Both the position numbers and the translations under genes were made by a program. From the UHGV virus genome UHGV-0266262: a DNA stretch of 27,435 nt; one strand, given 5' to 3'. How positions within the stretch are numbered: position 1 is the first letter of the stretch; the number at the start of each line of letters is the position of its first letter. The DNA comes from a virus. Below the pieces are notes generated by a model. The model saw only the letters and a list, made by a program, of their open reading frames with translations. It did not search any database and was not told the origin of the DNA. Positions 1-27,435 of the stretch are shown here, piece after piece.

Positions 1-45
1 TAAATAAAAAACAATCAATCCTCTTATAAAAACATTTTTACTATA

Positions 46-86
46 CATCGCCATGTTGAACGATCAACTATCCAACATGGCGATGT
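46..86. repeat. 14-bp perfect inverted repeat (acatcgccatgttg / caacatggcgatgt) with 13-nt loop, downstream of the tailspike stop
   Basis: Read directly: 46-59 is the exact reverse complement of 73-86. Not followed by a canonical U-run on either strand. Confidence 0.5.
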
Positions 87-229
87 TCATACAGAGATAA
101 AACACTCGTATTAAAAGTAAAAAGTAGTCATCCCATATGGGATATAATTAAAACTATCAATAGCCATATCTTATCTAACAAATCAAGTTACAAACCATAT
201 TTTAACATATATGCGCCCCTGCCTGTGAA

Positions 230-2728
230 TTATAATTTGCATTCATTGTCAAAAAGTTTTTTTTCAATCGCTGCAAGACGTGACTCTATTTTTTCGATTC
301 TTCTACGCAAATAAGCAGACTCAAGCCATAAGCACTGGTCAGCACGGATACCCCACCTATTTCCGGCCTTGCGTACCAGAGTTCGCTCTTCTGTTTCGTA
401 TTCTTCTTCCTTCTCAATTTCGACACCATCCACAACTTCAGTAATCGTCCTGACCGCCATCACTGGCTCGTATTTATCATCCCATTCATCGTAACAGAGA
501 AGGCCAAACCGGGTCCCATCAATCCCATGAGCGAGGAAAGCATCTCGCACCTGTTGTGCTATGACACCAAAATGCCAGCGGGCACCATCTCCCTTTTCCC
601 TGATAGCCTCAAGCCAGCGAAAAGCTACGATCCTGATATCTCCCCATGCATCCAAAATTGCATCACCTTCATAACCAGGGGACATATTCAGACTGAGTTC
701 ACTCGTTGTTAGCGGGTCGCTTTTTTCCCTACCATCTGAGGTGTTTATTGAGCCTGAAACAGCATAAATCTGAGTTGGCCTGTTATCTGGTACACCAACA
801 CTGTAAGAATTATCCAGATAAGGATGCCAGTGACCATTTGGACTTACTTTCCATCTCCAGACATTATTACTTCCTAGATGTAAATCAGCCCCATTCGCAG
901 CCATTAATGCTACATTAGAGGTACTCATATACATCTGAAAATAACCAACGCCTTTTCTCTGCCATTCATAAAGCAAACCGGTTCCTTGCTCGTTGTTGAA
1001 CTTTAGTGCTTTTATAGGTGAGTTTTGTTCCCAGGTTGTATTATCTGAATAAATTACATGAGGAACCGCCTCTGGATTATCAGAGATACATATTTCTTTA
1101 GATGGTAGAGATAGCGTTCTTTTATCTCCTGCACCAAGCGCATAAATCAGAATGGTACGTCTGGTTGCCCCCATAACATCAGAATGTTCAGATACTATTG
1201 TTACCGATGGATAAAGAACGCCATCGTAATCAACAAAATGCATCCCTTCTGACTCGCGGAAGGTAGGGGTAGAGCCAATAATTCTAGGTAAATCCGTATC
1301 ACCCAAATTAGAAATGGCTTTCTGCACATCATTCCCCAACAGATCACAACTTGATAAATATTGAGTCTGCCCAAACTTAGTATTTCCACAATACATATAC
1401 AGATGTGCTCCATCAGAACAAAATCCATTAAGTGATGTTGTTTCATCACCACCGACTTGTGAAAGTTGAAGAGTAAACTCATGAGTACACAGGGCGGAAT
1501 AATCACCGGGTTTATCAAAAATATCAGTGGAAAATACACGAAACGTTTGCTTATTGTATTCGCCATTGTCGGTGAAACGGATAATCATCCATTTTCCGTC
1601 TAATGTAATAGTCGGAGTAGTTGAACTACCCGCTGTACGATTTCCTTCTACAACCCTAAACATTTCAGGAGAATCTATTTCCCCCTCGGAGTTGCTCCTC
1701 CAGGAAAATCTAACAACCCCATGTGAACCACCTACAGAAAAATCAAAGTCAGTATGGGCAGTAGAGCCTGCCGGTGTATCTGGTGCTGTAGTCCATAACT
1801 TAATCGTATTATCTATATTCTGTACCGCTATTCCCTGATGACCCAGCCTGTCCTCAGGAAGCATAAAATCAGAAGATGTATTTTTAATTTTTGAATCAGC
1901 AGAATATTTATTCCAGACAGAAACAGTAGTAGGGTTTCCATCTATTTCTGTATTGTGATTGGAATAATAAGCTCTGCTTACAGGATCATATGCAAAAGTT
2001 TGCAATGTTCTTATCTGTCCGCGACCATTAGCAATTGGTATAAACCGTATAGCGGCATTAGACTCATGTCCAATGGCATTAATGTCCCATGCAGGTCGCT
2101 TGCTTGTAACTAGTTCACCATTAACAGGAATGACTTTCCCTCCAACCAACCATTTCCCGTTAATATAGGTATTCCTGAAAAACGTTCTGGAGGTAAAATA
2201 AGTTTTACCTCGCATATCAACAACCATAGACGTAACATAATCTTCCAGTTGTTCAAATGCCTGTGTATCATCCGCAATGCCATCACCTTTTGCTCCCCAG
2301 CCACGTGGATCTGTTTCATCACGCCATCGTGCAATCTGCAATTCGGAATATTTTTTAGCACCATCCGGGTCTTCTAATTGCTGCCGTAGCTGATCCGGGT
2401 CATACTTCAGTACGTTAGGAAAATAGAACTGCTGCGCTCCATACGCATCATAAACAGCCATAGAATGACCTTGCACAGTTACGAACTTGGAAATCTGTCC
2501 GTTGTATACCGGGTATCCAGCAGCATTGATAACGATTGGCTGTGGCACCTGAACATAAGTACCATCTTCTCGTTCCAGATATACTGGAATCTGGTTTTCT
2601 GGATTTAGCGGATCTGTGTCAATCTTACCGATATAAATTTTTCCATTTGCTACGGTTTTAAAAGAACTAGCCATTGTGAAGAGTTGCGACGGCATACCTA
2701 TCACAACATTTGGAGTTATATTAGGCAT
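230..2728 (-). CDS. Tailspike protein: P22-like N-terminal head-binding domain, divergent central receptor-binding domain, C-terminal intramolecular chaperone (peptidase S74-like) domain
   Basis: ORF 230..2821; first ~120 aa after MPNITPNVV closely resemble my recollection of the P22/Sf6 tailspike N-terminus ([22 protein letters not shown] ... [13 protein letters not shown] ... NVLKYDPDQ). C-terminal ~160 aa carries the S74 chaperone pattern (FRW ... HFGVIAQQV ... YDEW ... [21 protein letters not shown]) preceded by TSDGREK (Ser..Lys spacing). Start set at ATG 2728 (AGGA 9 nt upstream); ATG 2737 or 2821 are possible alternatives. Confidence 0.85.
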
Positions 2729-3068
2729 ATTAGTCATCCTGTTTGAAGATTTAGATATTGAAGAAAACGGAATGACTGCAGACAAAGATGCAATTGTTTT
2801 GAAAAATAACCTTCTATTCATTTAAAAACCATGCAACATGAACAAAACGATTATTTTACAATACTCAAGAATCTTGATCAACAGGCATATTATTTATGCG
2901 CTTAATGCGTCACTTACAAAAATAAAAACAAGTACTACCTTTATTCCTATCGTCCATGATTTTTATTTTCAAACATTATTAAATAACAATTCCTATTTAT
3001 AATATCTGTCATTTAATTTGCTCCAAATACAAGGAATCGCCGCAGTGATTCATTATCAATCAAAAAAT

Positions 3069-3085
3069 ACGACCACCGTGGTATT
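3069..3085. promoter_or_regulatory. Candidate Mnt operator (ACCAC-c-GTGGT palindrome) in the mnt / tailspike divergent control region
   Basis: Palindrome ACCACcGTGGT at 3072-3082, about 65 bp upstream of the mnt start, in a 326-bp AT-rich intergenic region. Resembles the CCACGGTGG core I recall for the P22 mnt operator (recollection, not verified). Confidence 0.4.
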
Positions 3086-3147
3086 ATTGAGGATGCAACC
3101 AGCAGATAATAAGATGCCGATCCACTCACAAGAGCGAGGCATCAAGA

Positions 3148-3399
3148 ATGGGAAGAGATGACCCGCAATTTAATCTGCGGCTACCTTACGAATTAAAGGA
3201 AAAACTAAAACAGCGAGCCAAATCCAATGGCTGCTCTCTTAATTCAGAATTAGTTCAGATAGTGACTGATGCTGTATCAAGGCCATCCAAAATTTCAGGC
3301 TATCGAGACGATGCAGAACGCATCGCTGATGAGCAGTCCGAACTTGTTAAGAAGATGGTGTTTGATACGCTGAAGGATTTGTACAAAAAAACCACCTGA
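3148..3399 (+). CDS. mnt: Mnt repressor (ribbon-helix-helix, Arc/Mnt family)
   Basis: 83 aa; near-identical over the C-terminal half to P22 Mnt as I recall it (GYRDDAERIADEQSELVKKMVFDTLKDLYKKTT) and similar at the N-terminus (MGRDDPQFNLRLPYELKEKLKQRA). GAGG 8 nt upstream of ATG. Confidence 0.9.
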   Translation: MGRDDPQFNLRLPYELKEKLKQRAKSNGCSLNSELVQIVTDAVSRPSKISGYRDDAERIADEQSELVKKMVFDTLKDLYKKTT

Positions 3400-3498
3400 C
3401 GGTGGGTTAATTTTTGCATTTACTTGGGCCATATTGACTACTTATAAAATGAGATCAATATTTAATCGCCCAATAACGGGTGTATGTTGAGGTATATC

Positions 3499-3678
3499 AT
3501 GGCGAAAAAACCAGGTGAAAACACAGGAAAAAACGGCGGAATATACCAAGAAGTTGGCCCACGCGGCGGTAAGAAAGACAATTTTGCCACCGTCAAGGAC
3601 AACGAAAGGCTTCCACCAACAACAAAGCCAGGTCATGTCTGGGTATTGGATAAGCGAACTCCAGACAGCAAAAAGTAA
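3499..3678 (+). CDS. Small conserved hypothetical protein (59 aa), YjzC-like motif; possibly the counterpart of the small ORF between sieA and mnt in P22
   Basis: ATG 3499 with GAGGT 6 nt upstream. Sequence MAKKPGENTGKNGGIYQEVGPRGGKKDNFATVKDNERLPPTTKPGHVWVL has the KPGE..G.Y.E.GP.G pattern of the YjzC-like small-protein family (recollection). Confidence 0.6.
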   Translation: MAKKPGENTGKNGGIYQEVGPRGGKKDNFATVKDNERLPPTTKPGHVWVLDKRTPDSKK

Positions 3679-3683
3679 TAATC

Positions 3684-3705
3684 AAGCCGGTCACTCCGGC
3701 TTTTT
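3684..3705 (+). terminator. Rho-independent terminator for the mnt / 59-aa transcript (possibly bidirectional)
   Basis: AGCCGG-tcact-CCGGCT stem-loop followed by TTTTT on the plus strand; overlaps the last codons of the convergent minus-strand gene. Confidence 0.55.
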
Positions 3706-4056
3706 GATATGTCGCTCGCAGAACTCAACAAGCCTGCTCATTAAGTAGCAGTAAGTCTCGTTGGCTCTTCCTGGTTCAACATCAACACCTACCCTTGAGC
3801 AGATATCGAATGCCATGTGAGCGCACTCATGGGCAATAGTAGATAGTTTGCCATTGAACACGCCTATCACATGCAAAACACCATTCTCGCTACTCATTGT
3901 ATGAGACGCTCCGTTGGCGTCCGAGTCATGCACGTCAACGCCAAGTTTTTGATGCAGGCGTTGCCATTCTGGAAAGTCTCTACAAAACACAATTGTACCG
4001 CTCTCAAAGAGCGGAACGAGCATCTTTGGTACGTTTCCAATGTTAACTTTTTTCAT
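3691..4056 (-). CDS. Hypothetical protein with HExxH motif (possible small zinc metallopeptidase-like protein)
   Basis: 121-aa ORF; motif [14 protein letters not shown] 5 nt upstream of ATG 4056. No family assignment possible from memory. Confidence 0.5.
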
Positions 4057-4086
4057 GGTATCCTGCGCAAAACTAAGGAGGTTGGT

Positions 4087-4581
4087 GTGTCTGATTCTAT
4101 GAGTTACGCTGTGCTAGTTGCCGCAACTCTATTTCTGGGGATAGGGTTGCAGATTGCGTGGTTCTTTTTTTCTAGTTTTATTAAACGTAAAAGAATTGAA
4201 TCAAGGATATCTGAGATTTCTATTGCTATAGGGAAAAATGCTGAAAATCCAGAGAATGAGGCCTGCGCACTGAATTACCTTAAAGAAAAGTTTTCCCCTG
4301 AAAAATTTGAAAACAGAATTACTGATGCTCTTGGATTGGTAATATCAGTAATTCATATGCCACTAAGTTTGCTGATAACAGTGTGGTACTTCGCCATGAT
4401 CGCCGGAAGAATATTTGGTTTCATGAATATAGAGCCTGTAGTTCTTTGGGTTCCAATGATACTGCAATTGTTGTTAAGCTTTGCTATCTTTATTTTTTCT
4501 GTTTTTATAAAAATTGTCTTCGGAAGATACCCCGGAGAAGCGAAGGGATTTAATAAAGAATTCATAAAAACTATAAAATAA
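4087..4581 (+). CDS. AT-rich polytopic inner-membrane protein; candidate superinfection-exclusion protein by position (P22 sieA locus)
   Basis: Three predicted TM helices ([76 protein letters not shown]). Strong SD AAGGAGG 4075-4081 with GTG 4087 (ATG 4099 alternative). Markedly lower GC than flanking genes; opposite strand to the late operon. Confidence 0.55.
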
Positions 4582-4603
4582 ATGCCGTCCTTGGCTTACA
4601 GTG

Positions 4604-6445
4604 CTACTGCCGGGTAGCTTCGTTAACTAAGAGCGGGCGCACGGCAGTAGCCGCCTGATTTAGCGCTCTTTCATAAGCTGGCGTTCCAGCTTTAGTGTTT
4701 GCCAGACGTAAGAGCGCATTCCTTGCTGCTTTGGATTCATACAAGCGCATCATTGCACCGAAACCAGCCTCAAGCCCCATTGATACGCCAAGAGTCGTAG
4801 TTGCGCCAATCGTCCTTATCCTGTTGGCTTGCGATTGCCCCGTCTGAGTTACTACATTTGCGGTGTCTGATCTTGCTGTTTGCTGTAGAACTTCATGAAG
4901 AGCATCAAGTTCTTTCATGTGCTTTCCAGAAAAAATAGTGTTGTAAATTTCACCGCCTGACTGAGATTTCAGCTTATTAACTTCCGTGATGAACTTGGCT
5001 GGAGAGTCACCGGCCTTTTCCGCTATTTTGCTGACGTAAGCTGCACGCATAGCATCTTTCCCTTTATCATCCAATGCGCTCCAGATTCGTTTCACGTCAG
5101 ATGGTTTTCTGCTTAATACAACAGTATTTATAAGTTCAGGACTGGCTTCACTGCTTGCCTTGTTGAGCTTGTTAGCAATGTTTTTATTAAGCACCTTATT
5201 ATAAACGTTTGCATAATCGGAATTTGCTTTAAGGTATTTTGCTGCGTCTGATGCACCGAGGTTTTTTGCAACTGCGTTACGAAGGTCTTTTGACATTGCA
5301 TTCTCTACCATATTGGTAGCTGCTTTTGCCTGGTTGGGGAAGACCATAGCATCCCCCTGAACATTAGATCTAAATGCTGTTCTGTGCTGACGTAGGAGAT
5401 CAAACGTAACATCCAAATCAGTTGCAGGGTTTGCTAATTCTTCACGTAGGTTACGCAAGGATGTAAGCAGGCTTTGATTGGCAGACGTCCCAAGCCGTTC
5501 CTGTCTTGCGATCGCTGTATTCAGAGCATTCATGGTATTTGTGGTATCAACTGCGGCATTACCCATTTTATTGGTGACGTCATTGATAACAGCGCCAGCG
5601 GCCTCCTTCCGTCCCCTTAACGTGGTGGTCAGAGATTTCACCACATCATCAGGGTTGTACTCACCAAAACGGTCAAAATAATTGCTTACCAGCTTACTAC
5701 GCGTTGCATATTGCTCCGCTCGCTTTGAGCCTGTCCCGAGCAAAGCCCCCTCAGCATCCTGAGTAAGTCCGCGAGTGAAAGCATTTTTCGGCGGGATAAC
5801 ATCAGATGTCATTGGTGTCACGCCCATCGATTCTGAGGTGGCAATTTTTTTCGCTACTTCTGGCGCGATATCGCCTTTTATAGCAGTTATTCCACGCCCT
5901 ATTCCCTTTGCTGCTGCGGAAAGAACACCCTGAGCGGCAAGGTTAACTCCGGCGTTTATGGCTGCATTTTGCGCGAAATCGCCTTTCTGGTTCGCGGCTT
6001 CTGCCAGTGATCCAATAGCCATGCTTCCTGCCGTTCCAACTCCTGGAACTAAATACCCGCCAATTGTTTCTCCAGCTTGAGCGTAGGGGTCTGTCGGTCG
6101 ATCGACTGGACGATAGACATCATCCAAAACCTTGGGGCCACCAAGCCCCTGACTGATTGCATTAATCAGACTTGCGCCGCCCTGTAATACGTCAAATGGT
6201 ATGTTTACCAGACCACGACCAGCCTGTTCTGCAATTTGCCCTGCACTTTGACCACCAGTGAGCCAATCGCCAGCTTGTTGCATCAATGATGGTTCTTCCC
6301 GTGTTGGTGCATTATTGGCCTGATTAACTATTTGTTGCTGAACAGCCTGACCAGCAAAATACTCATCAATGGCGGTGCCAATATCTTCGGTGCTCGTACC
6401 ATCAGGAAAGGTAAATGTCTTACCGTTTGCAGTTACTTTCATCAT
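4604..6445 (-). CDS. Ejection (DNA-transfer) protein, P22 gp16-like
   Basis: 613 aa (P22 gp16 about 609 aa); last of three consecutive ejection-protein genes in P22 gene order; ATGA overlap with the upstream gene. Confidence 0.75.
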
Positions 6446-7854
6446 TCCACCGTAAATTGAATGCCTGATTTTGACGTGTAGCTACCTCCTGCTGATTGCT
6501 GAGTAGGCGGCTGTTGCATTGATGATTTCTTCCCTCCATTACCGACATTAACGTTATATTGCTGGTTGTAATTGTCGGTATATTGCTGAATGTCGCGCAT
6601 TGATTGTTGCAGTGCTTCAGGGCTTGAGAAATCAACCTGTGGCATACCTTGAAAATACATCTTTGCTTCTGCAACGGTGTTGATACCGGATGCCCCCATG
6701 TCTCTGGCTGCTGCAATGCCCTGATTCTGCATCTTTCCTTGGATTCGCTGTGCAGCGTTGTATAGTTTCCTCTGATCACCACCAGATGCACGGCTACGAA
6801 TATCTGCACCAAGAGCAGGAGAACCTGAAAAGCCTGTAATGCCAGTCATGAAGCCAAGATCGTCAATTGATGCACCAGAAATTGCATCAAGATCTTTCTT
6901 CATTGCGTAATTCTGCGCGCTTGCTGCCGACGTGGCCGGAGCAGCAATAGAGCCAGCAGGAACGCGAACCATGTTCCCCTCATTGTCTATACCTTCGTAG
7001 AACGCGTTAGCACCAGCACCATGAAGTTTCCCGCCTACGGTTACAGTTCTTCCGTCTGCTAGTTGAACTGTGCGCTCATTATTCCCAACCGCCCCTTTCA
7101 TTGATGCTCTCTGCATCGCTAAATCCTGACCGCGTCGCGTAGTAGAAGCAGATAAGTCCTGACCGCGCATCGTGATGTTCTGGCCTCGTGCTGTTAGCGC
7201 CTCGCCAGCCTGATTGCTGCGGATTGTCTCTGCCAGCCTGCCTCGGTCAATCTCACGACCAGCTATCTTGTCCTGAACAGCAAACGCCTTTTCTGGCCCA
7301 AGTGCACCGAGAGACATAGTAGTCAGCATGTGTGATAGCTGCTCGGGATTCTGGATACCTGTCTGAATCATCCAGTCAGCATTAGCACCCACGCGATTTA
7401 ACCTGTCCTTGTTGTCAGTAATGAATTTACTGTAGGCTTCCGGTCCCTGAGAAAGAGCGACGTTAGCCCTCATGGCTAAATCGCCCATATCGTTGCGTTG
7501 CTGCTCATTAAGACCGGAAAACGCCTGTTGTGCCTGTGCAACAAACGCTGGATTTTCCTGGGCAAACTTAAATAGTCCCGATGGATCACCAGAAGCCCAT
7601 GCATCAGCGTGAACCTTATTGAACGCACTAATAGCTTTCTGTTGCTGTTCCTGCTTATAAATATCAGCAACTCCAGCCAGACCACGTAACGCGGTCAGAC
7701 CAACGTTATTTGCACCTGATCGAGCCAGTTCATTGTTTTCGCGGATCAGACCAAGCGTTGCGTTAATGTCGCTTGCCTTTGGCGCATTCTCGTTTTGCGC
7801 ACCAATGCCAGCCAGAAAACCACCAGAATTAATACCCTGTTGCCACGTAGCCAT
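6442..7854 (-). CDS. Ejection protein, P22 gp20-like
   Basis: 470 aa (P22 gp20 about 471 aa); Gly/Ala/Gln-rich; position between the gp7-like and gp16-like genes. Confidence 0.75.
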
Positions 7855-7864
7855 TGATTACCCC

Positions 7865-8557
7865 TTAAAACAACGAGCCAAGCAGACCAAGACCAGCACC
7901 GATACCAGCACCCCACGGAGTTGATAGCTCGAGAGCACTGGCTATGCCACCACCCAAAAGCGCACCGGATGCAGCACCACTAACCCCCTGCTGCAATGCT
8001 GACGGTCGGTTGGCGTTTGCCGCAGCCAGCGCCGCGCTTTGCTGTGAAATCTGACTCATGTTGTTGGCATATGTTTGCCCGGCGTTTGCCTGCCCCTGAA
8101 GAGCGCCAAGACCGATATTTGCCAGGTTGTTGTAATTGTTCATTTGTCCAGATAGCCATTGCTGACCAAGCGTTGGTGCGATTGTTGCTAACTGATTACT
8201 GGTTGCGGTGGAACCCAATCCACCTGTTGCTTCCGCTGCCGCCAGACTCTGATAGCGAGCCTGACCTGCAAGGTCTTTATACTGCTGAGAGTTGTAATAC
8301 TGGTTAAGTGCCTGACCTTGCCCCTCCAGAGACGATAAGTTCTCGAGGCTGCCGACATACTTCTCAGCCAGAGGAGTAAACGGCTTCAGGTTATTCATGA
8401 TGGTGTTGAACTGCTGATTTTGCAGGTCTGCGGCATACTTCTGAGCTTCTGCTGCATACTTTGCGCTTTTATCAGAACTGCCACCTTTCCCACCTTTTTC
8501 AGGGCAATAAGGTTCCTCGCCACGCAGTTTTCTGCCCAGCTTAAATGCATATAACAT
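7865..8557 (-). CDS. Ejection protein, P22 gp7-like
   Basis: 230 aa (P22 gp7 229 aa); Gln/Ala-rich with Gly-rich hydrophobic C-terminus; conserved position. Confidence 0.7.
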   Translation of the reverse strand: MLYAFKLGRKLRGEEPYCPEKGGKGGSSDKSAKYAAEAQKYAADLQNQQFNTIMNNLKPFTPLAEKYVGSLENLSSLEGQGQALNQYYNSQQYKDLAGQARYQSLAAAEATGGLGSTATSNQLATIAPTLGQQWLSGQMNNYNNLANIGLGALQGQANAGQTYANNMSQISQQSAALAAANANRPSALQQGVSGAASGALLGGGIASALELSTPWGAGIGAGLGLLGSLF

Positions 8558-8559
8558 GG

Positions 8560-9015
8560 CTATCTCCTGTGATTCAGGAAGTCGATTAGTTCTTCGCGTG
8601 TGGCGCTGTAAAACGTCACGTCATCCACGCCTTTGAAGTATTTCTTGATGGTTCCTACACGATTAAGGCCAATCATTGCGCAGTACATCTGCCCGTGGCG
8701 GAATTTGCGTGCAGCGAACGATGTGACACACTGAACAGTGGTGTTAGTCAGAATGTATCGCCAGAACGCCAGCCCGATTTCCTTGCTGAATCCACGAACC
8801 TCTGGCAGGTACATGGCGTGGCAATCGAATGTCAGCGGCTGAATCTCCTGATAGTAAACAATGCCGCCAAACTGACCGTGCACGTTCACCTCAAAGTAAC
8901 GGCAATCAGGTTTGTAGTCGTATCCATCACCGTTGTTGCTCCCGGCGATGATGTCAGGGTGATTTCCTACTGCTTCGATCAGGTCGATGTTTCGCGTTGG
9001 TTTGAATGTAATCAT
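8560..9015 (-). CDS. P22 gp14-like virion protein
   Basis: 151-aa ORF immediately downstream of the tail-needle gene, as in P22/Sf6 gene order. Confidence 0.6.
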   Translation of the reverse strand: MITFKPTRNIDLIEAVGNHPDIIAGSNNGDGYDYKPDCRYFEVNVHGQFGGIVYYQEIQPLTFDCHAMYLPEVRGFSKEIGLAFWRYILTNTTVQCVTSFAARKFRHGQMYCAMIGLNRVGTIKKYFKGVDDVTFYSATREELIDFLNHRR

Positions 9016-9716
9016 CAGTCAATCAGCCCATGTAATCTAAGTGCCGTTTCAAGCGCCAGAATACGCTGCCGCGCCTGCTGCAAACCTGTAGCGAGAGCGG
9101 CGACTTCGGATTGCGTGTACGTAGTGCCGACAGTGTATGACTGGTTAGCGTTGAATGAGCCAAGAAGTGGCGTACCTGTGGCTGCAGTCCATCCGGTATT
9201 TCTTGCTCCAACAACCTGAATTCCATCAACTGAATATGATGTTTTTACATCCAGCGGTGACTCAAGAGACTGCAATTCGGTTACGGTTTTCGATACGTAA
9301 TCACTCTTAATGCCAGAGACATCGTTTTCTACGTCATCCAGTCTTTGGTCAACAGTGACCAGATGCGCCTGAATATCGATAACCTCATCCAGCAAGTAAT
9401 CAACATCGCTACGCAGTACGACTATCTTCCCTTCGGCAGTTGTTAACCTGACCTCAAGTAGATTTATCGCTTTTGTGCTTGCGGTGATTCTTGCGTCGTG
9501 ATCAGCCAGTTCGACGTCCTGTTCATCGTTTTTCACCTGAGCATCGTAAGCGCCCTGACCAGCCTGATTTGCCTTCCCGGCAATTGCGCCGACATCAGCC
9601 CCCTGATTAATGACATACAGCAGGTAAGACTGGCTGAATATATTGCGTGGAAGGATTGATGTATCGAGCCGCGTCGCCTGCACAATAACAGGGGTGTTGA
9701 GATTCGAATCAGCCAT
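9015..9716 (-). CDS. Tail needle protein (P22 gp26-like)
   Basis: 233 aa from [73 protein letters not shown], matching the P22 gp26 N-terminus as recalled; coiled-coil middle. TAATG overlap with the gp10-like stop at 9716. Confidence 0.85.
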
Positions 9717-11134
9717 TACTCGATCCTTATCTGGCAGCCAGACAGAGTGACAGGTGACTTCGTGATAACGCGCAATTTGAAGCCGACATTTTTCCTGATG
9801 CGCCCGACTCGCTTCCACAAAACGCTTTTGTCGTAAACGAACGGTTCATTCTGCTCAATCATCTGCTCTCGCCCGTAATTGATGCCGTCAGTGGTTGCAG
9901 AGAGGAACAGGCGGTCGGCGTACTGAGCTACGCCAGTGGATGATTCCACCTCCAGATCGAAGCATCTGGCGTTATCCGCTTTGAACAACGGAGTAAACAG
10001 AAGGTGTTCCTGTTGCTTGTCGTACTGGCTGCTGATATCGAATTGCAATTTCCCGGTCACCGATTCCAGCTTATCGCCGCACGTTATCTGATTGCCTTCG
10101 TAAATGAAGTCGATAGCGCGGTACACATCGTCATACAGGCCTGTTTTCAGTACACACCATTGTGGGCCATTGGCGCTTGAAGATGCGTCGTACACGAGGA
10201 CGTGACGCGGAAGATGGATAATCAGCAACTCATGCGCATCAAACCGCAACGATTCCATCACGCCATCAGCCAGTTCATCAGCAGTGTAGGAGCGGAGAAT
10301 TTTCTCAATGCTCGCGCTGGCGATTGGTGACACCTGCCCGGAGCCGATGATATACACAGACGGCGCACCTGTTGCCGGATTGCTGATGAACGCATAAGAA
10401 TCAGCGAATGGTGTTTTGCAGTAAGTCCCGGCTATTCCTTTTTGCACCATCAGCGATGTCTGTGCGACATACAAAGCGGCACCAACAGTGGTTGCGCCAG
10501 TCAGGGAGAAATATTCAATCGTCGATGAACCAAAGCAGACGATGAAGTCTCGCCATGTTCCGATGCCGATAATACCGTCAGGCTGAGACTCGGCACGATA
10601 TTGTGCGCTGTATCGGTCAGGATGTGATTCGTCTTCAAGGTCAGTGATAAACCATGAATCAGTACCGTCTTTTGACCACGCATAACGCCCACGTAAGCGT
10701 GTAATGTCACGAACCGAACCTAACTCATACTGCGTGAATCCGCTGTCTGTAGGCCAGTTTGAGACGGTTTTAACCGTGCCATCATAGCGATACTCGACCA
10801 GTTGACCGTTAACACCTACCGCCTGAGATGTTCGACCATGCGCCATTGATACGCGACCACTTCCGGCGACGTCACCTACTTCGCTTTCGCCTTTGTAGAG
10901 CTTGCCACCACACACGCGATAAACAGCATTCTGCGCCATGTTGTACTCGACGCCGCGAGATACACCGTTCACATCAGAGCGTTTGGCAATGCCAGGGAAT
11001 GAGCGAAGATATCCGCTGCTGTTCAGGATTTCTTTGGGTGTAGCCAACATATTCACTGGCAGATAGTCGATATAGTCGGCGTTTCTAAAGTCTTTGCCGA
11101 CGCCTTTCATGAGCGGAAGTTGCTGAATCGGCAT
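9716..11134 (-). CDS. Tail hub / head-completion protein (P22 gp10-like)
   Basis: 472 aa (P22 gp10 472 aa); position between gp4-like and gp26-like genes. Confidence 0.8.
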
Positions 11135-11143
11135 TTATTCACC

Positions 11144-11605
11144 TCACGTACTCGGATCATCTTTCTCGATGTAAAACCGATTCCACGTAAACGCGCTTTT
11201 GTTACCACTACCGCGAGGCATGTCATTTCGCCGCTCAAGTGGTGGTATTTTGGTTAAAGCGATACAGATTGTTTGATATGCACTGTCAGCAGCGGTAAGG
11301 AGAGCGTCTGACGGCTGAATGACATTATCCATGCACACTTGCACAGCGAGTTTCAAAGCGACGCCATCATTTGCCCATGCAGGGATGCCTGAATCATCGT
11401 CAGGTAACGGCATGATGCCGTTTTCTGTATCAGCAAACTGATACCCAAGCTCGATACCTTTCGCCTGCCATGCTGCCATCATGTCTTCGAGGTCATTAAT
11501 TGCATCTTCAATTTCCTGAGGGTCAGCATCTGTCAACGTGGCATTGGAATACAGCCCGGCTTTTCGTAAAGCCTTTAGAACGAGATCACCCTTCGTTTTC
11601 ACCAT
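11144..11605 (-). CDS. Head-to-tail adaptor (P22 gp4-like)
   Basis: 153 aa; N-terminus MVKTKGDLVLKALRKAG...ATLTD resembles P22 gp4 (MQIKTKGDLV... as recalled). Confidence 0.8.
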   Translation of the reverse strand: MVKTKGDLVLKALRKAGLYSNATLTDADPQEIEDAINDLEDMMAAWQAKGIELGYQFADTENGIMPLPDDDSGIPAWANDGVALKLAVQVCMDNVIQPSDALLTAADSAYQTICIALTKIPPLERRNDMPRGSGNKSAFTWNRFYIEKDDPST

Positions 11606-11774
11606 CTTCTTCCGCCTTAGCCACTTTTTGCTTCGTTGCGGTTTCTTCAGGAGTTTTTACCCAACCTTTTTTCAGGTGAGATTTAACTTCTTCGTCATCA
11701 ACAATGATGTAATCGACAGCAAACTGACCACAGGTGATCATGTTGCCAGGCTTATAGAGCATTGTTCGTGCCAT
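11586..11774 (-). CDS. Small hypothetical protein between coat and gp4-like genes (62 aa)
   Basis: ATG 11774 with GGGAGAAG Shine-Dalgarno; Sf6-type genomes carry a small gene at this position (recollection). Confidence 0.5.
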   Translation of the reverse strand: MARTMLYKPGNMITCGQFAVDYIIVDDEEVKSHLKKGWVKTPEETATKQKVAKAEEDGENEG

Positions 11775-11815
11775 TGTCTTCTCCCAATAAAAATGGGGCC
11801 GAAGCCCCACCAAAA

Positions 11816-13069
11816 TTACTGCCCGGCAATAACGATGCCCGTATATTCAGGAACAAGTACAGAGCAACCATACAGAGTGGTGAAACGAGCAGTGGTTACG
11901 CCTTTGATGTGGTCGAAGGCGTAAGACATGATCAGCGTAGCGCCCTGCTCGGTGGTTGCTGTCATTACCTGTGGACCCTGACCAGTCGGGAACGCCAGTT
12001 TGCCGTACATCAGCTCAACAGAACCATCAGCCCAGAACAGGTTAGCCGGTGCGGCATTTTTGTTGAGAATGGTAATTGCTGCACCATTTGCCGCGTTAGC
12101 ATCAACGTTTGCATATGGTCGGCTGGCGACATCCGCGTTGTCAGGCGGCAGAATTTTCGGGGAGATAGTTACTGTCGTTCCGCTTACTGCCAGAACGCGG
12201 AATACCTGCGGCTGCCCGGTGGTATCTTTGGTGATCTGGTGTACGGAATTCACCCCTGCGATGGTAAACGCATCGCCAACCTGCAAACCTTCAGCAGATA
12301 CCGTAATGGTCCCCTGTCGGTTATCCACTGGCATATCGTTAGCATCTTTCGCTTCAACCTTGTGCGCAGGTTCAGCCGCCAGCGTCAGGGAAGTTGCTGT
12401 ACCCTTCGGAACACGACCAGAAATATCGGTCTTGTAGCTATCGAAGGACGCAACCGGAGGGATCTGCGCTTTTTCGTATGCTGTCAGGGTTGCGCCCTGA
12501 GCATAGGCACGGTGACCAAGCTCGCCAGCAAGGTCTTTGTAGTTGAAGGGGTTCCAGAAAGAGCGACGGTTGATACCCTGAGGTACACCAATCGCCGTCA
12601 TGGTGGCATCAATACCTGCCGCACAGTTCCACAAATCACGGCCCTGTGAACCAGTGGTTGAGTCAGCCATTGTGATCACGTTAGTAGCACGCTGCGTGAC
12701 CATGGAAATCAGGTCAGAGTCAATCTGTGCAGCAAGGCGCATACCTGCGGCGCGACCAGCTTCAGTTTTATGCTCAGGGTCACGCATTTCACGCGCATCC
12801 AGAGTGTACAGAATGTTTTTCGGCTCCTTGAACACAGAAGGAACAAGGCGCTGAACCAGTGCTGTTGGCGTTTTGCTGCTGAGGTCGAGGCCTTCCTCAA
12901 TGTTCATGTGGTAATGCTGCGGACGATACAGAACATCACCTGCTCGCTGCATTGCTGTATCACCGGGACGGAATTTTTTAGCGTTACGGGAAACTACGCA
13001 GGCGGCCTCAAAGCCTTCAACGTAGTTTTCGAACATGATTTCAAGGTCTTTTGCTAATTGGTTAGCCAT
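11816..13069 (-). CDS. Major capsid (coat) protein, P22 gp5-like
   Basis: 417 aa; position after the scaffold gene; size and composition fit P22/Sf6 coat proteins. Confidence 0.85.
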   Translation of the reverse strand: MANQLAKDLEIMFENYVEGFEAACVVSRNAKKFRPGDTAMQRAGDVLYRPQHYHMNIEEGLDLSSKTPTALVQRLVPSVFKEPKNILYTLDAREMRDPEHKTEAGRAAGMRLAAQIDSDLISMVTQRATNVITMADSTTGSQGRDLWNCAAGIDATMTAIGVPQGINRRSFWNPFNYKDLAGELGHRAYAQGATLTAYEKAQIPPVASFDSYKTDISGRVPKGTATSLTLAAEPAHKVEAKDANDMPVDNRQGTITVSAEGLQVGDAFTIAGVNSVHQITKDTTGQPQVFRVLAVSGTTVTISPKILPPDNADVASRPYANVDANAANGAAITILNKNAAPANLFWADGSVELMYGKLAFPTGQGPQVMTATTEQGATLIMSYAFDHIKGVTTARFTTLYGCSVLVPEYTGIVIAGQ

Positions 13070-13087
13070 GCTTAATGCTCCGATAGG

Positions 13088-13981
13088 TTATTTTTTTGCC
13101 TTTTTAGCGGCGAAATACGGCGTCCAGTCACCAGTTTCCAGCGCCTTGGCTTTCAGTTTGTCGAGGTTATTGATTACTGCGCCGTTGCTCCCCTTAACTG
13201 TCGGGGTTGTGGCTGCCGTGGTTTTTGCTTTTGGCATGATTCTGGCCTTCGATTCGATACGTTCCAGCAGACGACCAATTGCTACGGGGTTGGTAGCTTC
13301 TGCCAGTTGCTTGCGCAGTTCAGCGTTGCGACCGAGCGCCAGAACAACGATTTCCGGCTTCTCTGACTCAAACAGGATCGCGTTTTGTGTCTCGATGGGA
13401 ATTTCCTCGAGTACGGCCTGCTCAGCTTCCTGATAGCCAGGAACTTTGAGAGCCTTAACACGTTGCTGATATTTGGATAATCGCTCTTGATAGGCAGCCT
13501 GAAGCTCCTGCTCCTTCTGCTTGCGAGCCATCTCCTGTTGCTGGTACTTTCCGTTATCCTCTGCCCACTTAGCCATGCGTTGCTGATAGATTTCTTCATC
13601 GAAACCGATGTCCTCATCATCCAGTTTTGGCATTCGCGGTGGTTGAGTGATTACCGGCTGCTGCTCGACGGGTTTCTGAGACTGACGCATCAGCTCTTTC
13701 AGCTCGCGGTCTTTCTCTTTAATCGTCTTGCGCAGGTGTTTTACCAGCCCATGCTCTGCGCTATCTTCACTGGTTGGCGAATCCAGCTTTTCGTCACCAA
13801 AGTAGAATTCCTGTTCTGATTCGTCGTCATCAGTTTCAGTAGCTTCCTCTGCATCATTGCCGGAGGACTCACTGCCATCTTCTGTTTCGACTTCTTCAGC
13901 CAGTTCGACATCATCAGGAATCTGCTCTGATGTATCGGTTTCGATTTCAACTTCTGGTGTGTTTTCTGCCATCTGGTCCAT
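13088..13981 (-). CDS. Scaffolding protein (P22 gp8-like)
   Basis: 297 aa; acidic N-terminus, Gln/Glu/Lys-rich coiled-coil, basic C-terminus; located between portal and coat. Confidence 0.8.
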   Translation of the reverse strand: MDQMAENTPEVEIETDTSEQIPDDVELAEEVETEDGSESSGNDAEEATETDDDESEQEFYFGDEKLDSPTSEDSAEHGLVKHLRKTIKEKDRELKELMRQSQKPVEQQPVITQPPRMPKLDDEDIGFDEEIYQQRMAKWAEDNGKYQQQEMARKQKEQELQAAYQERLSKYQQRVKALKVPGYQEAEQAVLEEIPIETQNAILFESEKPEIVVLALGRNAELRKQLAEATNPVAIGRLLERIESKARIMPKAKTTAATTPTVKGSNGAVINNLDKLKAKALETGDWTPYFAAKKAKK

Positions 13982-14071
13982 TTGTTACCCCTGTTTACTC
14001 GATGTTCAGCCCATCGGAAGGCAATAGGGTGCCAGGCCTCATAAAGACAGCCATTGCACGTTATGGGTTAA

Positions 14072-16270
14072 TTACTGCTGTGGTTGTTGCTGAGTTGATT
14101 TTTGCAGGATGCTGCTGATGTCCATGCGCTGCGCATGGCCCTGTGCCTGACTTTTCAGGACAAGCTCTGCATCAGCACGGGCATTATCTCCTTGCTGTTG
14201 CTGGAACTGTCCGAGCAGTTTCAGCGCCTCACGGATATCAGATTTTTGCTGGCTATCGGCAGATGCGAGGATTTTCACAACATTTGCCGCAGCAACCTGA
14301 GCATCCGTCTGTGCCTGGAATGCTTTAACCTGAATGGCTGCTTGTTCGTTCTGCGCTTTCTGCAATTCAGCCTGACCAGCAAGAAGCTGACCTTGCGCAG
14401 CAACCATAGCCGGATCTGGCTGACTGGCCTGTTGTTGTTTCGCCTGCTCAACCATCTGCTGTTCTTCTGGTGTTCTCGGCTTGATAACTCCAGACAGAAG
14501 CAACTGATTGCGGTTGTATTCTTTAAGGTCGTCCATCCCTTCGCCGTCCATATTGTCGAGAATCATCGACGATACAAGGTCGTGCTTCGGCGTTCCTGGT
14601 GGGATAAGTGCCAGCATGGAAAGTAACGACTTAACCGTTGCATCACGGCGAGTAGCGAACGACTGACCGACATCGACAGTCACTTCATAGTTACCCTGCG
14701 AAAGGTCGTTAAGCGCGATAACCTGCCCTGTCTGACGGTCAACCACTTCACCAGTCATCAGCGCCACGTCATCGCTGCCGTCCTCATTCACGATACGCAT
14801 CGGCGTATCACTGCCATAGACCTCACGCGCCATAGAAAGCCACACAACGCCAGCGCGACGCATGGATTTAGCCATGTTGTCCATGTAGATATAGGACTGC
14901 GTGTCCATCCGGTTAAAGATGCTATCAACGGTATCGGTGGCGACGTTGCTCGGCATGTTCTCAAGCTGCGAAGCCCCGGTAATTTGCTGAATAGCCGTTC
15001 CGGTGTACTGCAATAACCCGGCAAGAGCAGGAGGCATTTGTGTCGGAGGTGTATAACTGCTGACCTGAGCCTGCGCAGTAATATCTCCGTTTTTGTTTTT
15101 CAGACTTACCATCGGCAGGAACGCCGGGCGCTTTTTGTTGCGCTCCGCCCAATGATTGGCGAGAGGACCAGGAATCATGTCAACATCAACTACAGGAATG
15201 CCATCACCGCCAGCCTGAGTCGCGTTATCTGCAATCATGGAAACCATCAGGTTCTCAAGACGCTGTGCATCCATCGCTTTTGCTGCGTGTCCTTCGATTC
15301 GCTCCTGATTATCAACAAATGAGCGACGCCCATATACCGGGATGAGTGGAATATGTTCGCCCGGAATACGCTTCGGTTCTTCCAGCCATTCAGCGCCAGA
15401 CAGAAGGCCGCAATAAACGCGGCGTTTCTTCACCGTTCGCTCACCAATCAGTTCGAATGCGCCATCGGTTAGCTCGTCGACAATATCTTTGATTTGATCT
15501 TCATCATAGATTGCCGTTTCTCCGCTAACAGGGTTGCGCCACGCCGTGAGCTTCACCTTCTCTATGCGGACTTCGTAGTAACGTCCAACATAGATGGCAT
15601 CTGGCGTTGACCAGTCATATTGAGTGCCAGTGTCATCACGAGAAAGGCTTGCCGCGATGGAATCAGGGTATTCAGCCTCGAACGCTTTAGGCGTCATGGA
15701 GAACATTTCCATAGCCCACATAGCATCAGAGCGGTCATATTGCTTGCTGTCCTGATCAAAGAAGACGCATGTCGCTGGGTCGTAAACAGGAAGAAGGCTG
15801 ATGCGGCGCTGCTCGTTACTCGGATCCATTTCATCTTCGTAATCGGCACACATGCGGAAACAACCGAATCCACCCGTTACGGCATCATCAAATGCGTTAT
15901 CACACGCTTCGCCACCGGATGTTTCCTGATAGTCAGCGCGGAATTTGCCGTTCATTTTTTCGGCTAAAGCTTCCGATGCCTTGTCATCCTTCGGCCTGAA
16001 TTTAACGCTGATGCGATTCTGTCGATACTCGCCAATGATGCGATCACATTCACGGGAAATCTTATTCAGTTCAAAACGCGGATAATGCTCAAACCTGCCT
16101 TCATCAAATGAGTAACCAGCGTTTGTGCTGCCTTCCCACTGTGCGCCGGACACCCGGACGAAACGTTGAGCCTCAATAATCTGCTCACGCATATCCTGCG
16201 TTGCTGACCAGGCATTATCAAAGTTGCACAGCACCTTGCGATGCCAGTCAGTCATCTTTTTTTCTGCCAT
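14072..16270 (-). CDS. Portal protein (P22 gp1-like)
   Basis: 732 aa; motifs KRRRVY, GEHIPLIPVYG, PEEQQ, DPAMVAAQGQLLAGQAELQKAQNEQ match P22 portal as recalled. Confidence 0.9.
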   Translation of the reverse strand: MAEKKMTDWHRKVLCNFDNAWSATQDMREQIIEAQRFVRVSGAQWEGSTNAGYSFDEGRFEHYPRFELNKISRECDRIIGEYRQNRISVKFRPKDDKASEALAEKMNGKFRADYQETSGGEACDNAFDDAVTGGFGCFRMCADYEDEMDPSNEQRRISLLPVYDPATCVFFDQDSKQYDRSDAMWAMEMFSMTPKAFEAEYPDSIAASLSRDDTGTQYDWSTPDAIYVGRYYEVRIEKVKLTAWRNPVSGETAIYDEDQIKDIVDELTDGAFELIGERTVKKRRVYCGLLSGAEWLEEPKRIPGEHIPLIPVYGRRSFVDNQERIEGHAAKAMDAQRLENLMVSMIADNATQAGGDGIPVVDVDMIPGPLANHWAERNKKRPAFLPMVSLKNKNGDITAQAQVSSYTPPTQMPPALAGLLQYTGTAIQQITGASQLENMPSNVATDTVDSIFNRMDTQSYIYMDNMAKSMRRAGVVWLSMAREVYGSDTPMRIVNEDGSDDVALMTGEVVDRQTGQVIALNDLSQGNYEVTVDVGQSFATRRDATVKSLLSMLALIPPGTPKHDLVSSMILDNMDGEGMDDLKEYNRNQLLLSGVIKPRTPEEQQMVEQAKQQQASQPDPAMVAAQGQLLAGQAELQKAQNEQAAIQVKAFQAQTDAQVAAANVVKILASADSQQKSDIREALKLLGQFQQQQGDNARADAELVLKSQAQGHAQRMDISSILQKSTQQQPQQ

Positions 16271-16271
16271 A

Positions 16272-17687
16272 TCAACCTACACCACAAGGAATTGAGTAAC
16301 TGGAATAGTCGGGTTGCGCAGCCGACTCCGGGCAATGCATACACATCATCAACGCATCAGCCAGGTTAGGAGATGGAATACCGAGCTTCTGCTTCATTTC
16401 GACCTTAGTCATTAGCTCCAGCTTCCCGTTGTTATTGAATTTGCGCTGAATCTGCGTCAATTCTGCAAACAGCTTCTCAAGCATCTTCTCGCCTATCGCT
16501 TCTTTGTCGAAGCTCAGCATGTCGTCGGGGTCTGCATACTCACCGTGAACAACCGCCCGATATGTCAGATACAGCCTGTCAGCCAGTGCGTAATAGAATT
16601 GCGCTCGCTTATTGCGGAAAACATCGCCAATAGTGCGAACGTTGTCTCCCTGCACGACTTCATCAGCCCATGCTCCGGCCTGATAAGGCGCATCTTCATC
16701 GAATGGCGATTCGCTGCCCTTGAACATCGTGGCGGTAATTTTCTTGCCGGAGAATGCTTCCGTTGTCTGTCTGCGTAGCCCTGCACCGACACCATCGCCA
16801 TCCCACAGGTAATGGTCAGCGCAGTCTTCAATCGCCAGCGAAGTAGCCCAGTCAGCACCCTCGTTGATGTCCATCAGCAGACCTTCGGCAATGCGCTTAA
16901 CTACCGAACCGTGGCGCGATGCATAACCTTTAGCATCCGGTCCTGTATCTGACGGGTCATGCGCAGAGACAACAGCGCCTTTCGCCTTCCATCCGAGTTT
17001 CTTGTGCGCATCGGTTGCGGCTTCAAGCCATTCACGTTTGATAATTGCCATATCACTTGCGCTCACTGGCTCACCAAGCCAGATGTGACGATACAGTGTC
17101 GGATTTCTGCGTTTGCACTCTTCCATCTCCAGACGGAGAACTTCAGGAAAGTGCGGGTTGTCGGTGTAGTTCACCGTCAGCAGGCAAATATCATCGGGAG
17201 GATTTACGACGAACCGCTGATAGGTATCGTCGAGTATGTTTTTCGGGTTGAAGCTTACCCATATTTCAGAGAACGGCTTACGGATGGTTGGTATCAGGAT
17301 ATCCCACGATTCCTTCGTTACCGCTTCCGCTTCTTCCACCCAGCAGATATCAATGCCTTCGAGCGATTTAATCTTCGTCGGGTTGTTTTTGATGCCGTAG
17401 AACATGAATTCAGCATTCGTTCCGAGATGACGAATCATGGAACGCTGAATTTCAAACTCGGCCGAATACCCTTCCCGCTCTATGGTGTCTTCAAGCAACC
17501 GGATTACCGAATCGCTGATACTGTTTTGCAGTTCACGAGCACAGAGGATGCGCACAGGCTGCCGACGCGCCGCTTCAACAAGCAGCCTCGCAATTGCCCA
17601 TGACTTACCGCTACCTCGACCGCCTTTGGCGACTTTGTAGCGATGCGCCTCAATGAACGGTTCAAAGATAGGATTAATCGAGGTCAT
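16272..17687 (-). CDS. Terminase large subunit (Sf6 gp2-like)
   Basis: 471 aa; Walker A KGGRGSGKS near the N-terminus; ATGA overlap with terS. Confidence 0.85.
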   Translation of the reverse strand: MTSINPIFEPFIEAHRYKVAKGGRGSGKSWAIARLLVEAARRQPVRILCARELQNSISDSVIRLLEDTIEREGYSAEFEIQRSMIRHLGTNAEFMFYGIKNNPTKIKSLEGIDICWVEEAEAVTKESWDILIPTIRKPFSEIWVSFNPKNILDDTYQRFVVNPPDDICLLTVNYTDNPHFPEVLRLEMEECKRRNPTLYRHIWLGEPVSASDMAIIKREWLEAATDAHKKLGWKAKGAVVSAHDPSDTGPDAKGYASRHGSVVKRIAEGLLMDINEGADWATSLAIEDCADHYLWDGDGVGAGLRRQTTEAFSGKKITATMFKGSESPFDEDAPYQAGAWADEVVQGDNVRTIGDVFRNKRAQFYYALADRLYLTYRAVVHGEYADPDDMLSFDKEAIGEKMLEKLFAELTQIQRKFNNNGKLELMTKVEMKQKLGIPSPNLADALMMCMHCPESAAQPDYSSYSIPCGVG

Positions 17688-18211
17688 TTTCCGAATAGAG
17701 TGCTCATCGGTGATGTTTCAATCTGGATTGCGCCGCCGTCTTTGCCGGTTAGCTCATGAGAAGCTTGTTCTTTAAATGCCTGAACGGAAACATGCTTACC
17801 AAGAAGTTCGAGGTTTTTGACCTTATCTGGCCATTTGATTTTCTTCAGAAGTGCGGCACTATCTGCGGATACCATCTCCACAACATCCATTCCTGATAGC
17901 GTTGTGCGCCATACCTTAGGCCAGTCTTTAATGGGCTTTAGCTCACCGTTTTGCAGGAGAATGTCAAGCACATCCATCTGGTCGATTTCAATAAGGCGAT
18001 TAAGTACATATTCTGCATTAATACCAACAAGATCATTGCGTTGCGCTTTCAGTTCGGCGATTCTTAACTTGATGTCAGGTTTTGACAGGTTTTCGGATGC
18101 GGTACGGTTAGCTGTCTTTGCGCTGTACCCCGCCCGAATAGCCGCTTGCGTGGCGTTTAAATCGATGAGGTACTCGCGACAGAACATCTCTTGTTTGTCG
18201 GTGAGTGCCAT
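17684..18211 (-). CDS. Terminase small subunit (Sf6 gp1-like)
   Basis: 175 aa; C-terminus ELTGKDGGAIQIETSPMSTLFGK matches the Sf6 small terminase C-terminus as recalled; N-terminal HTH-like region. Confidence 0.8.
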   Translation of the reverse strand: MALTDKQEMFCREYLIDLNATQAAIRAGYSAKTANRTASENLSKPDIKLRIAELKAQRNDLVGINAEYVLNRLIEIDQMDVLDILLQNGELKPIKDWPKVWRTTLSGMDVVEMVSADSAALLKKIKWPDKVKNLELLGKHVSVQAFKEQASHELTGKDGGAIQIETSPMSTLFGK

Positions 18212-18235
18212 GACAAAGTCTCAATTGGATTGAAA

Positions 18236-18508
18236 ATGAGTGATTTATTACTAATTAAAAACTGGTTAATTGACCATCATGCACTATCGATTTTCTTTGG
18301 GTTTTTATCGGCTGGGTTATGGATCAAATCAGCAACAGCCAAAGTCAAAACAGGTAGAAGCACCGTTGTAGCAATTACATTTGATGATCCCAAAAAAAAT
18401 GTAGATCTTCACGAATTTTTCTTAACTGCGCGGTTACAGTCTAAATATAACTCATATGCAGCTTTCGCTGCTGCTGCAACTGTGATTTTGCAAATGGCTG
18501 GCTATTAG
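18236..18508 (+). CDS. Small AT-rich membrane protein (accessory gene)
   Basis: About 90 aa from ATG 18236; one hydrophobic helix (ALSIFFGFLSAGLWI); weak RBS; opposite strand to the late operon; low GC. Confidence 0.4.
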   Translation: MSDLLLIKNWLIDHHALSIFFGFLSAGLWIKSATAKVKTGRSTVVAITFDDPKKNVDLHEFFLTARLQSKYNSYAAFAAAATVILQMAGY

Positions 18509-18596
18509 AAAACCTTAACCAAGATATTATTTACCTTTATCAATATCAGTTAACGGCTCAAAGTGTAATGGTTCCACATTCTCCTAATGGAGTTAT

Positions 18597-18722
18597 TTAC
18601 TCGCCCGTCTCGGTAGCCAGCTGCATAAAGCCATTAACCAGCTCAGGCTGACGTCGTGACGTCTTGCCCGTAAAGGTTTCGCCTGTTTGGGTGGTTAACG
18701 TGATTTGGTAGATGTCGGACAT
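18597..18722 (-). CDS. Small hydrophilic hypothetical protein (41 aa)
   Basis: ATG 18722 preceded by AAAGAGG; MSDIYQITLTTQTGETFTGKTSRRQPELVNGFMQLATETGE. Confidence 0.4.
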   Translation of the reverse strand: MSDIYQITLTTQTGETFTGKTSRRQPELVNGFMQLATETGE

Positions 18723-18859
18723 TGAGAGCCTCTTTATCCGCTTGTGGGGATATCCATTATCAAAGCCACTCTGTAAGGAATGGCTTTTGTGATGGCAATA
18801 AAAAAACATCCGTAGGAGGTTAGATTAAGTCTTCACCTTTTTCATATTCTTCGATGTGA

Positions 18860-21028
<2,169 letters not shown>

Positions 21029-21071
21029 ATCTACCTCCCGTATAATGAGAGCTCATCATTAATGAATTTTC

Positions 21072-21089
21072 TTGTCATGACAATGACAA
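21072..21089. promoter_or_regulatory. Operator-like palindrome TTGTCATGACAA plus adjacent TGACAA repeat upstream of the 20798..21028 gene
   Basis: Perfect 12-bp palindrome at 21072-21083 followed by a third TGACAA hexamer; 45-60 bp upstream of the gene start. Confidence 0.3.
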
Positions 21090-21279
21090 ATTATTTCAGG
21101 CTCCATTAGATAGAGCTTTGTAATGAACTGGCTCTTATCTCAACGCAGCCCCTTACCGCGCGCCAGATGCTCAACATCAAGCATCAGCAATGAGATGTTT
21201 AATCTGGATTCACTCCAGAAGTGATCACCACCCTGTCTACAGAGTCAGATGTGAAGGATGATGAGTAAAATTATCGCTA

Positions 21280-21717
21280 TCATCGAAGGCATTGTGTCCT
21301 GATGTATTCCTGCAGGTAGTTAACCTGCGCGGTTATCTTGTCGATTCCACTTCGGAGACGGTAATAATTGAGTTCAGCATCTGCTGTAAGTCCGGGGCTT
21401 TCTCCATCGCCCATGCTGCTGGCTCCGGTCGTTGACTTTGCACAGGTGGCGGCGACTTGCAGGCGCTTACGCCCAGCAGAAACATCAGCACGGAGACTTT
21501 CGATAGTCGCGTTAGCATCAGCAAGCTCCTTTGTATATCTGGCATCGAGTTCTGCTACATCACGTTGACGCTTCTGCATGTCAGCGATAATGGATGCGGC
21601 CTTATCGCGCTGCTCTTTGTAGGCGATGGCGTTATCACGGTAATGATTAACAGCCCATGACAGGCAGACGATGATGCAGATAACCAGATCGGAGATAATC
21701 GCAGTTACTCTGCTCAT
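21280..21717 (-). CDS. Rz: Spanin inner-membrane subunit Rz
   Basis: N-terminal TM helix then coiled-coil periplasmic domain; directly after the endolysin; Rz1 embedded in the +1 frame. Start set at ATG 21717 (alternative 21729). Confidence 0.8.
21333..21518 (-). CDS. Rz1: Spanin outer-membrane lipoprotein Rz1 (embedded in Rz)
   Basis: [20 protein letters not shown] lipobox then Pro-rich region ([16 protein letters not shown]); AAGGAG upstream of ATG 21518. Confidence 0.75.
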
Positions 21718-22211
21718 TGCTGCCCCCACAAACAGACTTCACGCTCAATCTCACGGCGAGTCATCAGCCCTTTCCATTGCTTACCGCCAGCATATGTCCA
21801 GCGACGTAGCTGATCACATGCGCCTTTGATATCGCCCTGGTTTATTTTGCGAAGAAGCGTCGATGTTCTGAAATTGCCAGCACCCACGTTGTAGACGAAC
21901 GAGTAAAGAGCGCCGCGCGTTGTTTCCGGTATATCGACTTTAATGTACGGGTTAATTTGTCTGGCGACCGTGGCAAGGTCTTTATTCAGGAGGGCTTTGC
22001 ATTCTGCTTCGGTATACGTTTTACCGAGCATGATGTCTTTTCCGGTGTGTCCGTGACATACGGTCCATACACCAACAATATCTTTGTATGGTATGTAGCT
22101 GACACCCTCCAGACCATCGTTACCACTTGGGCCAGTGATTAGCACTGATGCTATAGCAATAGCCCCGCCACCAATAGCAGCTGCAACAGCTTTTCGTAAT
22201 GATGGAGGCAT
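21714..22211 (-). CDS. R: SAR endolysin (lysozyme with N-terminal signal-anchor-release domain), phage 21 R-like
   Basis: 165 aa; Gly/Ala-rich weak TM at N-terminus ([20 protein letters not shown]), lysozyme-like body; ATGA overlap with the holin stop. Confidence 0.85.
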
Positions 22212-22426
22212 TATTCACCTCTCGCAGCCTTTCTTCTGTCTTCTCTGATTTTGAAGTACAGATTTGTCAGATAGGTGAGAAAGCCCAACACAAGGCTTCC
22301 AAGCACTCCAATCGCAGCCCACTGTGATGGACTGACCTGATCCAACCACTGTAAAAACCAGTATCCCGCACTACCAGCGGATGTTCCGTAAGCAATGCCA
22401 GTTGAGATTTTGTCCATTGATTTCAT
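22211..22426 (-). CDS. S: Pinholin S21 (class II holin with dual start: MKSM.. antiholin / MDK.. holin)
   Basis: 71 aa [30 protein letters not shown]... matches phage 21 S21 as recalled; GGAGG 7 nt upstream. Confidence 0.9.
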
Positions 22427-22544
22427 AGCAACGCCTCCGCCAGTAACGGATTGCGTAGTTCTTATATTGGGAAGGGGAAAAAAGAAGGCCGCAGCATAAC
22501 TATCACTGATGAATTCAGAATAGCCAGTGGCTACGGCTCAGTAA

Positions 22545-22620
22545 TGGTGCTGGTTAACGGACTTGAACCGCTACCCATTCGCTTACAAGGCGACTGCTCT
22601 ACCATTGGAGCTAAACCAGC
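22545..22620 (-). tRNA. tRNA, 76 nt, CCA encoded; anticodon UGU (Thr) by manual folding
   Basis: Minus strand GCTGGTT-TA-GCTC-CAATGGTA-GAGC-A-GTCGC-CTTGTAA-GCGAA-TGGGT-AGCGG-TTCAAGT-CCGTT-AACCAGC-A-CCA; perfect 7-bp acceptor stem and canonical T-loop. Confidence 0.75.
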
Positions 22621-22625
22621 ATATT

Positions 22626-22700
22626 TGGAGGGGCAGCGTGGACTCGAACCACGATAAGAAGGTTAACGGCCTTCCGTAATGACCTTTATACGACTGACCC
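22626..22700 (-). tRNA. tRNA-like gene, 75 nt, non-canonical (anticodon loop CCGTTAA, apparent GUU, C at position 33; one acceptor-stem mismatch)
   Basis: Perfect T-arm CGTGG-TTCGAGT-CCACG and CCA end; acceptor GGGTCAG/CTGCCCC has one mismatch; 3-bp D-stem. Confidence 0.5.
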
Positions 22701-22746
22701 AAATAAAAAAAGCCACCGTTGCAACTTAAGAGTCACTAACGGCAGC
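22701..22746 (-). terminator. Candidate tR'-like terminator between the late promoter and the tRNA genes
   Basis: Minus-strand RNA GCUGCCGUU...AACGGUGGC (9-bp stem with two G-U pairs, 17-nt loop) followed by UUUUUUUAUUU. Confidence 0.35.
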
Positions 22747-22756
22747 TTACCTTCTA

Positions 22757-22786
22757 ATTATGGCTAAATGGATAATTGCATGTCAA
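22757..22786 (-). promoter_or_regulatory. Candidate late promoter PR' (-35 TTGACA, 18-bp spacer, -10 CATAAT) overlapping the 3' end of Q
   Basis: Sigma-70-like hexamers read on the minus strand immediately downstream of Q, the canonical lambdoid position for PR' and qut. Confidence 0.4.
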
Positions 22787-23282
22787 GACTTTTAACAGCA
22801 ATATGTTTAACTTTCTCAACACGTTTACGCATTTTGAAAGCATTTTGCATTGGTTGGTACAAAACAAATAATGATGCTTTCAGGATGTCGTCAATTTCAT
22901 TTCTACAGGTTGCCAGTGAAGGTTTTCTCCATCCCTCGCCACCACGTCCACACATCTTGCGTGGCTTTGCAGTCGCGTGATAGTAGGATGCAATTGCTCG
23001 CTTAGATGAACCATGAGCGTAGTAGCTGAGGAGGATGCCAAAGGCTTTCTTGTCAATGCACATGACGGAATCAACGACCTGAGAAATCAACATTCCATCA
23101 TCATCATTGCACATTGGCCTTGTCATAATTCTTCCCGGCTCTACGCTCTCCATGAACTTCGCTATTACGCTGCTCATGCGCTTTTCCAGACGACCTGAAT
23201 AAACCCATGCGCCCCACAGTTCAAGCCATCCATTCAGCCAATCGTGCTGTTCTTTGGTGAGGTTTAGTTCTCTTATACCCAT
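22764..23282 (-). CDS. Q: Late-gene antiterminator Q
   Basis: 172 aa; WGAW motif near the N-terminus as in Q proteins of the 82/933W type; located between the nin region and the lysis cassette. Confidence 0.7.
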
Positions 23283-23944
23283 GCGACTTCTCCCTGTACC
23301 TGAATCAATGTGAGGTTTCCGCAGAACACTGCGCCGGTATCGATATACATCTGGTTGGCAAATTTGAGTGGTTTCACTGCTGGCGTATGACCAAAGATGA
23401 ACGTGTCCGCGCCTTTGATTTCTTTCACGATCCCGTCTTGTGAGTTGCTGATTCGTTCGCGGTTCCAGATTATCTGCTGATGATCAACTGGCTTTCCGAA
23501 CTCGTATTCATCACAAGGATAATCGGCGTGGCAGATGACATATTTTTTATCTTTGCTCACCAGTTCGATGATTAACGGAAGTTCTTCTGCTTTATGGGCA
23601 AGAGCTTTAGCCAGAATTTCTTTGTCGTAATCGAGATTAAAGAACCAGCCACCGCCATCAAGCAGCCAGTGATTAACGTTTCCACGCTCTGATAAGCCAT
23701 CAATCATCATTTGCTCATGGTTTCCACGTACAGCTCTGAACCAGGGGAATGTGATTAATTCCAGACATTCGACGTTCTCTGTACCGCGATCAACCAAATC
23801 GCCCACCGAGATAAGCAGGTCTTTTTTGTTGTCGAATCCAATCGTATCCAGTTTGTTCATCAGGTTCGTGTAGCATCCGTGCAGGTCGCCAGCTACCCAA
23901 ATATTTCGGTATTTGCTGCCATCAATTCTTTCGTAGATATTCAT
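23273..23944 (-). CDS. ninI: Ser/Thr protein phosphatase (lambda ORF221 / NinI-like)
   Basis: Metallophosphatase motifs GDLHG, GDLVDRG, GNHE; 223 aa. Confidence 0.85.
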
Positions 23945-24555
23945 GCAGCCTCACTTCTGCTGTTTCGCAGTTTTTTAAGTTTCTGTTGATACTCCGCCTT
24001 GATGGTCTTGCACTCTTCGACAGTCCAGCGATGGCGGTTATGGTTTGATTCGATTTCCTCTACTGCTTCCTGCCCGATGCGGCTAATCAGTTCGACGCAA
24101 TACGGAACGAGATTTCCGCTTTTGTGCTGGTTGCACACCACGCATTGCTTGTGAATATTGCGTTCATCAAATCGGAGTTGAGGTGCCGCAGCAGTTGTCC
24201 GGTAATGTCCGGCATCCCACTGAGCAGACGTGAGCGTTCCGCACGAGATACATGGTAAGTCGCGGTCTCTTTCTCTGATGAAGGCGTTTACGGCTTGTTG
24301 GGCTTGTTTAATCCAGTAACTGCGGGGCTTTAAGGCGAGTTTCCGAATCTTAAGTTTATCTTTCTGTTTCTGCTCCTCTCGTCGTCGTTTCTTCTCTGCT
24401 GCTTTTTCCGCTTTTTCGCGTTCTTTACTTCGTCGTTCGAGTGCTATCTTGGTTCCACACTCTGGAGAGCACCACCACTGATTAGCGAATGCAGGGTGAA
24501 ACCATTCCCGGCATTCATCGTTTTTACATCGTCTTCGCGCTGGTTTAGCCATCAT
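23941..24555 (-). CDS. ninG: NinG (Rap) recombination protein
   Basis: 204 aa (lambda NinG 204 aa); Cys-rich with basic coiled region; conserved nin position; ATGA overlap with the phosphatase gene. Confidence 0.8.
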
Positions 24556-24739
24556 CTTCTTCCTCGTGCATCGAGCTATTCGGATCGCTCATCAGTTCTG
24601 CGCAGCAGTGCTCACACACGTGAACTTCCAGCACATGCAGCTTCTGACCGCAGTTAGCGCACGTTAAAGCTCGCTCGACGCTTTCTTGTTCGTAACTTCG
24701 ATTTGTGTCAATCACCTTGTTTTCCTCATGCGGTTCCAT
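24545..24739 (-). CDS. ninF: NinF-like small Cys-rich protein
   Basis: From ATG 24739: [64 protein letters not shown], matching lambda NinF as recalled. The ORF stays open upstream to 25009 with no stop. Confidence 0.7.
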
Positions 24740-24854
24740 TTGGCCTGTAACAGCCCGTAGACATAATCGAATGTCTTTACCTGGCTTTCTGTGGGGATTG
24801 GTTTCTTGCGGGATTTGGTGCGTTTGGTAGGAGTAAAAATCAGGTTGTCTAACG

Positions 24855-25028
24855 CTATTTGAGTAACGATTCGTCGCTGTCTCGCCATACGTCCTCCTTT
24901 TCCTGAGGTAGTGGTAACACCCCTGTTGGTGTTCTTTCACACCGGAGACACCATCGATTCCAGTAAGGTTGCCCGGGTCGAAAGCGATCGTCTTCCTTTC
25001 GCTCTCCACATCGATAACAGTGCTTCAT
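24855..25028 (-). CDS. ninD: NinD-like zinc-ribbon protein (57 aa)
   Basis: [14 protein letters not shown]...WCLRCERTP with two CxxC pairs; ATGA overlap with the methyltransferase stop; size equals lambda NinD (57 aa). Sequence identity to lambda NinD not verified. Confidence 0.55.
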
Positions 25029-25615
25029 GCGATCACCATTTTGCATGGTTTAATCGCCATGCCGGGAGCCAGTTCAAAATCGGAGTCGCACTGATTGCCC
25101 CACATATCCCACCCGGTCACTTTGTCGCGGCTAAATAACTCACAGCGCGGCACGTCGCCAAGCAACTTAGCTAACATGTCTCTTACGATCGGTGGTTTTG
25201 CACTGTGCTCCATTCTCGGTGCGGTAAAGTGCTGGCATATTGAAGCGTCCATTCTCTCAGGCAACCGCCCTCGAACAGCAAACAAGCAATCCTCGCTATT
25301 TGCCCGGGTCATATGCCCCATTCCGATCGCACTGTTGCCTTTGTGCTTATTGGTTTTGTGCCAAGTAAAGCCTTTCATAGTCATCAACCTGAATCCCCAC
25401 GCCTCAATTACCTTTAGCGCTTCGGCTGGCTGTGTCGGCACCCACCACATCGCTAACAAGCAAGATTCTGGATCCGCTAAATCCCATACTGGCAGTCGGC
25501 AAATGTCCTGAACATTCATAACATCGTATTTATGTCCAGCACCGCGATTGCCATCGTTGGCTTTGTCGCGATATTGCCAAGGCGGATCTGCGTAAATAAG
25601 TCGGTATTTGTTCAT
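25025..25615 (-). CDS. DNA N6-adenine methyltransferase, MT-A70 family (DPPW motif)
   Basis: 196 aa; N-terminal IYADPPWQY catalytic motif typical of MT-A70 methyltransferases; occupies the ninC position. Confidence 0.85.
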
Positions 25616-26052
25616 GCAGCTTTATCTCCCCATCTCGCTTTCCACTCCAGAGCCAGTCGCGCTTCGTCTGACCACTTAACGCCACGTTCTGTACCGAATG
25701 CCTGTATAAGCTCTAATAGCTCCGCAAATTCGCTTACACGCATCCTGCTGGTTGACTGGCCTATTACCACAAAGCCATTCCCGGCAAGGTTAGGAACAAC
25801 GTCCTGCTGCTTTAATGCTGCGGTAAACACACACTTCCAGCTTTCTGCATCCAGCCAGCGACCATGCCATTCAACCTGACGAGAGACGTCACCAAGGCAA
25901 GCCCAAAGCTTTCGATTCTGGTCTAAGCTGCGGTTGCGTTCCTGAATGGTTACTACGATTGGTTTGGTTGGGTCTGGAAGGATTTGCTGTACTGCGTGAA
26001 TAGCGTTTTGCTGATGTGCTGGAGATCGAATTTCAAAGGTTAGTTTTTTCAT
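25612..26052 (-). CDS. ninB: NinB recombination protein
   Basis: 146 aa from MKKLTFEIRSPAHQQNAIHAVQQILPDPTKPIVVTIQERNRSLDQNRKLWACLGDVSRQVEWHGR..., near-identical to lambda NinB as recalled; GGAGAGGG upstream. Confidence 0.9.
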   Translation of the reverse strand: MKKLTFEIRSPAHQQNAIHAVQQILPDPTKPIVVTIQERNRSLDQNRKLWACLGDVSRQVEWHGRWLDAESWKCVFTAALKQQDVVPNLAGNGFVVIGQSTSRMRVSEFAELLELIQAFGTERGVKWSDEARLALEWKARWGDKAA

Positions 26053-26069
26053 GACTTCCCTCTCCCCCA

Positions 26070-26100
26070 AATAAAAAGGCCTGCGATTACCAGCAGGCCT
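26070..26100 (-). terminator. tR2-like rho-independent terminator between ren and ninB
   Basis: Plus-strand AGGCCTGC-gattacca-GCAGGCCT; on the minus strand the stem is followed by UUUUUAU. Confidence 0.65.
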
Positions 26101-26125
26101 GTTATTAGCTCAGTGATGTAGATGG

Positions 26126-26416
26126 TCATCTTTTAACTCCATATACCGCCAATACCCGTTTCATCGCGGCACTCTGGCGACACTCCTTAAAAATTAGGTT
26201 CGTGCTCATCTTTCCTTCCCGTTCTTCCTTGGTAGCAAACCGGTAATACACCGTTCGCCAGACCTTACCTTCGATAACCAGAAGACCTGCCCGTGCCATT
26301 TTAGCCGCGGCCTGATTTATGCTGGTTACTGTTGCGCCTGTTAGCGCGGCAACGTCCGGCGCACAGAAGCTATTATGCGTCCCCAGGTAATGAATAATTG
26401 CCTCTTTGCCCGTCAT
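26126..26416 (-). CDS. ren: Ren protein
   Basis: 96 aa MTGKEAIIHYLGTHNSFCAPDVAALTGATVTSINQAAAKMARAGLLVIEGKVWRTVYYRF..., near-identical to lambda Ren as recalled. Confidence 0.9.
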   Translation of the reverse strand: MTGKEAIIHYLGTHNSFCAPDVAALTGATVTSINQAAAKMARAGLLVIEGKVWRTVYYRFATKEEREGKMSTNLIFKECRQSAAMKRVLAVYGVKR

Positions 26417-27114
26417 ACACTTGCTCCTTTCAGTCCGAACTTAGCTTTGAGTTCTGCGATCTTCGCCAGAGCCTGTGCACGATTTAGAGGTCTACCGCCC
26501 ATGACAGGAAGTTGTTTTACTGGTTCAGGGATCGCCTCACCACGGTTAATTCTCGCAGTCATATGGACAAGCTCATCTGCGGCCTTACGGCGTAATTCCG
26601 CATCAGTAAGCGCATTGGCCCGCATGTTCTGATACAGGTTGGTAACCAGCCAGTAGTGCGCGTTTGATTTCCACGGATAAGACTCCGCATCCGGATACAG
26701 GCCTCGCTTCCGGCAATACTCGTAAACCATATCAACCAGCTCGCTGACGTTTGGCAGTCCGGCGATAACGGATGCTTCTTCCCGGCACCATGCAACAAAC
26801 TGCCCGGGTGATGGCAGAAATGGCCGATTCTGCCGACGGGCTACGCGCATTCCTGCGTTAACCTGTTCCATTGTGGTGATCCCGTTTTCCCGGAAAGCCA
26901 GAACCCACTGGCGGCGGATTTCGTTCAGTTCGTTCTGGTCACGGTTAGCCAGACTCGCCGGGAAAGTTGCCAGTAACTGGCTGAACACACCGTTGATGAT
27001 CTGCGCTACCTGCTGTACCTGCGGCTTTTCGTCGTACTGTTCCGGCATGTTGTTGGCGATCCTACGCATCTGCTCACGGTCAAAGTTAACCATCTGTGCG
27101 GCGATGTTTTTCAT
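26413..27114 (-). CDS. P: Replication protein P (DnaB helicase loader)
   Basis: 233 aa (lambda P 233 aa); sequence recognisable as lambda P; ATGA overlap with ren. Confidence 0.9.
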   Translation of the reverse strand: MKNIAAQMVNFDREQMRRIANNMPEQYDEKPQVQQVAQIINGVFSQLLATFPASLANRDQNELNEIRRQWVLAFRENGITTMEQVNAGMRVARRQNRPFLPSPGQFVAWCREEASVIAGLPNVSELVDMVYEYCRKRGLYPDAESYPWKSNAHYWLVTNLYQNMRANALTDAELRRKAADELVHMTARINRGEAIPEPVKQLPVMGGRPLNRAQALAKIAELKAKFGLKGASV

Positions 27115-27435
27115 AGATCCACCCCGTAAATCCAGTCTGTGTTTGTCAGGTCGAGTTTTGGTTTGCTGGCTGTCACGACTGCCTGTTGCTTGTTACGGTT
27201 GATTTCGAGCTGGGTCCACTTGTCGCGGAGTTTGGCCGGGCTAAGCACGTTACCGGACCAGAAGTTGTCCTGGCATGCCCAGCGGAACAGCACGCACATG
27301 TCGCGGTGGTTACGTCCGTCACGTTCACGCATCAGGCGGATATCGTTAGCCCACCCTGCAAAATTCGGTTTTCTGGCTGATGGCGCGATGGTCTTCACCA
27401 TGTCAAACATCCACTCTGCGGCGGTCAGGTCTTCT
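27111..27435 (-). CDS. O: Replication initiator O, C-terminal part (gene continues beyond the window edge)
   Basis: C-terminus ...KPKLDLTNTDWIYGVDL matches lambda O; reading frame open to position 27435. Confidence 0.85.
   Translation of the reverse strand, partial: EDLTAAEWMFDMVKTIAPSARKPNFAGWANDIRLMRERDGRNHRDMCVLFRWACQDNFWSGNVLSPAKLRDKWTQLEINRNKQQAVVTASKPKLDLTNTDWIYGVDL

Follow-up and report, generated by a model that had tools for sequence, protein, structure and literature searches.

Genes flanking the spacer

The stretch of DNA analysed here (the window, 27,435 nucleotides) is a fragment of a P22-like (Lederbergvirus-type) E. coli prophage, and its first 229 positions form an AT-rich, non-coding spacer between two convergent prophage genes. 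No open reading frame of 20 or more amino acids lies inside positions 1-229, and the 229 bases are 100% identical across 13 public loci (L002-L011 and L120-L122).

The gene on the right of the spacer encodes the tailspike. It occupies positions 230-2728 on the minus strand, with its stop codon at 230-232, and the late operon ends with it. Its product combines a P22-type head-binding domain (Pfam PF09008) with a C-terminal Peptidase_S74 chaperone (PF13884). The reading frame can be extended to an ATG at 2821, which would give a protein of 863 amino acids, and gene callers are split between this length and 832 amino acids; the start of the 832-residue form, at 2728, is favoured on the basis of the alignment with the N-terminus of the P22 protein and of other gene calls. 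The 31 open codons that precede the P22-type start (2729-2821, minus strand) encode an extension that resembles a twin-arginine signal motif (RRxFxK), a likeness that is probably fortuitous, and a promoter-like site is found just upstream of it, from 2881 to 2853.

The gene on the left encodes a family-2 glycosyltransferase (PF00535) and is referred to below as the GT2 gene. It has a low G+C content and lies on the plus strand, so that it converges with the tailspike gene, and its TAA stop codon is found directly to the left of window base 1 in 13 of 13 loci; from these identical copies we infer that a GT2 gene probably also adjoins base 1 in the contig from which the window itself is taken. 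An identity look-up places the exact tailspike protein on 24 contigs, the corresponding look-up with the neighbouring protein contributed three more loci, and in all the loci shown the tailspike gene is followed by the 229-nucleotide gap and then by the convergent GT2 gene. The contigs that reach further continue, about 1 kb beyond the GT2 gene, into the host bio region (ybhB-bioA-bioBFCD-uvrB).

Composition and relatives of the spacer

The G+C content of the spacer is 30.6%, lower than in the window as a whole (47.9%) or in the tailspike gene (41.5%), which bears out the AT-richness described in the initial annotation of the region. The GT2 gene has the same value (30.6%), whereas the tailspike stands apart at 40-46%.

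Searches for relatives of positions 1-229, in databases that may leave out near-identical records, with megablast and blastn among phages, complete E. coli genomes and plasmids returned no match, and none was found in the set of 5,426 complete E. coli genomes. The exact hairpin patterns of the spacer were also sought in genome contigs and viral contigs, where none was found, while in 401 genomes of the family of Escherichia sp. E1V33 (G001) the matches were confined to short AT-rich ones attributable to chance, for the most part in genomes 0.3-0.8 Mb in size. A search of the spacer against Rfam 15 at a permissive E-value produced only noise, the highest-scoring model, an unrelated viral hairpin, reaching 16.8 bits where the cut-off is 70.

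The limits of this private sequence can be traced on both sides. Nucleotide similarity to other S74 tail genes ends at about 262-275, some 30-45 nucleotides inside the tailspike gene, and the blastn homology to a GT2-like gene in a capsule locus ends 13 nucleotides past the stop codon of the GT2 gene. The last ten or so tailspike codons and the spacer are thus private to the present prophage lineage, and no relative was found for the interval from about 14 to about 262.

Two candidate sources in that capsule locus (L012, described below) were considered and rejected. Homology between the spacer and the region that follows the 75%-identical GT2-like gene was set aside as unproven: in a MAFFT alignment the spacer looks 70% identical to the intergenic region of L012, but the local score has a z of only 2.8 relative to shuffles and the blastn homology does not reach beyond 13 nucleotides past the stop. 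Capture of the last tailspike codons from kpsS was rejected as well, since kpsS terminates at a different place and encodes an unrelated C-terminus.

The two palindromic elements

The whole spacer folds better than 200 of 200 shuffled sequences on both strands, and it contains two palindromic elements. The one nearer to the tailspike gene (element A) is a perfect 14-nucleotide palindrome, ATCCCATATGGGAT, which lies at 130-143, exactly as initially annotated, and is the only one of its kind in the window. Its occurrence is only mildly beyond chance, as a perfect 14-nucleotide palindrome appears in 2.5% of 20,000 shuffles of positions 1-229. The one nearer to the GT2 gene (element B, 45-86) is an inverted repeat with a perfect 14-bp stem formed by positions 45-58 and 73-86, which are 100% complementary, around a loop of 14 nucleotides, and it is the only inverted repeat with 14-nucleotide arms in the window. 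The initial annotation had placed this repeat at 46-86; the repeat is real and its arms have the length given, and its true start, at 45, is one base away. Inverted repeats with arms of only 10 nucleotides and loops of 3-30 nucleotides occur in just 0.9% of 20,000 shuffles of positions 1-229, and since even these are already rare, the element B hairpin is far beyond chance. Both elements are single: neither a site related to element A nor second copies or half-sites of either element are present in the window or in L002.

The resemblance of each element to an intrinsic terminator was evaluated by requiring a stem that contains G and C, a loop of 3-8 nucleotides and a T-rich run within 0-2 nucleotides of the stem, all downstream of a stop codon. 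On the minus strand element A has these sequence features, although it is weak. Together with its tail (111-144) it is picked out as a terminator-like site in scans of both the window and L002, with 6 pairs, of which 3 are G-C pairs, a 4-nucleotide loop and the tail ACTACTTTTT. The stem-loop, UAUCCC-AUAU-GGGAUG, spans positions 144 to 129 and thus encloses the palindrome at 130-143. On the same strand ACUACUUUUUACUUUU comes next, and the element lies 85 nucleotides past the tailspike stop. Its weakness is apparent from the fold, which has an energy of only -6.8 kcal/mol (z -2.1) and is equalled by 8 of 200 shuffles, and from the T-run, which begins only after ACUAC.

Element B lies 44 nucleotides past the GT2 stop and 143 nucleotides past the tailspike stop. 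The fold on the plus strand has an energy of -22 kcal/mol (z -6.8); on the minus strand, where G-U pairing contributes three extra pairs, the RNA forms 17 pairs around an 8-nucleotide loop with an energy of -27 kcal/mol (z -6.0). The element does not appear in the output of the intrinsic terminator scan, and it departs from the requirements in two respects: the loop on the plus strand (14 nucleotides) exceeds 8 nucleotides, and neither strand has a U-tract beside the stem, the tails being UCAUACAGAG on the plus strand and AUAGUAAAAAUG on the minus strand.

Strong hairpins of this kind are also found in related prophages (L092-L097), in which spacers that are not homologous to the present one carry a strong hairpin with no U-tract 6-40 nucleotides past the GT2 stop. 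These analogous hairpins contain no compensatory change, only one-sided changes. Because the 13 copies of the spacer are identical, neither structure draws support from covariation or conservation.

The position of the prophage-host junction

The initial annotation raised the possibility that a prophage boundary lies within 1-229, a proposal to be judged by alignment with host genomes and by a search for the matching attachment core at the other end of the prophage. The sequence to the left of the window can be followed in the public copies. Window base p corresponds to base 12822 - p of L002, and in this locus the order leftwards from the GT2 gene is a promoter-like site, a P arm resembling that of the lambda attP, the 15-bp lambda core GCTTTTTTATACTAA, the host B' arm, ybhB and bioA. 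The core is at L002:14968-14982, which is 2,147-2,161 bp to the left of window base 1. In the other copies the distance from base 1 to the core is about 2.0-2.4 kb, running from 2,107 bp in L003 to 2,370 bp in L122; it varies because a repeat tract in the GT2 gene varies in length. At L002:14713-14986 the sequence shares 87% identity with the lambda region annotated as attP/Int site, and its identity with a stretch of HK106 labelled "similar to lambda attP" is 92%.

The host side of the core was delimited by a BLAST alignment of L002:14400-15560 with the 5,426 complete E. coli genomes, which gave 5,429 matching records. In a sample spread over these records most rows, that of a K-12 laboratory strain included, start at query position 569, which corresponds to L002:14968, where the core begins. 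The remaining sampled rows start at query positions 274-378 and so extend over part of the phage side of the core as well, as would be expected if those genomes carry other prophages at the lambda attachment site. By this alignment the junction falls some 2.1 kb to the left of the window, and the boundary proposed within 1-229 has to be given up in favour of the other possibility that had been named, a junction beyond the window, which the core 2,147 bp to the left of base 1 in L002 substantiates.

The core at the other end of the prophage is present in L121, where a second copy has a lambda-type int gene on one side and host ybhC on the other, beside a lambda-like P' arm, in a locus that keeps the same GT2-spacer-tailspike end. 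The prophage in L121 is a remnant (L121:8875-20306, about 11.4 kb between the two lambda cores) in which the GT2 gene, the spacer, the tailspike gene, int, an ant-like gene and a small number of early genes remain, and which has lost all of the head and tail-assembly genes that are present in the other loci. A separate walk towards attL by way of a lambda P-like protein led only to unrelated lambdoid prophages. The prophage therefore integrates at the lambda attachment site between ybhC and ybhB and not in a tRNA gene. This location explains why no tRNA 3' fragment had been noticed near the tailspike, an observation that ARAGORN supports, finding neither a tRNA nor a tRNA fragment in window positions 1-3000 or in L002:12000-15600.

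Two further features were seen in these loci. An IS605-family OrfB/TnpB-like gene (376 amino acids) lies between bioA and ybhB at L120:7260-8390 and L121:7069-8199, and this insertion is absent from L002 and L122. An inverted partial duplication of the ejection-protein genes gp7, gp20 and gp16 is found by a cI-like repressor gene at L005:1294-8218, and it may be either a rearranged prophage or an assembly artefact.

Window positions 1-229 are internal prophage sequence and not a prophage-host junction. Several features could make them look like an attachment region whose palindromes serve as recombinase or IHF sites, with attR or attL inside or adjoining the spacer: the sequence is AT-rich and non-coding, it lies just past the tailspike gene, and a public virus record (IMG/VR) ends exactly at window base 230, which leaves 1-229 just outside it. 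The probability of this explanation is nonetheless close to nil. The spacer has neither the shared core nor the directly adjoining host DNA of a lambda-type attL or attR, and it has no duplicated tRNA 3' segment of the kind that marks a tRNA-targeting site. No lambda core is present in or near 1-229, the only match in the window at three or fewer mismatches being at 3378-3392. The lambda core and the P arm are instead about 2.1 kb further to the left, the sampled rows of the host genomes mostly align from that core outward, and a phage GT2 gene stands between the spacer and the junction in 13 of 13 copies. The end of the virus record, whose completeness is estimated at 55% (CheckV-style), coincides with the edge of a gene, which suggests gene-based trimming; the record misses about 2.4 kb of prophage, made up of the spacer, the GT2 gene, the promoter region and the attP-derived arm.

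The GT2 gene and its repeat tract

The GT2 neighbourhood is characterized by a promoter-like site upstream of the gene (TTCACA-17-TATAAT, which agrees with the consensus at 11 of 12 positions), by a deviant G+C content (30.6% versus 47.9%) and by a downstream hairpin that has no U-tract. A cassette layout of promoter, gene and hairpin would agree with the match in G+C content between spacer and gene, with the promoter-like site and with the hairpins at the corresponding place in L092-L097.

Just to the left of window base 1, and hence outside the window, the 5' part of the GT2 gene contains a perfect (AGCC)n tract. The number of copies is 29 in L002 (13956-14071), 19 in L003 (13956-14031), 30 in L004 (8437-8556), 8 in L005 (13956-13987), 6 in L120 (9977-10000) and 81 in L122 (9677-10000), and it is at least 28 in L121, where the tract extends across a scaffold gap. 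In the four loci whose flanks were compared (L002-L005), the sequences on either side of the tract differ by 0-1 base over up to 7 kb. The full frame of 454 amino acids is obtained only with 19 copies. Diverged alleles of the gene in other prophages (L093-L097) have the same tract with 5-23 copies, and many assemblies break at it. The tract looks like a slipped-strand on/off switch, similar to neuO of CUS-3; a full-text literature search found no paper on an AGCC switch.

A GT2-like gene with no AGCC tract is present in Escherichia sp. E1V33 (L012:145-8927), with 75% protein identity and 82% nucleotide identity. It is the last gene in region 2 of a group-2-type kps capsule locus, where it faces kpsS/kpsC in convergent orientation and follows a gene for an IspD-SDR fusion (ribitol-phosphate-type). 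The similarity of the two genes suggests that exchange may take place between capsule loci and prophage conversion cassettes.

Comparison with known systems

The annotated P22 genome (NC_002371) has, in order, gene 9, a terminator, the convergent genes gtrCBA, a promoter, the attP core and int. The initial annotation had assumed that in P22-like prophages the tailspike gene is the last one before the attachment site; this does not hold for P22, which has gtrCBA between gene 9 and attP, or for the present prophage, in which the GT2 gene takes that place. The shared arrangement consists of a tailspike gene that ends the late genes, a non-coding spacer bearing a hairpin, one or more convergent genes that modify surface glycans, a promoter near attP and the attachment site, and the present spacer accordingly holds the P22-type position between convergent tailspike and conversion genes. 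The two spacers differ in their contents. That of P22 is 58 nucleotides long and has one canonical bidirectional terminator, AAAAATGGGTG-TAAA-CACCCATTTTT, with a fold of -17 to -21 kcal/mol, whereas the present one is 229 nucleotides long and combines a weak terminator-like hairpin with a strong hairpin that has no U-tract. A distant BLAST search of 1-229 against 50,697 phage records, the P22 reference included, detected no homology to the P22 spacer. P22 also has three gtr genes and its own attP, in place of one cytoplasmic-type GT2 gene and a lambda-type attachment site between ybhC and ybhB. The integration target of P22 is the tRNA gene thrW.

The likeness to lambda concerns the real junction, which resembles the gal-bio site in having the core GCTTTTTTATACTAA, the 87%-identical P arm and a B' arm by ybhB-bioA, and in L121 a B-O-P' junction beside int and ybhC; positions 1-229, unlike a lambda attachment site, contain no core-like or arm-like sequence. 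The GT2 gene and spacer also resemble in part the morons of lambdoid phages, in that their G+C content is 30.6% in a prophage of about 48%, a near-consensus promoter-like site precedes the gene and a hairpin follows 44 nucleotides past the stop. They differ from morons in that this hairpin does not have the U-tract of the factor-independent terminators that are usual there.

A further parallel is neuO of CUS-3 from E. coli K1, a repeat-switched contingency gene for glycan modification which, in a P22-like prophage, lies by the tailspike gene near the attachment end; the CUS-3 record (CP000711) annotates 19 heptanucleotide repeats in neuO, beside siaK1. CUS-3 neuO is on the tailspike strand, next to int, and has a 7-nucleotide unit, while the present gene is convergent, encodes a GT2 enzyme and has a 4-nucleotide unit, and the likeness concerns the neighbouring gene and not positions 1-229. 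The product of neuO is an O-acetyltransferase.

The role of the palindromic elements

The reading that best accounts for these observations is that positions 1-229 are a spacer between the convergent tailspike and GT2 genes, that the junction lies about 2.1 kb away, and that the palindromic elements are transcript-end signals; a probability of roughly three in four is assigned to this reading as a whole. Elements A and B would act as the end signals of two converging transcription units. A late transcript would pass the tailspike stop and, 85 nucleotides further on, form element A followed by ACUACUUUUUACUUUU, which would serve as a weak intrinsic terminator. In P22-like phages the late transcripts are antiterminated, and for that reason read-through of element A is to be expected. 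Polymerases that continue past element A would then meet element B as a hairpin of 17 pairs and -27 kcal/mol, while a GT2 transcript arriving from the other side would form the same element, with 14 pairs and -22 kcal/mol, 44 nucleotides past its stop. Since neither strand of element B carries a U-tract, the element is less likely to be a canonical intrinsic terminator than a stem-loop that protects the 3' ends of both transcripts or causes pausing, and most likely it would combine this function with that of a barrier between the convergent units. The initial annotation had mentioned a terminator and a protein-binding site as possible identities of the elements, and the first of these fits element A, which is terminator-like on the tailspike strand, while a binding site finds no support in a second copy or an adjacent promoter.

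The possibility of a binding site can be evaluated more closely for element A, which might be the operator of a dimeric DNA-binding protein that controls, for example, read-through, so that ATCCCATATGGGAT would function as DNA and not as an RNA hairpin. A perfect 14-bp dyad that occurs only once in the window would suit such a protein, as would the weakness of the possible RNA hairpin. An operator here is nevertheless quite improbable, because the site is solitary, neither the window nor L002 containing another or a related copy, and because its location is at the 3' ends of the two genes, far from any 5' end; the nearest promoter-like match agrees at only 9 of 12 positions and overlaps element B, a palindrome of this length arises in 2.5% of the shuffles of the region, and the adjacent T-run fits a terminator. 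Element B could alternatively be a site of RNase III processing or retroregulation, like sib of lambda, at which antiterminated late transcripts are cleaved. The cut would define the 3' end of the tailspike mRNA and remove antisense transcripts that run on into the GT2 gene. A perfect duplex as long as 14-17 bp with no U-tract, extra G-U pairs that form in the tailspike-sense RNA only, a location at which antiterminated transcription must be handled and the recurrence of hairpins with no U-tract at the same position in related prophages are all consistent with this proposal. Classic RNase III substrates are about 20 bp or longer, however, and the stem of element B is shorter than these; there is moreover no Rfam match, and the identical spacer copies provide no covariation, so that the proposal is judged unlikely.

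It is also conceivable that the palindromes have no function and are incidental relics of an illegitimate recombination event that brought together the tailspike gene and a GT2 cassette of low G+C content. Outside the present prophage lineage the spacer has no relatives, and the homologies on its two sides stop close by, at 13 nucleotides past the GT2 stop and, for the S74 tails, about 30-45 nucleotides inside the tailspike gene. This account is unlikely in view of the perfect 14-bp stem, which is extremely unlikely to arise by chance, and of the need of convergent genes for transcript-end signals, which P22 meets with an annotated terminator at the same place.

A more elaborate proposal goes further. 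The spacer may belong functionally to a portable glycan-modification cassette under the control of a repeat switch, consisting of the promoter, a leader, the (AGCC)n tract, the GT2 gene and the hairpin, which elements A and B would insulate from antiterminated late transcription. The insulation would be brought about either by a sib-like RNase III cut or by a barrier to convergent transcription. This proposal is speculative and considered unlikely to be correct. If it were true, then the expression of the GT2 gene in the lysogen would be set only by the stochastic repeat switch, and the gene would be shut off cleanly upon the switch to lytic growth.

Implications

The spacer between the tailspike and GT2 genes is a routine intergenic gap with likely transcript-end hairpins, in an arrangement that has been known since the annotation of the P22 genome. 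Automatic boundaries such as that of the virus record at 230, which coincides with a gene edge, should not be read as attachment sites. If the hairpins do insulate a repeat-switched GT2 gene from late transcription, they would constitute an extra regulatory layer for phage-borne contingency loci.

Follow-up and report, generated by a model that had tools for sequence, protein, structure and literature searches.

A P22-type tailspike with a predicted five-bladed propeller and a putative self-cleaving chaperone in a CUS-3-like Escherichia coli prophage

The 27,435-nucleotide stretch of viral DNA analysed here (the window) belongs to a CUS-3-like (P22-like, Lederbergvirus-type) E. coli prophage and encodes a tailspike, an unusual version of a familiar design. 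The reading toward which we lean, with restrained confidence, is that of a module-exchange protein in which a P22 anchor carries a mainly adhesive, glycan-binding propeller followed by a self-cleaving S74 domain. The three-part architecture put forward in the original prediction (head-binding domain, foreign central part, C-terminal chaperone) holds; the role it assigned to the central part does not fare as well.

Gene and domain architecture

The gene is a single intact open reading frame on the minus strand (230..2728, stop codon at 230-232) that encodes 832 amino acids. The ATG at 2728, from which the protein begins MPNITPN, was judged the best start. It lines up with the point where the Sf6 and P22 tailspikes begin, and PGAP places the start identically in E. 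coli AST215, whose gene is 98.7% identical and annotated as "phage tailspike protein". Longer in-frame starts at 2737 and 2821 ("MNRRLFFK", a Tat-signal-like extension) were rejected because they lack a ribosome-binding site and because both the alignment to the P22/Sf6 N-termini and the PGAP start disagree with them. No NCBIfam model matches the tailspike. The features of the locus are as follows.

230..2728, minus strand: complete tailspike gene, 832 codons plus stop (open reading frame list, translation, AST215 homologue)
2737..2740, minus strand: AGGA ribosome-binding site, 8 nt upstream of the ATG at 2728 (read from the sequence)
2390..2728, minus strand: P22-type head-binding (virion-attachment) domain, residues 1-113 (Pfam PF09008 and PDB matches)
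2294..2389, minus strand: helical neck and linker, residues 114-145 (crossover zone, resembling both the CUS-3 and the Pollock genes)
2090..2293, minus strand: small N-terminal extension domain of endosialidase type (WGAKGDG...), residues 146-213 (Pfam, CUS-3 identity, model)
1109..2089, minus strand: predicted five-bladed beta-propeller, residues 214-540, presumed receptor-binding domain
983..1108, minus strand: low-confidence linker, residues 541-582 (pLDDT below 50 in both models)
740..982, minus strand: beta-stranded stalk ending at the predicted cleavage site, residues 583-663 (homologous to the endosialidase and T5 pb1 distal stalk)
722..814, minus strand: predicted autocleavage constellation D639, R650, T663-S664 (scissile bond) and K669 (aligned to 3gw6 and 4uw8)
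233..739, minus strand: Peptidase_S74 C-terminal intramolecular chaperone domain, residues 664-832 (Pfam PF13884, 3gw6, 3gud)
129..144, minus strand: terminator-like hairpin and T-run, about 85 nt downstream of the stop (consensus scan only)

The P22/Sf6-type head-binding domain of the original prediction is borne out by a full-length match of residues 1-113 to the Pfam Head_binding profile PF09008 (profile positions 1-113 of 113, E 8.4e-61, 203.7 bits against a cutoff of 24). The same residues match the tailspike structures of Sf6 (gp14, PDB 7sg7, E 1.3e-57) and P22 (N-terminal domains, E about 1e-45, range to 1e-41). AF2 places helices at residues 111-137, followed by the small N-extension domain, which is modelled at pLDDT >90 and of which the "GAKGDG..DDT" motif forms part. 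Pfam End_N_terminal matches residues 146-180 weakly (E 0.0077), and PF12218 is present in 16 of 55 family members.

At the other end of the protein, the predicted S74 chaperone is equally well placed. Residues 664-735 match Peptidase_S74 (PF13884) above its cutoff (42.8 bits against 22, E 6.5e-11), residues 632-824 match the chaperone domain of K1F endosialidase (3gw6, E 3e-35 to 3e-36), and the chaperone domain of phage GA-1 (3gud) matches at E 4e-20. The AF2 monomer shows a long beta-hairpin at residues 752-786 and a C-terminal helix at residues 796-831, with pLDDT 83-93, in keeping with the "tentacle" and the coiled-coil-forming helix of this fold. In the preceding stalk, AF2 places strands at residues 584-636, homology begins at residue 631 in BLASTP against CUS-3 and at residues 622-625 in PDB 4uw8 and 7y5s, and Pfam End_tail_spike gives a weak match at residues 631-663. 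The linker upstream of the stalk (residues 541-582) probably folds only in the trimer.

The cleavage site named in the original prediction, TSDGREK, is the sole S-x4-K motif that the protein has. In alignments with K1F endoNF and T5 pb1, its Ser falls on the scissile position, which is Ala in the uncleavable mutants, and its Lys on theirs, such that T663-S664 and K669 correspond to T-(S911A) and K of endoNF (3gw6) and to T1263-(S1264A) and K1269 of pb1 (4uw8). The residues of the pb1 mechanism are Asp1239, Arg1250, Thr1263, Ser1264, and Lys1269 (PMC4690869). D639 and R650 align with the first two of these, which in the T5/K1F mechanism sense folding and supply the oxyanion hole; all five mechanism residues are present, and their spacings around S664 (-25, -14, -1, 0, +5) are the same as in pb1. 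Because this catalytic constellation is conserved, the proteolytic maturation foreseen from the architecture is a well-founded prediction; autocleavage and trimerization of the tailspike are both inferred.

Assembly might then proceed as follows. Residues 1-113 would dock the trimer onto a P22-type tail hub, with the neck (114-145) and N-extension (146-213) connecting this anchor to the propeller (214-540), the receptor-binding unit, in whose central pocket a host surface glycan would sit. The C-terminal domains would trimerize and template the folding of the stalk, as in the K1F/T5 mechanism, with R650 of a neighboring chain and D639 sensing correct trimer formation. Activation of S664 by K669 would lead to scission of the T663-S664 bond, freeing a chaperone fragment of 169 residues, with a computed molecular weight of 19.5 kDa in place of the ~17 kDa first estimated, and leaving a predicted mature subunit of 73.7 kDa.

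The central propeller: binding or catalysis

The central part shows no similarity to the P22 or Sf6 tailspikes, as had been proposed. A right-handed beta-helix of the P22, Sf6, and HK620 type was considered and rejected, because the model is a propeller and similarity to P22/Sf6 ends by residue ~128. The model of the propeller is confident and has five blades, the full-length model gives the same boundaries, and the nearest structures are receptor-binding proteins of phages phi11, 80alpha, NF5, and P68. A profile of the propeller family (18 sequences) finds P68 gp17 (2.2e-11), phi11 Gp45 (3.2e-11), and 80alpha gp61 (2.1e-9), with about 270-280 of 307 profile positions covered. Profiles and models together identify residues 214-540 as a probable five-bladed propeller homologous to the receptor-binding proteins of staphylococcal phages. 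Standard annotation misses the domain here because its score falls below the Pfam threshold (PF21311, 20.0 against a curated cutoff of 23.7 bits, E 5.8e-4, residues 337-497 only); 20 of 55 profile-detected relatives match PF21311 at E up to 0.001. A profile search of public genomes and metagenomes detected 302 representative clusters of the family.

Residues conserved across the family are Q243, G296-H297, D439, G465, and E492-x-E494, and in each blade these motifs sit on the innermost strand. At position 434 the tailspike has Asn, most relatives have Gln, and the nearest ones have Ser. The named cavity residues of phi11 Gp45 are Q165, T211, and Q330 (PMC4901313). The alignment to phi11 sets Q243 against M164-Q165, H297-Q298-G299 against H209-G210-T211, and position 434 against M329-Q330; at the level of this alignment alone, Gln165 corresponds to Q243, Thr211 to G299 (of the GHQG motif), and Gln330 to Asn 434. 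The strand positions in the models, which are monomers, together with the phi11 alignment suggest that the conserved residues cluster in a pocket. Because the conserved inner-strand motifs align with the sugar-pocket residues of phi11 Gp45, that pocket may well hold a surface glycan.

Our best guess, by analogy with these staphylococcal relatives and with pb1 of T5, a non-enzymatic fiber that also bears an S74 domain, is that the main function of the propeller is that of a lectin-like adhesin. The staphylococcal receptor-binding proteins are regarded as binding modules, with no catalytic activity reported (PMC4901313, PMC6795507). Nothing in the analysis shows the central domain to be the enzyme or depolymerase originally envisaged; it is, rather, a predicted five-bladed propeller related to binding modules. 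Cleavage or modification of a glycan by this domain is possible, and the corresponding alternative is a serious one, to which we assign substantial probability while holding it the less probable account: the propeller would be a true depolymerase or glycan-modifying enzyme, acting on O-antigen or capsule through its central conserved His, Asp, and Glu-x-Glu, with architecture and maturation unchanged. In a chassis resembling that of endosialidases (N-extension, propeller, stalk, S74), the propeller takes the slot of the catalytic one, and H297, D439, E492, and E494, on inner blade strands, are invariant or nearly so when 18 to 88 highly divergent relatives are compared. However, phi11 Gp45 and P68 gp17, for which only binding has been described (PMC4901313, PMC6795507), keep these His and Glu-x-Glu motifs too, so that the motifs may be structural or ligand-binding. 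Depolymerase-prediction pipelines class n-bladed propellers as a depolymerase fold, but a study of Klebsiella lysogens calls the role of the fold in phages unclear (PMC12491483). At the sequence level no glycoside hydrolase or lyase family in Pfam or NCBIfam matches, GH43-type folds are only 6-8% identical, and the word "propeller" is absent from the main text of DepoCatalog, which covers 129 recombinant Klebsiella phage depolymerases.

To our knowledge, the characterized tailspikes of P22-like phages are all enzymes, so a purely adhesive spike would be unusual for a P22-like virion, and the generally enzymatic nature of P22-like podovirus tailspikes speaks for catalysis. In those characterized so far the receptor module is a beta-helix enzyme or, for CUS-3, a propeller of the sialidase type; the present protein represents a third kind. 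A more far-reaching proposal, which we consider rather unlikely, is that phi11-type propellers on Gram-negative tailspikes constitute an unrecognized class of enzymes that degrade or modify O-antigen or capsule, with the allele described here specific for the O169-type O-antigen found in enterotoxigenic E. coli. If the propeller were enzymatic, it would define a new family of carbohydrate-active enzymes with a His/Asp/Glu-x-Glu catalytic center, and homology would prompt one to ask if teichoic acid is processed by the receptor-binding proteins of staphylococcal phages.

For a mainly adhesive propeller, as we prefer to read it, O-antigen or capsule is hinted at as a target only by context. The O-antigen is the most likely of these, and the O169-type O-antigen is the only concrete lead. 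Of 5426 complete E. coli genomes, a single one contains the module, that of an O169-type strain carrying O169-type wzx and wzy genes, and it is on this one lysogen that the lead rests. Should it hold, the protein might be put to use as a reagent to type or target an important serogroup of enterotoxigenic E. coli. On contigs that encode the identical protein, a family-2 glycosyltransferase gene (30.6% GC) lies immediately downstream of the tailspike. The same position is held by neuO in CUS-3 and by O-antigen conversion genes in P22 and Sf6, and the glycosyltransferase fits a surface-polysaccharide receptor. For phage Pollock, which also bears the module, the genome announcement gives no receptor or host serotype, and the Moo19/B2 paper cites Pollock only for phylogeny. 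Lysogens often alter their own receptor.

Module exchange in a P22-like prophage

The window carries a full P22-like set of tail and head genes, and its morphogenesis block (portal, head-completion, injection, and coat genes) is ~96% identical to that of CUS-3 in nucleotide sequence. Within the tailspike gene, DNA similarity to CUS-3 extends to nt 465 and similarity to Pollock begins at nt 350, in agreement with the protein alignments; the conserved neck sequence (residues ~117-155) is the likely crossover point. Horizontal acquisition, as the original prediction had it, is supported because the module from residue 117 onward shares 79% of its nucleotides and 81% of its amino acids with that of Pollock and is also found on other anchors. 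Among 50,697 phage records, Pollock is the only phage with a BLAST-detectable copy of the propeller. Elsewhere, the module occurs in P0002 (92% amino acid identity), which belongs to a prophage with T7_gp14-like and SLT internal virion protein genes, and on Tail_spike_N-anchored proteins. The anchors known to bear the cassette are thus P22-like, N4-like, and at least two others, a clean example of host-range modules crossing unrelated phage groups.

Base composition agrees with the lower GC originally noted for the central part. Total GC of residues 114-663 is 0.405, compared with 0.419 for the head-binding domain, 0.465 for the chaperone domain, and 0.479 for the whole window, and at third codon positions the values are 0.29, 0.37, and 0.40 for the three parts of the protein. 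The contrast is real but small in total GC and clearer at third positions. The tailspike gene as a whole lies below the prophage median of 0.49. Searches of complete E. coli genomes and of phages found nothing that matches the 3' flank of the gene (window positions 1-290); its matches come solely from contigs, of metagenomes and of isolates, on which the identical tailspike gene is present.

Signs of erosion in the prophage could be read to mean that a working spike is no longer made from the gene, now a relic, a reading that we consider very unlikely. An IS21-family element with a broken istB lies within the prophage (18946-20747), ant and arc are missing relative to CUS-3 and AST215, and the last 45 nt of the gene diverge from the AST215 copy. 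The 832-codon reading frame is nevertheless intact with every motif residue present, and no fewer than 20 independent contigs encode the identical protein. Identity to the AST215 copy is 98.7%, with 8 substitutions ahead of the divergent C-terminal tail, and that tail falls in the part discarded after predicted cleavage.

Relation to known tailspikes and receptor-binding proteins

The closest chassis is that of the CUS-3 endosialidase tailspike (siaK1, ABQ88383), from a P22-like prophage in the E. coli K1 strain RS218. Through head-binding domain, neck, and N-extension, amino acid identity is 70% over residues 1-194, and residues 631-824 are 38% identical. The order of propeller, stalk, and S74 chaperone is shared, and the T-S-x4-K site is kept. 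CUS-3 differs in carrying a catalytic six-bladed sialidase propeller with a beta-barrel insert where an unrelated, predicted five-bladed propeller stands here, in its length (981 versus 832 residues), and in having neuO downstream in place of the family-2 glycosyltransferase of this lineage. The same comparison extends to the bacteriophage endosialidases of GH58 (K1F, K1E, CUS-3), with which N-extension, distal stalk, and S74 domain are shared but whose six-bladed propeller and barrel are not found here. That the tailspike is merely a diverged K1-type endosialidase, as the ~96% identical prophage backbone, the two similar segments, and the weak End_N_terminal and End_tail_spike matches might suggest, is effectively refuted: residues 195-630 show no similarity to CUS-3 (BLASTP) or K1F, hhalign gives the propeller-family profile a probability of 0.5% against the CUS-3 endosialidase, no Pfam endosialidase propeller or beta-barrel family matches, and the five-bladed model finds its best matches among phi11-type proteins rather than endosialidases.

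The distal stalk and chaperone are homologous to those of K1F endoNF (3gw6, E 3e-36) and of pb1, the L-shaped tail fiber of T5 (4uw8, E 1e-13), although the upstream receptor-binding parts of both are unrelated to that of the tailspike. Compared with endoNF, the tailspike has a 12-residue insertion just past the cleavage motif. Of these two proteins with a common distal end, pb1 is a non-enzymatic O-antigen binder, whereas endoNF is an enzyme.

Across the receptor-binding region, one of the closest known relatives is gp76 of Escherichia phage Pollock (AIX12435; N4-like, Schitoviridae), 81% identical in amino acids and 79% in nucleotides from residue 114/117 to 806/818, a span that takes in neck, N-extension, propeller, stalk, and S74 domain. 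Where the P22 head-binding domain stands here, Pollock, a virulent phage whose genome has a GC content of 36% (PMC4319500), has an N-terminal region of 368 residues. [quoted passage not shown] This comparison, between two predicted models, suggests the same succession of propeller, stalk, and S74 domain at 14% identity, but in a phi29-like phage of a Gram-positive host and on another virion anchor.

The propeller itself finds its named relatives in phi11 Gp45 (5efv), 80alpha gp61 (6v8i), P68 gp17 (6iab), and the receptor-binding protein of Brochothrix phage NF5 (9m7x). Blades 1, 2, 4, and 5 share the motifs Q, GH, (M)QG..D, and E-x-EG, respectively, with the phi11-type proteins, the second pocket Gln of those proteins being Asn here. 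Sequence identity is 13-19%, their hosts are Gram-positive, and their ligand is GlcNAc on wall teichoic acid. Their propeller is flanked by a coiled-coil stem and two "tower" domains, without a head-binding domain or S74 chaperone, whereas in the tailspike the propeller follows head-binding domain, neck, and N-extension and precedes stalk and S74 domain, with no stem and tower layout. [quoted passage not shown]

Gene boundaries, virion anchor and chaperone

The original observation is correct, and its prediction of a three-module tailspike is well supported. The gene (window 230-2728, minus strand) is one intact ORF encoding 832 aa (93.2 kDa), with in-frame extension possible to 2737 or 2821. 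The ATG at 2728 is favored because it is preceded by AGGA at a spacing of 8 nt, lines up with the first tailspike residue of both Sf6 and P22, and coincides with the PGAP start of the 98.7% identical gene in a prophage of E. coli strain AST215. The Tat-signal-like upstream extension (2729-2821, minus strand) lacks a ribosome-binding site, lies in an AT-rich spacer, and is most likely an ORF-calling artefact. The P22-type head-binding domain proposed for the N-terminus is borne out by a full-length Pfam Head_binding match over residues 1-113 (E 8.4e-61) and by matches of the same residues to N-terminal domain structures solved for the tailspikes of Sf6 and P22 (E between 1e-57 and 1e-41).

The C-terminal peptidase S74 chaperone was likewise recovered, at 42.8 bits against a curated Pfam cutoff of 22. 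Residues 632-824 match the crystallized chaperone domain of K1F endosialidase (3gw6, E about 3e-36), that of the neck appendage from Bacillus phage GA-1 (3gud, E 4e-20), and T5 pb1 (4uw8, E about 1e-13). In a full-length AlphaFold model, this domain contains a long β-hairpin (752-786) and a terminal helix (796-831), corresponding to the 'tentacle' and coiled-coil elements of solved chaperones. The proposed Ser-x4-Lys site, TSDGREK, is the sole S-x4-K motif in the protein; S664 aligns opposite the Ala of the uncleavable mutants S911A (endoNF) and S1264A (T5 pb1), and K669 opposite the Lys of both proteins. In T5 pb1, Ser1264 is activated by Lys1269 to cleave the Thr1263-Ser1264 bond, and Asp1239 and Arg1250 from the adjacent chain form an oxyanion hole and serve as a sensor for correct trimer folding (PMC4690869). 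The equivalents here are D639, R650, T663, S664, and K669, with exactly identical spacings. Given this complete conservation of mechanism residues, proteolytic maturation is a well-supported prediction, in which autocleavage would yield products of 73.7 kDa and 19.5 kDa, the latter slightly larger than the ~17 kDa fragment first estimated.

A five-bladed propeller at the center

The central part is unrelated to its P22 and Sf6 counterparts, as had been proposed. It is not an orphan, a reading ruled out by 81% identity over residues 114-806 to gp76, the tail spike of N4-like phage Pollock, and by further relatives at 92%, 67-68%, and 39% identity, whose N-termini are quite different. Nor is it a sialidase, as comparison of an 18-sequence family profile with the CUS-3 endosialidase gave 0.5% probability. 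Three Pfam families match below threshold: End_N_terminal (residues 146-180), Phage_RBD_prop (residues 337-497, 20.0 bits versus a cutoff of 23.7), and End_tail_spike (residues 631-663). When the central domain was used as query, an exhaustive profile search returned 302 representative clusters at E <= 0.001. A scan of 55 family members, counting the window protein itself and 54 relatives, found S74 in 32, Phage_RBD_prop in 20, and End_N_terminal in 16. An alignment of 88 sequences gave a confident AlphaFold model for residues 130-645 (pLDDT 86.8, pTM 0.81).

Elements of the modeled central region (residues 130-645)
First element: small N-extension domain
Strands at about residues 225-531: propeller of five four-stranded blades
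Residues 540-580: disordered stretch
Last element: β stalk

In a Foldseek search of the PDB, the nine best matches are all phage receptor-binding proteins: those of phi11 (E 7e-12), 80alpha, and P68, which infect Staphylococcus, and that of Brochothrix phage NF5. The same 18-sequence family profile also matches the PDB sequences of P68 gp17, phi11 Gp45, and 80alpha gp61 (E 2e-11 to 2e-9). These profile matches span nearly the entire propeller; the relation to the staphylococcal proteins is one of homology, beyond mere likeness of fold. The central domain is a divergent phi11 Gp45-type five-bladed propeller, set on an endosialidase-like frame.

Several residues (Q243, G296-H297, D439, G465, and E492-x-E494) are invariant or near-invariant across 18 to 88 divergent relatives, and in the AlphaFold models each lies on or beside the innermost strand of a blade. 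Alignment with phi11 Gp45 places Q243 at Met164-Gln165, the GHQG motif at Gly-His209-Gly-Thr211, and position 434 at Met329-Gln330. Gln165, Thr211, and Gln330 line the central cavity of the phi11 protein in which GlcNAc was modeled (PMC4901313). Position 434 is Asn in the window tailspike, Ser in its nearest relatives, and Gln in others. The ligand probably binds in a central propeller cavity of the phi11 type, which the conserved residues would line.

An enzymatic role for the propeller is the somewhat less probable reading. Short-tailed P22-like phages must normally get through O-antigen, and to our knowledge the characterized spikes of P22-like phages are enzymes. The propeller also stands where the endosialidase-type frame has its catalytic propeller, and five-bladed glycosidases occur among its remoter structural neighbors. 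A Klebsiella prophage study includes 'n-bladed beta-propellers' among depolymerase folds, while calling their properties in phages unclear (PMC12491483); a catalogue covering 129 depolymerases made as recombinant proteins does not use the word 'propeller' in its main text. In favor of binding only, relatives with solved structures are described as platforms for receptor binding that lack catalytic activity (PMC4901313; PMC6795507; PMC12917162), these relatives share the conserved His and Glu motifs, and S74 chaperones are also found on non-enzymatic fibers such as T5 pb1 (PMC4690869). The sequence search gave no glycoside hydrolase or lyase family match, and nothing found supports the depolymerase hint of the original prediction. 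We lean modestly toward an adhesin-type binder.

Mosaic structure and receptor leads

The whole window is a P22-like prophage. From 2324 onward it is ~96% identical to CUS-3 and to phiv205-1, a stretch that takes in the mnt/sieA region and the injection, head-completion, coat, scaffold, portal, terminase, and lysis genes.

Other features of the window
3148-3399, plus strand: mnt, Arc/Mnt family
3484-3678, plus strand: 64-aa ORF
3691-4056, minus strand: 121-aa ORF overlapping the SIEA-labeled gene
3871-4581, plus strand: 236-aa membrane protein, PF26849 (SIEA), superinfection-exclusion, per precomputed annotations of identical contigs
18946-20747, plus strand: IS21-family element flanked by the small terminase gene on one side and the lysis genes on the other, containing istA (340 aa, rve integrase core)
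19965-20252 and 20304-20747: istB of this element, broken into two ORFs

The Pfam scan in this analysis gave no match for the 236-aa membrane protein. CUS-3 lacks an IS21-family element at the corresponding place. The immunity-I region (2729-3147 and 3148-3399) is reduced, with mnt as the sole gene present; ant and arc, which CUS-3 and AST215 have upstream of their tailspike genes, are both missing.

Within the tailspike gene, DNA similarity extends over nt 34-465 to CUS-3, nt 350-2454 to Pollock, and nt 1-2454 to AST215. The overlap of the CUS-3 and Pollock similarities makes the neck (residues ~117-155) common to otherwise unrelated genes, and this neck is likely a crossover zone. The last 45 nt (window 230-274; residues 816-832) and the 3' flank (1-229) diverge from the AST215 copy, marking a second recombination breakpoint 45 nt ahead of the stop codon, within the terminal helix of the predicted discarded part. 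The 3' flank has no match among complete E. coli genomes or phage records. The lower GC ascribed to the central domain holds relative to the rest of the prophage, although in total GC the difference is only modest (module 0.405, head-binding domain 0.419, chaperone domain 0.465, window 0.479); third-position values are 0.29, 0.37, and 0.40 for module, head-binding domain, and chaperone domain, respectively. These values are consistent with passage through low-GC phages such as Pollock, whose genome has 36% GC (PMC4319500).

The propeller allele is rare: none besides Pollock was found in 50,697 phage records, and none besides AST215 in 5426 complete E. coli genomes. At least 20 contigs, from metagenomes or isolates, encode the identical protein. 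PGAP names in the AST215 O-antigen cluster include 'O169 family flippase' and 'O169/O183 family polymerase', and the cluster has the extra 3' glycosyltransferase that separates O169 from O183 (PMC7685785). O169 is a serogroup of enterotoxigenic E. coli, and an enterotoxigenic strain served as the isolation host of Pollock (PMC4319500). An O169-type O-antigen is a receptor lead, from the single data point of one lysogen. ISAs1-family transposase genes break the O169-type cluster of AST215 (L004:26172-46415) between wzx and cpsG, so the strain may lack full O-antigen expression.

Contigs 99.97% identical to window 1-5822 carry a family-2 glycosyltransferase gene directly past position 1.

Features downstream of the tailspike gene
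L007 (a contig extending past position 1):5823-6956, minus strand in L007: family-2 glycosyltransferase, 377 aa, 30.6% GC, convergent with the tailspike gene
129-144, minus strand: terminator-like hairpin, separate from the inverted repeat described below

The AT-rich spacer between the two genes also holds a 13-bp perfect inverted repeat, CATCGCCATGTTG ... CAACATGGCGATG, with a 14-nt loop (window 47-86). The glycosyltransferase is a candidate lysogenic-conversion gene: CUS-3 has neuO at this position, and P22 and Sf6 have O-antigen conversion genes there, whereas AST215 lacks the glycosyltransferase and has intS instead. Such a neighbor fits a surface-polysaccharide receptor and does not say which.

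The receptor module occurs on several kinds of anchor.

Anchors of the receptor module
Window tailspike and AST215: P22 head-binding domain
Pollock gp76: its own N-terminal region
P0006 (related protein outside the window): Tail_spike_N
P0002 (from a prophage encoding T7_gp14-like and SLT internal virion proteins): tail-fiber-type N-terminus

Two E. coli prophage tailspikes from outside the window, P0012 and P0019, whose clusters have about 260 member sequences apiece, also pair a P22 head-binding domain with a remoter propeller of the same family, making this architecture recurrent in E. coli P22-type tailspikes. The C-terminus of P0012 is non-S74, whereas P0019 carries an S74 domain along with a weak CBM_5_12 match. 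Propeller tailspikes seem common yet unstudied among P22-like coliphages. Modular tailspikes are already known; here a phi11 Gp45-type propeller is placed on an endosialidase-like frame.

Follow-up and report, generated by a model that had tools for sequence, protein, structure and literature searches.

A probable variant of the P22 'ant moron' without arc, sar and ant, and with an exchanged tailspike module, in virus genome UHGV-0266262

What lies between the tailspike gene and the last ejection-protein gene of virus genome UHGV-0266262, and does this interval encode a new defence function? The interval belongs to a 27,435-nucleotide stretch of DNA (hereafter, the window). An earlier note, made from the sequence alone, had described positions 2822-4603 as an accessory island with an orphan mnt, a 59-aa YjzC-like protein, a 121-aa HExxH protein, and an AT-rich membrane protein, and had regarded the last two as a plausible uncharacterised superinfection-exclusion or anti-phage module. 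The open reading frames described there are real. Compared across P22-like phages and prophages, however, the combination corresponds to the known P22 accessory region; the locus is thus already known and is not a new anti-phage island. We are highly confident that the region represents the 'ant moron' of P22 (sieA plus immI), with arc-sar-ant missing and the tailspike module exchanged, in an E. coli-type P22-like prophage; no observation spoke against this identification. A 2008 paper had already described the 'ant moron' of P22-like phages and how variable it is (PMC2629481).

The order of genes in the window was gene 16, sieA, hkcC, orf59a, mnt, and tailspike. Gene 16, encoding the ejection protein (4604..6445, minus strand; 75.8% identical to P22 gp16), and the tailspike gene (230..2728, minus strand) provide the context. 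At the DNA level, 3301-4699 matched P22 with 95.6% identity, and sieA, orf59a, and mnt are annotated in P22 under this match. The corresponding protein identities to P22 were 99.2% for HkcC, 96.6% for Orf59a, 92.7% for SieA, and 74.7% for Mnt; the statement that only mnt was clearly retained is therefore the reverse of what was found, Mnt being the least conserved of the four. The reported lack of arc and ant was borne out, as tblastn and blastn searches of the window with P22 arc, ant, and sar returned no match except the Mnt N-terminus. An Rfam scan of 2600-4700 also gave no match, and therefore no sar-like RNA was recognised in this segment. The description of the island as a low-GC patch held for sieA (34-39% GC) and for the spacer at 2729-3000 (26-30%), but not for hkcC (45-47%), and the part of the island at 2822-3147 contained no convincing gene. 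Matches to the locus were found in 440 of 5426 E. coli genomes. Among the 80 P22-like loci with near-identical hkcC that we collected in an IMG/VR survey, mnt adjoined the tailspike gene in 24, and the exact gene order of the window was observed in five.

The membrane protein is encoded on the plus strand at 4087..4581 (GTG start) or 4099-4581 (ATG start). It had been considered unassignable and, at the same time, guessed to be a superinfection-exclusion factor; the guess was correct, whereas the protein can be placed in a characterised family by profile search, an outcome that the earlier note had itself named as refuting its proposal. It matched PHROG 7745 ('superinfection exclusion SieA-like') with an E-value of 1.4e-105, and its alignment with P22 SieA extended over 164 aa with 12 amino-acid changes, the codon differences comprising 9 synonymous and 12 non-synonymous ones. 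Hydropathy analysis gave three hydrophobic segments (about residues 5-32, 78-111, and 115-146), and the published motif FxRYPxEAxxFNK was present at residues 145-157. The gene lies between the gene 16 and gene 9 homologues of a P22-like prophage and its end is 22 bp away from the stop codon of gene 16; the layout with a three-segment membrane protein directly beside gene 16 was found as described. Three predicted transmembrane segments and a cytoplasmic FxRYPxEAxxFNK motif define SieA type A (PMC10883804), and on family, identity, and motif we assign the membrane protein to this already characterised type. The predicted equivalent of the P22 sieA promoter falls at 4026..4056 on the plus strand (BK000583 annotation carried over by a constant 201-nt offset), where it overlaps the first hkcC codons on the opposite strand, and the spacer between hkcC and sieA was 96.7% identical to that of P22. 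By analogy with the 93%-identical P22 protein, for which the effect was shown, SieA in the inner membrane of the lysogen would block DNA injection by P22-like phages, with the gp16/gp20 conduit being impaired; the gene 16 ejection protein is among the published SieA targets (PMC10883804).

Do SieA and the HExxH protein act together, as they would if a foreign low-GC island carried them as a new, uncharacterised module for superinfection exclusion or anti-phage defence? The site is indeed known as a hotspot for exclusion genes and morons (PMC2629481), the DNA of sieA is AT-rich, and hkcC and sieA are divergent neighbours separated by 30 bp. However, the membrane protein is a P22-type SieA, and sieA together with 85 bp of upstream sequence was sufficient for exclusion in a study from 2024 (PMC10883804); a combined module of membrane protein and peptidase is therefore not needed, and SieA would act alone, as the P22 protein does. 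Moreover, hkcC runs in the direction of the late operon, opposite to sieA, and SieA was encoded at only 12 of the 80 near-identical hkcC loci, the others having HkcB or nothing in its place. HK620 and SE1 likewise carry hkcC without sieA, and relatives of HkcC are also found in virulent phages. None of the four proteins matched a PADLOC family at E ≤ 1, and NCBIfam gave nothing useful. The joint module is thus unsupported, and we regard it as very improbable.

On the other side of the locus, the exchange of the tailspike module left recognisable traces. The tailspike combines a P22-type head-binding domain (Pfam Head_binding, 8.4e-61) with a receptor-binding part that differs and, at the C-terminus, an S74 chaperone domain (Peptidase_S74, 6.5e-11). 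Because Head_binding positions 1-113 fit residues 1-113 of the protein that begins at ATG 2728, this ATG was taken as the true start; the longer open reading frame to 2821 is an unsupported extension beyond the Head_binding fit, and automatic annotation makes the gene 31 codons too long at its start, which is a correction of value for annotation. Upstream of this start lies the AT-rich spacer (2729..3000), which contained no convincing gene. A 54-aa open reading frame at 2838-3002 was rejected as a gene since it had no family match in Pfam or PHROG, and the spacer had no Rfam match. It shared 97.8% identity with the DNA that precedes the tailspike gene in Escherichia phage JEP4, and 94-97% with its counterparts in E. 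coli prophages. Next to the spacer, at 3001..3023 on the minus strand, the alignment revealed what is left of the 5' end from a tailspike gene of P22 type, namely GGAG followed by ATGACAGATATT, which codes for MTDI. The aligned sequence in SE1 and E. coli FDAARGOS_1251 is the start of an intact tailspike gene located 135 bp from mnt, whereas in the window the remnant frame passes into AT-rich sequence and reaches a stop after 21 codons; the AT-rich DNA that follows measures 270 bp, and a new tailspike gene lies beyond it. Judging from these alignments, the spacer is of foreign origin and moves together with the replacement tailspike; of the old tailspike start, the swap of the module would have left four codons, and about 270 bp of AT-rich DNA would have come in with it.

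The orphan mnt gene was confirmed at 3148..3399 on the plus strand, encoding an 83-aa ribbon-helix-helix repressor with Pfam matches to Arc (PF03869, 7.8e-20) and Repressor_Mnt (PF11423, 2.3e-18). At the DNA level, its C-terminal half was closer to P22 mnt (94% identity) than its N-terminal half was (62%). The N-terminal recognition strand, PQFNLRL, is Arc-like, and P22 Arc matched the N-terminus of this Mnt with 40% identity. A candidate operator, ACGACCAC-C-GTGGTATT, was located at 3069..3085 with a core palindrome at 3072-3082; its aligned counterpart in the P22 annotation is the mnt operator, AGGTCCAC-N-GTGGACCT. The version in the window is less symmetric than that of relatives, in which the palindrome is perfect (AGACCAC-N-GTGGTCT). 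We infer that Mnt may bind this palindrome beside its own promoter. The equivalents of the ant promoter hexamers were degenerate in the window, and a consensus scan predicted no promoter there; since the leftward ant promoter, which Mnt represses in P22, has degenerated, Mnt is probably only autoregulatory or residual here.

The convergent 121-aa HExxH frame was also confirmed, as hkcC at 3691..4056 on the minus strand. Its product was 99.2% identical to HkcC of coliphage HK620, as it was to the P22 counterpart, and matched PHROG 1365 (unknown function) at 1.7e-39. The P22 counterpart carries no annotation in BK000583, NC_002371, or AB426868, and the frame overlaps the annotated sieA promoter and terminator, as would be expected if the frame were open only by chance, running antisense to the promoter of sieA and the terminator of mnt. 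In contrast, the annotations of HK620, SE1, and RefSeq E. coli genomes list hkcC as a coding sequence, and the substitutions relative to P22 (5 synonymous and 1 non-synonymous) indicate purifying selection. The family recovered by a profile search comprises at least 546 clusters (50% identity), mostly of 110-130 aa, in which G49, H76, E77, H80, and E100 were the sole invariant positions; the HExxH residues (H76, E77, and H80) and E100 did not vary among 125 diverse relatives, even at identities as low as about 23%, and HExxH was kept in 141 of the 145 family representatives. The AF2 model was confident (pLDDT 89) and had 26 viral structural neighbours in BFVD at E ≤ 0.001. A spurious frame is therefore barely credible. 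The longer relatives of HkcC had no informative extra domain, the window contained no second HkcC paralogue, and a search for related loci with one HkcC alignment returned solely copies at least 98% identical. Our literature search found no functional study of hkcC or orf59a. For annotation, the point is that the P22 reference records lack hkcC; as a lead, HkcC represents a sizeable phage family with an invariant HExxH-x19-E motif, for which no solved structural relative was found.

HkcC is predicted to be a small zinc-dependent, zincin-like peptidase that would be made from the late-operon strand, with H76, H80, and E100 as putative metal ligands and E77 as the putative catalytic base. In the AF2 model, HExxH lies in helix 71-88, and E100, 20 residues after H80, stands at the start of helix 100-116. 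The zincin fold that the earlier note had in mind was not recovered among solved structures: a Foldseek search of the model against the PDB gave nothing significant and no match to a solved zincin catalytic domain. The names among the BFVD neighbours included SprT-like, Metalloprotease, and IrrE. The top matches of sequence and profile searches against the PDB were zinc proteases aligned on HExxH, and, with E-values of 0.09-0.4, they are suggestive only. A phmmer alignment of HkcC with neutral protease and thermolysin kept both motifs in register. Pfam gave no match of HkcC itself to SprT-like (PF10263) or Peptidase_M78 (PF06114); among the 125 relatives, weak matches to SprT-like were observed in 18 (best E 1e-4). 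An hhalign comparison of the HkcC family with Peptidase_M78 proteins encoded near Orf59a-like genes gave an E-value of 2e-4 and a probability of 45%, the aligned part being the 51 N-terminal columns, which reach as far as the HExxH helix.

The remaining gene, orf59a (hkcD in HK620), lies at 3499..3678 on the plus strand and encodes a 59-aa protein matching PHROG 3202 (2.8e-31). That a YjzC-like gene is present at this position was upheld by homology, as tblastn gave 42.6% identity to a protein that is annotated as YjzC family in Clostridium phage phiCT9441A, with the core KPG...G.Y.EVGPRGG...LPPT...W shared by both translations; the Pfam YjzC score itself (PF14168, 20.8 bits, E 4.8e-4) was below the cutoff of 25. 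A terminator scan of both strands placed a bidirectional terminator hairpin, common to orf59a and hkcC, at 3684..3702; it corresponds to the annotated mnt terminator of P22 and to tORF59A of HK620. The gene for Orf59a, a small YjzC-family protein, is inherited together with hkcC.

One interpretation of this pair is a two-gene cassette that belongs to secondary-immunity (antirepressor) circuitry rather than to exclusion, in which Orf59a would be expressed opposite to the late operon, as are mnt and sieA in the lysogen, and the late-strand zincin HkcC would process or antagonise Orf59a or cleave a repressor as ImmA/IrrE does. The convergent arrangement, with the stops 12-30 bp apart, persisted at HkcC identities of 43-63% and Orf59a identities of 61-81%, and the pair was found inside tail operons of siphovirus prophages of Klebsiella, Rosenbergiella, and metagenomes, as well as in Proteus, Xenorhabdus, and Serratia. 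Both genes were present in 69 of the 80 P22-like loci, and HK620 keeps both even though its mnt and ant have decayed; orf59a was, however, absent from the other 11 loci, and distant relatives of HkcC (epsilon34 gene 70, L orf129, and mEp044) have no 59-aa partner. The neighbours of the pair include Arc-like repressors and antirepressor-type genes (Bro-N, KilA-N, or Rha), and 9-10 of 32 Orf59a-like genes in other Proteobacteria were within 1 kb of a gene pair encoding XRE and Peptidase_M78 proteins, the latter being those with which the HkcC family was aligned above. On the other hand, HkcC was absent from 29 of these 32 species-level loci, a result that led us to reject a general dependence of orf59a on HkcC, and no HExxH gene was found beside the YjzC gene of the Clostridium phage. 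Adjacency may also reflect a small inherited block with a shared terminator. On balance, the cassette interpretation is unlikely, and we hold as slightly more doubtful still the proposal that HkcC is a minimal ImmA/IrrE-like zinc protease that forms, with Orf59a, a mobile cassette spread across podovirus and siphovirus late operons beside antirepressor modules. If true, the classic P22 immI region would hold an overlooked proteolytic component, and HkcC might inactivate an opposite-strand product or a repressor once late transcription starts. What the locus leaves is a modest lead, namely HkcC and Orf59a as a pair inherited across phage morphotypes.

Compared with known metallopeptidases, HkcC has the spacing of thermolysin-type gluzincins (H80-E100 versus H146-E166 in thermolysin). 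As in ImmA/IrrE and SprT-like proteins, which are small HExxH zincins carried by mobile elements, its HExxH helix is preceded by a helix and a beta-hairpin, and a conserved Glu lies downstream. The ligands of IrrE are also His, His, and Glu; SprT-like proteins use His as the third ligand, and no invariant third His was observed among the 125 HkcC relatives. HkcC differs from both groups in having 121 residues only, without a C-terminal domain, and from ImmA/IrrE in having no adjacent XRE repressor, its neighbour being the ribbon-helix-helix protein Mnt.

As a whole, the locus most closely follows the accessory regions of P22-like phages. In HK620, the hkcB-hkcC-hkcD region encodes an HkcC that is as similar to that of the window as the P22 protein is (99.2% identity) and an HkcD that is 96.6% identical to Orf59a, and it has the bidirectional terminator of the window, whereas hkcB replaces sieA, and mnt and ant persist only as remnants. 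In Salmonella phages SE1 and ST160 and in P22-like prophages and phages of E. coli (JEP4 and Gally), mnt adjoins the tailspike gene without arc or ant, as in the window; they also share its Mnt variant and operator type (DNA identity 87.8% with SE1 and 98% with E. coli prophages), while SE1, unlike the window, has no sieA. Relative to P22, the window lacks arc, sar, and ant, the N-terminal half of mnt and its operator have diverged, and the tailspike has been exchanged together with an AT-rich leader, whereas the position, gene order, and strands of sieA, hkcC, orf59a, and mnt (PMC2629481), as well as the terminator and the sieA promoter region, are common to both. Finally, the three predicted membrane segments, the FxRYPxEAxxFNK motif, and the position between genes 16 and 9 are all shared with SieA type A (Leavitt et al. 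2024, PMC10883804).

Read in reverse, the window represents the late region of a P22-like prophage of the Lederbergvirus type, and the four ORFs that the earlier note had placed between the tailspike gene and ejection gene 16 were all present. ORF calling located the tailspike gene, in its longest form, at 230–2821 (−), mnt at 3148–3399 (+), a 59-aa YjzC-like ORF (orf59a) at 3499–3678 (+), a 121-aa HExxH ORF (hkcC) at 3691–4056 (−), and a membrane-protein gene (sieA) at 4087–4581 (+; GTG start, with an ATG at 4099), followed by gene 16 (4604–6445, −) and then genes 20 and 7. The GC content was 26–30% at 2800–3000 and 34–39% at 4100–4600, while that of the HExxH gene was 45–47%, compared with 48–51% in the structural genes. 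Elsewhere in the late operon, an IS21-family element (18946–20747, +) was found between the small terminase gene (17684–18211, −) and the Rz lysis gene (21280–21729, −); it encodes a 340-aa IstA with an rve domain and an IstB broken into two ORFs (19965–20252 and 20304–20747). This insertion may have made the prophage defective, or it may exert polar effects on late transcription.

A megablast search of 2700–4700 against phage genomes showed 95.6% DNA identity to P22 over 3301–4699, where the annotated P22 features are sieA, orf59a, mnt, and gene 16; the P22 record also places the mnt terminator 3' of orf59a and the sieA promoter immediately upstream of sieA. At the protein level, the identities to P22 were 92.7% for SieA, 99.2% for HkcC, and 96.6% for Orf59a, but 74.7% for Mnt, the most diverged of the four (62% DNA identity over its N-terminal half); thus, the view that only mnt is clearly retained here has to be reversed. 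The 121-aa ORF corresponds to hkcC of coliphage HK620 and exists in P22 without annotation (BK000583, NC_002371, and AB426868); in BK000583 and NC_002371 it occupies 13861–14223, with no CDS, and is 99% identical to the HK620 gene. Villafane et al. (PMC2629481), who distinguished ten types among sixteen genomes, listed hkcC by name as a P22 gene. In PHROGs, the membrane protein matched "superinfection exclusion SieA-like" (E 1.4e-105), and the HExxH and 59-aa proteins matched phrog_1365 and phrog_3202, respectively, both of unknown function. No arc, ant, or sar gene was found anywhere in the window, and an Rfam search of 2600–4700 gave no match. We identify the locus as the sieA/immI region already known from P22, in an ant-less form that is common.

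This arrangement recurs across genomes. The locus was matched in 440 of 5426 complete E. coli genomes, and mnt commonly adjoins the tailspike gene, as in SE1, ST160, JEP4, and Gally. In a set of 80 IMG/VR loci whose hkcC was at least 98% identical, mnt adjoined the tailspike gene in 24, and the exact order of the window occurred in 5; arc-ant was present in about 25, SieA in 12, and HkcB in 8, and both hkcC and orf59a were kept in 69.

The earlier note was right to suspect an exclusion factor, although its membrane component is SieA and hence not uncharacterised. SieA resides in the inner membrane and has three predicted transmembrane segments, its types have the motif FxRYPxEAxxFNK in common, and the mutations by which phages escape it lie in gp16 and gp20 (Leavitt et al. 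2024, PMC10883804); the SieA of the window has three hydrophobic segments and carries the motif at residues 145–157. Since an insert of sieA with no more than 85 bp of upstream and 22 bp of downstream DNA suffices against DNA injection by P22-like phages (PMC10883804), and since the linkage between hkcC and SieA is weak, the proposed new module of membrane protein and peptidase is unsupported, and the exclusion function is that of SieA alone, which is already characterised. Compared with P22 (4288–4782 in the P22 locus), sieA shows 9 synonymous and 12 non-synonymous codon differences, and the adjacent hkcC shows 5 and 1, respectively; although few, these changes may point to faster protein-level evolution of SieA.

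The mnt–tailspike junction was aligned with P22, SE1, and one E. coli prophage. What persists at 3001–3023 (−) is the ribosome-binding site of a P22-type tailspike gene together with its first four codons (MTDI). An intact tailspike gene continues from the equivalent start in SE1 and E. coli FDAARGOS_1251, whereas in the window this vestigial start enters about 270 bp of AT-rich DNA as a 21-codon ORF. The AT-rich DNA is 97.8% identical to the JEP4 tailspike leader and 94–97% identical to E. coli prophages, and 3001–3023 is a scar of tailspike-module exchange. We infer that the real tailspike start is the ATG at 2728, because Pfam Head_binding positions 1–113 align with residues 1–113 of the protein begun there (MPNITPNVV); an AGGA lies 8 nt upstream. 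The longest ORF, adopted by PGAP and the JEP4 annotators, has 31 extra N-terminal codons (2729–2821, −) that are probably an annotation artefact. With this start, 2822–3147 contains no gene and consists of the recombination scar and the mnt control region. The tailspike (230–2728, −) has the head-binding domain of P22, a receptor-binding part of another kind that weakly matches a 5-bladed beta-propeller receptor-binding platform, and, at its C-terminus, an S74 intramolecular chaperone domain; this argues that it is not a P22-type O-antigen endorhamnosidase.

The N-terminal strand of Mnt (PQFNLRL) resembles that of Arc (PQFNLRW), not that of P22 Mnt (PHFNFRM), and P22 Arc matches this N-terminus with 40% identity. 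The palindrome ACGACCAC-C-GTGGTATT at 3069–3085 is a candidate operator; in the alignment it falls on the operator annotated for P22 mnt, AGGTCCAC-N-GTGGACCT, and relatives carry the perfect palindrome AGACCAC-N-GTGGTCT. Operator specificity is reportedly set by Mnt residue 6, according to work by Youderian and Sauer. The hexamer positions of the strong P22 ant promoter are degenerate in the window, and a consensus scan found no promoter at the equivalent position. Judging from sequence, Mnt would be autoregulatory or residual here, a reading also given for the orphan mnt of phage L (PMC8022706).

HkcC and Orf59a, from two model-phage genes of unknown function, hold the remaining interest, and for them we add a motif-based prediction and the observation of a conserved pair. 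HkcC homologues with 43–63% identity in Klebsiella oxytoca, Rosenbergiella, and metagenomes lie within siphovirus tail operons, flanked by tail tube/chaperone genes and the tape-measure gene, and a convergent 59-aa gene (61–81% identical to Orf59a) follows each of them 13–30 bp past the stop. The pair also occurs in Proteus, Xenorhabdus, and Serratia, beside an Arc-like repressor and Bro-N or KilA-N proteins. Its adjacency may equally well reflect co-inheritance of a small block around the terminator common to both genes, and the link is not obligate, as only 3 of the 32 species-level loci that have an Orf59a-like gene also have HkcC. Instead of HkcC, 9–10 of these 32 loci carried a divergent XRE repressor and Peptidase_M78 (ImmA/IrrE) pair within 1 kb, and 2 carried a LexA-like S24 protein. 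The YjzC-like gene of Pseudomonas, Sphingopyxis, Acinetobacter, and others belongs to a short operon that encodes small proteins (DUF3892 or an 84-aa protein) and is divergent from an XRE-HTH and Peptidase_M78 pair (at about 1200–3200 in each of loci L111, L116, L125, L108, L115, L124, L126, and L127). That YjzC-like genes accompany repressor and zincin modules of mobile elements is a lead rather than a result. An hhalign comparison of the HkcC family with the nearby M78 proteins gave a probability of 45% (E 2e-4; 51 columns ending at HExxH), and HkcC may be a minimal relative of ImmA/IrrE.

An exhaustive profile search collected 546 HkcC clusters (E ≤ 0.001), mostly of 110–130 aa, and HExxH was kept in 141 of 145 representatives. 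Close relatives (43–78% identity) keep STxAHECxHxAFDxC...GV...G.ANET.C.L, and only G49, H76, E77, H80, and E100 are invariant among 125 sequences reaching down to about 23% identity. The AF2 model, a confident one (pLDDT 89), consists of beta-strands, a helix at 28–37, a beta-hairpin at 49–66, and a helix at 71–88 bearing HExxH, and E100 opens a further helix (100–116). Among predicted viral structures, it had 26 neighbours at E ≤ 0.001, the majority uncharacterised and a few named SprT-like or Metalloprotease; some belonged to virulent phages, among them the N4-like phCDa. In P22 and HK620, hkcC shares the strand of the late operon; relatives with 38–40% identity in epsilon34, L, ST64T, and mEp044 likewise lie on the late strand, with the lysis genes on one side and the terminase gene on the other. 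Three points speak against a role of HkcC in SieA exclusion: this orientation, its occurrence in virulent phages, and its weak linkage to SieA. Weak SprT-like matches were found in 18 of the 125 members (best E 1e-4), and single members matched DUF5700, DUF4344, M48, and reprolysin_2. The designation of HkcC as a putative peptidase is well motivated but unproven: the top PDB matches of the family profile were myroilysin and BMP1/tolloid (E 0.1–0.4), phmmer aligned neutral protease and thermolysin with HkcC at both motifs (E 0.09), and its HExxH-x19-E arrangement has the spacing of thermolysin.

Follow-up and report, generated by a model that had tools for sequence, protein, structure and literature searches.

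An orphan mnt gene and its operator beside the tailspike gene of a P22-like prophage, a probable "mnt-only" form of the P22-family immI region

Genes and features of the mnt locus

Our analysis concerns the late half of a P22-like prophage, contained in a single 27,435-nucleotide stretch of viral DNA (the window). The nin region and Q antiterminator lie at one end, and the late genes occupy the minus strand in the order lysis, terminase, portal, scaffold, coat and ejection proteins, then tailspike; fragmented IS21-like genes are also present within this late region. Around mnt the order is tailspike (minus strand), mnt (plus), orf59a (plus), a 121-codon gene (minus), sieA (plus) and gp16 (minus). 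The mnt gene is situated between homologues of genes 16 and 9, is divergent from gene 9 and has no arc or ant, which is the "mnt-only" layout; the block from sieA to mnt is the region that Villafane et al. named the "ant moron" (PMC2629481). The features are as follows.

230..2728, minus strand: tailspike gene, coding for a P22 head-binding domain and a Peptidase_S74 chaperone domain; start likely at M32 of an 863-amino-acid ORF
2729..3009, no strand: AT-rich insert of 281 bp (25–30% GC) that separates the present tailspike start from the old gene 9 start
3010..3024, minus strand: vestigial P22-type gene 9 start (ribosome-binding site GGAGC at 3020–3024, ATG at 3012–3010)
3069..3085, no strand: putative Mnt operator (Omnt homologue) of 17 bp, ACGACCAC-C-GTGGTATT, from alignment with P22 and conservation; core 3071–3083, arms 3072–3076 and 3078–3082
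3087..3115, plus strand: Pmnt-like promoter, -35 TTGAGG (3087–3092), 17-nt spacer, -10 TAAGAT (3110–3115)
3092..3120, minus strand: degraded remnant of the divergent Pant promoter, with TCGGCA at the -35 and TGCATC at the -10 position
3136..3139, plus strand: ribosome-binding site GAGG, 8 nt 5' of the mnt ATG, recognized in the sequence and conserved in relatives
3148..3399, plus strand: mnt, encoding an 83-amino-acid ribbon-helix-helix repressor whose DNA-binding domain is N-terminal and whose tetramerisation helix is C-terminal
3392..3405, no strand: short GC hairpin across the mnt stop codon, terminator-like on both strands
3499..3678, plus strand: orf59a homologue, 59 amino acids, 97% identical to P22 Orf59a
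3684..3702, no strand: terminator-like hairpin directly 3' of orf59a, where t-mnt is annotated in the P22 record
3691..4056, minus strand: 121-amino-acid gene, phrog_1365, function unassigned
4087..4581, plus strand: sieA-like superinfection-exclusion gene, with which the "ant moron" between genes 16 and 9 is complete
4604–6445, minus strand: gp16 homologue

The mnt and orf59a genes are probably on one transcript, and the equal length (121 codons) and identical position of the 121-amino-acid gene and SE1 gp64 suggest that these two are homologous. Gene callers give an 832-amino-acid tailspike that starts at M32 (2728), and the Head_binding domain begins at residue 32; the tailspike gene therefore most likely starts there and not at 2821, the position assumed in an earlier note on this DNA, and the palindrome described below is consequently about 350 bp from the tailspike start. 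The vestigial start, ATGACAGATAT preceded by GGAGC, has a layout identical to that of P22, SE1 and 720R6 and opens a 21-codon ORF (2947–3012, MTDIINRNCYLIMFENKNHGR and a stop codon) in which gene 9 homology stops after codon 4. It is the only start in the window that fits a gene 9 start about 135–148 bp from the mnt ATG; because of the insert the functional tailspike start is 419 bp away, and a comparable spacing of 412–420 bp occurs in nine IMG/VR loci and in phage JEP4. The insert and the present tailspike 5' end are 98.8–99.6% identical to JEP4, which is their only match among cultured phages. Since homology stops after codon 4 and the insert and tailspike 5' end are common to the window and JEP4, the spacer is the scar of a tailspike-module replacement and not part of the regulatory module. 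A promoter-like TTGATC-17-TAAAAT at 2881–2853 on the minus strand was rejected as within chance expectation (2 found, 3.8 expected), and an Rfam search of the insert at E<=1 returned one miRNA match, which is meaningless.

The Mnt protein, its operator and the missing immI genes

The window Mnt is identical to P22 Mnt at 62 of 83 positions (75%), and the last 23 residues (61–83) are the same in both. Its N-terminal ribbon-helix-helix domain matches Pfam PF03869 (Arc) with 7.8e-20 over residues 3–50 and PDB 1mnt with 7.5e-33; its C-terminal helix matches PF11423 (Repressor_Mnt) with 2.3e-18 over residues 53–80 and is identical to PDB 1qey at 28 of 31 residues. The DNA of mnt is 53–77% identical to P22 over nucleotides 1–150 and 93–100% identical over nucleotides 181–360, into the start of orf59a, and the DNA of orf59a and of the C-terminal half of mnt is altogether 93–100% identical to that of P22. 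This step between nucleotides 150 and 181 is a real mosaic boundary, and the near identity to the C-terminal half of P22 Mnt that had been noticed earlier is confirmed by both protein and DNA.

The recognition strand is another matter: it reads R-x-D-P-Q-F-N-L-R in the class of the window and R-D-D-P-H-F-N-F-R in P22, and Gln6, Leu9 and Leu11 of the window protein replace the His6, Phe9 and Met11 of P22 Mnt. The strand residues with which P22 Mnt contacts bases are reportedly Arg2, His6, Asn8 and Arg10, an assignment attributed to Knight and Sauer in 1989. This contact set is only partly kept in the window, where the two Arg and the Asn are present and His6 has become Gln. Because His6 is replaced by Gln and the operator differs in step (below), the window protein would belong to a different specificity class from P22 Mnt. 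A second change affects the NGRSxNSE turn at the start of helix B, which is NGCSLNSE here (R29C); Arg occupies position 29 in nine other aligned homologues and in all other loci that were translated, and the window Cys stands where P22 Mnt has a conserved Arg28. In P22 Arc, which has the same fold, the aligned residue is Arg31, part of a buried salt bridge. The recognition strand motif PQFNLR of Arc is identical to that of the window Mnt, but Arc has 53 amino acids, lacks the Mnt C-terminal tetramerisation domain (PF11423, PDB 1qey) and has a differently organised operator, whereas in the window the C-terminal domain and the palindrome are both of the Mnt type.

This palindrome, ACCAC-C-GTGGT at 3072–3082, lies 65 bp 5' of the mnt ATG, just where the earlier note had placed it, and is the sole copy in the 27-kb window. 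The note had put it within an AT-rich region, but the AT-rich stretch (25–30% GC) covers about 2750–3050 and the palindrome is in the adjoining segment of 36–41% GC, which is the conserved mnt/gene-9 intergenic module. By itself the palindrome is statistically unremarkable; it carries weight because it aligns with the P22 mnt operator and is conserved in 43 distinct relatives. In the alignment with P22 immI, which the note had proposed as a check, the palindrome coincides with Omnt, and the two promoter hexamers coincide with those of Pmnt (TTGAGA-17-TATCAT in P22), with a predicted transcription start near 3122; the operator end (3085) is one base before the -35 hexamer. The P22 region also has a homologous mnt and the same location between gene 16/sieA and gene 9. 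On the other hand the operator arms are GACCAC in the window and GTCCAC in P22, and the flanks differ.

The 43 distinct upstream sequences (120 occurrences) were those that accompany a Mnt strand M-x-R-x-D-P-Q-F-N. Across them the block GACCAC-N-GTGGTC-TTATTG, which contains the operator and the TTG of the -35 hexamer, is nearly invariant; all four bases occur at the operator centre and the 5' flank varies between clades. Such near-invariant arms around a variable centre, with a variable 5' flank, are the signature of a protein-binding palindrome. The window core (3071–3083) agrees with GACCAC-N-GTGGTC at 12 of 13 positions, or 11 of the 12 specified bases, with a single arm mismatch, and is in register with the 42 other distinct sequences, adjoining the Pmnt -35 about 70 bp before the mnt ATG. 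The mismatch is at 3083, the outermost core position of the right arm, where a C-to-A change specific to this lineage gives GTGGTA instead of GTGGTC. Further operator-like sites with up to two mismatches did not exceed chance in the window or in the complete SE1 and Gally genomes, each of which has one operator copy. We conclude that the palindrome is probably the cognate Mnt operator of a non-P22 specificity class with the core GACCAC-N-GTGGTC. That Mnt would bind it as a tetramer is supported indirectly by the positional homology and conservation of the palindrome.

The remainder of immI is missing, and the absence of arc and ant claimed in the earlier note was borne out within the window: tblastn with P22 Arc matched mnt alone, tblastn with P22 Ant gave no match, and no antirepressor, KilA-N, Rha or BRO domain was present among the other window ORFs scanned. 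No match to the sar RNA (Rfam RF00262) was obtained in the window at the gathering score or at E<=1, with a model that detects the P22 sar at 96 bits, so that the window differs from P22 immI in the loss of arc, sar and ant and in a degraded Pant. In P22, Pant (TTGACA-17-TATATT, 11/12) is a strong promoter overlapping Omnt; it is not retained in the window, where its -10 remnant TGCATC has neither the A at position 2 nor the T at position 6. The other orphan mnt loci have TCGGCA at the -35 position (ATGGCA in locus L111), and most of them have TGCATC, TGTATC or TATATC at the -10 position, with other variants in L111, L117 and L158; the P22 Pant -10 hexamer is preserved in none of the orphans compared.

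Relatives, specificity classes and selection

The mnt-only arrangement has already been described for ST64T/ST104 (PMC2629481), and both readings of the earlier note, a new function and a remnant, have already been suggested for the mnt gene of phage L (PMC8022706). We find mnt as the immediate neighbour of the tailspike gene, with arc and ant missing, in the Salmonella phages ST64T, L, SE1, ST160 and the ST-29 group and in the E. coli phages 720R6 and Gally. The locus in the window is thus a member of a known P22 immI variant that is common in prophages of E. coli and Salmonella, and the feature is real and was correctly described at the outset; we think it likely to be the "mnt-only" form of the P22-family immI region ("ant moron"). 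In the Salmonella mnt-only phages (ST64T, ST104, L, SE1 and ST160; Villafane et al. 2008; phage L genome paper 2020) mnt is divergent from the adjacent gene 9, and the operator class, AAGACCAC-N-GTGGTCTT, and Pmnt layout are those of the window. The intergenic and mnt DNA of SE1, ST160 and the ST-29 group is 87.8% identical to the window, and SE1 has the same order of tailspike, mnt, orf59a homologue, 121-amino-acid gene and gp16 homologue, with no sieA annotated there; the Mnt proteins of ST64T and L have a different C-terminal domain and 67.9% identity to that of the window. Unlike these phages, the window has the 281-bp AT-rich insert and a replaced tailspike N-terminus, an 11-bp deletion that removes a conserved hairpin, and the R29C and operator C-to-A changes. 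The nearest named relatives of the mnt/operator module (94% in DNA) are the E. coli P22-like phages vB_EcoP-720R6 and Gally and related prophages, which have the same orphan arrangement. The Gally Mnt is 96% identical to the window Mnt; in contrast to the window, 720R6 and Gally have a perfect palindrome (AGACCAC-T/A-GTGGTCT) and Arg29, lack the AT-rich insert and carry other genes downstream of mnt. JEP4, which shares the window insert and tailspike 5' end, also has an orphan mnt beside its tailspike gene, but this is another allele (the Sf101/IME10 type, 49% identity, strand DEAQFHLRL), and at the position of the window operator it has the palindrome TACCGAAACGGTA, a second specificity class.

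The mnt region is matched in 244 of 5,426 complete E. coli genomes (about 4%), the best of these matches being 97.4% identical; a collection with one genome per species yielded distant relatives and no close ones. None of the 64 IMG/VR loci with a Mnt at least 88% identical to that of the window has arc or ant, and in all of them the tailspike head-binding domain is 136–159 bp upstream (412–420 bp where the insert is present), whereas all 16 P22-type loci found in the same search have both arc and ant. Of 120 sampled matches to AGACCACNGTGGTCT in a global scan, about 70 lie near no homologue of mnt, arc, ant or the tailspike gene and appear to be accidental in so large a collection. In the window operator class, orphans were found at about 44 of the sampled 15-mer sites and in the 64 close Mnt relatives, as against 7 IMG/VR contigs with complete modules; in the second, unrelated specificity class, 105 of 120 sampled sites have the orphan layout.

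Recognition strand and operator are paired systematically in these relatives. The P22-type strand RDDPHFNFR goes with GGTCCAC-N-GTGGACC, Pluralibacter included, and the window-type strand RDDPQFNLR goes with AGACCAC-N-GTGGTCT even when the C-terminal domain is unrelated (the phage L/ST64T type, L111, L117, L158 and L138); the JEP4/Sf101-type strand DEAQFHLRL is accompanied by TACC-N-AAA-Y-GGTA and the strand RTDPVFNLR of an Erwinia protein by CCCCAC-C-GTGGGG. The P22, JEP4 and Erwinia types each have their own palindrome at the same position. Alphaproteobacterial and gammaproteobacterial relatives have a similar though not identical strand, xR(E/A)DPQ(F/L/M)K(L/I)R, and one to three upstream sites with at most one mismatch to the core. 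The difference between His6 and Gln6 thus appears to go with that between GGT and AGA in the outer operator arm. Three phages considered as carriers of a complete immI of the window operator class were set aside: UPF_BP1 is P22-type, N7 combines a Gln6 Mnt with another operator, and SPN3UB has an unrelated ribbon-helix-helix protein and operator.

Between orphan lineages the dN/dS of the DNA-binding domain is 0.04–0.17 where dS could be estimated; segregating variants give a pN/pS of 0.36 for the E. coli type and of 0.15 for the Salmonella type. These patterns indicate that the orphan mnt and its operator are under purifying selection across the clade, which shows that the module is useful; what it is useful for is a separate matter. 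R29C and GTGGTA were seen only in the window and in seven loci retrieved by exact match to the window Mnt, which are identical to the window in mnt and in the 150 bp upstream. Two related loci with 97% identity to the window in the tailspike N-terminal domain, L063 and L068, have a nonsense change (R53*) in mnt, and L063 has an operator mutation besides. Both partners, Mnt (R29C) and operator (C3083A), have changed in the window lineage, each in a way unique in the sample, so an autoregulatory loop between them is probably weakened there. R29C may nevertheless be tolerated rather than damaging, since 247 blocks of the protein collection list exactly this Cys29 protein.

Possible roles of the orphan module

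We favour, with reasonable though not full confidence, the interpretation that the locus is an autoregulatory orphan mnt module, possibly weakening in the window lineage. The homology, position, conservation and single copy of the operator, the loss of Pant and the purifying selection are the observations on which this is based; binding itself, which way Mnt would regulate and what the two lesions would do are predictions from sequence. An ancestral cassette of mnt, Omnt/Pant/Pmnt, arc, sar and ant would have lost arc, sar and ant, leaving mnt divergent from the tailspike gene, and the divergent promoter once repressed through the operator would now be dead. Since the operator ends one base before the -35 hexamer, a bound Mnt tetramer should crowd RNA polymerase and could in this way set its own level by negative autoregulation; the short, negatively autoregulated mnt-orf59a transcript would end at the hairpin downstream of orf59a. 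With Pant degraded and no second operator copy in the window, SE1 or Gally, the only cis target found is the promoter of mnt (and orf59a). The stimulation of Pmnt by Mnt in P22 is attributed to the removal of competition from Pant, and without Pant the binding of Mnt might have no effect on Pmnt; if so, autoregulation alone would not explain the conservation of the operator. The benefit that keeps the module in the clade would most plausibly act in trans.

The most economical such benefit is immunity: the orphan Mnt may silence the antirepressor operons of superinfecting phages of the same operator class and so protect the prophage from Ant-mediated induction. We regard this as a tentative possibility; it is compatible with the autoregulatory interpretation and would supply a selective benefit. 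The Mnt of a P22 lysogen represses the ant of an incoming phage, which speaks for it, as does the purifying selection on an orphan mnt that has a single cis site. Suitable targets exist in IMG/VR: complete modules of mnt, arc and ant occur in L085, L138 and L149 (an ES18/SPN3UB-like enteric siphovirus), seven contigs in all, which combine the identical operator AGACCACCGTGGTCT and the same strand, ARDDPQFNLR, with a Pant that is intact (TTGACA). They are, however, rare beside the more than 100 orphan loci; the cultured E. coli and Salmonella phages examined include no such target, the mnt-operator-arc part of L149 is unmatched in the 5,426 E. coli genomes, and a purely trans role would not need the module's own operator to be conserved.

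That mnt and its operator are, in the window lineage, non-functional leftovers awaiting deletion by neutral decay seems to us doubtful. The replacement of an Arg found in every other homologue examined, the operator-arm mutation unique in the sample, the two relatives with R53* (one with an operator mutation too) and the fragmented IS21-like genes all point in this direction, and the ant moron has been called a region in rapid flux (PMC2629481). Yet the ORF, ribosome-binding site and promoter hexamers are intact, the exact Mnt allele is widespread, the dN/dS of the clade is about 0.1 with an almost invariant operator, and the operator change affects one arm only, at its outermost core position. 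The suggestion of the earlier note that mnt might be a decaying immI remnant that still autoregulates was therefore half right: an autoregulating remnant fits the anatomy, in which a conserved Pmnt has its -35 right next to the operator, but decay is contradicted clade-wide by purifying selection and finds its support in the window lineage, in R29C, the operator-arm change and the nonsense alleles of the two related loci.

Control of the tailspike gene, through a leftward promoter or by blocking late or stray read-through into it, is very improbable. In its favour, the distance from operator to gene 9 start is always about 65 bp in orphan loci, and this is so in two independent specificity classes; locus L320 has, besides a full immI, an additional orphan mnt beside its tailspike gene; and through C3083A the minus-strand sequence AATAAG has become AATAAT in this lineage, which resembles a -10 hexamer and overlaps the operator. 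According to Villafane et al. (PMC2629481, citing Adams et al. 1985), the P22 moron moreover influences tailspike levels, and Mnt and Arc may be involved. Against this, the best leftward match scores 8/12, its -35 (TTATTA) is poor and chance matches nearby are as good, the Pant hexamers are degraded in every orphan, the insert places about 350 bp between operator and tailspike start in the window, and the tailspike gene follows the virion genes directly and in the same orientation (the late operon). Antiterminated late transcription is, furthermore, normally not stopped by a bound repressor. The idea in the note that Mnt may have been rewired to control the tailspike or another target is thus unsupported in view of the degraded Pant, the absence of another operator copy from the window, SE1 and Gally, and the foreign 281-bp insert. 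A bolder proposal, to which we give a low probability, is that orphan mnt-operator cassettes are a selectively maintained "immunity-only" module of P22-like prophages and no debris, in at least two classes (GACCAC-N-GTGGTC and TACC-N-AAA-Y-GGTA) and always beside the tailspike gene, which would pre-emptively silence the antirepressor operons of incoming phages of the matching class or gate transcription into the tailspike gene, the C-to-A change here also creating a Mnt-controlled leftward -10.

The arrangement as such is already published and textbook-adjacent, and the observation as first stated adds little to it. What our comparison adds is the distinct operator class and its pairing with the recognition strand, the state of Pmnt and Pant, the single operator copy, the selection values and the lesions of the window lineage. 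These comparative results sharpen a modest question in P22 biology, that of the purpose of an orphan mnt: no target of the orphan Mnt is visible beyond its own promoter, but that the gene does something can be argued because it is common, is under purifying selection and keeps its cognate operator once per phage genome. Finally, the natural pairs His6/GGTCCAC, Gln6/AGACCAC, AQFH/TACCGAAACGGTA and Val6/CCCCAC are a ready set for studies of DNA recognition by a beta-sheet.

Homology boundaries around mnt and gene 9

Comparison of window positions 3298-3507 with P22 shows an abrupt mosaic boundary within mnt, at about codon 50-60, where the DNA-binding domain gives way to the tetramerisation domain. 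The segment that comprises the operator, the promoter and the DNA-binding domain appears to have been exchanged as a single unit. On the other side of the operator, the homology breakpoint of the tailspike-module swap lies immediately past codon 4 of a vestigial gene 9, whose remains are as follows:

2947-3024, minus strand: vestigial P22-type gene 9 ribosome-binding site and start codon, now opening a 21-codon ORF, MTDIINRNCYLIMFENKNHGR*

Most orphan loci (those with mnt beside the tailspike gene and without arc and ant) have a conserved hairpin, with a 7-bp stem and a 3-nt loop, in the stretch that separates the operator from the gene 9 ribosome-binding site. Its pairing is kept across lineages despite differing sequences, and the hairpin is usually more stable on the late-mRNA strand, on which it includes G-U pairs. 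An 11-bp deletion has removed it from the window (near 3040-3045) and from the L007 group. Examples are:

L001, 2084-2102: conserved hairpin
L004, 1941-1959: conserved hairpin

Also kept, in nearly all orphan upstream sequences, is a short motif near the mnt promoter (Pmnt):

3120-3126: GATCCAC, a single half-site-like sequence just downstream of the Pmnt -10

This conservation might come from a constraint on the start site or the 5' UTR, or from use of the motif as a third contact for Mnt.

The late region

Two further features of the window lie on either side of the lysis genes:

18946-20747, plus strand: fragmented IS21-like element (istA-like ORF of 340 amino acids, fragment of 95 amino acids, istB-like ORF of 147 amino acids)
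22548-22700, minus strand: two tRNA genes, flanked by the lysis genes and the gene for the Q-like antiterminator

The istB-like ORF matches DnaC-like helicase loaders. Since the IS21-like pieces are flanked by the small terminase gene on one side and the lysis genes on the other, the element may interrupt the late operon and leave the prophage defective.

Other mnt arrangements and distant relatives

A second orphan-mnt class, with the recognition strand ..DEAQFHLRL.., has the palindrome TACC-N-AAA-Y-GGTA in the same position as in the window class, and 105 of 120 sampled IMG/VR sites of this class have mnt and a tailspike gene without ant. It is seen in:

L003 (phage JEP4), palindrome at 3370-3385
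L217, L219 and L222
L302 onward

In contig L320 (7333-10743) a full mnt-arc-ant cassette is followed by an extra JEP4-type orphan mnt and operator that directly adjoin the tailspike gene, so the full cassette and the orphan module are able to coexist. A further rearrangement of immI, the P22 mnt-arc-ant region, is found in four P22-type loci (L070, L071, L073 and L075), where a truncated second mnt N-terminal fragment precedes a full mnt that has no operator directly upstream.

Several tandem ACCAC-N-GTGGT palindromes, of which one to three differ from the GACCAC-N-GTGGTC core at no more than one position, lie upstream of distant ribbon-helix-helix proteins with the strand xR(E/A)DPQ(F/L/M)K(L/I)R:

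L246, L261, L275, L285 and L288: Rhizobium, Methylobacterium, Xanthobacteraceae, Stenotrophomonas and Nevskia

The ACCAC-N-GTGGT recognition code thus extends well beyond the P22-like phages.

Follow-up and report, generated by a model that had tools for sequence, protein, structure and literature searches.

The palindrome after the lysis genes of a P22-like prophage is probably part of a moron promoter and lies close to a conserved stem-loop element

The locus between the lysis and packaging genes

The window, i.e., the whole 27,435-nucleotide stretch of DNA analyzed here (UHGV virus genome UHGV-0266262), carries a P22-like prophage with its late genes on the minus strand. These genes run from Q (23282-22764) through tRNA-Asn, tRNA-Thr, holin (22426-22211) and lysozyme (22211-21714) to Rz, and after a variable region they continue with DUF2560, the small and large terminase, portal, scaffold and coat genes. 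This layout agrees with that of annotated relatives. The two minus-strand tRNA genes between the Q and holin genes, tRNA-Thr (TGT; 22545-22620) and tRNA-Asn (GTT; 22626-22700), are placed in the same way in Sf6 and phage 21.

Between the stop codon of Rz (21280) and the next minus-strand ATG (21028) lies a gap of 251 bp. The original prediction described it as free of ORFs of 60 aa or more, and indeed none was present in the open reading frame list; but the gap holds a 50-codon pseudogene, a homologue of Sf6 gene 65 (phrog_11822). This small conserved ORF follows Rz in P22-like phages. The copy in the window, a small hydrophobic ORF overlapping the Rz stop, carries a TGG-to-TGA change at codon 16. 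Since the gap contains this decayed homologue, the intergenic distance in intact relatives is really about 110 nt.

Direct reading and a pattern search of the window both located the perfect 12-bp palindrome TTGTCATGACAA, with a third TGACAA adjoining it, exactly as first described. The lysis genes and the gene that follows the gap are both encoded on the minus strand, where the block appears as TTGTCA TTGTCA TGACAA, an unspaced arrangement of two direct copies and an inverted one. The three hexamers lie 44 to 61 nt upstream of the ATG, close to the 45 to 60 bp originally given, and the strong Shine-Dalgarno sequence noted at the same time was found as GGGAGG. A perfect TATAAT is also present on the plus strand within the leader of the gene (21041-21046), where it points toward the 3' end of Rz. 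As a possible antisense start it was set aside, having no acceptable -35 (the best was ACGAAA at 18 nt) and not being called by the consensus scan.

The gene after the gap, referred to below as the moron gene, appears in the window as a truncated ORF of 76 codons (21028-20798). It is split at codon 72 by a copy of IS100, which is flanked by the target duplication ATGTGA (18854-18859 and 20814-20819). Deletion of IS100 and one duplicate in silico restored an ORF of 82 codons ending at 18820. This IS100 copy, which shares 99.8% identity with E. coli copies, is probably not autonomous, since its istB contains an in-frame TAA (20250-20252). The top BLAST matches to other IS100 copies continued for 4 to 7 nt beyond the element on its left side, possibly a sign of target-site preference.

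In most of the lineages compared, a canonical intrinsic terminator was found within a few nucleotides of the moron stop codon (e.g., AACCGCCTCCGGGCGGTTTTTT), of the form AACCGCCTCCGGGCGG followed by a T-run. The GC-rich hairpin with its T-run was present in loci L003, L005, L008, L011, L012, L013, L020, L021, L027 and L028. Both the window and the E. coli lineage have a decayed terminator, of which the weak hairpin CCTCCTACGGATG followed by T7 is left. Judging by its sequence, the moron cassette of the window is dead or damaged, with an IS100 insertion, a decayed terminator and a nonsense codon in the neighboring ORF; the nonsense codon in the gene 65 homologue and IS100 together suggest a decaying prophage.

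Intact homologues of the moron gene encode proteins of 78 to 82 aa that belong to phrog_35226, a family with no assigned function. The family is tiny: clustering at 90% identity gave 11 clusters, and a set of 1.84 billion proteins contained 8 representatives, of which one is spurious, a repetitive protein. No Pfam or PADLOC match was obtained for the protein, a tblastn search with it against 50,697 phage records returned no match, and neither did a profile search of genome contigs with the protein alignment. The gene was found in E. coli, Enterobacter, Scandinavium, Cedecea and Serratia, and only 10 of 5,426 complete E. coli genomes carried it. Intact copies are present in E. coli LR-29-1 (NZ_AP027515.1, 1379835-1380165) and MEI7BO1-21, among others. 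At each locus it lies on the late strand between lysis/spanin and terminase genes, with the sole exception of locus L012, in which it precedes the lysin gene. The prophages that bear it differ in their terminase type (P22-like, Nu1/GpA, Terminase_2/3/6, and P27-like with HNH). Near-identical P22-like phages that lack the gene (Sf6, CUS-3, epsilon34 and others) are homologous to the window only from about 21107-21117 onward, and Sf6 has a different gene at this site. Moreover, the GC content of the moron gene is 35.8%, versus 47.9% for the window.

The moron protein is strongly acidic and rich in histidine. Its AlphaFold model shows a small alpha/beta fold with a pLDDT of 83.6 (the other four models had values of 47 to 62), and searches of PDB and BFVD with this model gave no significant structural neighbors, the best matches being weak ferredoxin-like folds with E values above 0.08. 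Invariant or near-invariant histidines occur at positions H21, H26, H27, H44, H68 and H71, and the motifs RYFEL, IFGG and LYHI were also noted; together with the acidity, these features may hint at a role in metal binding or as a protein inhibitor. Across the loci compared, no regulator gene was found in or next to the cassette.

Table 1. Positions of the features discussed in the text (window coordinates unless another sequence is named)
Feature	Coordinates	Strand	Remark
Rz (i-spanin) with embedded Rz1	21280..21729	-	End of lysis cassette
Pseudogene of Sf6 gene 65 homologue (phrog_11822)	21140..21292	-	Nonsense codon at 21247-21245
Stem-loop remnant, upstream copy (TTCATTACAAAGCTCTATC/TAATGGAG)	~21101..21128	-	Hairpin top lost
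Third hexamer, TGACAA on + and TTGTCA on -	21084..21089	.	Tandem copy directly upstream of the -35 (minus strand); E. coli lineage only
Perfect 12-bp palindrome TTGTCATGACAA	21072..21083	.	Unique in the window at 0-1 mismatch
-35 hexamer TTGTCA of predicted sigma-70 promoter	21078..21083	-	Consensus scan; TTG kept in 12/13 lineages
-10 hexamer AATGAT	21055..21060	-	17 nt downstream of -35; A2, A5 and T6 invariant in the upstream alignment
Predicted transcription start region	21046..21049	-	Inferred from position relative to -10; 18-21 nt leader
Shine-Dalgarno sequence GGGAGG	21034..21039	-	Direct reading
Moron gene, 5' part (phrog_35226 family)	20814..21028	-	Codons 1-71 plus 2 nt; 82 aa when intact
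IS100 (IS21 family, 1954 bp)	18860..20813	+	In moron gene; 6-bp target duplication
Moron gene, 3' fragment	18820..18853	-	Last 10 codons and stop; joining to 21028-20814 restores the 82-codon ORF
Decayed terminator remnant (CCTCCTACGGATG + T7)	18800..18819	-	Intrinsic terminator follows the stop codon in other lineages
Intact stem-loop copy, CCATCAC-AAAAGCCATTC-loop-GAGTGGCTTT-GATAATGG	18750..18796	-	Downstream of moron cassette
Stem-loop copies, Sf6 (L031)	37833-37875, 38497-38543		Either side of gene 66
Stem-loop copies, HK620 (L034)	18880-18922, 19133-19176
Stem-loop copy, P22 (L033; 40309-40352 in NC_002371)	2810-2853
Hairpin TTATCC-N8-GGATAA	~4850-4900 in L001 and L002; downstream region in L013

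Sequence conservation upstream of the moron gene

The regions upstream of the moron gene were compared across 13 distinct lineages, in which protein identity falls to 54%. The TTG of a -35 hexamer (TTGTCA, TTGCCA or TTGCTA) is conserved in 12 of the 13, and the spacer between this hexamer and the -10 measures 17 nt in all of them. The -10 hexamer, which reads AATGAT, GATGAT, GAATAT or AAAGAT, keeps A2, A5 and T6 (pattern nAnnAT), and its distance to the ATG is constant across lineages at 26 to 28 nt. The columns flanking these conserved positions are about 60% identical. In the most distant member of the family (L028, 54% protein identity), the upstream sequence is unrelated and has the same architecture, TTTACG-17-CATAAT.

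A consensus scan independently called the promoter site in the window and in loci L001, L003 and L028; in L005 and L012 the hexamers are weak, with 6 to 7 of 12 positions matching. In the window, TTGTCA-17-AATGAT matches the sigma-70 consensus at 9 of 12 positions, with a spacing inside the 16- to 18-nt range. Since this single-sequence match is modest and promoter-like matches in this region occur near chance density (4 found versus 2.2 expected), the case for a promoter rests on its conservation. Read in this way, the alignment makes it very probable that the gap contains a transcription signal specific to the gene that follows it.

The palindrome overlaps this predicted promoter. It consists of the -35 hexamer and the next six bases, and the third repeat corresponds to the six bases before the -35. 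The symmetry itself was not shared: all six symmetric pairs of the dyad are present in the E. coli lineage only, versus 0 to 4 of 6 in the 11 non-E. coli lineages, in which the counterparts include TTGCCATGCTAC, TTGTCATGTTAC and TTGCCACCACCT. The Enterobacter type, for instance, has TGCTAC in place of TGACAA, which removes the dyad but leaves the -35. Likewise, the third hexamer agrees with the -35 hexamer at 6 of 6 positions in the E. coli lineage and at 1 to 4 elsewhere. The block from -61 to -39 is 65 to 70% identical to the nearest lineages, compared to 84 to 87% elsewhere in the promoter and leader and 87 to 88% in the coding sequence, and all of the 7 to 8 differences in this block converge on one hexamer. 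The region upstream of the block has diverged equally. Relaxed constraint thus accounts for how much has changed but not for the direction of the changes, and drift alone does not explain well the convergence on a single hexamer.

We asked how often such a sequence is expected. The window contains 4 perfect 12-bp palindromes, versus 7.5 ± 3.0 in Markov-1 simulations; thus, taken by itself, the palindrome is within chance expectation. About 1% of simulated windows contained a palindrome that had a third half-site copy next to it. TGACAA is not enriched in the window (15 found versus 19.8 expected), and, when up to 2 mismatches are allowed, matches to the palindrome number 4 versus 1.6 expected, which is about chance level. 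No second copy at 0 to 1 mismatch was found in the 27-kb window. In a complete related prophage (L030), the exact site occurs once, and no further copy at 0 to 1 mismatch was detected anywhere in it, including the immunity region (cI/cro); the matches with 2 mismatches fall within coding sequence or within the stem-loop element described below. A literature search for a published binding site with the palindrome core returned unrelated matches only.

A stem-loop element that brackets the moron cassette

A second conserved feature was observed on both sides of the moron cassette. It consists of CCATYAC, an A, a variable stem of 8 to 10 bp, a loop of 4 to 8 nt, the complementary stem and GATAATGG. 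In other lineages one copy precedes the promoter and another follows the terminator. The window retains an intact downstream copy and an upstream remnant, the latter lacking 14 internal nucleotides that are present in Sf6 and other loci.

A covariance model of the element was built from 13 copies and found further copies, with E values from 1e-9 to 1e-5, in loci outside the model set. Every match in the complete genomes of Sf6 and HK620, in a whole E. coli prophage and in the window lies between Rz and the small terminase gene, and the same was true for P22 within the scanned segment from Rz to gene 3. In all cases the element is on the strand of the late transcript. Covariation in the stem is strong: among 18 copies, 96.5% of the cells pair and compensatory changes are present at 6 of 8 pairs, and none of 500 shuffles reached the observed covariation score. 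When the partner columns were slid, pairing fell to 27 to 56%. One pair is U-G in 14 of the 18 copies, and scores on the sense strand are about twice those on the antisense strand. The U-G pair and the strand bias point to a function as RNA or single strand, on the strand of the late transcript.

The exact-flank pattern of the element occurs in at least 120 viral contigs. We surveyed the neighbors of 80 of these loci with queries derived from genes of the window. Upstream of the element and on the same strand were 45 of 46 matches to Rz, 24 of 25 to lysozyme, 10 of 10 to holin and 18 of 18 to gene 65-like ORFs; downstream, again on the same strand, were 21 of 21 matches to the small terminase and 14 of 15 to the large terminase. 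Among the 80 loci, no query match was found on the strand opposite the stem-loop.

Rfam 15 contains no match for the element, the only hits in 18400-23000 at E values up to 1 being two tRNAs, and the detailed annotations of Sf6, HK620 and P22 hold no mark for it. In P22 the copy overlaps the annotated "orf25." A literature search with the flanks gave unrelated matches only, and papers on the prophage sRNAs Pas, AgvB and AsxR deal with other loci. A short ORF starting within the GATAATGG flank, 15 codons long in both the window and L003, was also discarded, since it is not conserved (a stop follows after 4 codons in L008, and L005 has no ATG). As a separate observation, a second small hairpin, TTATCC-N8-GGATAA, lies between the stem-loop element and the DUF2560 gene at several loci.

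In Sf6, stem-loops are present at gene 66 but no promoter-like site was found there; the element is thus independent of the moron promoter. A further reading, less likely than not, makes the palindrome promoter part of a cassette system in which the stem-loops around the variable genes between Rz and the small terminase of many lambdoid phages act as portable boundary elements. They might insulate, process or stabilize the late mRNA or else serve as a recombination substrate by which morons are shuffled, and would then be lambdoid counterparts of the PeSL elements of T4-type phages discussed below. Less probable again is that the triple hexamer of the E. coli lineage has recently evolved into an operator within a stem-loop-bracketed cassette of this kind.

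Interpretation and comparison with known systems

Taken together, these observations make it likely that the palindrome is part of the sigma-70 promoter of an uncharacterized moron, an ordinary kind of feature. The left half of the palindrome on the minus strand (TTGTCA, 21083-21078) would provide the -35, followed after 17 nt by AATGAT, and transcription would start near 21046-21049 to yield a short leader with a strong Shine-Dalgarno sequence. The promoter, the AT-rich gene of 78 to 82 codons and the intrinsic terminator would make up a self-contained cassette, which horizontal exchange appears to have put between the lysis and packaging genes of several kinds of lambdoid prophages in Enterobacterales; we therefore regard it as a moron as defined by Cumby, Davidson and Maxwell in 2012 (PMC3594210). 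In the lysogen, host RNA polymerase would transcribe the gene from its own promoter, and during lytic growth Q-antiterminated late transcription would read through it. The palindrome's right half and the additional hexamer would be states of the E. coli lineage at otherwise unconstrained positions (the first bases of the spacer and -41 to -36), most probably acquired by drift or templated mutation and without separate function. The dyad symmetry, confined as it is to this lineage, is probably incidental.

This interpretation retains only part of the dedicated control first proposed for the gene. A sigma-70-type promoter of its own, conserved in 13 lineages, is in line with that proposal, whereas a role of the palindrome as the site of a dedicated regulator is not supported, given that the dyad and third repeat are limited to the E. 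coli lineage, no second site was found and no regulator is linked. The alternative closest to the original prediction is a lineage-specific operator, with the three unspaced hexamers over the -35 binding a host or prophage regulator for conditional repression or activation. We consider this unlikely. It would account for the rarity of a perfect dyad with an adjoining third copy in the simulations, for the position over the -35, which is a classic one for operators, and for the substitutions relative to the nearest lineages, which cluster in the block and converge on one hexamer; yet every other lineage of the same promoter lacks the dyad, and the equal divergence further upstream makes the amount of change a matter of relaxed constraint. 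Every copy seen in the E. coli lineage has an intact block, but this invariance says nothing, because these copies are 95 to 100% identical overall. Of the motif search called for at the outset, the part run on the window and on the complete related prophage, its cI/cro region included, produced no second copy, with near-matches in the window at about chance level, and the literature search found no known operator with this sequence. Autoregulation by the moron protein is improbable as well, since this strongly acidic protein gave no match to a DNA-binding fold, and no regulator gene lies in or beside the cassette.

At the other extreme, the palindrome might be a coincidence with no role in transcription, the gene being expressed only from the Q-dependent late transcript and TTG...A..AT reflecting some other constraint. 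Palindromes of 12 bp at or below chance frequency, the abundance of promoter-like hexamer pairs in AT-rich DNA and the lack of a promoter-like site at the neighboring variable gene 66 of Sf6 are all compatible with this idea. We nevertheless hold it to be quite improbable, as the conserved positions are exactly those that define a sigma-70 promoter, at fixed spacing in 13 lineages, and the nonhomologous replacement in L028 keeps the architecture. Furthermore, most lineages have an intrinsic terminator directly after the gene, an arrangement that makes sense only if the gene forms its own transcription unit. That the block is a structural or recombination signal, i.e., a hairpin of the late mRNA or a boundary for cassette exchange in place of a transcription signal, seems very improbable. 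Conserved stem-loops do bracket the cassette and the palindrome can fold into a small hairpin, but this hairpin has only 4 to 5 bp and is not conserved, and the actual boundary element has another sequence and is situated some 20 nt upstream of the palindrome and again downstream of the gene. The homology breakpoint with phages lacking the gene also falls at about 21107-21117 and not at the palindrome.

For the promoter reading, little changes in what is known of such phages: it adds one more uncharacterized moron family, with a well-supported promoter and terminator, in the variable region between lysis and terminase genes, and it illustrates that a striking palindrome can be merely a -35 box with lineage-specific neighbors. 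The moron family, small, acidic, His-rich, restricted to Enterobacterales prophages and predicted to be transcribed independently, may merit a test of lysogen phenotype. Most worth following up is the stem-loop element, which is possibly more useful than the palindrome finding. It shows strong covariation and a fixed orientation and position (P22, Sf6, HK620 and at least 120 viral contigs), is absent from Rfam and could shed light on the exchange or insulation of morons within late operons.

Among known regulatory sites, the block resembles phage repressor operators in having a short perfect dyad over the -35 that contains ACAA and TTGT. Operators of the 434 type (ACAA-N6-TTGT) are annotated in Sf6, whose region from Q to the lysis genes resembles the window. 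In contrast to these, the half-sites in the window are everted (TTGT-N4-ACAA) and abutting: the sequence reads TTGT-CATG-ACAA, and the nearest forward match, ACAAGAAAATTCAT, lacks TTGT, so a 434-type operator was rejected. The dyad symmetry of repressor operators was found in full (6/6), but the site is single rather than one of a cluster of two or three, it is not conserved in orthologous promoters, and neither further sites nor a linked regulator accompany it. The Pho box, the site of PhoB, consists of direct repeats containing TGTCA that replace the -35, with a period of 11 bp. The block likewise has TGTCA-containing direct repeats at the -35 position, but their period is 6 bp, and this geometry does not fit a Pho box.

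The likeness to morons is closer. In the original prediction, separate control of a late-region gene was called unusual, but independently transcribed morons within late operons are a well-described class (PMC3594210, PMC2629481, PMC7067206). They are well known from late operons of P22-like and other lambdoid phages, in which they are typically expressed in lysogens (PMC2629481, PMC7067206), with P22-like examples in PMC2629481. Compared to HK97 gene 15, lambda bor/lom and the P22 "ant moron," the gene described here is similarly an extra gene in a late operon, patchy among related phages, with its own predicted sigma-70 promoter, its own intrinsic terminator in most lineages and a deviant GC content, and it occupies the known variable site between lysis and packaging genes. 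Several features by which morons are recognized, namely, patchy presence, an own promoter (here predicted), an own terminator and a deviant base composition, were found. Unlike typical morons, the gene in the window is split by IS100 and its terminator has decayed.

For the stem-loop element, the nearest described analogue would be the PeSL (promoter-early stem-loop) cassette of T4-type phages (Arbiol et al. 2010, PMC2839356), in which a strong sigma-70 promoter and a stem-loop terminator are repeated and flank ORFans (PMC2839356). The T4 cassettes belong to a hyperplastic genome region. In contrast to PeSL, the repeat described here is a stem-loop with CCATYAC and GATAATGG flanks, the promoter lies outside the repeat, and most copies have no U-tract. 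In both settings short repeated elements with a stem-loop lie beside dispensable or variable genes, nonessential ORFans in the T4-type phages, and might serve as substrates for modular shuffling.

Follow-up and report, generated by a model that had tools for sequence, protein, structure and literature searches.

The window analysed here is the whole 27,435-nucleotide stretch of the virus genome UHGV-0266262. According to ARAGORN it contains exactly two tRNA genes, which lie side by side on the minus strand between the gene of a Q-type late antiterminator and the first gene of a lysis cassette (Table 1). An initial annotation, made from the sequence letters, had placed two tRNA genes at positions 22,545 to 22,700 and had read the anticodon UGU in one of them. 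ARAGORN and Rfam return the same coordinates, and ARAGORN calls both genes, with the anticodons UGU and GUU; both exceed the gathering score of 29 of the Rfam model RF00005. In the direction of transcription tRNA-Asn(GUU) comes first and tRNA-Thr(UGU) follows, so that the odd tRNA of the two leads. The minus strand, the GUU anticodon, U73 of tRNA-Asn and C14 of tRNA-Thr had passed without comment in the initial annotation.

Table 1. The two tRNA genes and their neighbours in the window, in the order of transcription.
Feature	Position	Strand	Basis
Q-type late antiterminator gene, 172 aa	22764..23282	-	Pfam PF06530 Phage_antitermQ, 89.4 bits
PR' late promoter, TTGACA-18 nt-CATAAT, 11/12 consensus	22757..22786	-	Promoter scan
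Late leader with tR' intrinsic terminator	22702..22748	-	RNA fold and match to Sf6 and phage 21
tRNA-Asn(GUU), 75 nt, CCA encoded	22626..22700	-	ARAGORN; Rfam RF00005, 48.8 bits
Spacer AAUAU between the tRNA genes, 5 nt	22621..22625	-	Sequence
tRNA-Thr(UGU), 76 nt, CCA encoded	22545..22620	-	ARAGORN; Rfam RF00005, 61.5 bits
Structured spacer ahead of the holin gene, 118 nt	22427..22544	-	RNA fold
S21-type class II pinholin, first lysis-cassette gene	22211..22426	-	Pfam PF04971, 122 bits; phage 21 annotation
SAR endolysin	22211..21714	-	Pfam PF00959; phage 21 annotation
Rz	21729..21280	-	Pfam PF03245; phage 21 annotation

The tRNA-Thr of the window has the anticodon loop CUUGUAA, in which U33 is present, and shares G1-C72, C2-G71, the UGU anticodon and A73 with E. 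coli thrU. E. coli ThrRS recognises its substrates by G1-C72, C2-G71, G35 and U36, and sequence comparison finds all of these identity positions in the window tRNA-Thr. This gene, described as canonical, scores 61.5 bits, and yet C14 replaces an A14 that is nearly universal among tRNAs; position 14 varies across the family of related tRNA-Thr genes.

The tRNA-Asn is the more unusual of the two, and every feature that the initial annotation had listed for it is seen. Its anticodon loop CCGUUAA places C33 at position 22,668 of the minus strand, its acceptor stem contains a single mismatch, U4·C69, and its D-stem has three Watson-Crick pairs, with U·U at 13·22, while the T-arm is perfect (CGUGG/CCACG, with the loop UUCGAGU) and the CCA end is complete. 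U8 and A14 are in place, and G18-G19, the T-loops and CCA are found in both tRNAs. A bacterial elongator tRNA is expected to have U33, which is present in tRNA-Thr and absent from the window copy of tRNA-Asn. The discriminator base of that copy is U73, where the family has G73. E. coli AsnRS identifies its tRNA by G34, U35 and U36 together with the discriminator G73; the window tRNA-Asn has the GUU anticodon, but U73 instead of G73.

The initial annotation had located the genes in the late leader between Q/PR' and the holin gene, and this location is borne out by Pfam matches on both flanks and by the records of phage 21 and Sf6. The antiterminator gene has the length of Sf6 gp59 and occupies a position homologous to that of Sf6 gene 59 and of phage 21 Q. 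PR' overlaps the 3′ end of the Q gene and is the base-for-base equivalent of the promoter annotated in Sf6 (L002 1265-1294); the alignment of the window with Sf6 continues base for base across promoter, leader and terminator. The promoter scan detected PR' and no second promoter upstream of the tRNA genes on the minus strand, and a separate tRNA promoter was rejected on that ground. The tR' hairpin extends from 22748 to 22710, is followed by a run of seven U residues, and has a predicted folding energy of -20.2 kcal/mol (z = -4.4 against shuffled sequences). A consensus terminator scan with a loop limit of 8 nt had missed it, and it was recovered by folding the leader. The terminator/qut region is identical to that annotated in Sf6 and phage 21. 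tRNA-Asn begins about 1-3 nt past the end of tR', three bases beyond the run of U residues, and the 5-nt spacing between the two tRNA genes recurs in phage 21 and Sf6.

Downstream of the tRNA genes, the spacer ahead of the holin gene forms a long predicted hairpin (22537..22488) followed by CUUCUUUUUU, with a folding energy of -36.4 kcal/mol (z = -3.25). This spacer is 97% conserved in phage 21 and in E. coli K71-77, and the ribosome-binding site of the holin gene lies within its 3′ part. Its hairpin may serve as a second terminator or in the processing of the transcript. Within the late region Q, PR' and tR' are Sf6-like, and the holin, SAR endolysin and Rz genes phage-21-like. Further downstream lie P22-type terminase, portal, scaffold, coat and ejection-protein genes and a head-binding tailspike gene, and because of these P22-type morphogenesis genes the window is a P22-like (Lederbergvirus-like) prophage.

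An element of the IS21/IS100 family sits between Rz and the small terminase gene, and its IstB frame contains a premature in-frame stop. The late structural open reading frames of the prophage appear intact, and the prophage is not demonstrably dead. A search with PADLOC and Pfam revealed no defence or anti-defence gene adjoining the tRNA pair, and gave no match on the orphan open reading frames at 3871-4581 (plus strand), 3691-4056 (minus strand) and 20798-21028 (minus strand). A reading of the tRNA sequences as remnants at an attB/attP site was rejected, as both genes are complete, carry an encoded CCA and sit mid-prophage, flanked by Q and the holin gene, and as the same place is occupied in free phage genomes.

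The combination of tRNA-Asn and tRNA-Thr is already known as a late-leader module of phage 21, Sf6 and P22-like phages. The phage 21 record gives the order Q, the -35 and -10 elements of PR', the Q-binding element, the transcription start, the terminator, tRNA-Asn, tRNA-Thr and the S21 antiholin/holin gene; the Sf6 record has the same layout and labels its tRNAs as ‘similar to phage 21’. In the window, too, the pair follows Q, PR' and tR' and precedes the lysis cassette. The genome paper of SfI described two tandem tRNAs downstream of Q, and noted them also in Sf6, ST64T, PS3 and phage 21 (PMC3636060). RNA-seq of BTP1 lysogens already places both tRNA genes with the highly expressed features of the prophage, whose lytic operon starts directly after them (PMC7067206). 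The pair as a feature changes nothing; it is annotated in GenBank for phage 21, Sf6, SfI and BTP1, and also in hundreds of E. coli genomes, where the NCBI pipeline annotates it in the chromosomes.

Database comparisons illustrate how widespread the module is. With the annotated pair the region shares 95-99% identity, both in phage records, of which there are dozens, and in E. coli genomes, where the matches run into the hundreds; judged by sequence similarity, this is far beyond chance. Depending on the search, the pair was found in 61-98 phage records, a 451-nt region being matched by 98 of them, and the best phage record is 97.6% identical over 166 nt. Among 5,426 complete E. coli genomes, 369 contain the pair. 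We also scanned IMG/VR with a search anchored on the anticodon arm of tRNA-Thr, which left the Asn gene free to vary, and collected 120 loci. Asn(GUU) partners Thr(UGU) in about 112 of these, in several gene orders, and the order Asn-Thr is found in 89. The tRNA-Thr allele of the window is the commonest of its family (61 of the 120 loci) and is also that of phage 21, Sf6 and K71-77.

This collection separates the traits that the window tRNAs share with their family from those that are peculiar to one copy. The consensus tRNA-Asn, GGGUCAGUCGUAUAAAGGUCAUUACGGAAGGCUGUUAACCUUCUUAUCGUGGUUCGAGUCCACGCUGUCCCGCCA, has U33, a U4·U69 mismatch and G73, and the window tRNA-Asn departs from it at exactly three sites, U33C, U69C and G73U. 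In an alignment of 22 distinct Asn-family sequences, seven stem pairs change on both sides, and none of 500 shuffles reaches the observed covariation score. Pair 4·69 is nevertheless unpaired in 21 of the 22 distinct sequences, and pair 13·22 in 21 of 21. The Thr family likewise has compensated stem variants in its acceptor and T-stems (GCUGGUU/AACCAGC, GCCGGCU/AGCCGGC and GCCGUCA/UGACGGC). Since the 4·69 and 13·22 mismatches are nearly universal in a covarying family, the acceptor mismatch and the short D-stem are conserved features of a selected tRNA and not signs of decay. As marks of a degenerate or specialised RNA, the sense given to them in the initial annotation, they are not upheld; they are family traits that persist alongside compensatory stem changes.

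Expression of the pair had been proposed to be coupled to Q-dependent late transcription. This proposal stands in so far as the position of the genes means that their transcription should need read-through of tR'; strict dependence on Q, like the processing route of the two tRNAs, is something we infer from the arrangement of the locus. Polymerase starting at PR' would mostly halt at tR' unless modified by Q, and read-through past tR' would make the tRNAs the first elements of the late transcript. Host RNase P and 3′ processing would then release them, with CCA already encoded, and they would add decoding capacity at the time when large amounts of capsid, tail and lysis proteins are produced. 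ACA is the codon read by tRNA-Thr(UGU), and AAC and AAU are those read by tRNA-Asn(GUU).

A comparison of codon usage between late genes and host, which the initial annotation had suggested, bears on the last of these steps. In 16 late open reading frames ACA occurs at 16.9 per thousand codons, against 5.5 in 39 genes of E. coli K-12 (odds ratio 3.1, p = 2e-13), and Asn codons occur at 49.3 against 35.4 per thousand (odds ratio 1.4, p = 7e-6), while AAA, which encodes Lys, does not differ between late genes and K-12 sample. The roughly threefold enrichment of ACA in late genes is thereby confirmed, and that of Asn codons more weakly. These enrichments fit the classical codon-supply explanation. 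For SfI, ACA was reported at 17.3 against 7.1, and its authors found no bias in Asn codons and considered the significance of tRNA-Asn ‘not clear’ (PMC3636060). The codons AGA, AGG and AUA are proportionally more enriched in the late genes of the window than ACA, and the module has no matching tRNA for them, which speaks against codon supply as the whole explanation. As the host has several tRNA-Asn genes, the supply of this tRNA may not be limiting.

A different reason for keeping the pair would be counter-defence. Lambdoid and P22-like phages may retain Asn(GUU) and Thr(UGU) chiefly as resistant replacements or decoys against the tRNA immunity of rival prophages or satellites, being maintained because nucleases deplete the corresponding host tRNAs; such a role is compatible with codon supply, and as the main role we consider it unlikely. 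AriB, the nuclease of PARIS, has Lys(UUU), Thr(UGU) and Asn(GUU) as its main targets; T5 encodes variants of all three, and these neutralise PARIS (PMC12409363, Belukhina et al.). The nuclease HepS of the Gifsy-1 prophage, which is triggered by lambdoid J proteins, cuts tRNA-Thr, including that with the anticodon UGU (PMC13043305). The anticodons of the pair are thus two of the three main AriB targets, and its tRNA-Thr corresponds to a HepS target as well, a coincidence that can be tested.

AriB requires the sequence U36-A-A-U39-C40|A41; cleavage is lost with the substitution U39A and weakened with A41C or U16C (PMC12409363). At positions 36-41, E. coli thrU reads UAAUCA, the Thr tRNA of T5 UAAGCA, the T4-type Thr tRNA UAAUGA and the window tRNA-Thr UAAGCG; E. 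coli asnT reads UAAUCC, the Asn tRNA of T5 UAAGUU, and the tRNA-Asn of the family and of the window UAACCU. Both window tRNAs therefore lack the UAAU motif of AriB, and both have A16 instead of U16. Each combines the anticodon of an AriB target with substitutions in the recognition site, and may for this reason be resistant to cleavage. The window tRNA-Thr has the same G39 change as its T5 counterpart, the T4-type tRNA-Thr having C40G. A counter-defence role would also explain why Asn(GUU) is found together with Thr(UGU) so often, in about 112 of the 120 loci, although Asn codons are only modestly enriched. The conserved U4·U69 mismatch and the unusual D-loops could also be part of an escape from nucleases.

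However, loss of the motif is weak evidence, as an unrelated tRNA usually differs at positions 39-41 by chance, and that the anticodons of the pair coincide with AriB targets is a post hoc observation. tRNAs that read ANN codons are also what an AT-richer phage needs for its codon supply. Moreover, the T5 tRNA-Lys was necessary for rescue from PARIS (PMC12409363), and Lys is the prime target of AriB, but ARAGORN found no Lys(UUU) gene in the window, and in all 120 related IMG/VR loci the pair is without one. In the literature searched, we found no publication that links the Asn/Thr pair to PARIS, HepS or anticodon nucleases. The BASEL paper with Bas106, which carries the pair, contains no tRNA or PARIS data. 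Resistance of the pair to these nucleases, if it exists, would supply a reason for the tRNA-Asn, the significance of which was not clear to the authors of the SfI paper, and it would extend counter-defence by phage tRNAs from large virulent to small temperate phages. Codon supply in the late phase is the preferred reading, and the same tRNAs may in addition shield the phage from tRNA nucleases of the host or of prophages.

The feature of the pair that sets the window apart from the relatives scanned is C33 of tRNA-Asn. In the set derived from IMG/VR, about 113 Asn(GUU) genes have U33, save one with A33, and none has C33. Exact scans for the C33 allele gave no hit in IMG/VR (2.9 million viral contigs), in 185,579 GTDB species-representative genomes or in the JGI metagenomes (241 million records), and C33 is absent at 393 places in E. 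coli genomes and in 61 phage records. The nearest copy in an E. coli genome, that of K71-77, is identical to the window over 166 nt except for a T at tRNA position 33. Because K71-77 and two IMG/VR loci have C69 and U73, the history is that of a C69/U73 minor allele which arose first and a private U33C transition which followed later.

This sequence of changes is mirrored in the Rfam tRNA score, which falls from 55.3 bits in phage 21 to 53.6 in K71-77 and 48.8 in the window, the loss of U33 costing about 5 bits. In tRNAs the U-turn of the anticodon loop is built on U33, and E. coli AsnRS uses G73 as an identity element. Insertion of queuosine by E. coli Tgt requires recognition of U33-G34-U35, so that C33 should block the formation of Q34. 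In ViennaRNA predictions C33 lets C32-C33 pair with G26-G27, and in the predicted ensemble, which leaves tertiary contacts and base modifications out, the probability of the anticodon stem drops from 0.68 to 0.05 and that of a competing hairpin rises from 0.31 to 0.95. The loss of U33, the loss of G73 and the predicted competing hairpin together suggest that the tRNA-Asn copy of the window is most likely impaired, and taken with the nonsense-mutated insertion element next door, an impaired and drifting copy is the most economical reading. The tRNA-Thr copy, which is the commonest allele, is presumably functional.

A neutral polymorphism or an error of sequencing would look no different from a single private substitution such as this. 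That C33 is an error of sequencing or assembly, the true sequence being U33/C69/U73 as in K71-77, would agree with the one-base difference to K71-77 over 166 nt and with an allele that is seen nowhere else. We nonetheless regard an error as improbable, as the change is a T-to-C transition in non-repetitive sequence and not the homopolymer indel typical of sequencing errors, and as other point lesions at the locus, such as the stop in IstB, suggest real mutational decay. It is more improbable still that C33 is adaptive and that U33C makes a specialised tRNA-Asn which escapes an anticodon-loop nuclease or the insertion of queuosine by Tgt: loop mutations have been proposed as a means by which phage tRNAs escape anticodon nucleases (PMC10264068), and tRNA-Asn is a target of colicin E5 and AriB (PMC10264068, PMC12409363), but an adaptive allele should spread, whereas this one is a singleton with no match in the viral, species-genome and metagenome sets, it gives up a near-universal U33 at a cost of about 5 bits, it favours a predicted non-cloverleaf fold, and it is combined with U73, so that the Asn discriminator is missing, next to an insertion element with a nonsense mutation.

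The initial annotation had suggested that the second gene may be a degenerate or specialised tRNA-like RNA. Of the two, degenerate is the better description, and for the window copy only, and there is no call for a novel specialised RNA, as the gene belongs to the known family of tRNA-Asn(GUU). Keeping C33 apart from the traits of the family prevents such an over-reading of the Asn gene. In all, the locus is a known late-leader tRNA module, which very probably serves codon supply in the late phase of infection and whose Asn copy is, in this prophage, most likely impaired.

The closest known systems are the pairs of coliphage 21, Sf6, SfI, BTP1 and ST64T, which have in common with the window the gene order, the 5-nt spacer and the site just past the U-tract of tR'. 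Compared with the pair of phage 21 and Sf6, the tRNA-Thr of the window is 100% identical, and its tRNA-Asn differs at 3 of 75 positions (33, 69 and 73). Of these differences, C33 belongs to the window copy only, while C69/U73 is the minor allele common to E. coli K71-77 and 2 of the 120 IMG/VR loci. Unlike these phages, the window prophage has an IS21-family insertion downstream of its lysis genes. Shiga toxin phages such as 933W presumably have an analogous arrangement, the ileZ-argN-argO cluster, which is part of the late transcript and follows closely on Q, PR' and tR'. We take this cluster to resemble the Asn/Thr module in that both decode triplets seldom used by the host but employed in phage late genes, and to differ from it in its Ile and Arg anticodons, in its unrelated sequences and in being followed by stx rather than by a holin gene. 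A more distant likeness is that to the anti-PARIS tRNAs of T5, which have the same Thr and Asn anticodons, have also lost the host U39 of UAAU and have the D-loop U16 replaced, as in the window pair; they are otherwise unrelated in sequence, and they include a Lys(UUU) partner that has no equivalent here. T5 is, moreover, a virulent phage which expresses 24 tRNAs from their own promoters, whereas the window carries a pair in the late leader.

The U4·U69 mismatch in the acceptor stem is a stable property of the phage tRNA-Asn family. When the tRNA-Asn gene of the window (22626-22700) was aligned with 22 distinct relatives (alignment A2), the mismatch was found to be kept in 21 of the 22 distinct sequences. 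Lineages in which pairs 6-67 and 7-66 have undergone compensatory changes retain it, as does one lineage whose D, anticodon and T arms are wholly different. Neither E. coli asnT nor the tRNA-Asn of phage T5 has this mismatch, in contrast to the phage family.

The tRNA-Thr family has distinctive features of its own. Position 14 of tRNAs is nearly universally A; this family, with the window gene (22545-22620), has C14, within the D-loop CAAUGGUA, and C, U, G or A are found at this position among relatives. Furthermore, the phage family has A15-U48, whereas the host counterpart has G15-C48. In the 120 IMG/VR loci (L003-L122), the Thr(UGU) gene also has relatives within larger clusters (e.g. Asn-Phe-Thr-Arg(UCU), Thr-Ala-Asn-Tyr and Asn-Tyr-Thr-Ser), and some contigs bear a lone Thr gene immediately 3′ of another, different terminator. 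A Lys(UUU) gene is absent from all of these loci.

The sequence that separates tRNA-Thr from the start of the holin gene folds into a long hairpin; the base of this is GC-rich, and CUUCUUUUUU comes next. The predicted fold has a free energy of -36.4 kcal/mol (z = -3.25), and in phage 21 and E. coli K71-77 conservation of the spacer is 97%. The hairpin with its U-run resembles either a processing hairpin or an intrinsic terminator additional to tR'; the curated record of phage 21 holds no annotation for it.

Features of the window outside the tRNA genes
Feature	Position	Strand	Context
Tailspike gene, 863 aa	230-2821	minus	P22-type head-binding domain; C-terminal endosialidase-chaperone (Peptidase_S74) domain
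236-aa ORF	3871-4581	+	between ejection-protein genes and tailspike, opposite strand
IS21/IS100-family element (istA, istB)	18946-20747	+	between Rz/Rz1 and small terminase gene
tRNA-Thr-to-holin spacer	22427-22544	minus	hairpin 22537..22488, U-run 22487..22478
MT-A70 family DNA methyltransferase gene	25025-25615	minus	nin region

The IS21/IS100-family element runs antisense to the late operon and is itself decaying: a premature in-frame stop codon at 20250-20252 interrupts IstB. The pairing of the two tailspike domains points to a spike with specificity for a capsule or O-antigen, different from those of P22 and Sf6. The nearby 236-aa ORF occupies a moron-like position, and matched nothing in Pfam or PADLOC.

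Finally, positions 5109-6495 of the E. coli K71-77 locus (L123, NZ_CP040886.1) were set against window positions 22426-23282. In K71-77 the tRNA pair and the S21 lysis cassette are the same, but the antiterminator gene and terminator ahead of them differ from those of the window. Because homology between the two starts exactly at the terminator T-tract, the 5′ edge of tRNA-Asn is the site of a mosaic recombination joint. The nin region of K71-77 also differs, with a DNA cytosine methyltransferase in place of the MT-A70 family gene.

Follow-up and report, generated by a model that had tools for sequence, protein, structure and literature searches.

The closest described relatives of the methyltransferase considered here are enzymes of Stx phages and Uetakeviruses, for which the published data conflict, pointing to GATC sites in DNA upon overexpression versus 16S rRNA in the presence of a partner protein. 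M.EcoGV is described as producing GATC methylation when overproduced (PMC10810198; PMC6602927), and in REBASE, relatives are entered with GATC as their site (PMC10810198; PMC6602927 Table 3). According to one of these reports, purified M.EcoPA8orf6770P alone has near-background activity on DNA, dam- DNA included (PMC10810198). Together with PNB-2, a partner encoded upstream, the same enzyme is reported there to be active and to prefer 16S rRNA (PMC10810198). Gong et al. also noted a truncated isoform in non-STEC strains, without PNB-2 (PMC10810198).

The locus studied here belongs to the UHGV virus genome UHGV-0266262 and lies in a stretch of 27,435 nt, part of a prophage, which was analysed as a whole and is called the window below. 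Its methyltransferase shares with the enzymes of Stx phages and Uetakeviruses (epsilon15, phiV10, Tyrion, TL-2011b) the family, the DPPW motif and 68-78% identity over about 190 aa; for TL-2011b gp03, the identity is 68% over the catalytic core. However, those enzymes have 215-220 aa and carry a FSNAPLSPTDNQGRERAA tail, whereas the present one ends 18 residues before the Stx/Tyrion forms, that is, without the C-terminal tail. The genomic setting differs as well. Stx/Uetakevirus genes are integrase-proximal, in the early-left operon, whereas the gene described here is in the nin operon; TL-2011b gp03 and Tyrion gp29 follow a PerC-like or wHTH gene, whereas ninB is found upstream here. Using tblastn with E-values up to 10, nothing credible was found in the window for partner genes of the PNB-2, wHTH or DUF1382 types, the best match of PNB-2-type proteins having an E-value of 2.7. 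Moreover, in the related prophage of Escherichia coli D1, the annotated early-left operon contains no PNB-2-like gene. The locus fits the truncated PNB-2-less isoform of Gong et al. (PMC10810198). It should be noted that the phiPA8 gp7/gp6 terminator sequence, searched in TL-2011b for locus equivalence, gave no match. Therefore, TL-2011b gp03 stands here for the Stx-phage type in general and not for M.EcoPA8orf6770P itself.

Organization of the nin region

To judge from its gene content, the locus is an unremarkable nin operon (delayed-early, under pR) of a lambdoid prophage of the P22/CUS-3 type, in which one module has been swapped. Its features are the following:

26413-27114, minus strand: replication gene P, lambda-type; adjoins ren; the same 702 nt as P of lambda and D1
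26126-26416, minus strand: ren (PHROG 142, 3.6e-42)
26077-26100, minus strand: tR2-like intrinsic terminator between ren and ninB, hairpin AGGCCTGC...GCAGGCCT then TTTTATTT
25612-26052, minus strand: ninB (Orf recombination mediator), 146 aa (Pfam NinB, E=1.3e-54)
25025-25615, minus strand: MT-A70 methyltransferase, 196 aa, 591 bp (PF05063, E=4.8e-25, whole profile)
24855-25028, minus strand: ninD, 57 aa, small CxxC...CxxC protein (Pfam NinD, E=1.3e-36)
24716-25024, minus strand: ninF frame continued upstream without a stop, 103 codons, not a gene but an out-of-frame reading of ninD and ninE
24712-24888, minus strand: ninE, 58 aa, intact divergent allele (Pfam NinE, E=8.5e-18; PHROG 288)
24545-24715, minus strand: ninF, 56 aa, NinF family (PF05810 / PHROG 672; PHROG match with E=9.4e-36, residues 1-55 aligned to positions 3-57 of the 58-position profile)
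23941-24555, minus strand: ninG (Rap junction endonuclease; Pfam NinG, E=6e-90)
23273-23944, minus strand: NinI-like Ser/Thr phosphatase (Pfam Metallophos, E=4e-16)
22764-23282, minus strand: antiterminator Q, end of the nin operon (Pfam Phage_antitermQ, E=2.1e-25)

The lambda-type order on one strand, ren-tR2-ninB-(slot)-ninD-ninE-ninF-ninG-ninI-Q, is recovered, with the MT-A70 gene filling the slot. When gene order is compared with that of lambda, ninH is not present between ninG and ninI. From ninB to ninI, the genes are chained by, successively, an ATGA, a second ATGA, a 34-nt overlap (ninD/ninE), a GTGA, an 11-nt overlap (ninF/ninG) and a third ATGA, the 4-nt overlap of the ninG stop with the NinI-like gene. 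The NCBIfam models gave zero matches for the methyltransferase, NinD, NinE or NinF. Two tRNA genes are found beyond Q. The remainder of the window corresponds to a P22/CUS-3-like morphogenesis region.

Exchange of the ninC cassette between two ATGA junctions

From the letters of the DNA alone, a first reading (hereafter, the sequence-only reading) had proposed that the nin region was remodelled, with an MT-A70 adenine methyltransferase in the ninC slot translationally coupled to ninD. The assignment of the gene is borne out by an end-to-end Pfam match and by its placement between ninB and ninD. The overlap of its stop codon with the ninD start was likewise recovered, the TGA at 25027-25025 and the ATG at 25028-25026 forming an ATGA. 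On the other side of the slot, the TGA of ninB overlaps the ATG of the methyltransferase gene, which gives an ATGA at 25615-25612. In the lambda record, 4-nt ATGA overlaps are also found at both ninB/ninC and ninC/ninD. Thus, the slot swap and the ATGA overlap stand, but the overlap did not arise from the swap: the putative coupling is inherited.

The limits of homology with lambda are sharp. In blastn comparisons on the coding strand, ninB matches lambda at 96.9% of nucleotides up to and including its final base (25612), where the match stops, and the methyltransferase gene has no similarity to lambda DNA. Homology to lambda restarts at 25030, two bases ahead of the ninD ATG. Furthermore, the junction sequences are near-identical to those of lambda, with GCTGCATGA at the edge between ninB and the slot and, at the other edge, ...GCATGA leading into the ninD codons. 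From these homology limits and matching junctions, the remodelling is a precise swap of one cassette between ATGA junctions that were already there. GC content is no marker of the cassette (50.3% in the methyltransferase gene versus 49-51% in the flanking genes).

Position 1 of the Pfam NinD profile corresponds to the Met of MKHCYRC, and an alternative ninD ATG located upstream, at 25046, is a less likely start. The NinD protein is 84% identical to that of lambda and 93% identical to that of E. coli D1. Its ribosome-binding site, GGTGA, is weaker than the GGGAGGG of lambda, so that translation of ninD may lean more on termination-reinitiation in this prophage.

The MT-A70 protein

The protein is predicted to be a short-form, stand-alone MT-A70 (beta-class, IME4-like) SAM-dependent N6-adenine methyltransferase. 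Residues 4-175 match positions 1-172 of the 172 positions of PF05063 (88.9 bits for a cut-off of 23.9), and the protein falls in PHROG 359, 'DNA methyltransferase' (8e-107). It consists of the MT-A70 domain alone, with no separate recognition domain. The catalytic DPPW tetrapeptide (motif IV) is found at residues 10-13 (nt 25577-25588), near the N-terminus, as in the permuted beta-class order, and aligns with the DPPW of Tetrahymena MTA1. Within a set of 42 homologues, 69-92% identical, D10, P11 and W13 are invariant, P12 is at least 90% conserved, and at least 55 further positions are invariant. Comparison with the Pantoea orthologue shows 81 synonymous and 39 non-synonymous codon differences, which is consistent with purifying selection on the gene.

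An AlphaFold model of the protein has a pLDDT of 80.3 and a pTM of 0.81. Among solved structures, the closest folds are those of the METTL3 catalytic domain and of Tetrahymena MTA1 (TM 0.64-0.70, probability 1.00, about 180 aligned columns). In sequence, MTA1, a DNA 6mA methylase of ciliates, is the best match in the PDB (E about 1e-10), with METTL3 behind (1e-6). Considering the conserved motif, the pattern of codon differences and the confidently modelled MT-A70 fold, the enzyme looks functional. M.EcoGII, a prophage non-specific adenine methylase, was considered as a relative and rejected, since it is a beta-class enzyme of the DPPY type whose 349 aa include a central target-recognition domain, unlike the 196-aa MT-A70 protein.

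ninE and ninF are separate genes

Upstream of ninF, the sequence-only reading had noted a frame without stop over 270 nt and, in it, a peptide recalling lambda NinE, from which it proposed that ninE may be fused to, or degenerated into, ninF. The open frame does exist and is even longer, with 103 codons (309 nt). The fusion, however, is refuted. Alignment to ninE, a check set beforehand, recovered an intact and separate gene of 58 codons at 24712-24888, and ninF starts from its own GTG. The NinE protein matches positions 1-56 of the 58 of Pfam PF05322 with no internal stop (64.4 bits for a cut-off of 25). Its identity to lambda-type NinE is 50-55%, the cores RQRR, PTKR and KPIP-ES-VKTF-Y being kept; it is 72% identical to NinE of Salmonella phage Emek and shares 55 of its 58 residues with the NinE that RefSeq annotates in E. 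coli 22KM0354. The gene has a ribosome-binding site of its own, AAGGAGG. As for the NinE-like peptide, RKPGKDIRLCLRAV (24790-24749), it is merely what the ninF frame reads from DNA that encodes NinE in another frame.

The start of ninF is also that of lambda. The GTG at 24715 overlaps the TGA of ninE as GTGA (24715-24712), as in lambda; it is preceded by GAGGA, and the upstream GAGGAAAACAAG and the GTGA junction are identical to those of lambda. NinF has the same length and start as lambda NinF, with 99.1% nucleotide identity from 24727 downstream.

What, then, is the long open frame? It is bounded upstream by the stop codon of the methyltransferase gene, because the methyltransferase and ninF share a frame; ninD and ninE are coded in the other two frames of the same DNA. 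In lambda, E. coli D1 and 382634_2f, a stop is found in the ninF frame only 24 codons upstream (lambda and D1 carry the lambda-type ninE allele). Among the relatives compared, the 103-codon run recurs only with the same ninE allele, in E. coli 22KM0354. Stop-free runs of at least 103 codons number 58 over the six frames of the window; they are thus common, and the one before ninF is nothing beyond chance. The open frame is a by-product of the ninE allele, without coding meaning. A longer NinF-frame protein resulting from a fused or degenerated ninE is therefore hardly credible. The 103-codon extension speaks for it, but the full-length NinE match in another frame of the same DNA and the conserved GTG, GAGGA and GTGA of ninF speak against it. 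In addition, the ATG at 24739, the only one in frame upstream, is not preceded by a ribosome-binding site, the extension is missing from relatives with a lambda-type ninE allele, and RefSeq treats NinE and NinF as two genes where this allele occurs.

Expression of the module

The hairpin found between ren and ninB is strong and followed by a T-run (26100-26077), at the position of lambda tR2. By analogy with lambda, we infer that it acts as a terminator and that the downstream nin genes need N. The methyltransferase gene would then be transcribed only after induction or infection, when N-modified polymerase passes the tR2-like terminator, and would be translated within the coupled chain of overlapping genes. 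As it lies downstream of the tR2-like terminator within the operon of pR, the gene should, according to lambda biology, be silent in an uninduced lysogen. In this case, comparing the methylomes of the lysogen and of a cured strain, as suggested in the sequence-only reading, would probably be uninformative.

Substrate of the methyltransferase

By analogy with the slot cargo of other lambdoid phages, where Dam enzymes are usual, adenine methylation of DNA during lytic replication is favoured. The enzyme would methylate adenines in replicating phage (and host) DNA, which is the least certain step of the proposed mechanism. The specificity would most likely be Dam-like (GATC) or otherwise relaxed. 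Progeny genomes could then exit fully modified and be less exposed to restriction in the next host. An anti-restriction role is plausible; the one close relative studied biochemically prefers 16S rRNA in complex with its partner protein (PMC10810198). A DNA target is supported by the Dam enzymes of the same slot, by MTA1 as best sequence match and by the GATC methylation attributed to M.EcoGV. Counting against it, a GATC-specific enzyme would largely duplicate the Dam of a dam+ E. coli host, the purified Stx-phage relative by itself had near-background activity on DNA (PMC10810198), and a partner gene may lie in the part of the prophage beyond the window. On balance, we regard the model as a whole, comprising cassette swap, N-dependent coupled expression and adenine methylation of phage or host DNA, as fairly probable.

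Alternatively, the enzyme might be a 16S rRNA N6-adenosine methyltransferase similar to M.EcoPA8orf6770P-PNB-2, which would modulate translation or induction and would not act on DNA. This agrees with the core identity of 68% to TL-2011b gp03, whose gene, like that of phiPA8, adjoins a PerC-like gene, and with the RNA methylase METTL3 being the nearest fold by Foldseek E-value. It also agrees with the phiPA8 enzyme being described as inactive on DNA alone and as preferring 16S rRNA with PNB-2 (PMC10810198). However, the partner gene is found neither in the window nor among the genes annotated in a related complete prophage, and the protein lacks the C-terminal 18 aa by which the Stx/Uetakevirus form is longer. 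The description by Gong et al. of a truncated isoform lacking PNB-2 in non-STEC strains goes in the same direction (PMC10810198). Finally, the genes occupy different positions (nin operon here versus integrase-proximal early-left there) and DNA Dam methylases fill the slot in other lambdoid phages. An action on rRNA in the manner of the phiPA8 enzyme is thus unlikely.

The solved MT-A70-fold enzymes that were found are all heteromeric (METTL3-METTL14, MTA1-MTA9-p1-p2), so that a protein as small as this one (196 aa, without any additional domain) may depend on a partner or on homodimerization. Characterised MT-A70 enzymes are likewise heteromeric (PMC10810198). It can therefore be asked whether a neighbouring small nucleic-acid-binding protein, NinD or possibly Ren or NinB, serves as specificity subunit. 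Small wHTH, PerC-like or zinc-ribbon genes recur beside phage MT-A70 genes, and NinD, zinc-ribbon-like and coupled downstream, accompanies NinC or MT-A70 and is absent where a Dam occupies the slot. Nevertheless, most of the neighbour matches are below Pfam thresholds, the early regions of phages often contain small HTH or zinc-ribbon ORFs, and the neighbours of the short-form homologues are not conserved. NinD itself predates the swap, since it is already beside NinC in lambda. In phage mEpX2, ninD comes straight after ninB with no enzyme in the slot, which weakens NinD as an obligate partner. A specificity subunit of this kind is very improbable here. Should NinD nonetheless supply specificity, a long-unexplained protein would gain a function. 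The broader proposal, in which partner-less short MT-A70 enzymes of nin regions act on rRNA or mRNA in lytic growth or else draw their specificity from a protein such as NinD, is improbable. On the substrate of the widespread short MT-A70 enzymes, this locus gives no special leverage.

Distribution of the module and comparison with known systems

The arrangement is already known: RefSeq annotations include it for dozens of E. coli genomes, and the literature mentions the short isoform (PMC10810198). A segment comprising the methyltransferase gene and ninD was found in 39 of 5426 complete E. coli genomes, with 98-99% identity and a coverage of at least 80%. In the E. coli genomes, the module is always annotated NinB / MT-A70 family methyltransferase / NinD / NinE, NinF being annotated as well. 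A cluster of proteins 99% identical to the methyltransferase comprises 228 sequences, under the name 'MT-A70 family methyltransferase [Escherichia coli]'. The prophages of E. coli D1, 382634_2f and 22KM0354 have an identical ninB-MT-A70-ninD-ninE-ninF architecture with identical overlaps, and differ only by alleles and flanking modules (replication genes). The methyltransferase gene of D1 differs at 3 of 591 nt. In 22KM0354, the protein is identical at 195 of 196 residues and both the ninE allele and the 103-codon open frame are shared, but Roi/RusA are found instead of NinG/NinI.

The methyltransferase allele was found in no sequenced phage isolate, the best match being that of Erwinia phage vB_EhrS_59 (82.5%), whose copy lies directly after an Orf-type gene in a nin region. 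More generally, the short forms of this phage, Pantoea and Pectobacterium have 187-199 aa, are 71-83% identical and are located between replication genes and NinG/Q, usually directly after NinB or DUF1367 (Orf-type). They differ from the present locus by other downstream genes, without ninD. The Edwardsiella short form adjoins replication or RusA genes. Across Pantoea, Erwinia phage 59, Pectobacterium, Edwardsiella and Xenorhabdus, neighbours of short forms are unlike each other, although most are in nin regions. No link between NinB and a methylase was found in a paper on the Orf family (PMC4118853).

With lambda, the nin region has in common gene order, strand and the position of the tR2-like terminator. 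The junctions are shared too: ATGA at both slot edges, 34 nt between ninD and ninE, GTGA with a GTG start between ninE and ninF, and 11 nt between ninF and ninG. Nucleotide identity reaches 97% in ninB and 99% in ninF-ninG. By contrast, lambda ninC is a PAPS-reductase-like protein of 290 aa, whereas an MT-A70 protein of 196 aa is found here; the ninE allele is divergent (55% protein identity) and ninH is missing. In SfI, Sf101 and 434, the same slot, between ninB and ninE, is occupied by a T1-type Dam (PF05869) of 175-195 aa, also an orphan adenine methylase with no restriction partner. This Dam, however, belongs to a non-homologous methyltransferase family, and ninD is missing in those phages. 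The slot is empty in phage 21 and in mEpX2. To judge from the phages compared, it is thus a known variable position, with adenine methylases as frequent cargo. The module studied here is in line with routine lambdoid mosaicism, in which exchange occurs at gene boundaries and the slot carries NinC, a T1-type Dam, an MT-A70 enzyme or nothing.

Small ORFs beside MT-A70 genes of phages

In several genera, recurrent neighbors of phage MT-A70 genes include small wHTH, PerC-like or zinc-ribbon-like ORFs, identified by matches that mostly fall under Pfam thresholds:

L005 (Tyrion), 2278-2505 and 3139-3345, wHTH, PerC-like or zinc-ribbon-like ORFs
L006 (Eho59), 3085-3459, ORF of the same description
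L011, 3588-3935, ORF of the same description
L012, 3124-3360, ORF of the same description
L013, 2262-2504, ORF of the same description

This recurrence may hint that the small ORFs are variable specificity partners. Alternatively, it may reflect no more than a high base rate of such ORFs. In Eho59, the gene downstream of the methyltransferase was judged by eye to be Ren-like.

The related E. coli D1 prophage, which has the same nin methyltransferase as the window, also has genes in its early-left operon (L015 3122-3982) for Ral, an antirestriction protein, and for a putative nucleotide modification protein annotated as Nmad5 family. Thus, there are several candidate anti-restriction/modification functions in these prophages.

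Variation in the nin operon

The window ninE (24712-24888) is a divergent allele that also occurs in E. coli 22KM0354 and is related to the ninE of Salmonella phages Emek and ES18. Strain 382634_2f has a lambda-type ninE (L001 3213-3395) beside the same methyltransferase; the annotation marks it as a pseudogene that contains an internal stop. Therefore, ninE can decay in some copies; that of the window is not decayed. The window has no ninH: ninG and the NinI-like phosphatase gene overlap directly (ATGA, 23941-23944), an arrangement shared with the E. coli D1 prophage but not with lambda.

Other features of the prophage

The small terminase gene and the lysis genes are separated by an inserted IS21-family element. 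The coordinates of these and of further features are:

17684-18211, small terminase gene
18946-20747, + strand, IS21-family element
19965-20252, IstB part 1 ORF (profile positions 2-84)
20304-20747, IstB part 2 ORF (profile positions 103-238)
21280-21729, Rz (lysis gene)
21714-22211, lysozyme (lysis gene)
22545-22700, - strand, tRNA-Thr(TGT) and tRNA-Asn(GTT) genes
230-2821, - strand, tailspike (863 aa)

IstA (340 aa, rve and HTH) looks intact. The istB gene is probably disrupted, since two ORFs match separate stretches of the IstB profile. The two tRNA genes lie directly downstream of Q, before the lysis cassette. Finally, the tailspike joins a P22-type head-binding domain to a C-terminal Peptidase_S74 (endosialidase chaperone) domain, the same pairing as in K1-specific CUS-3-like phages.
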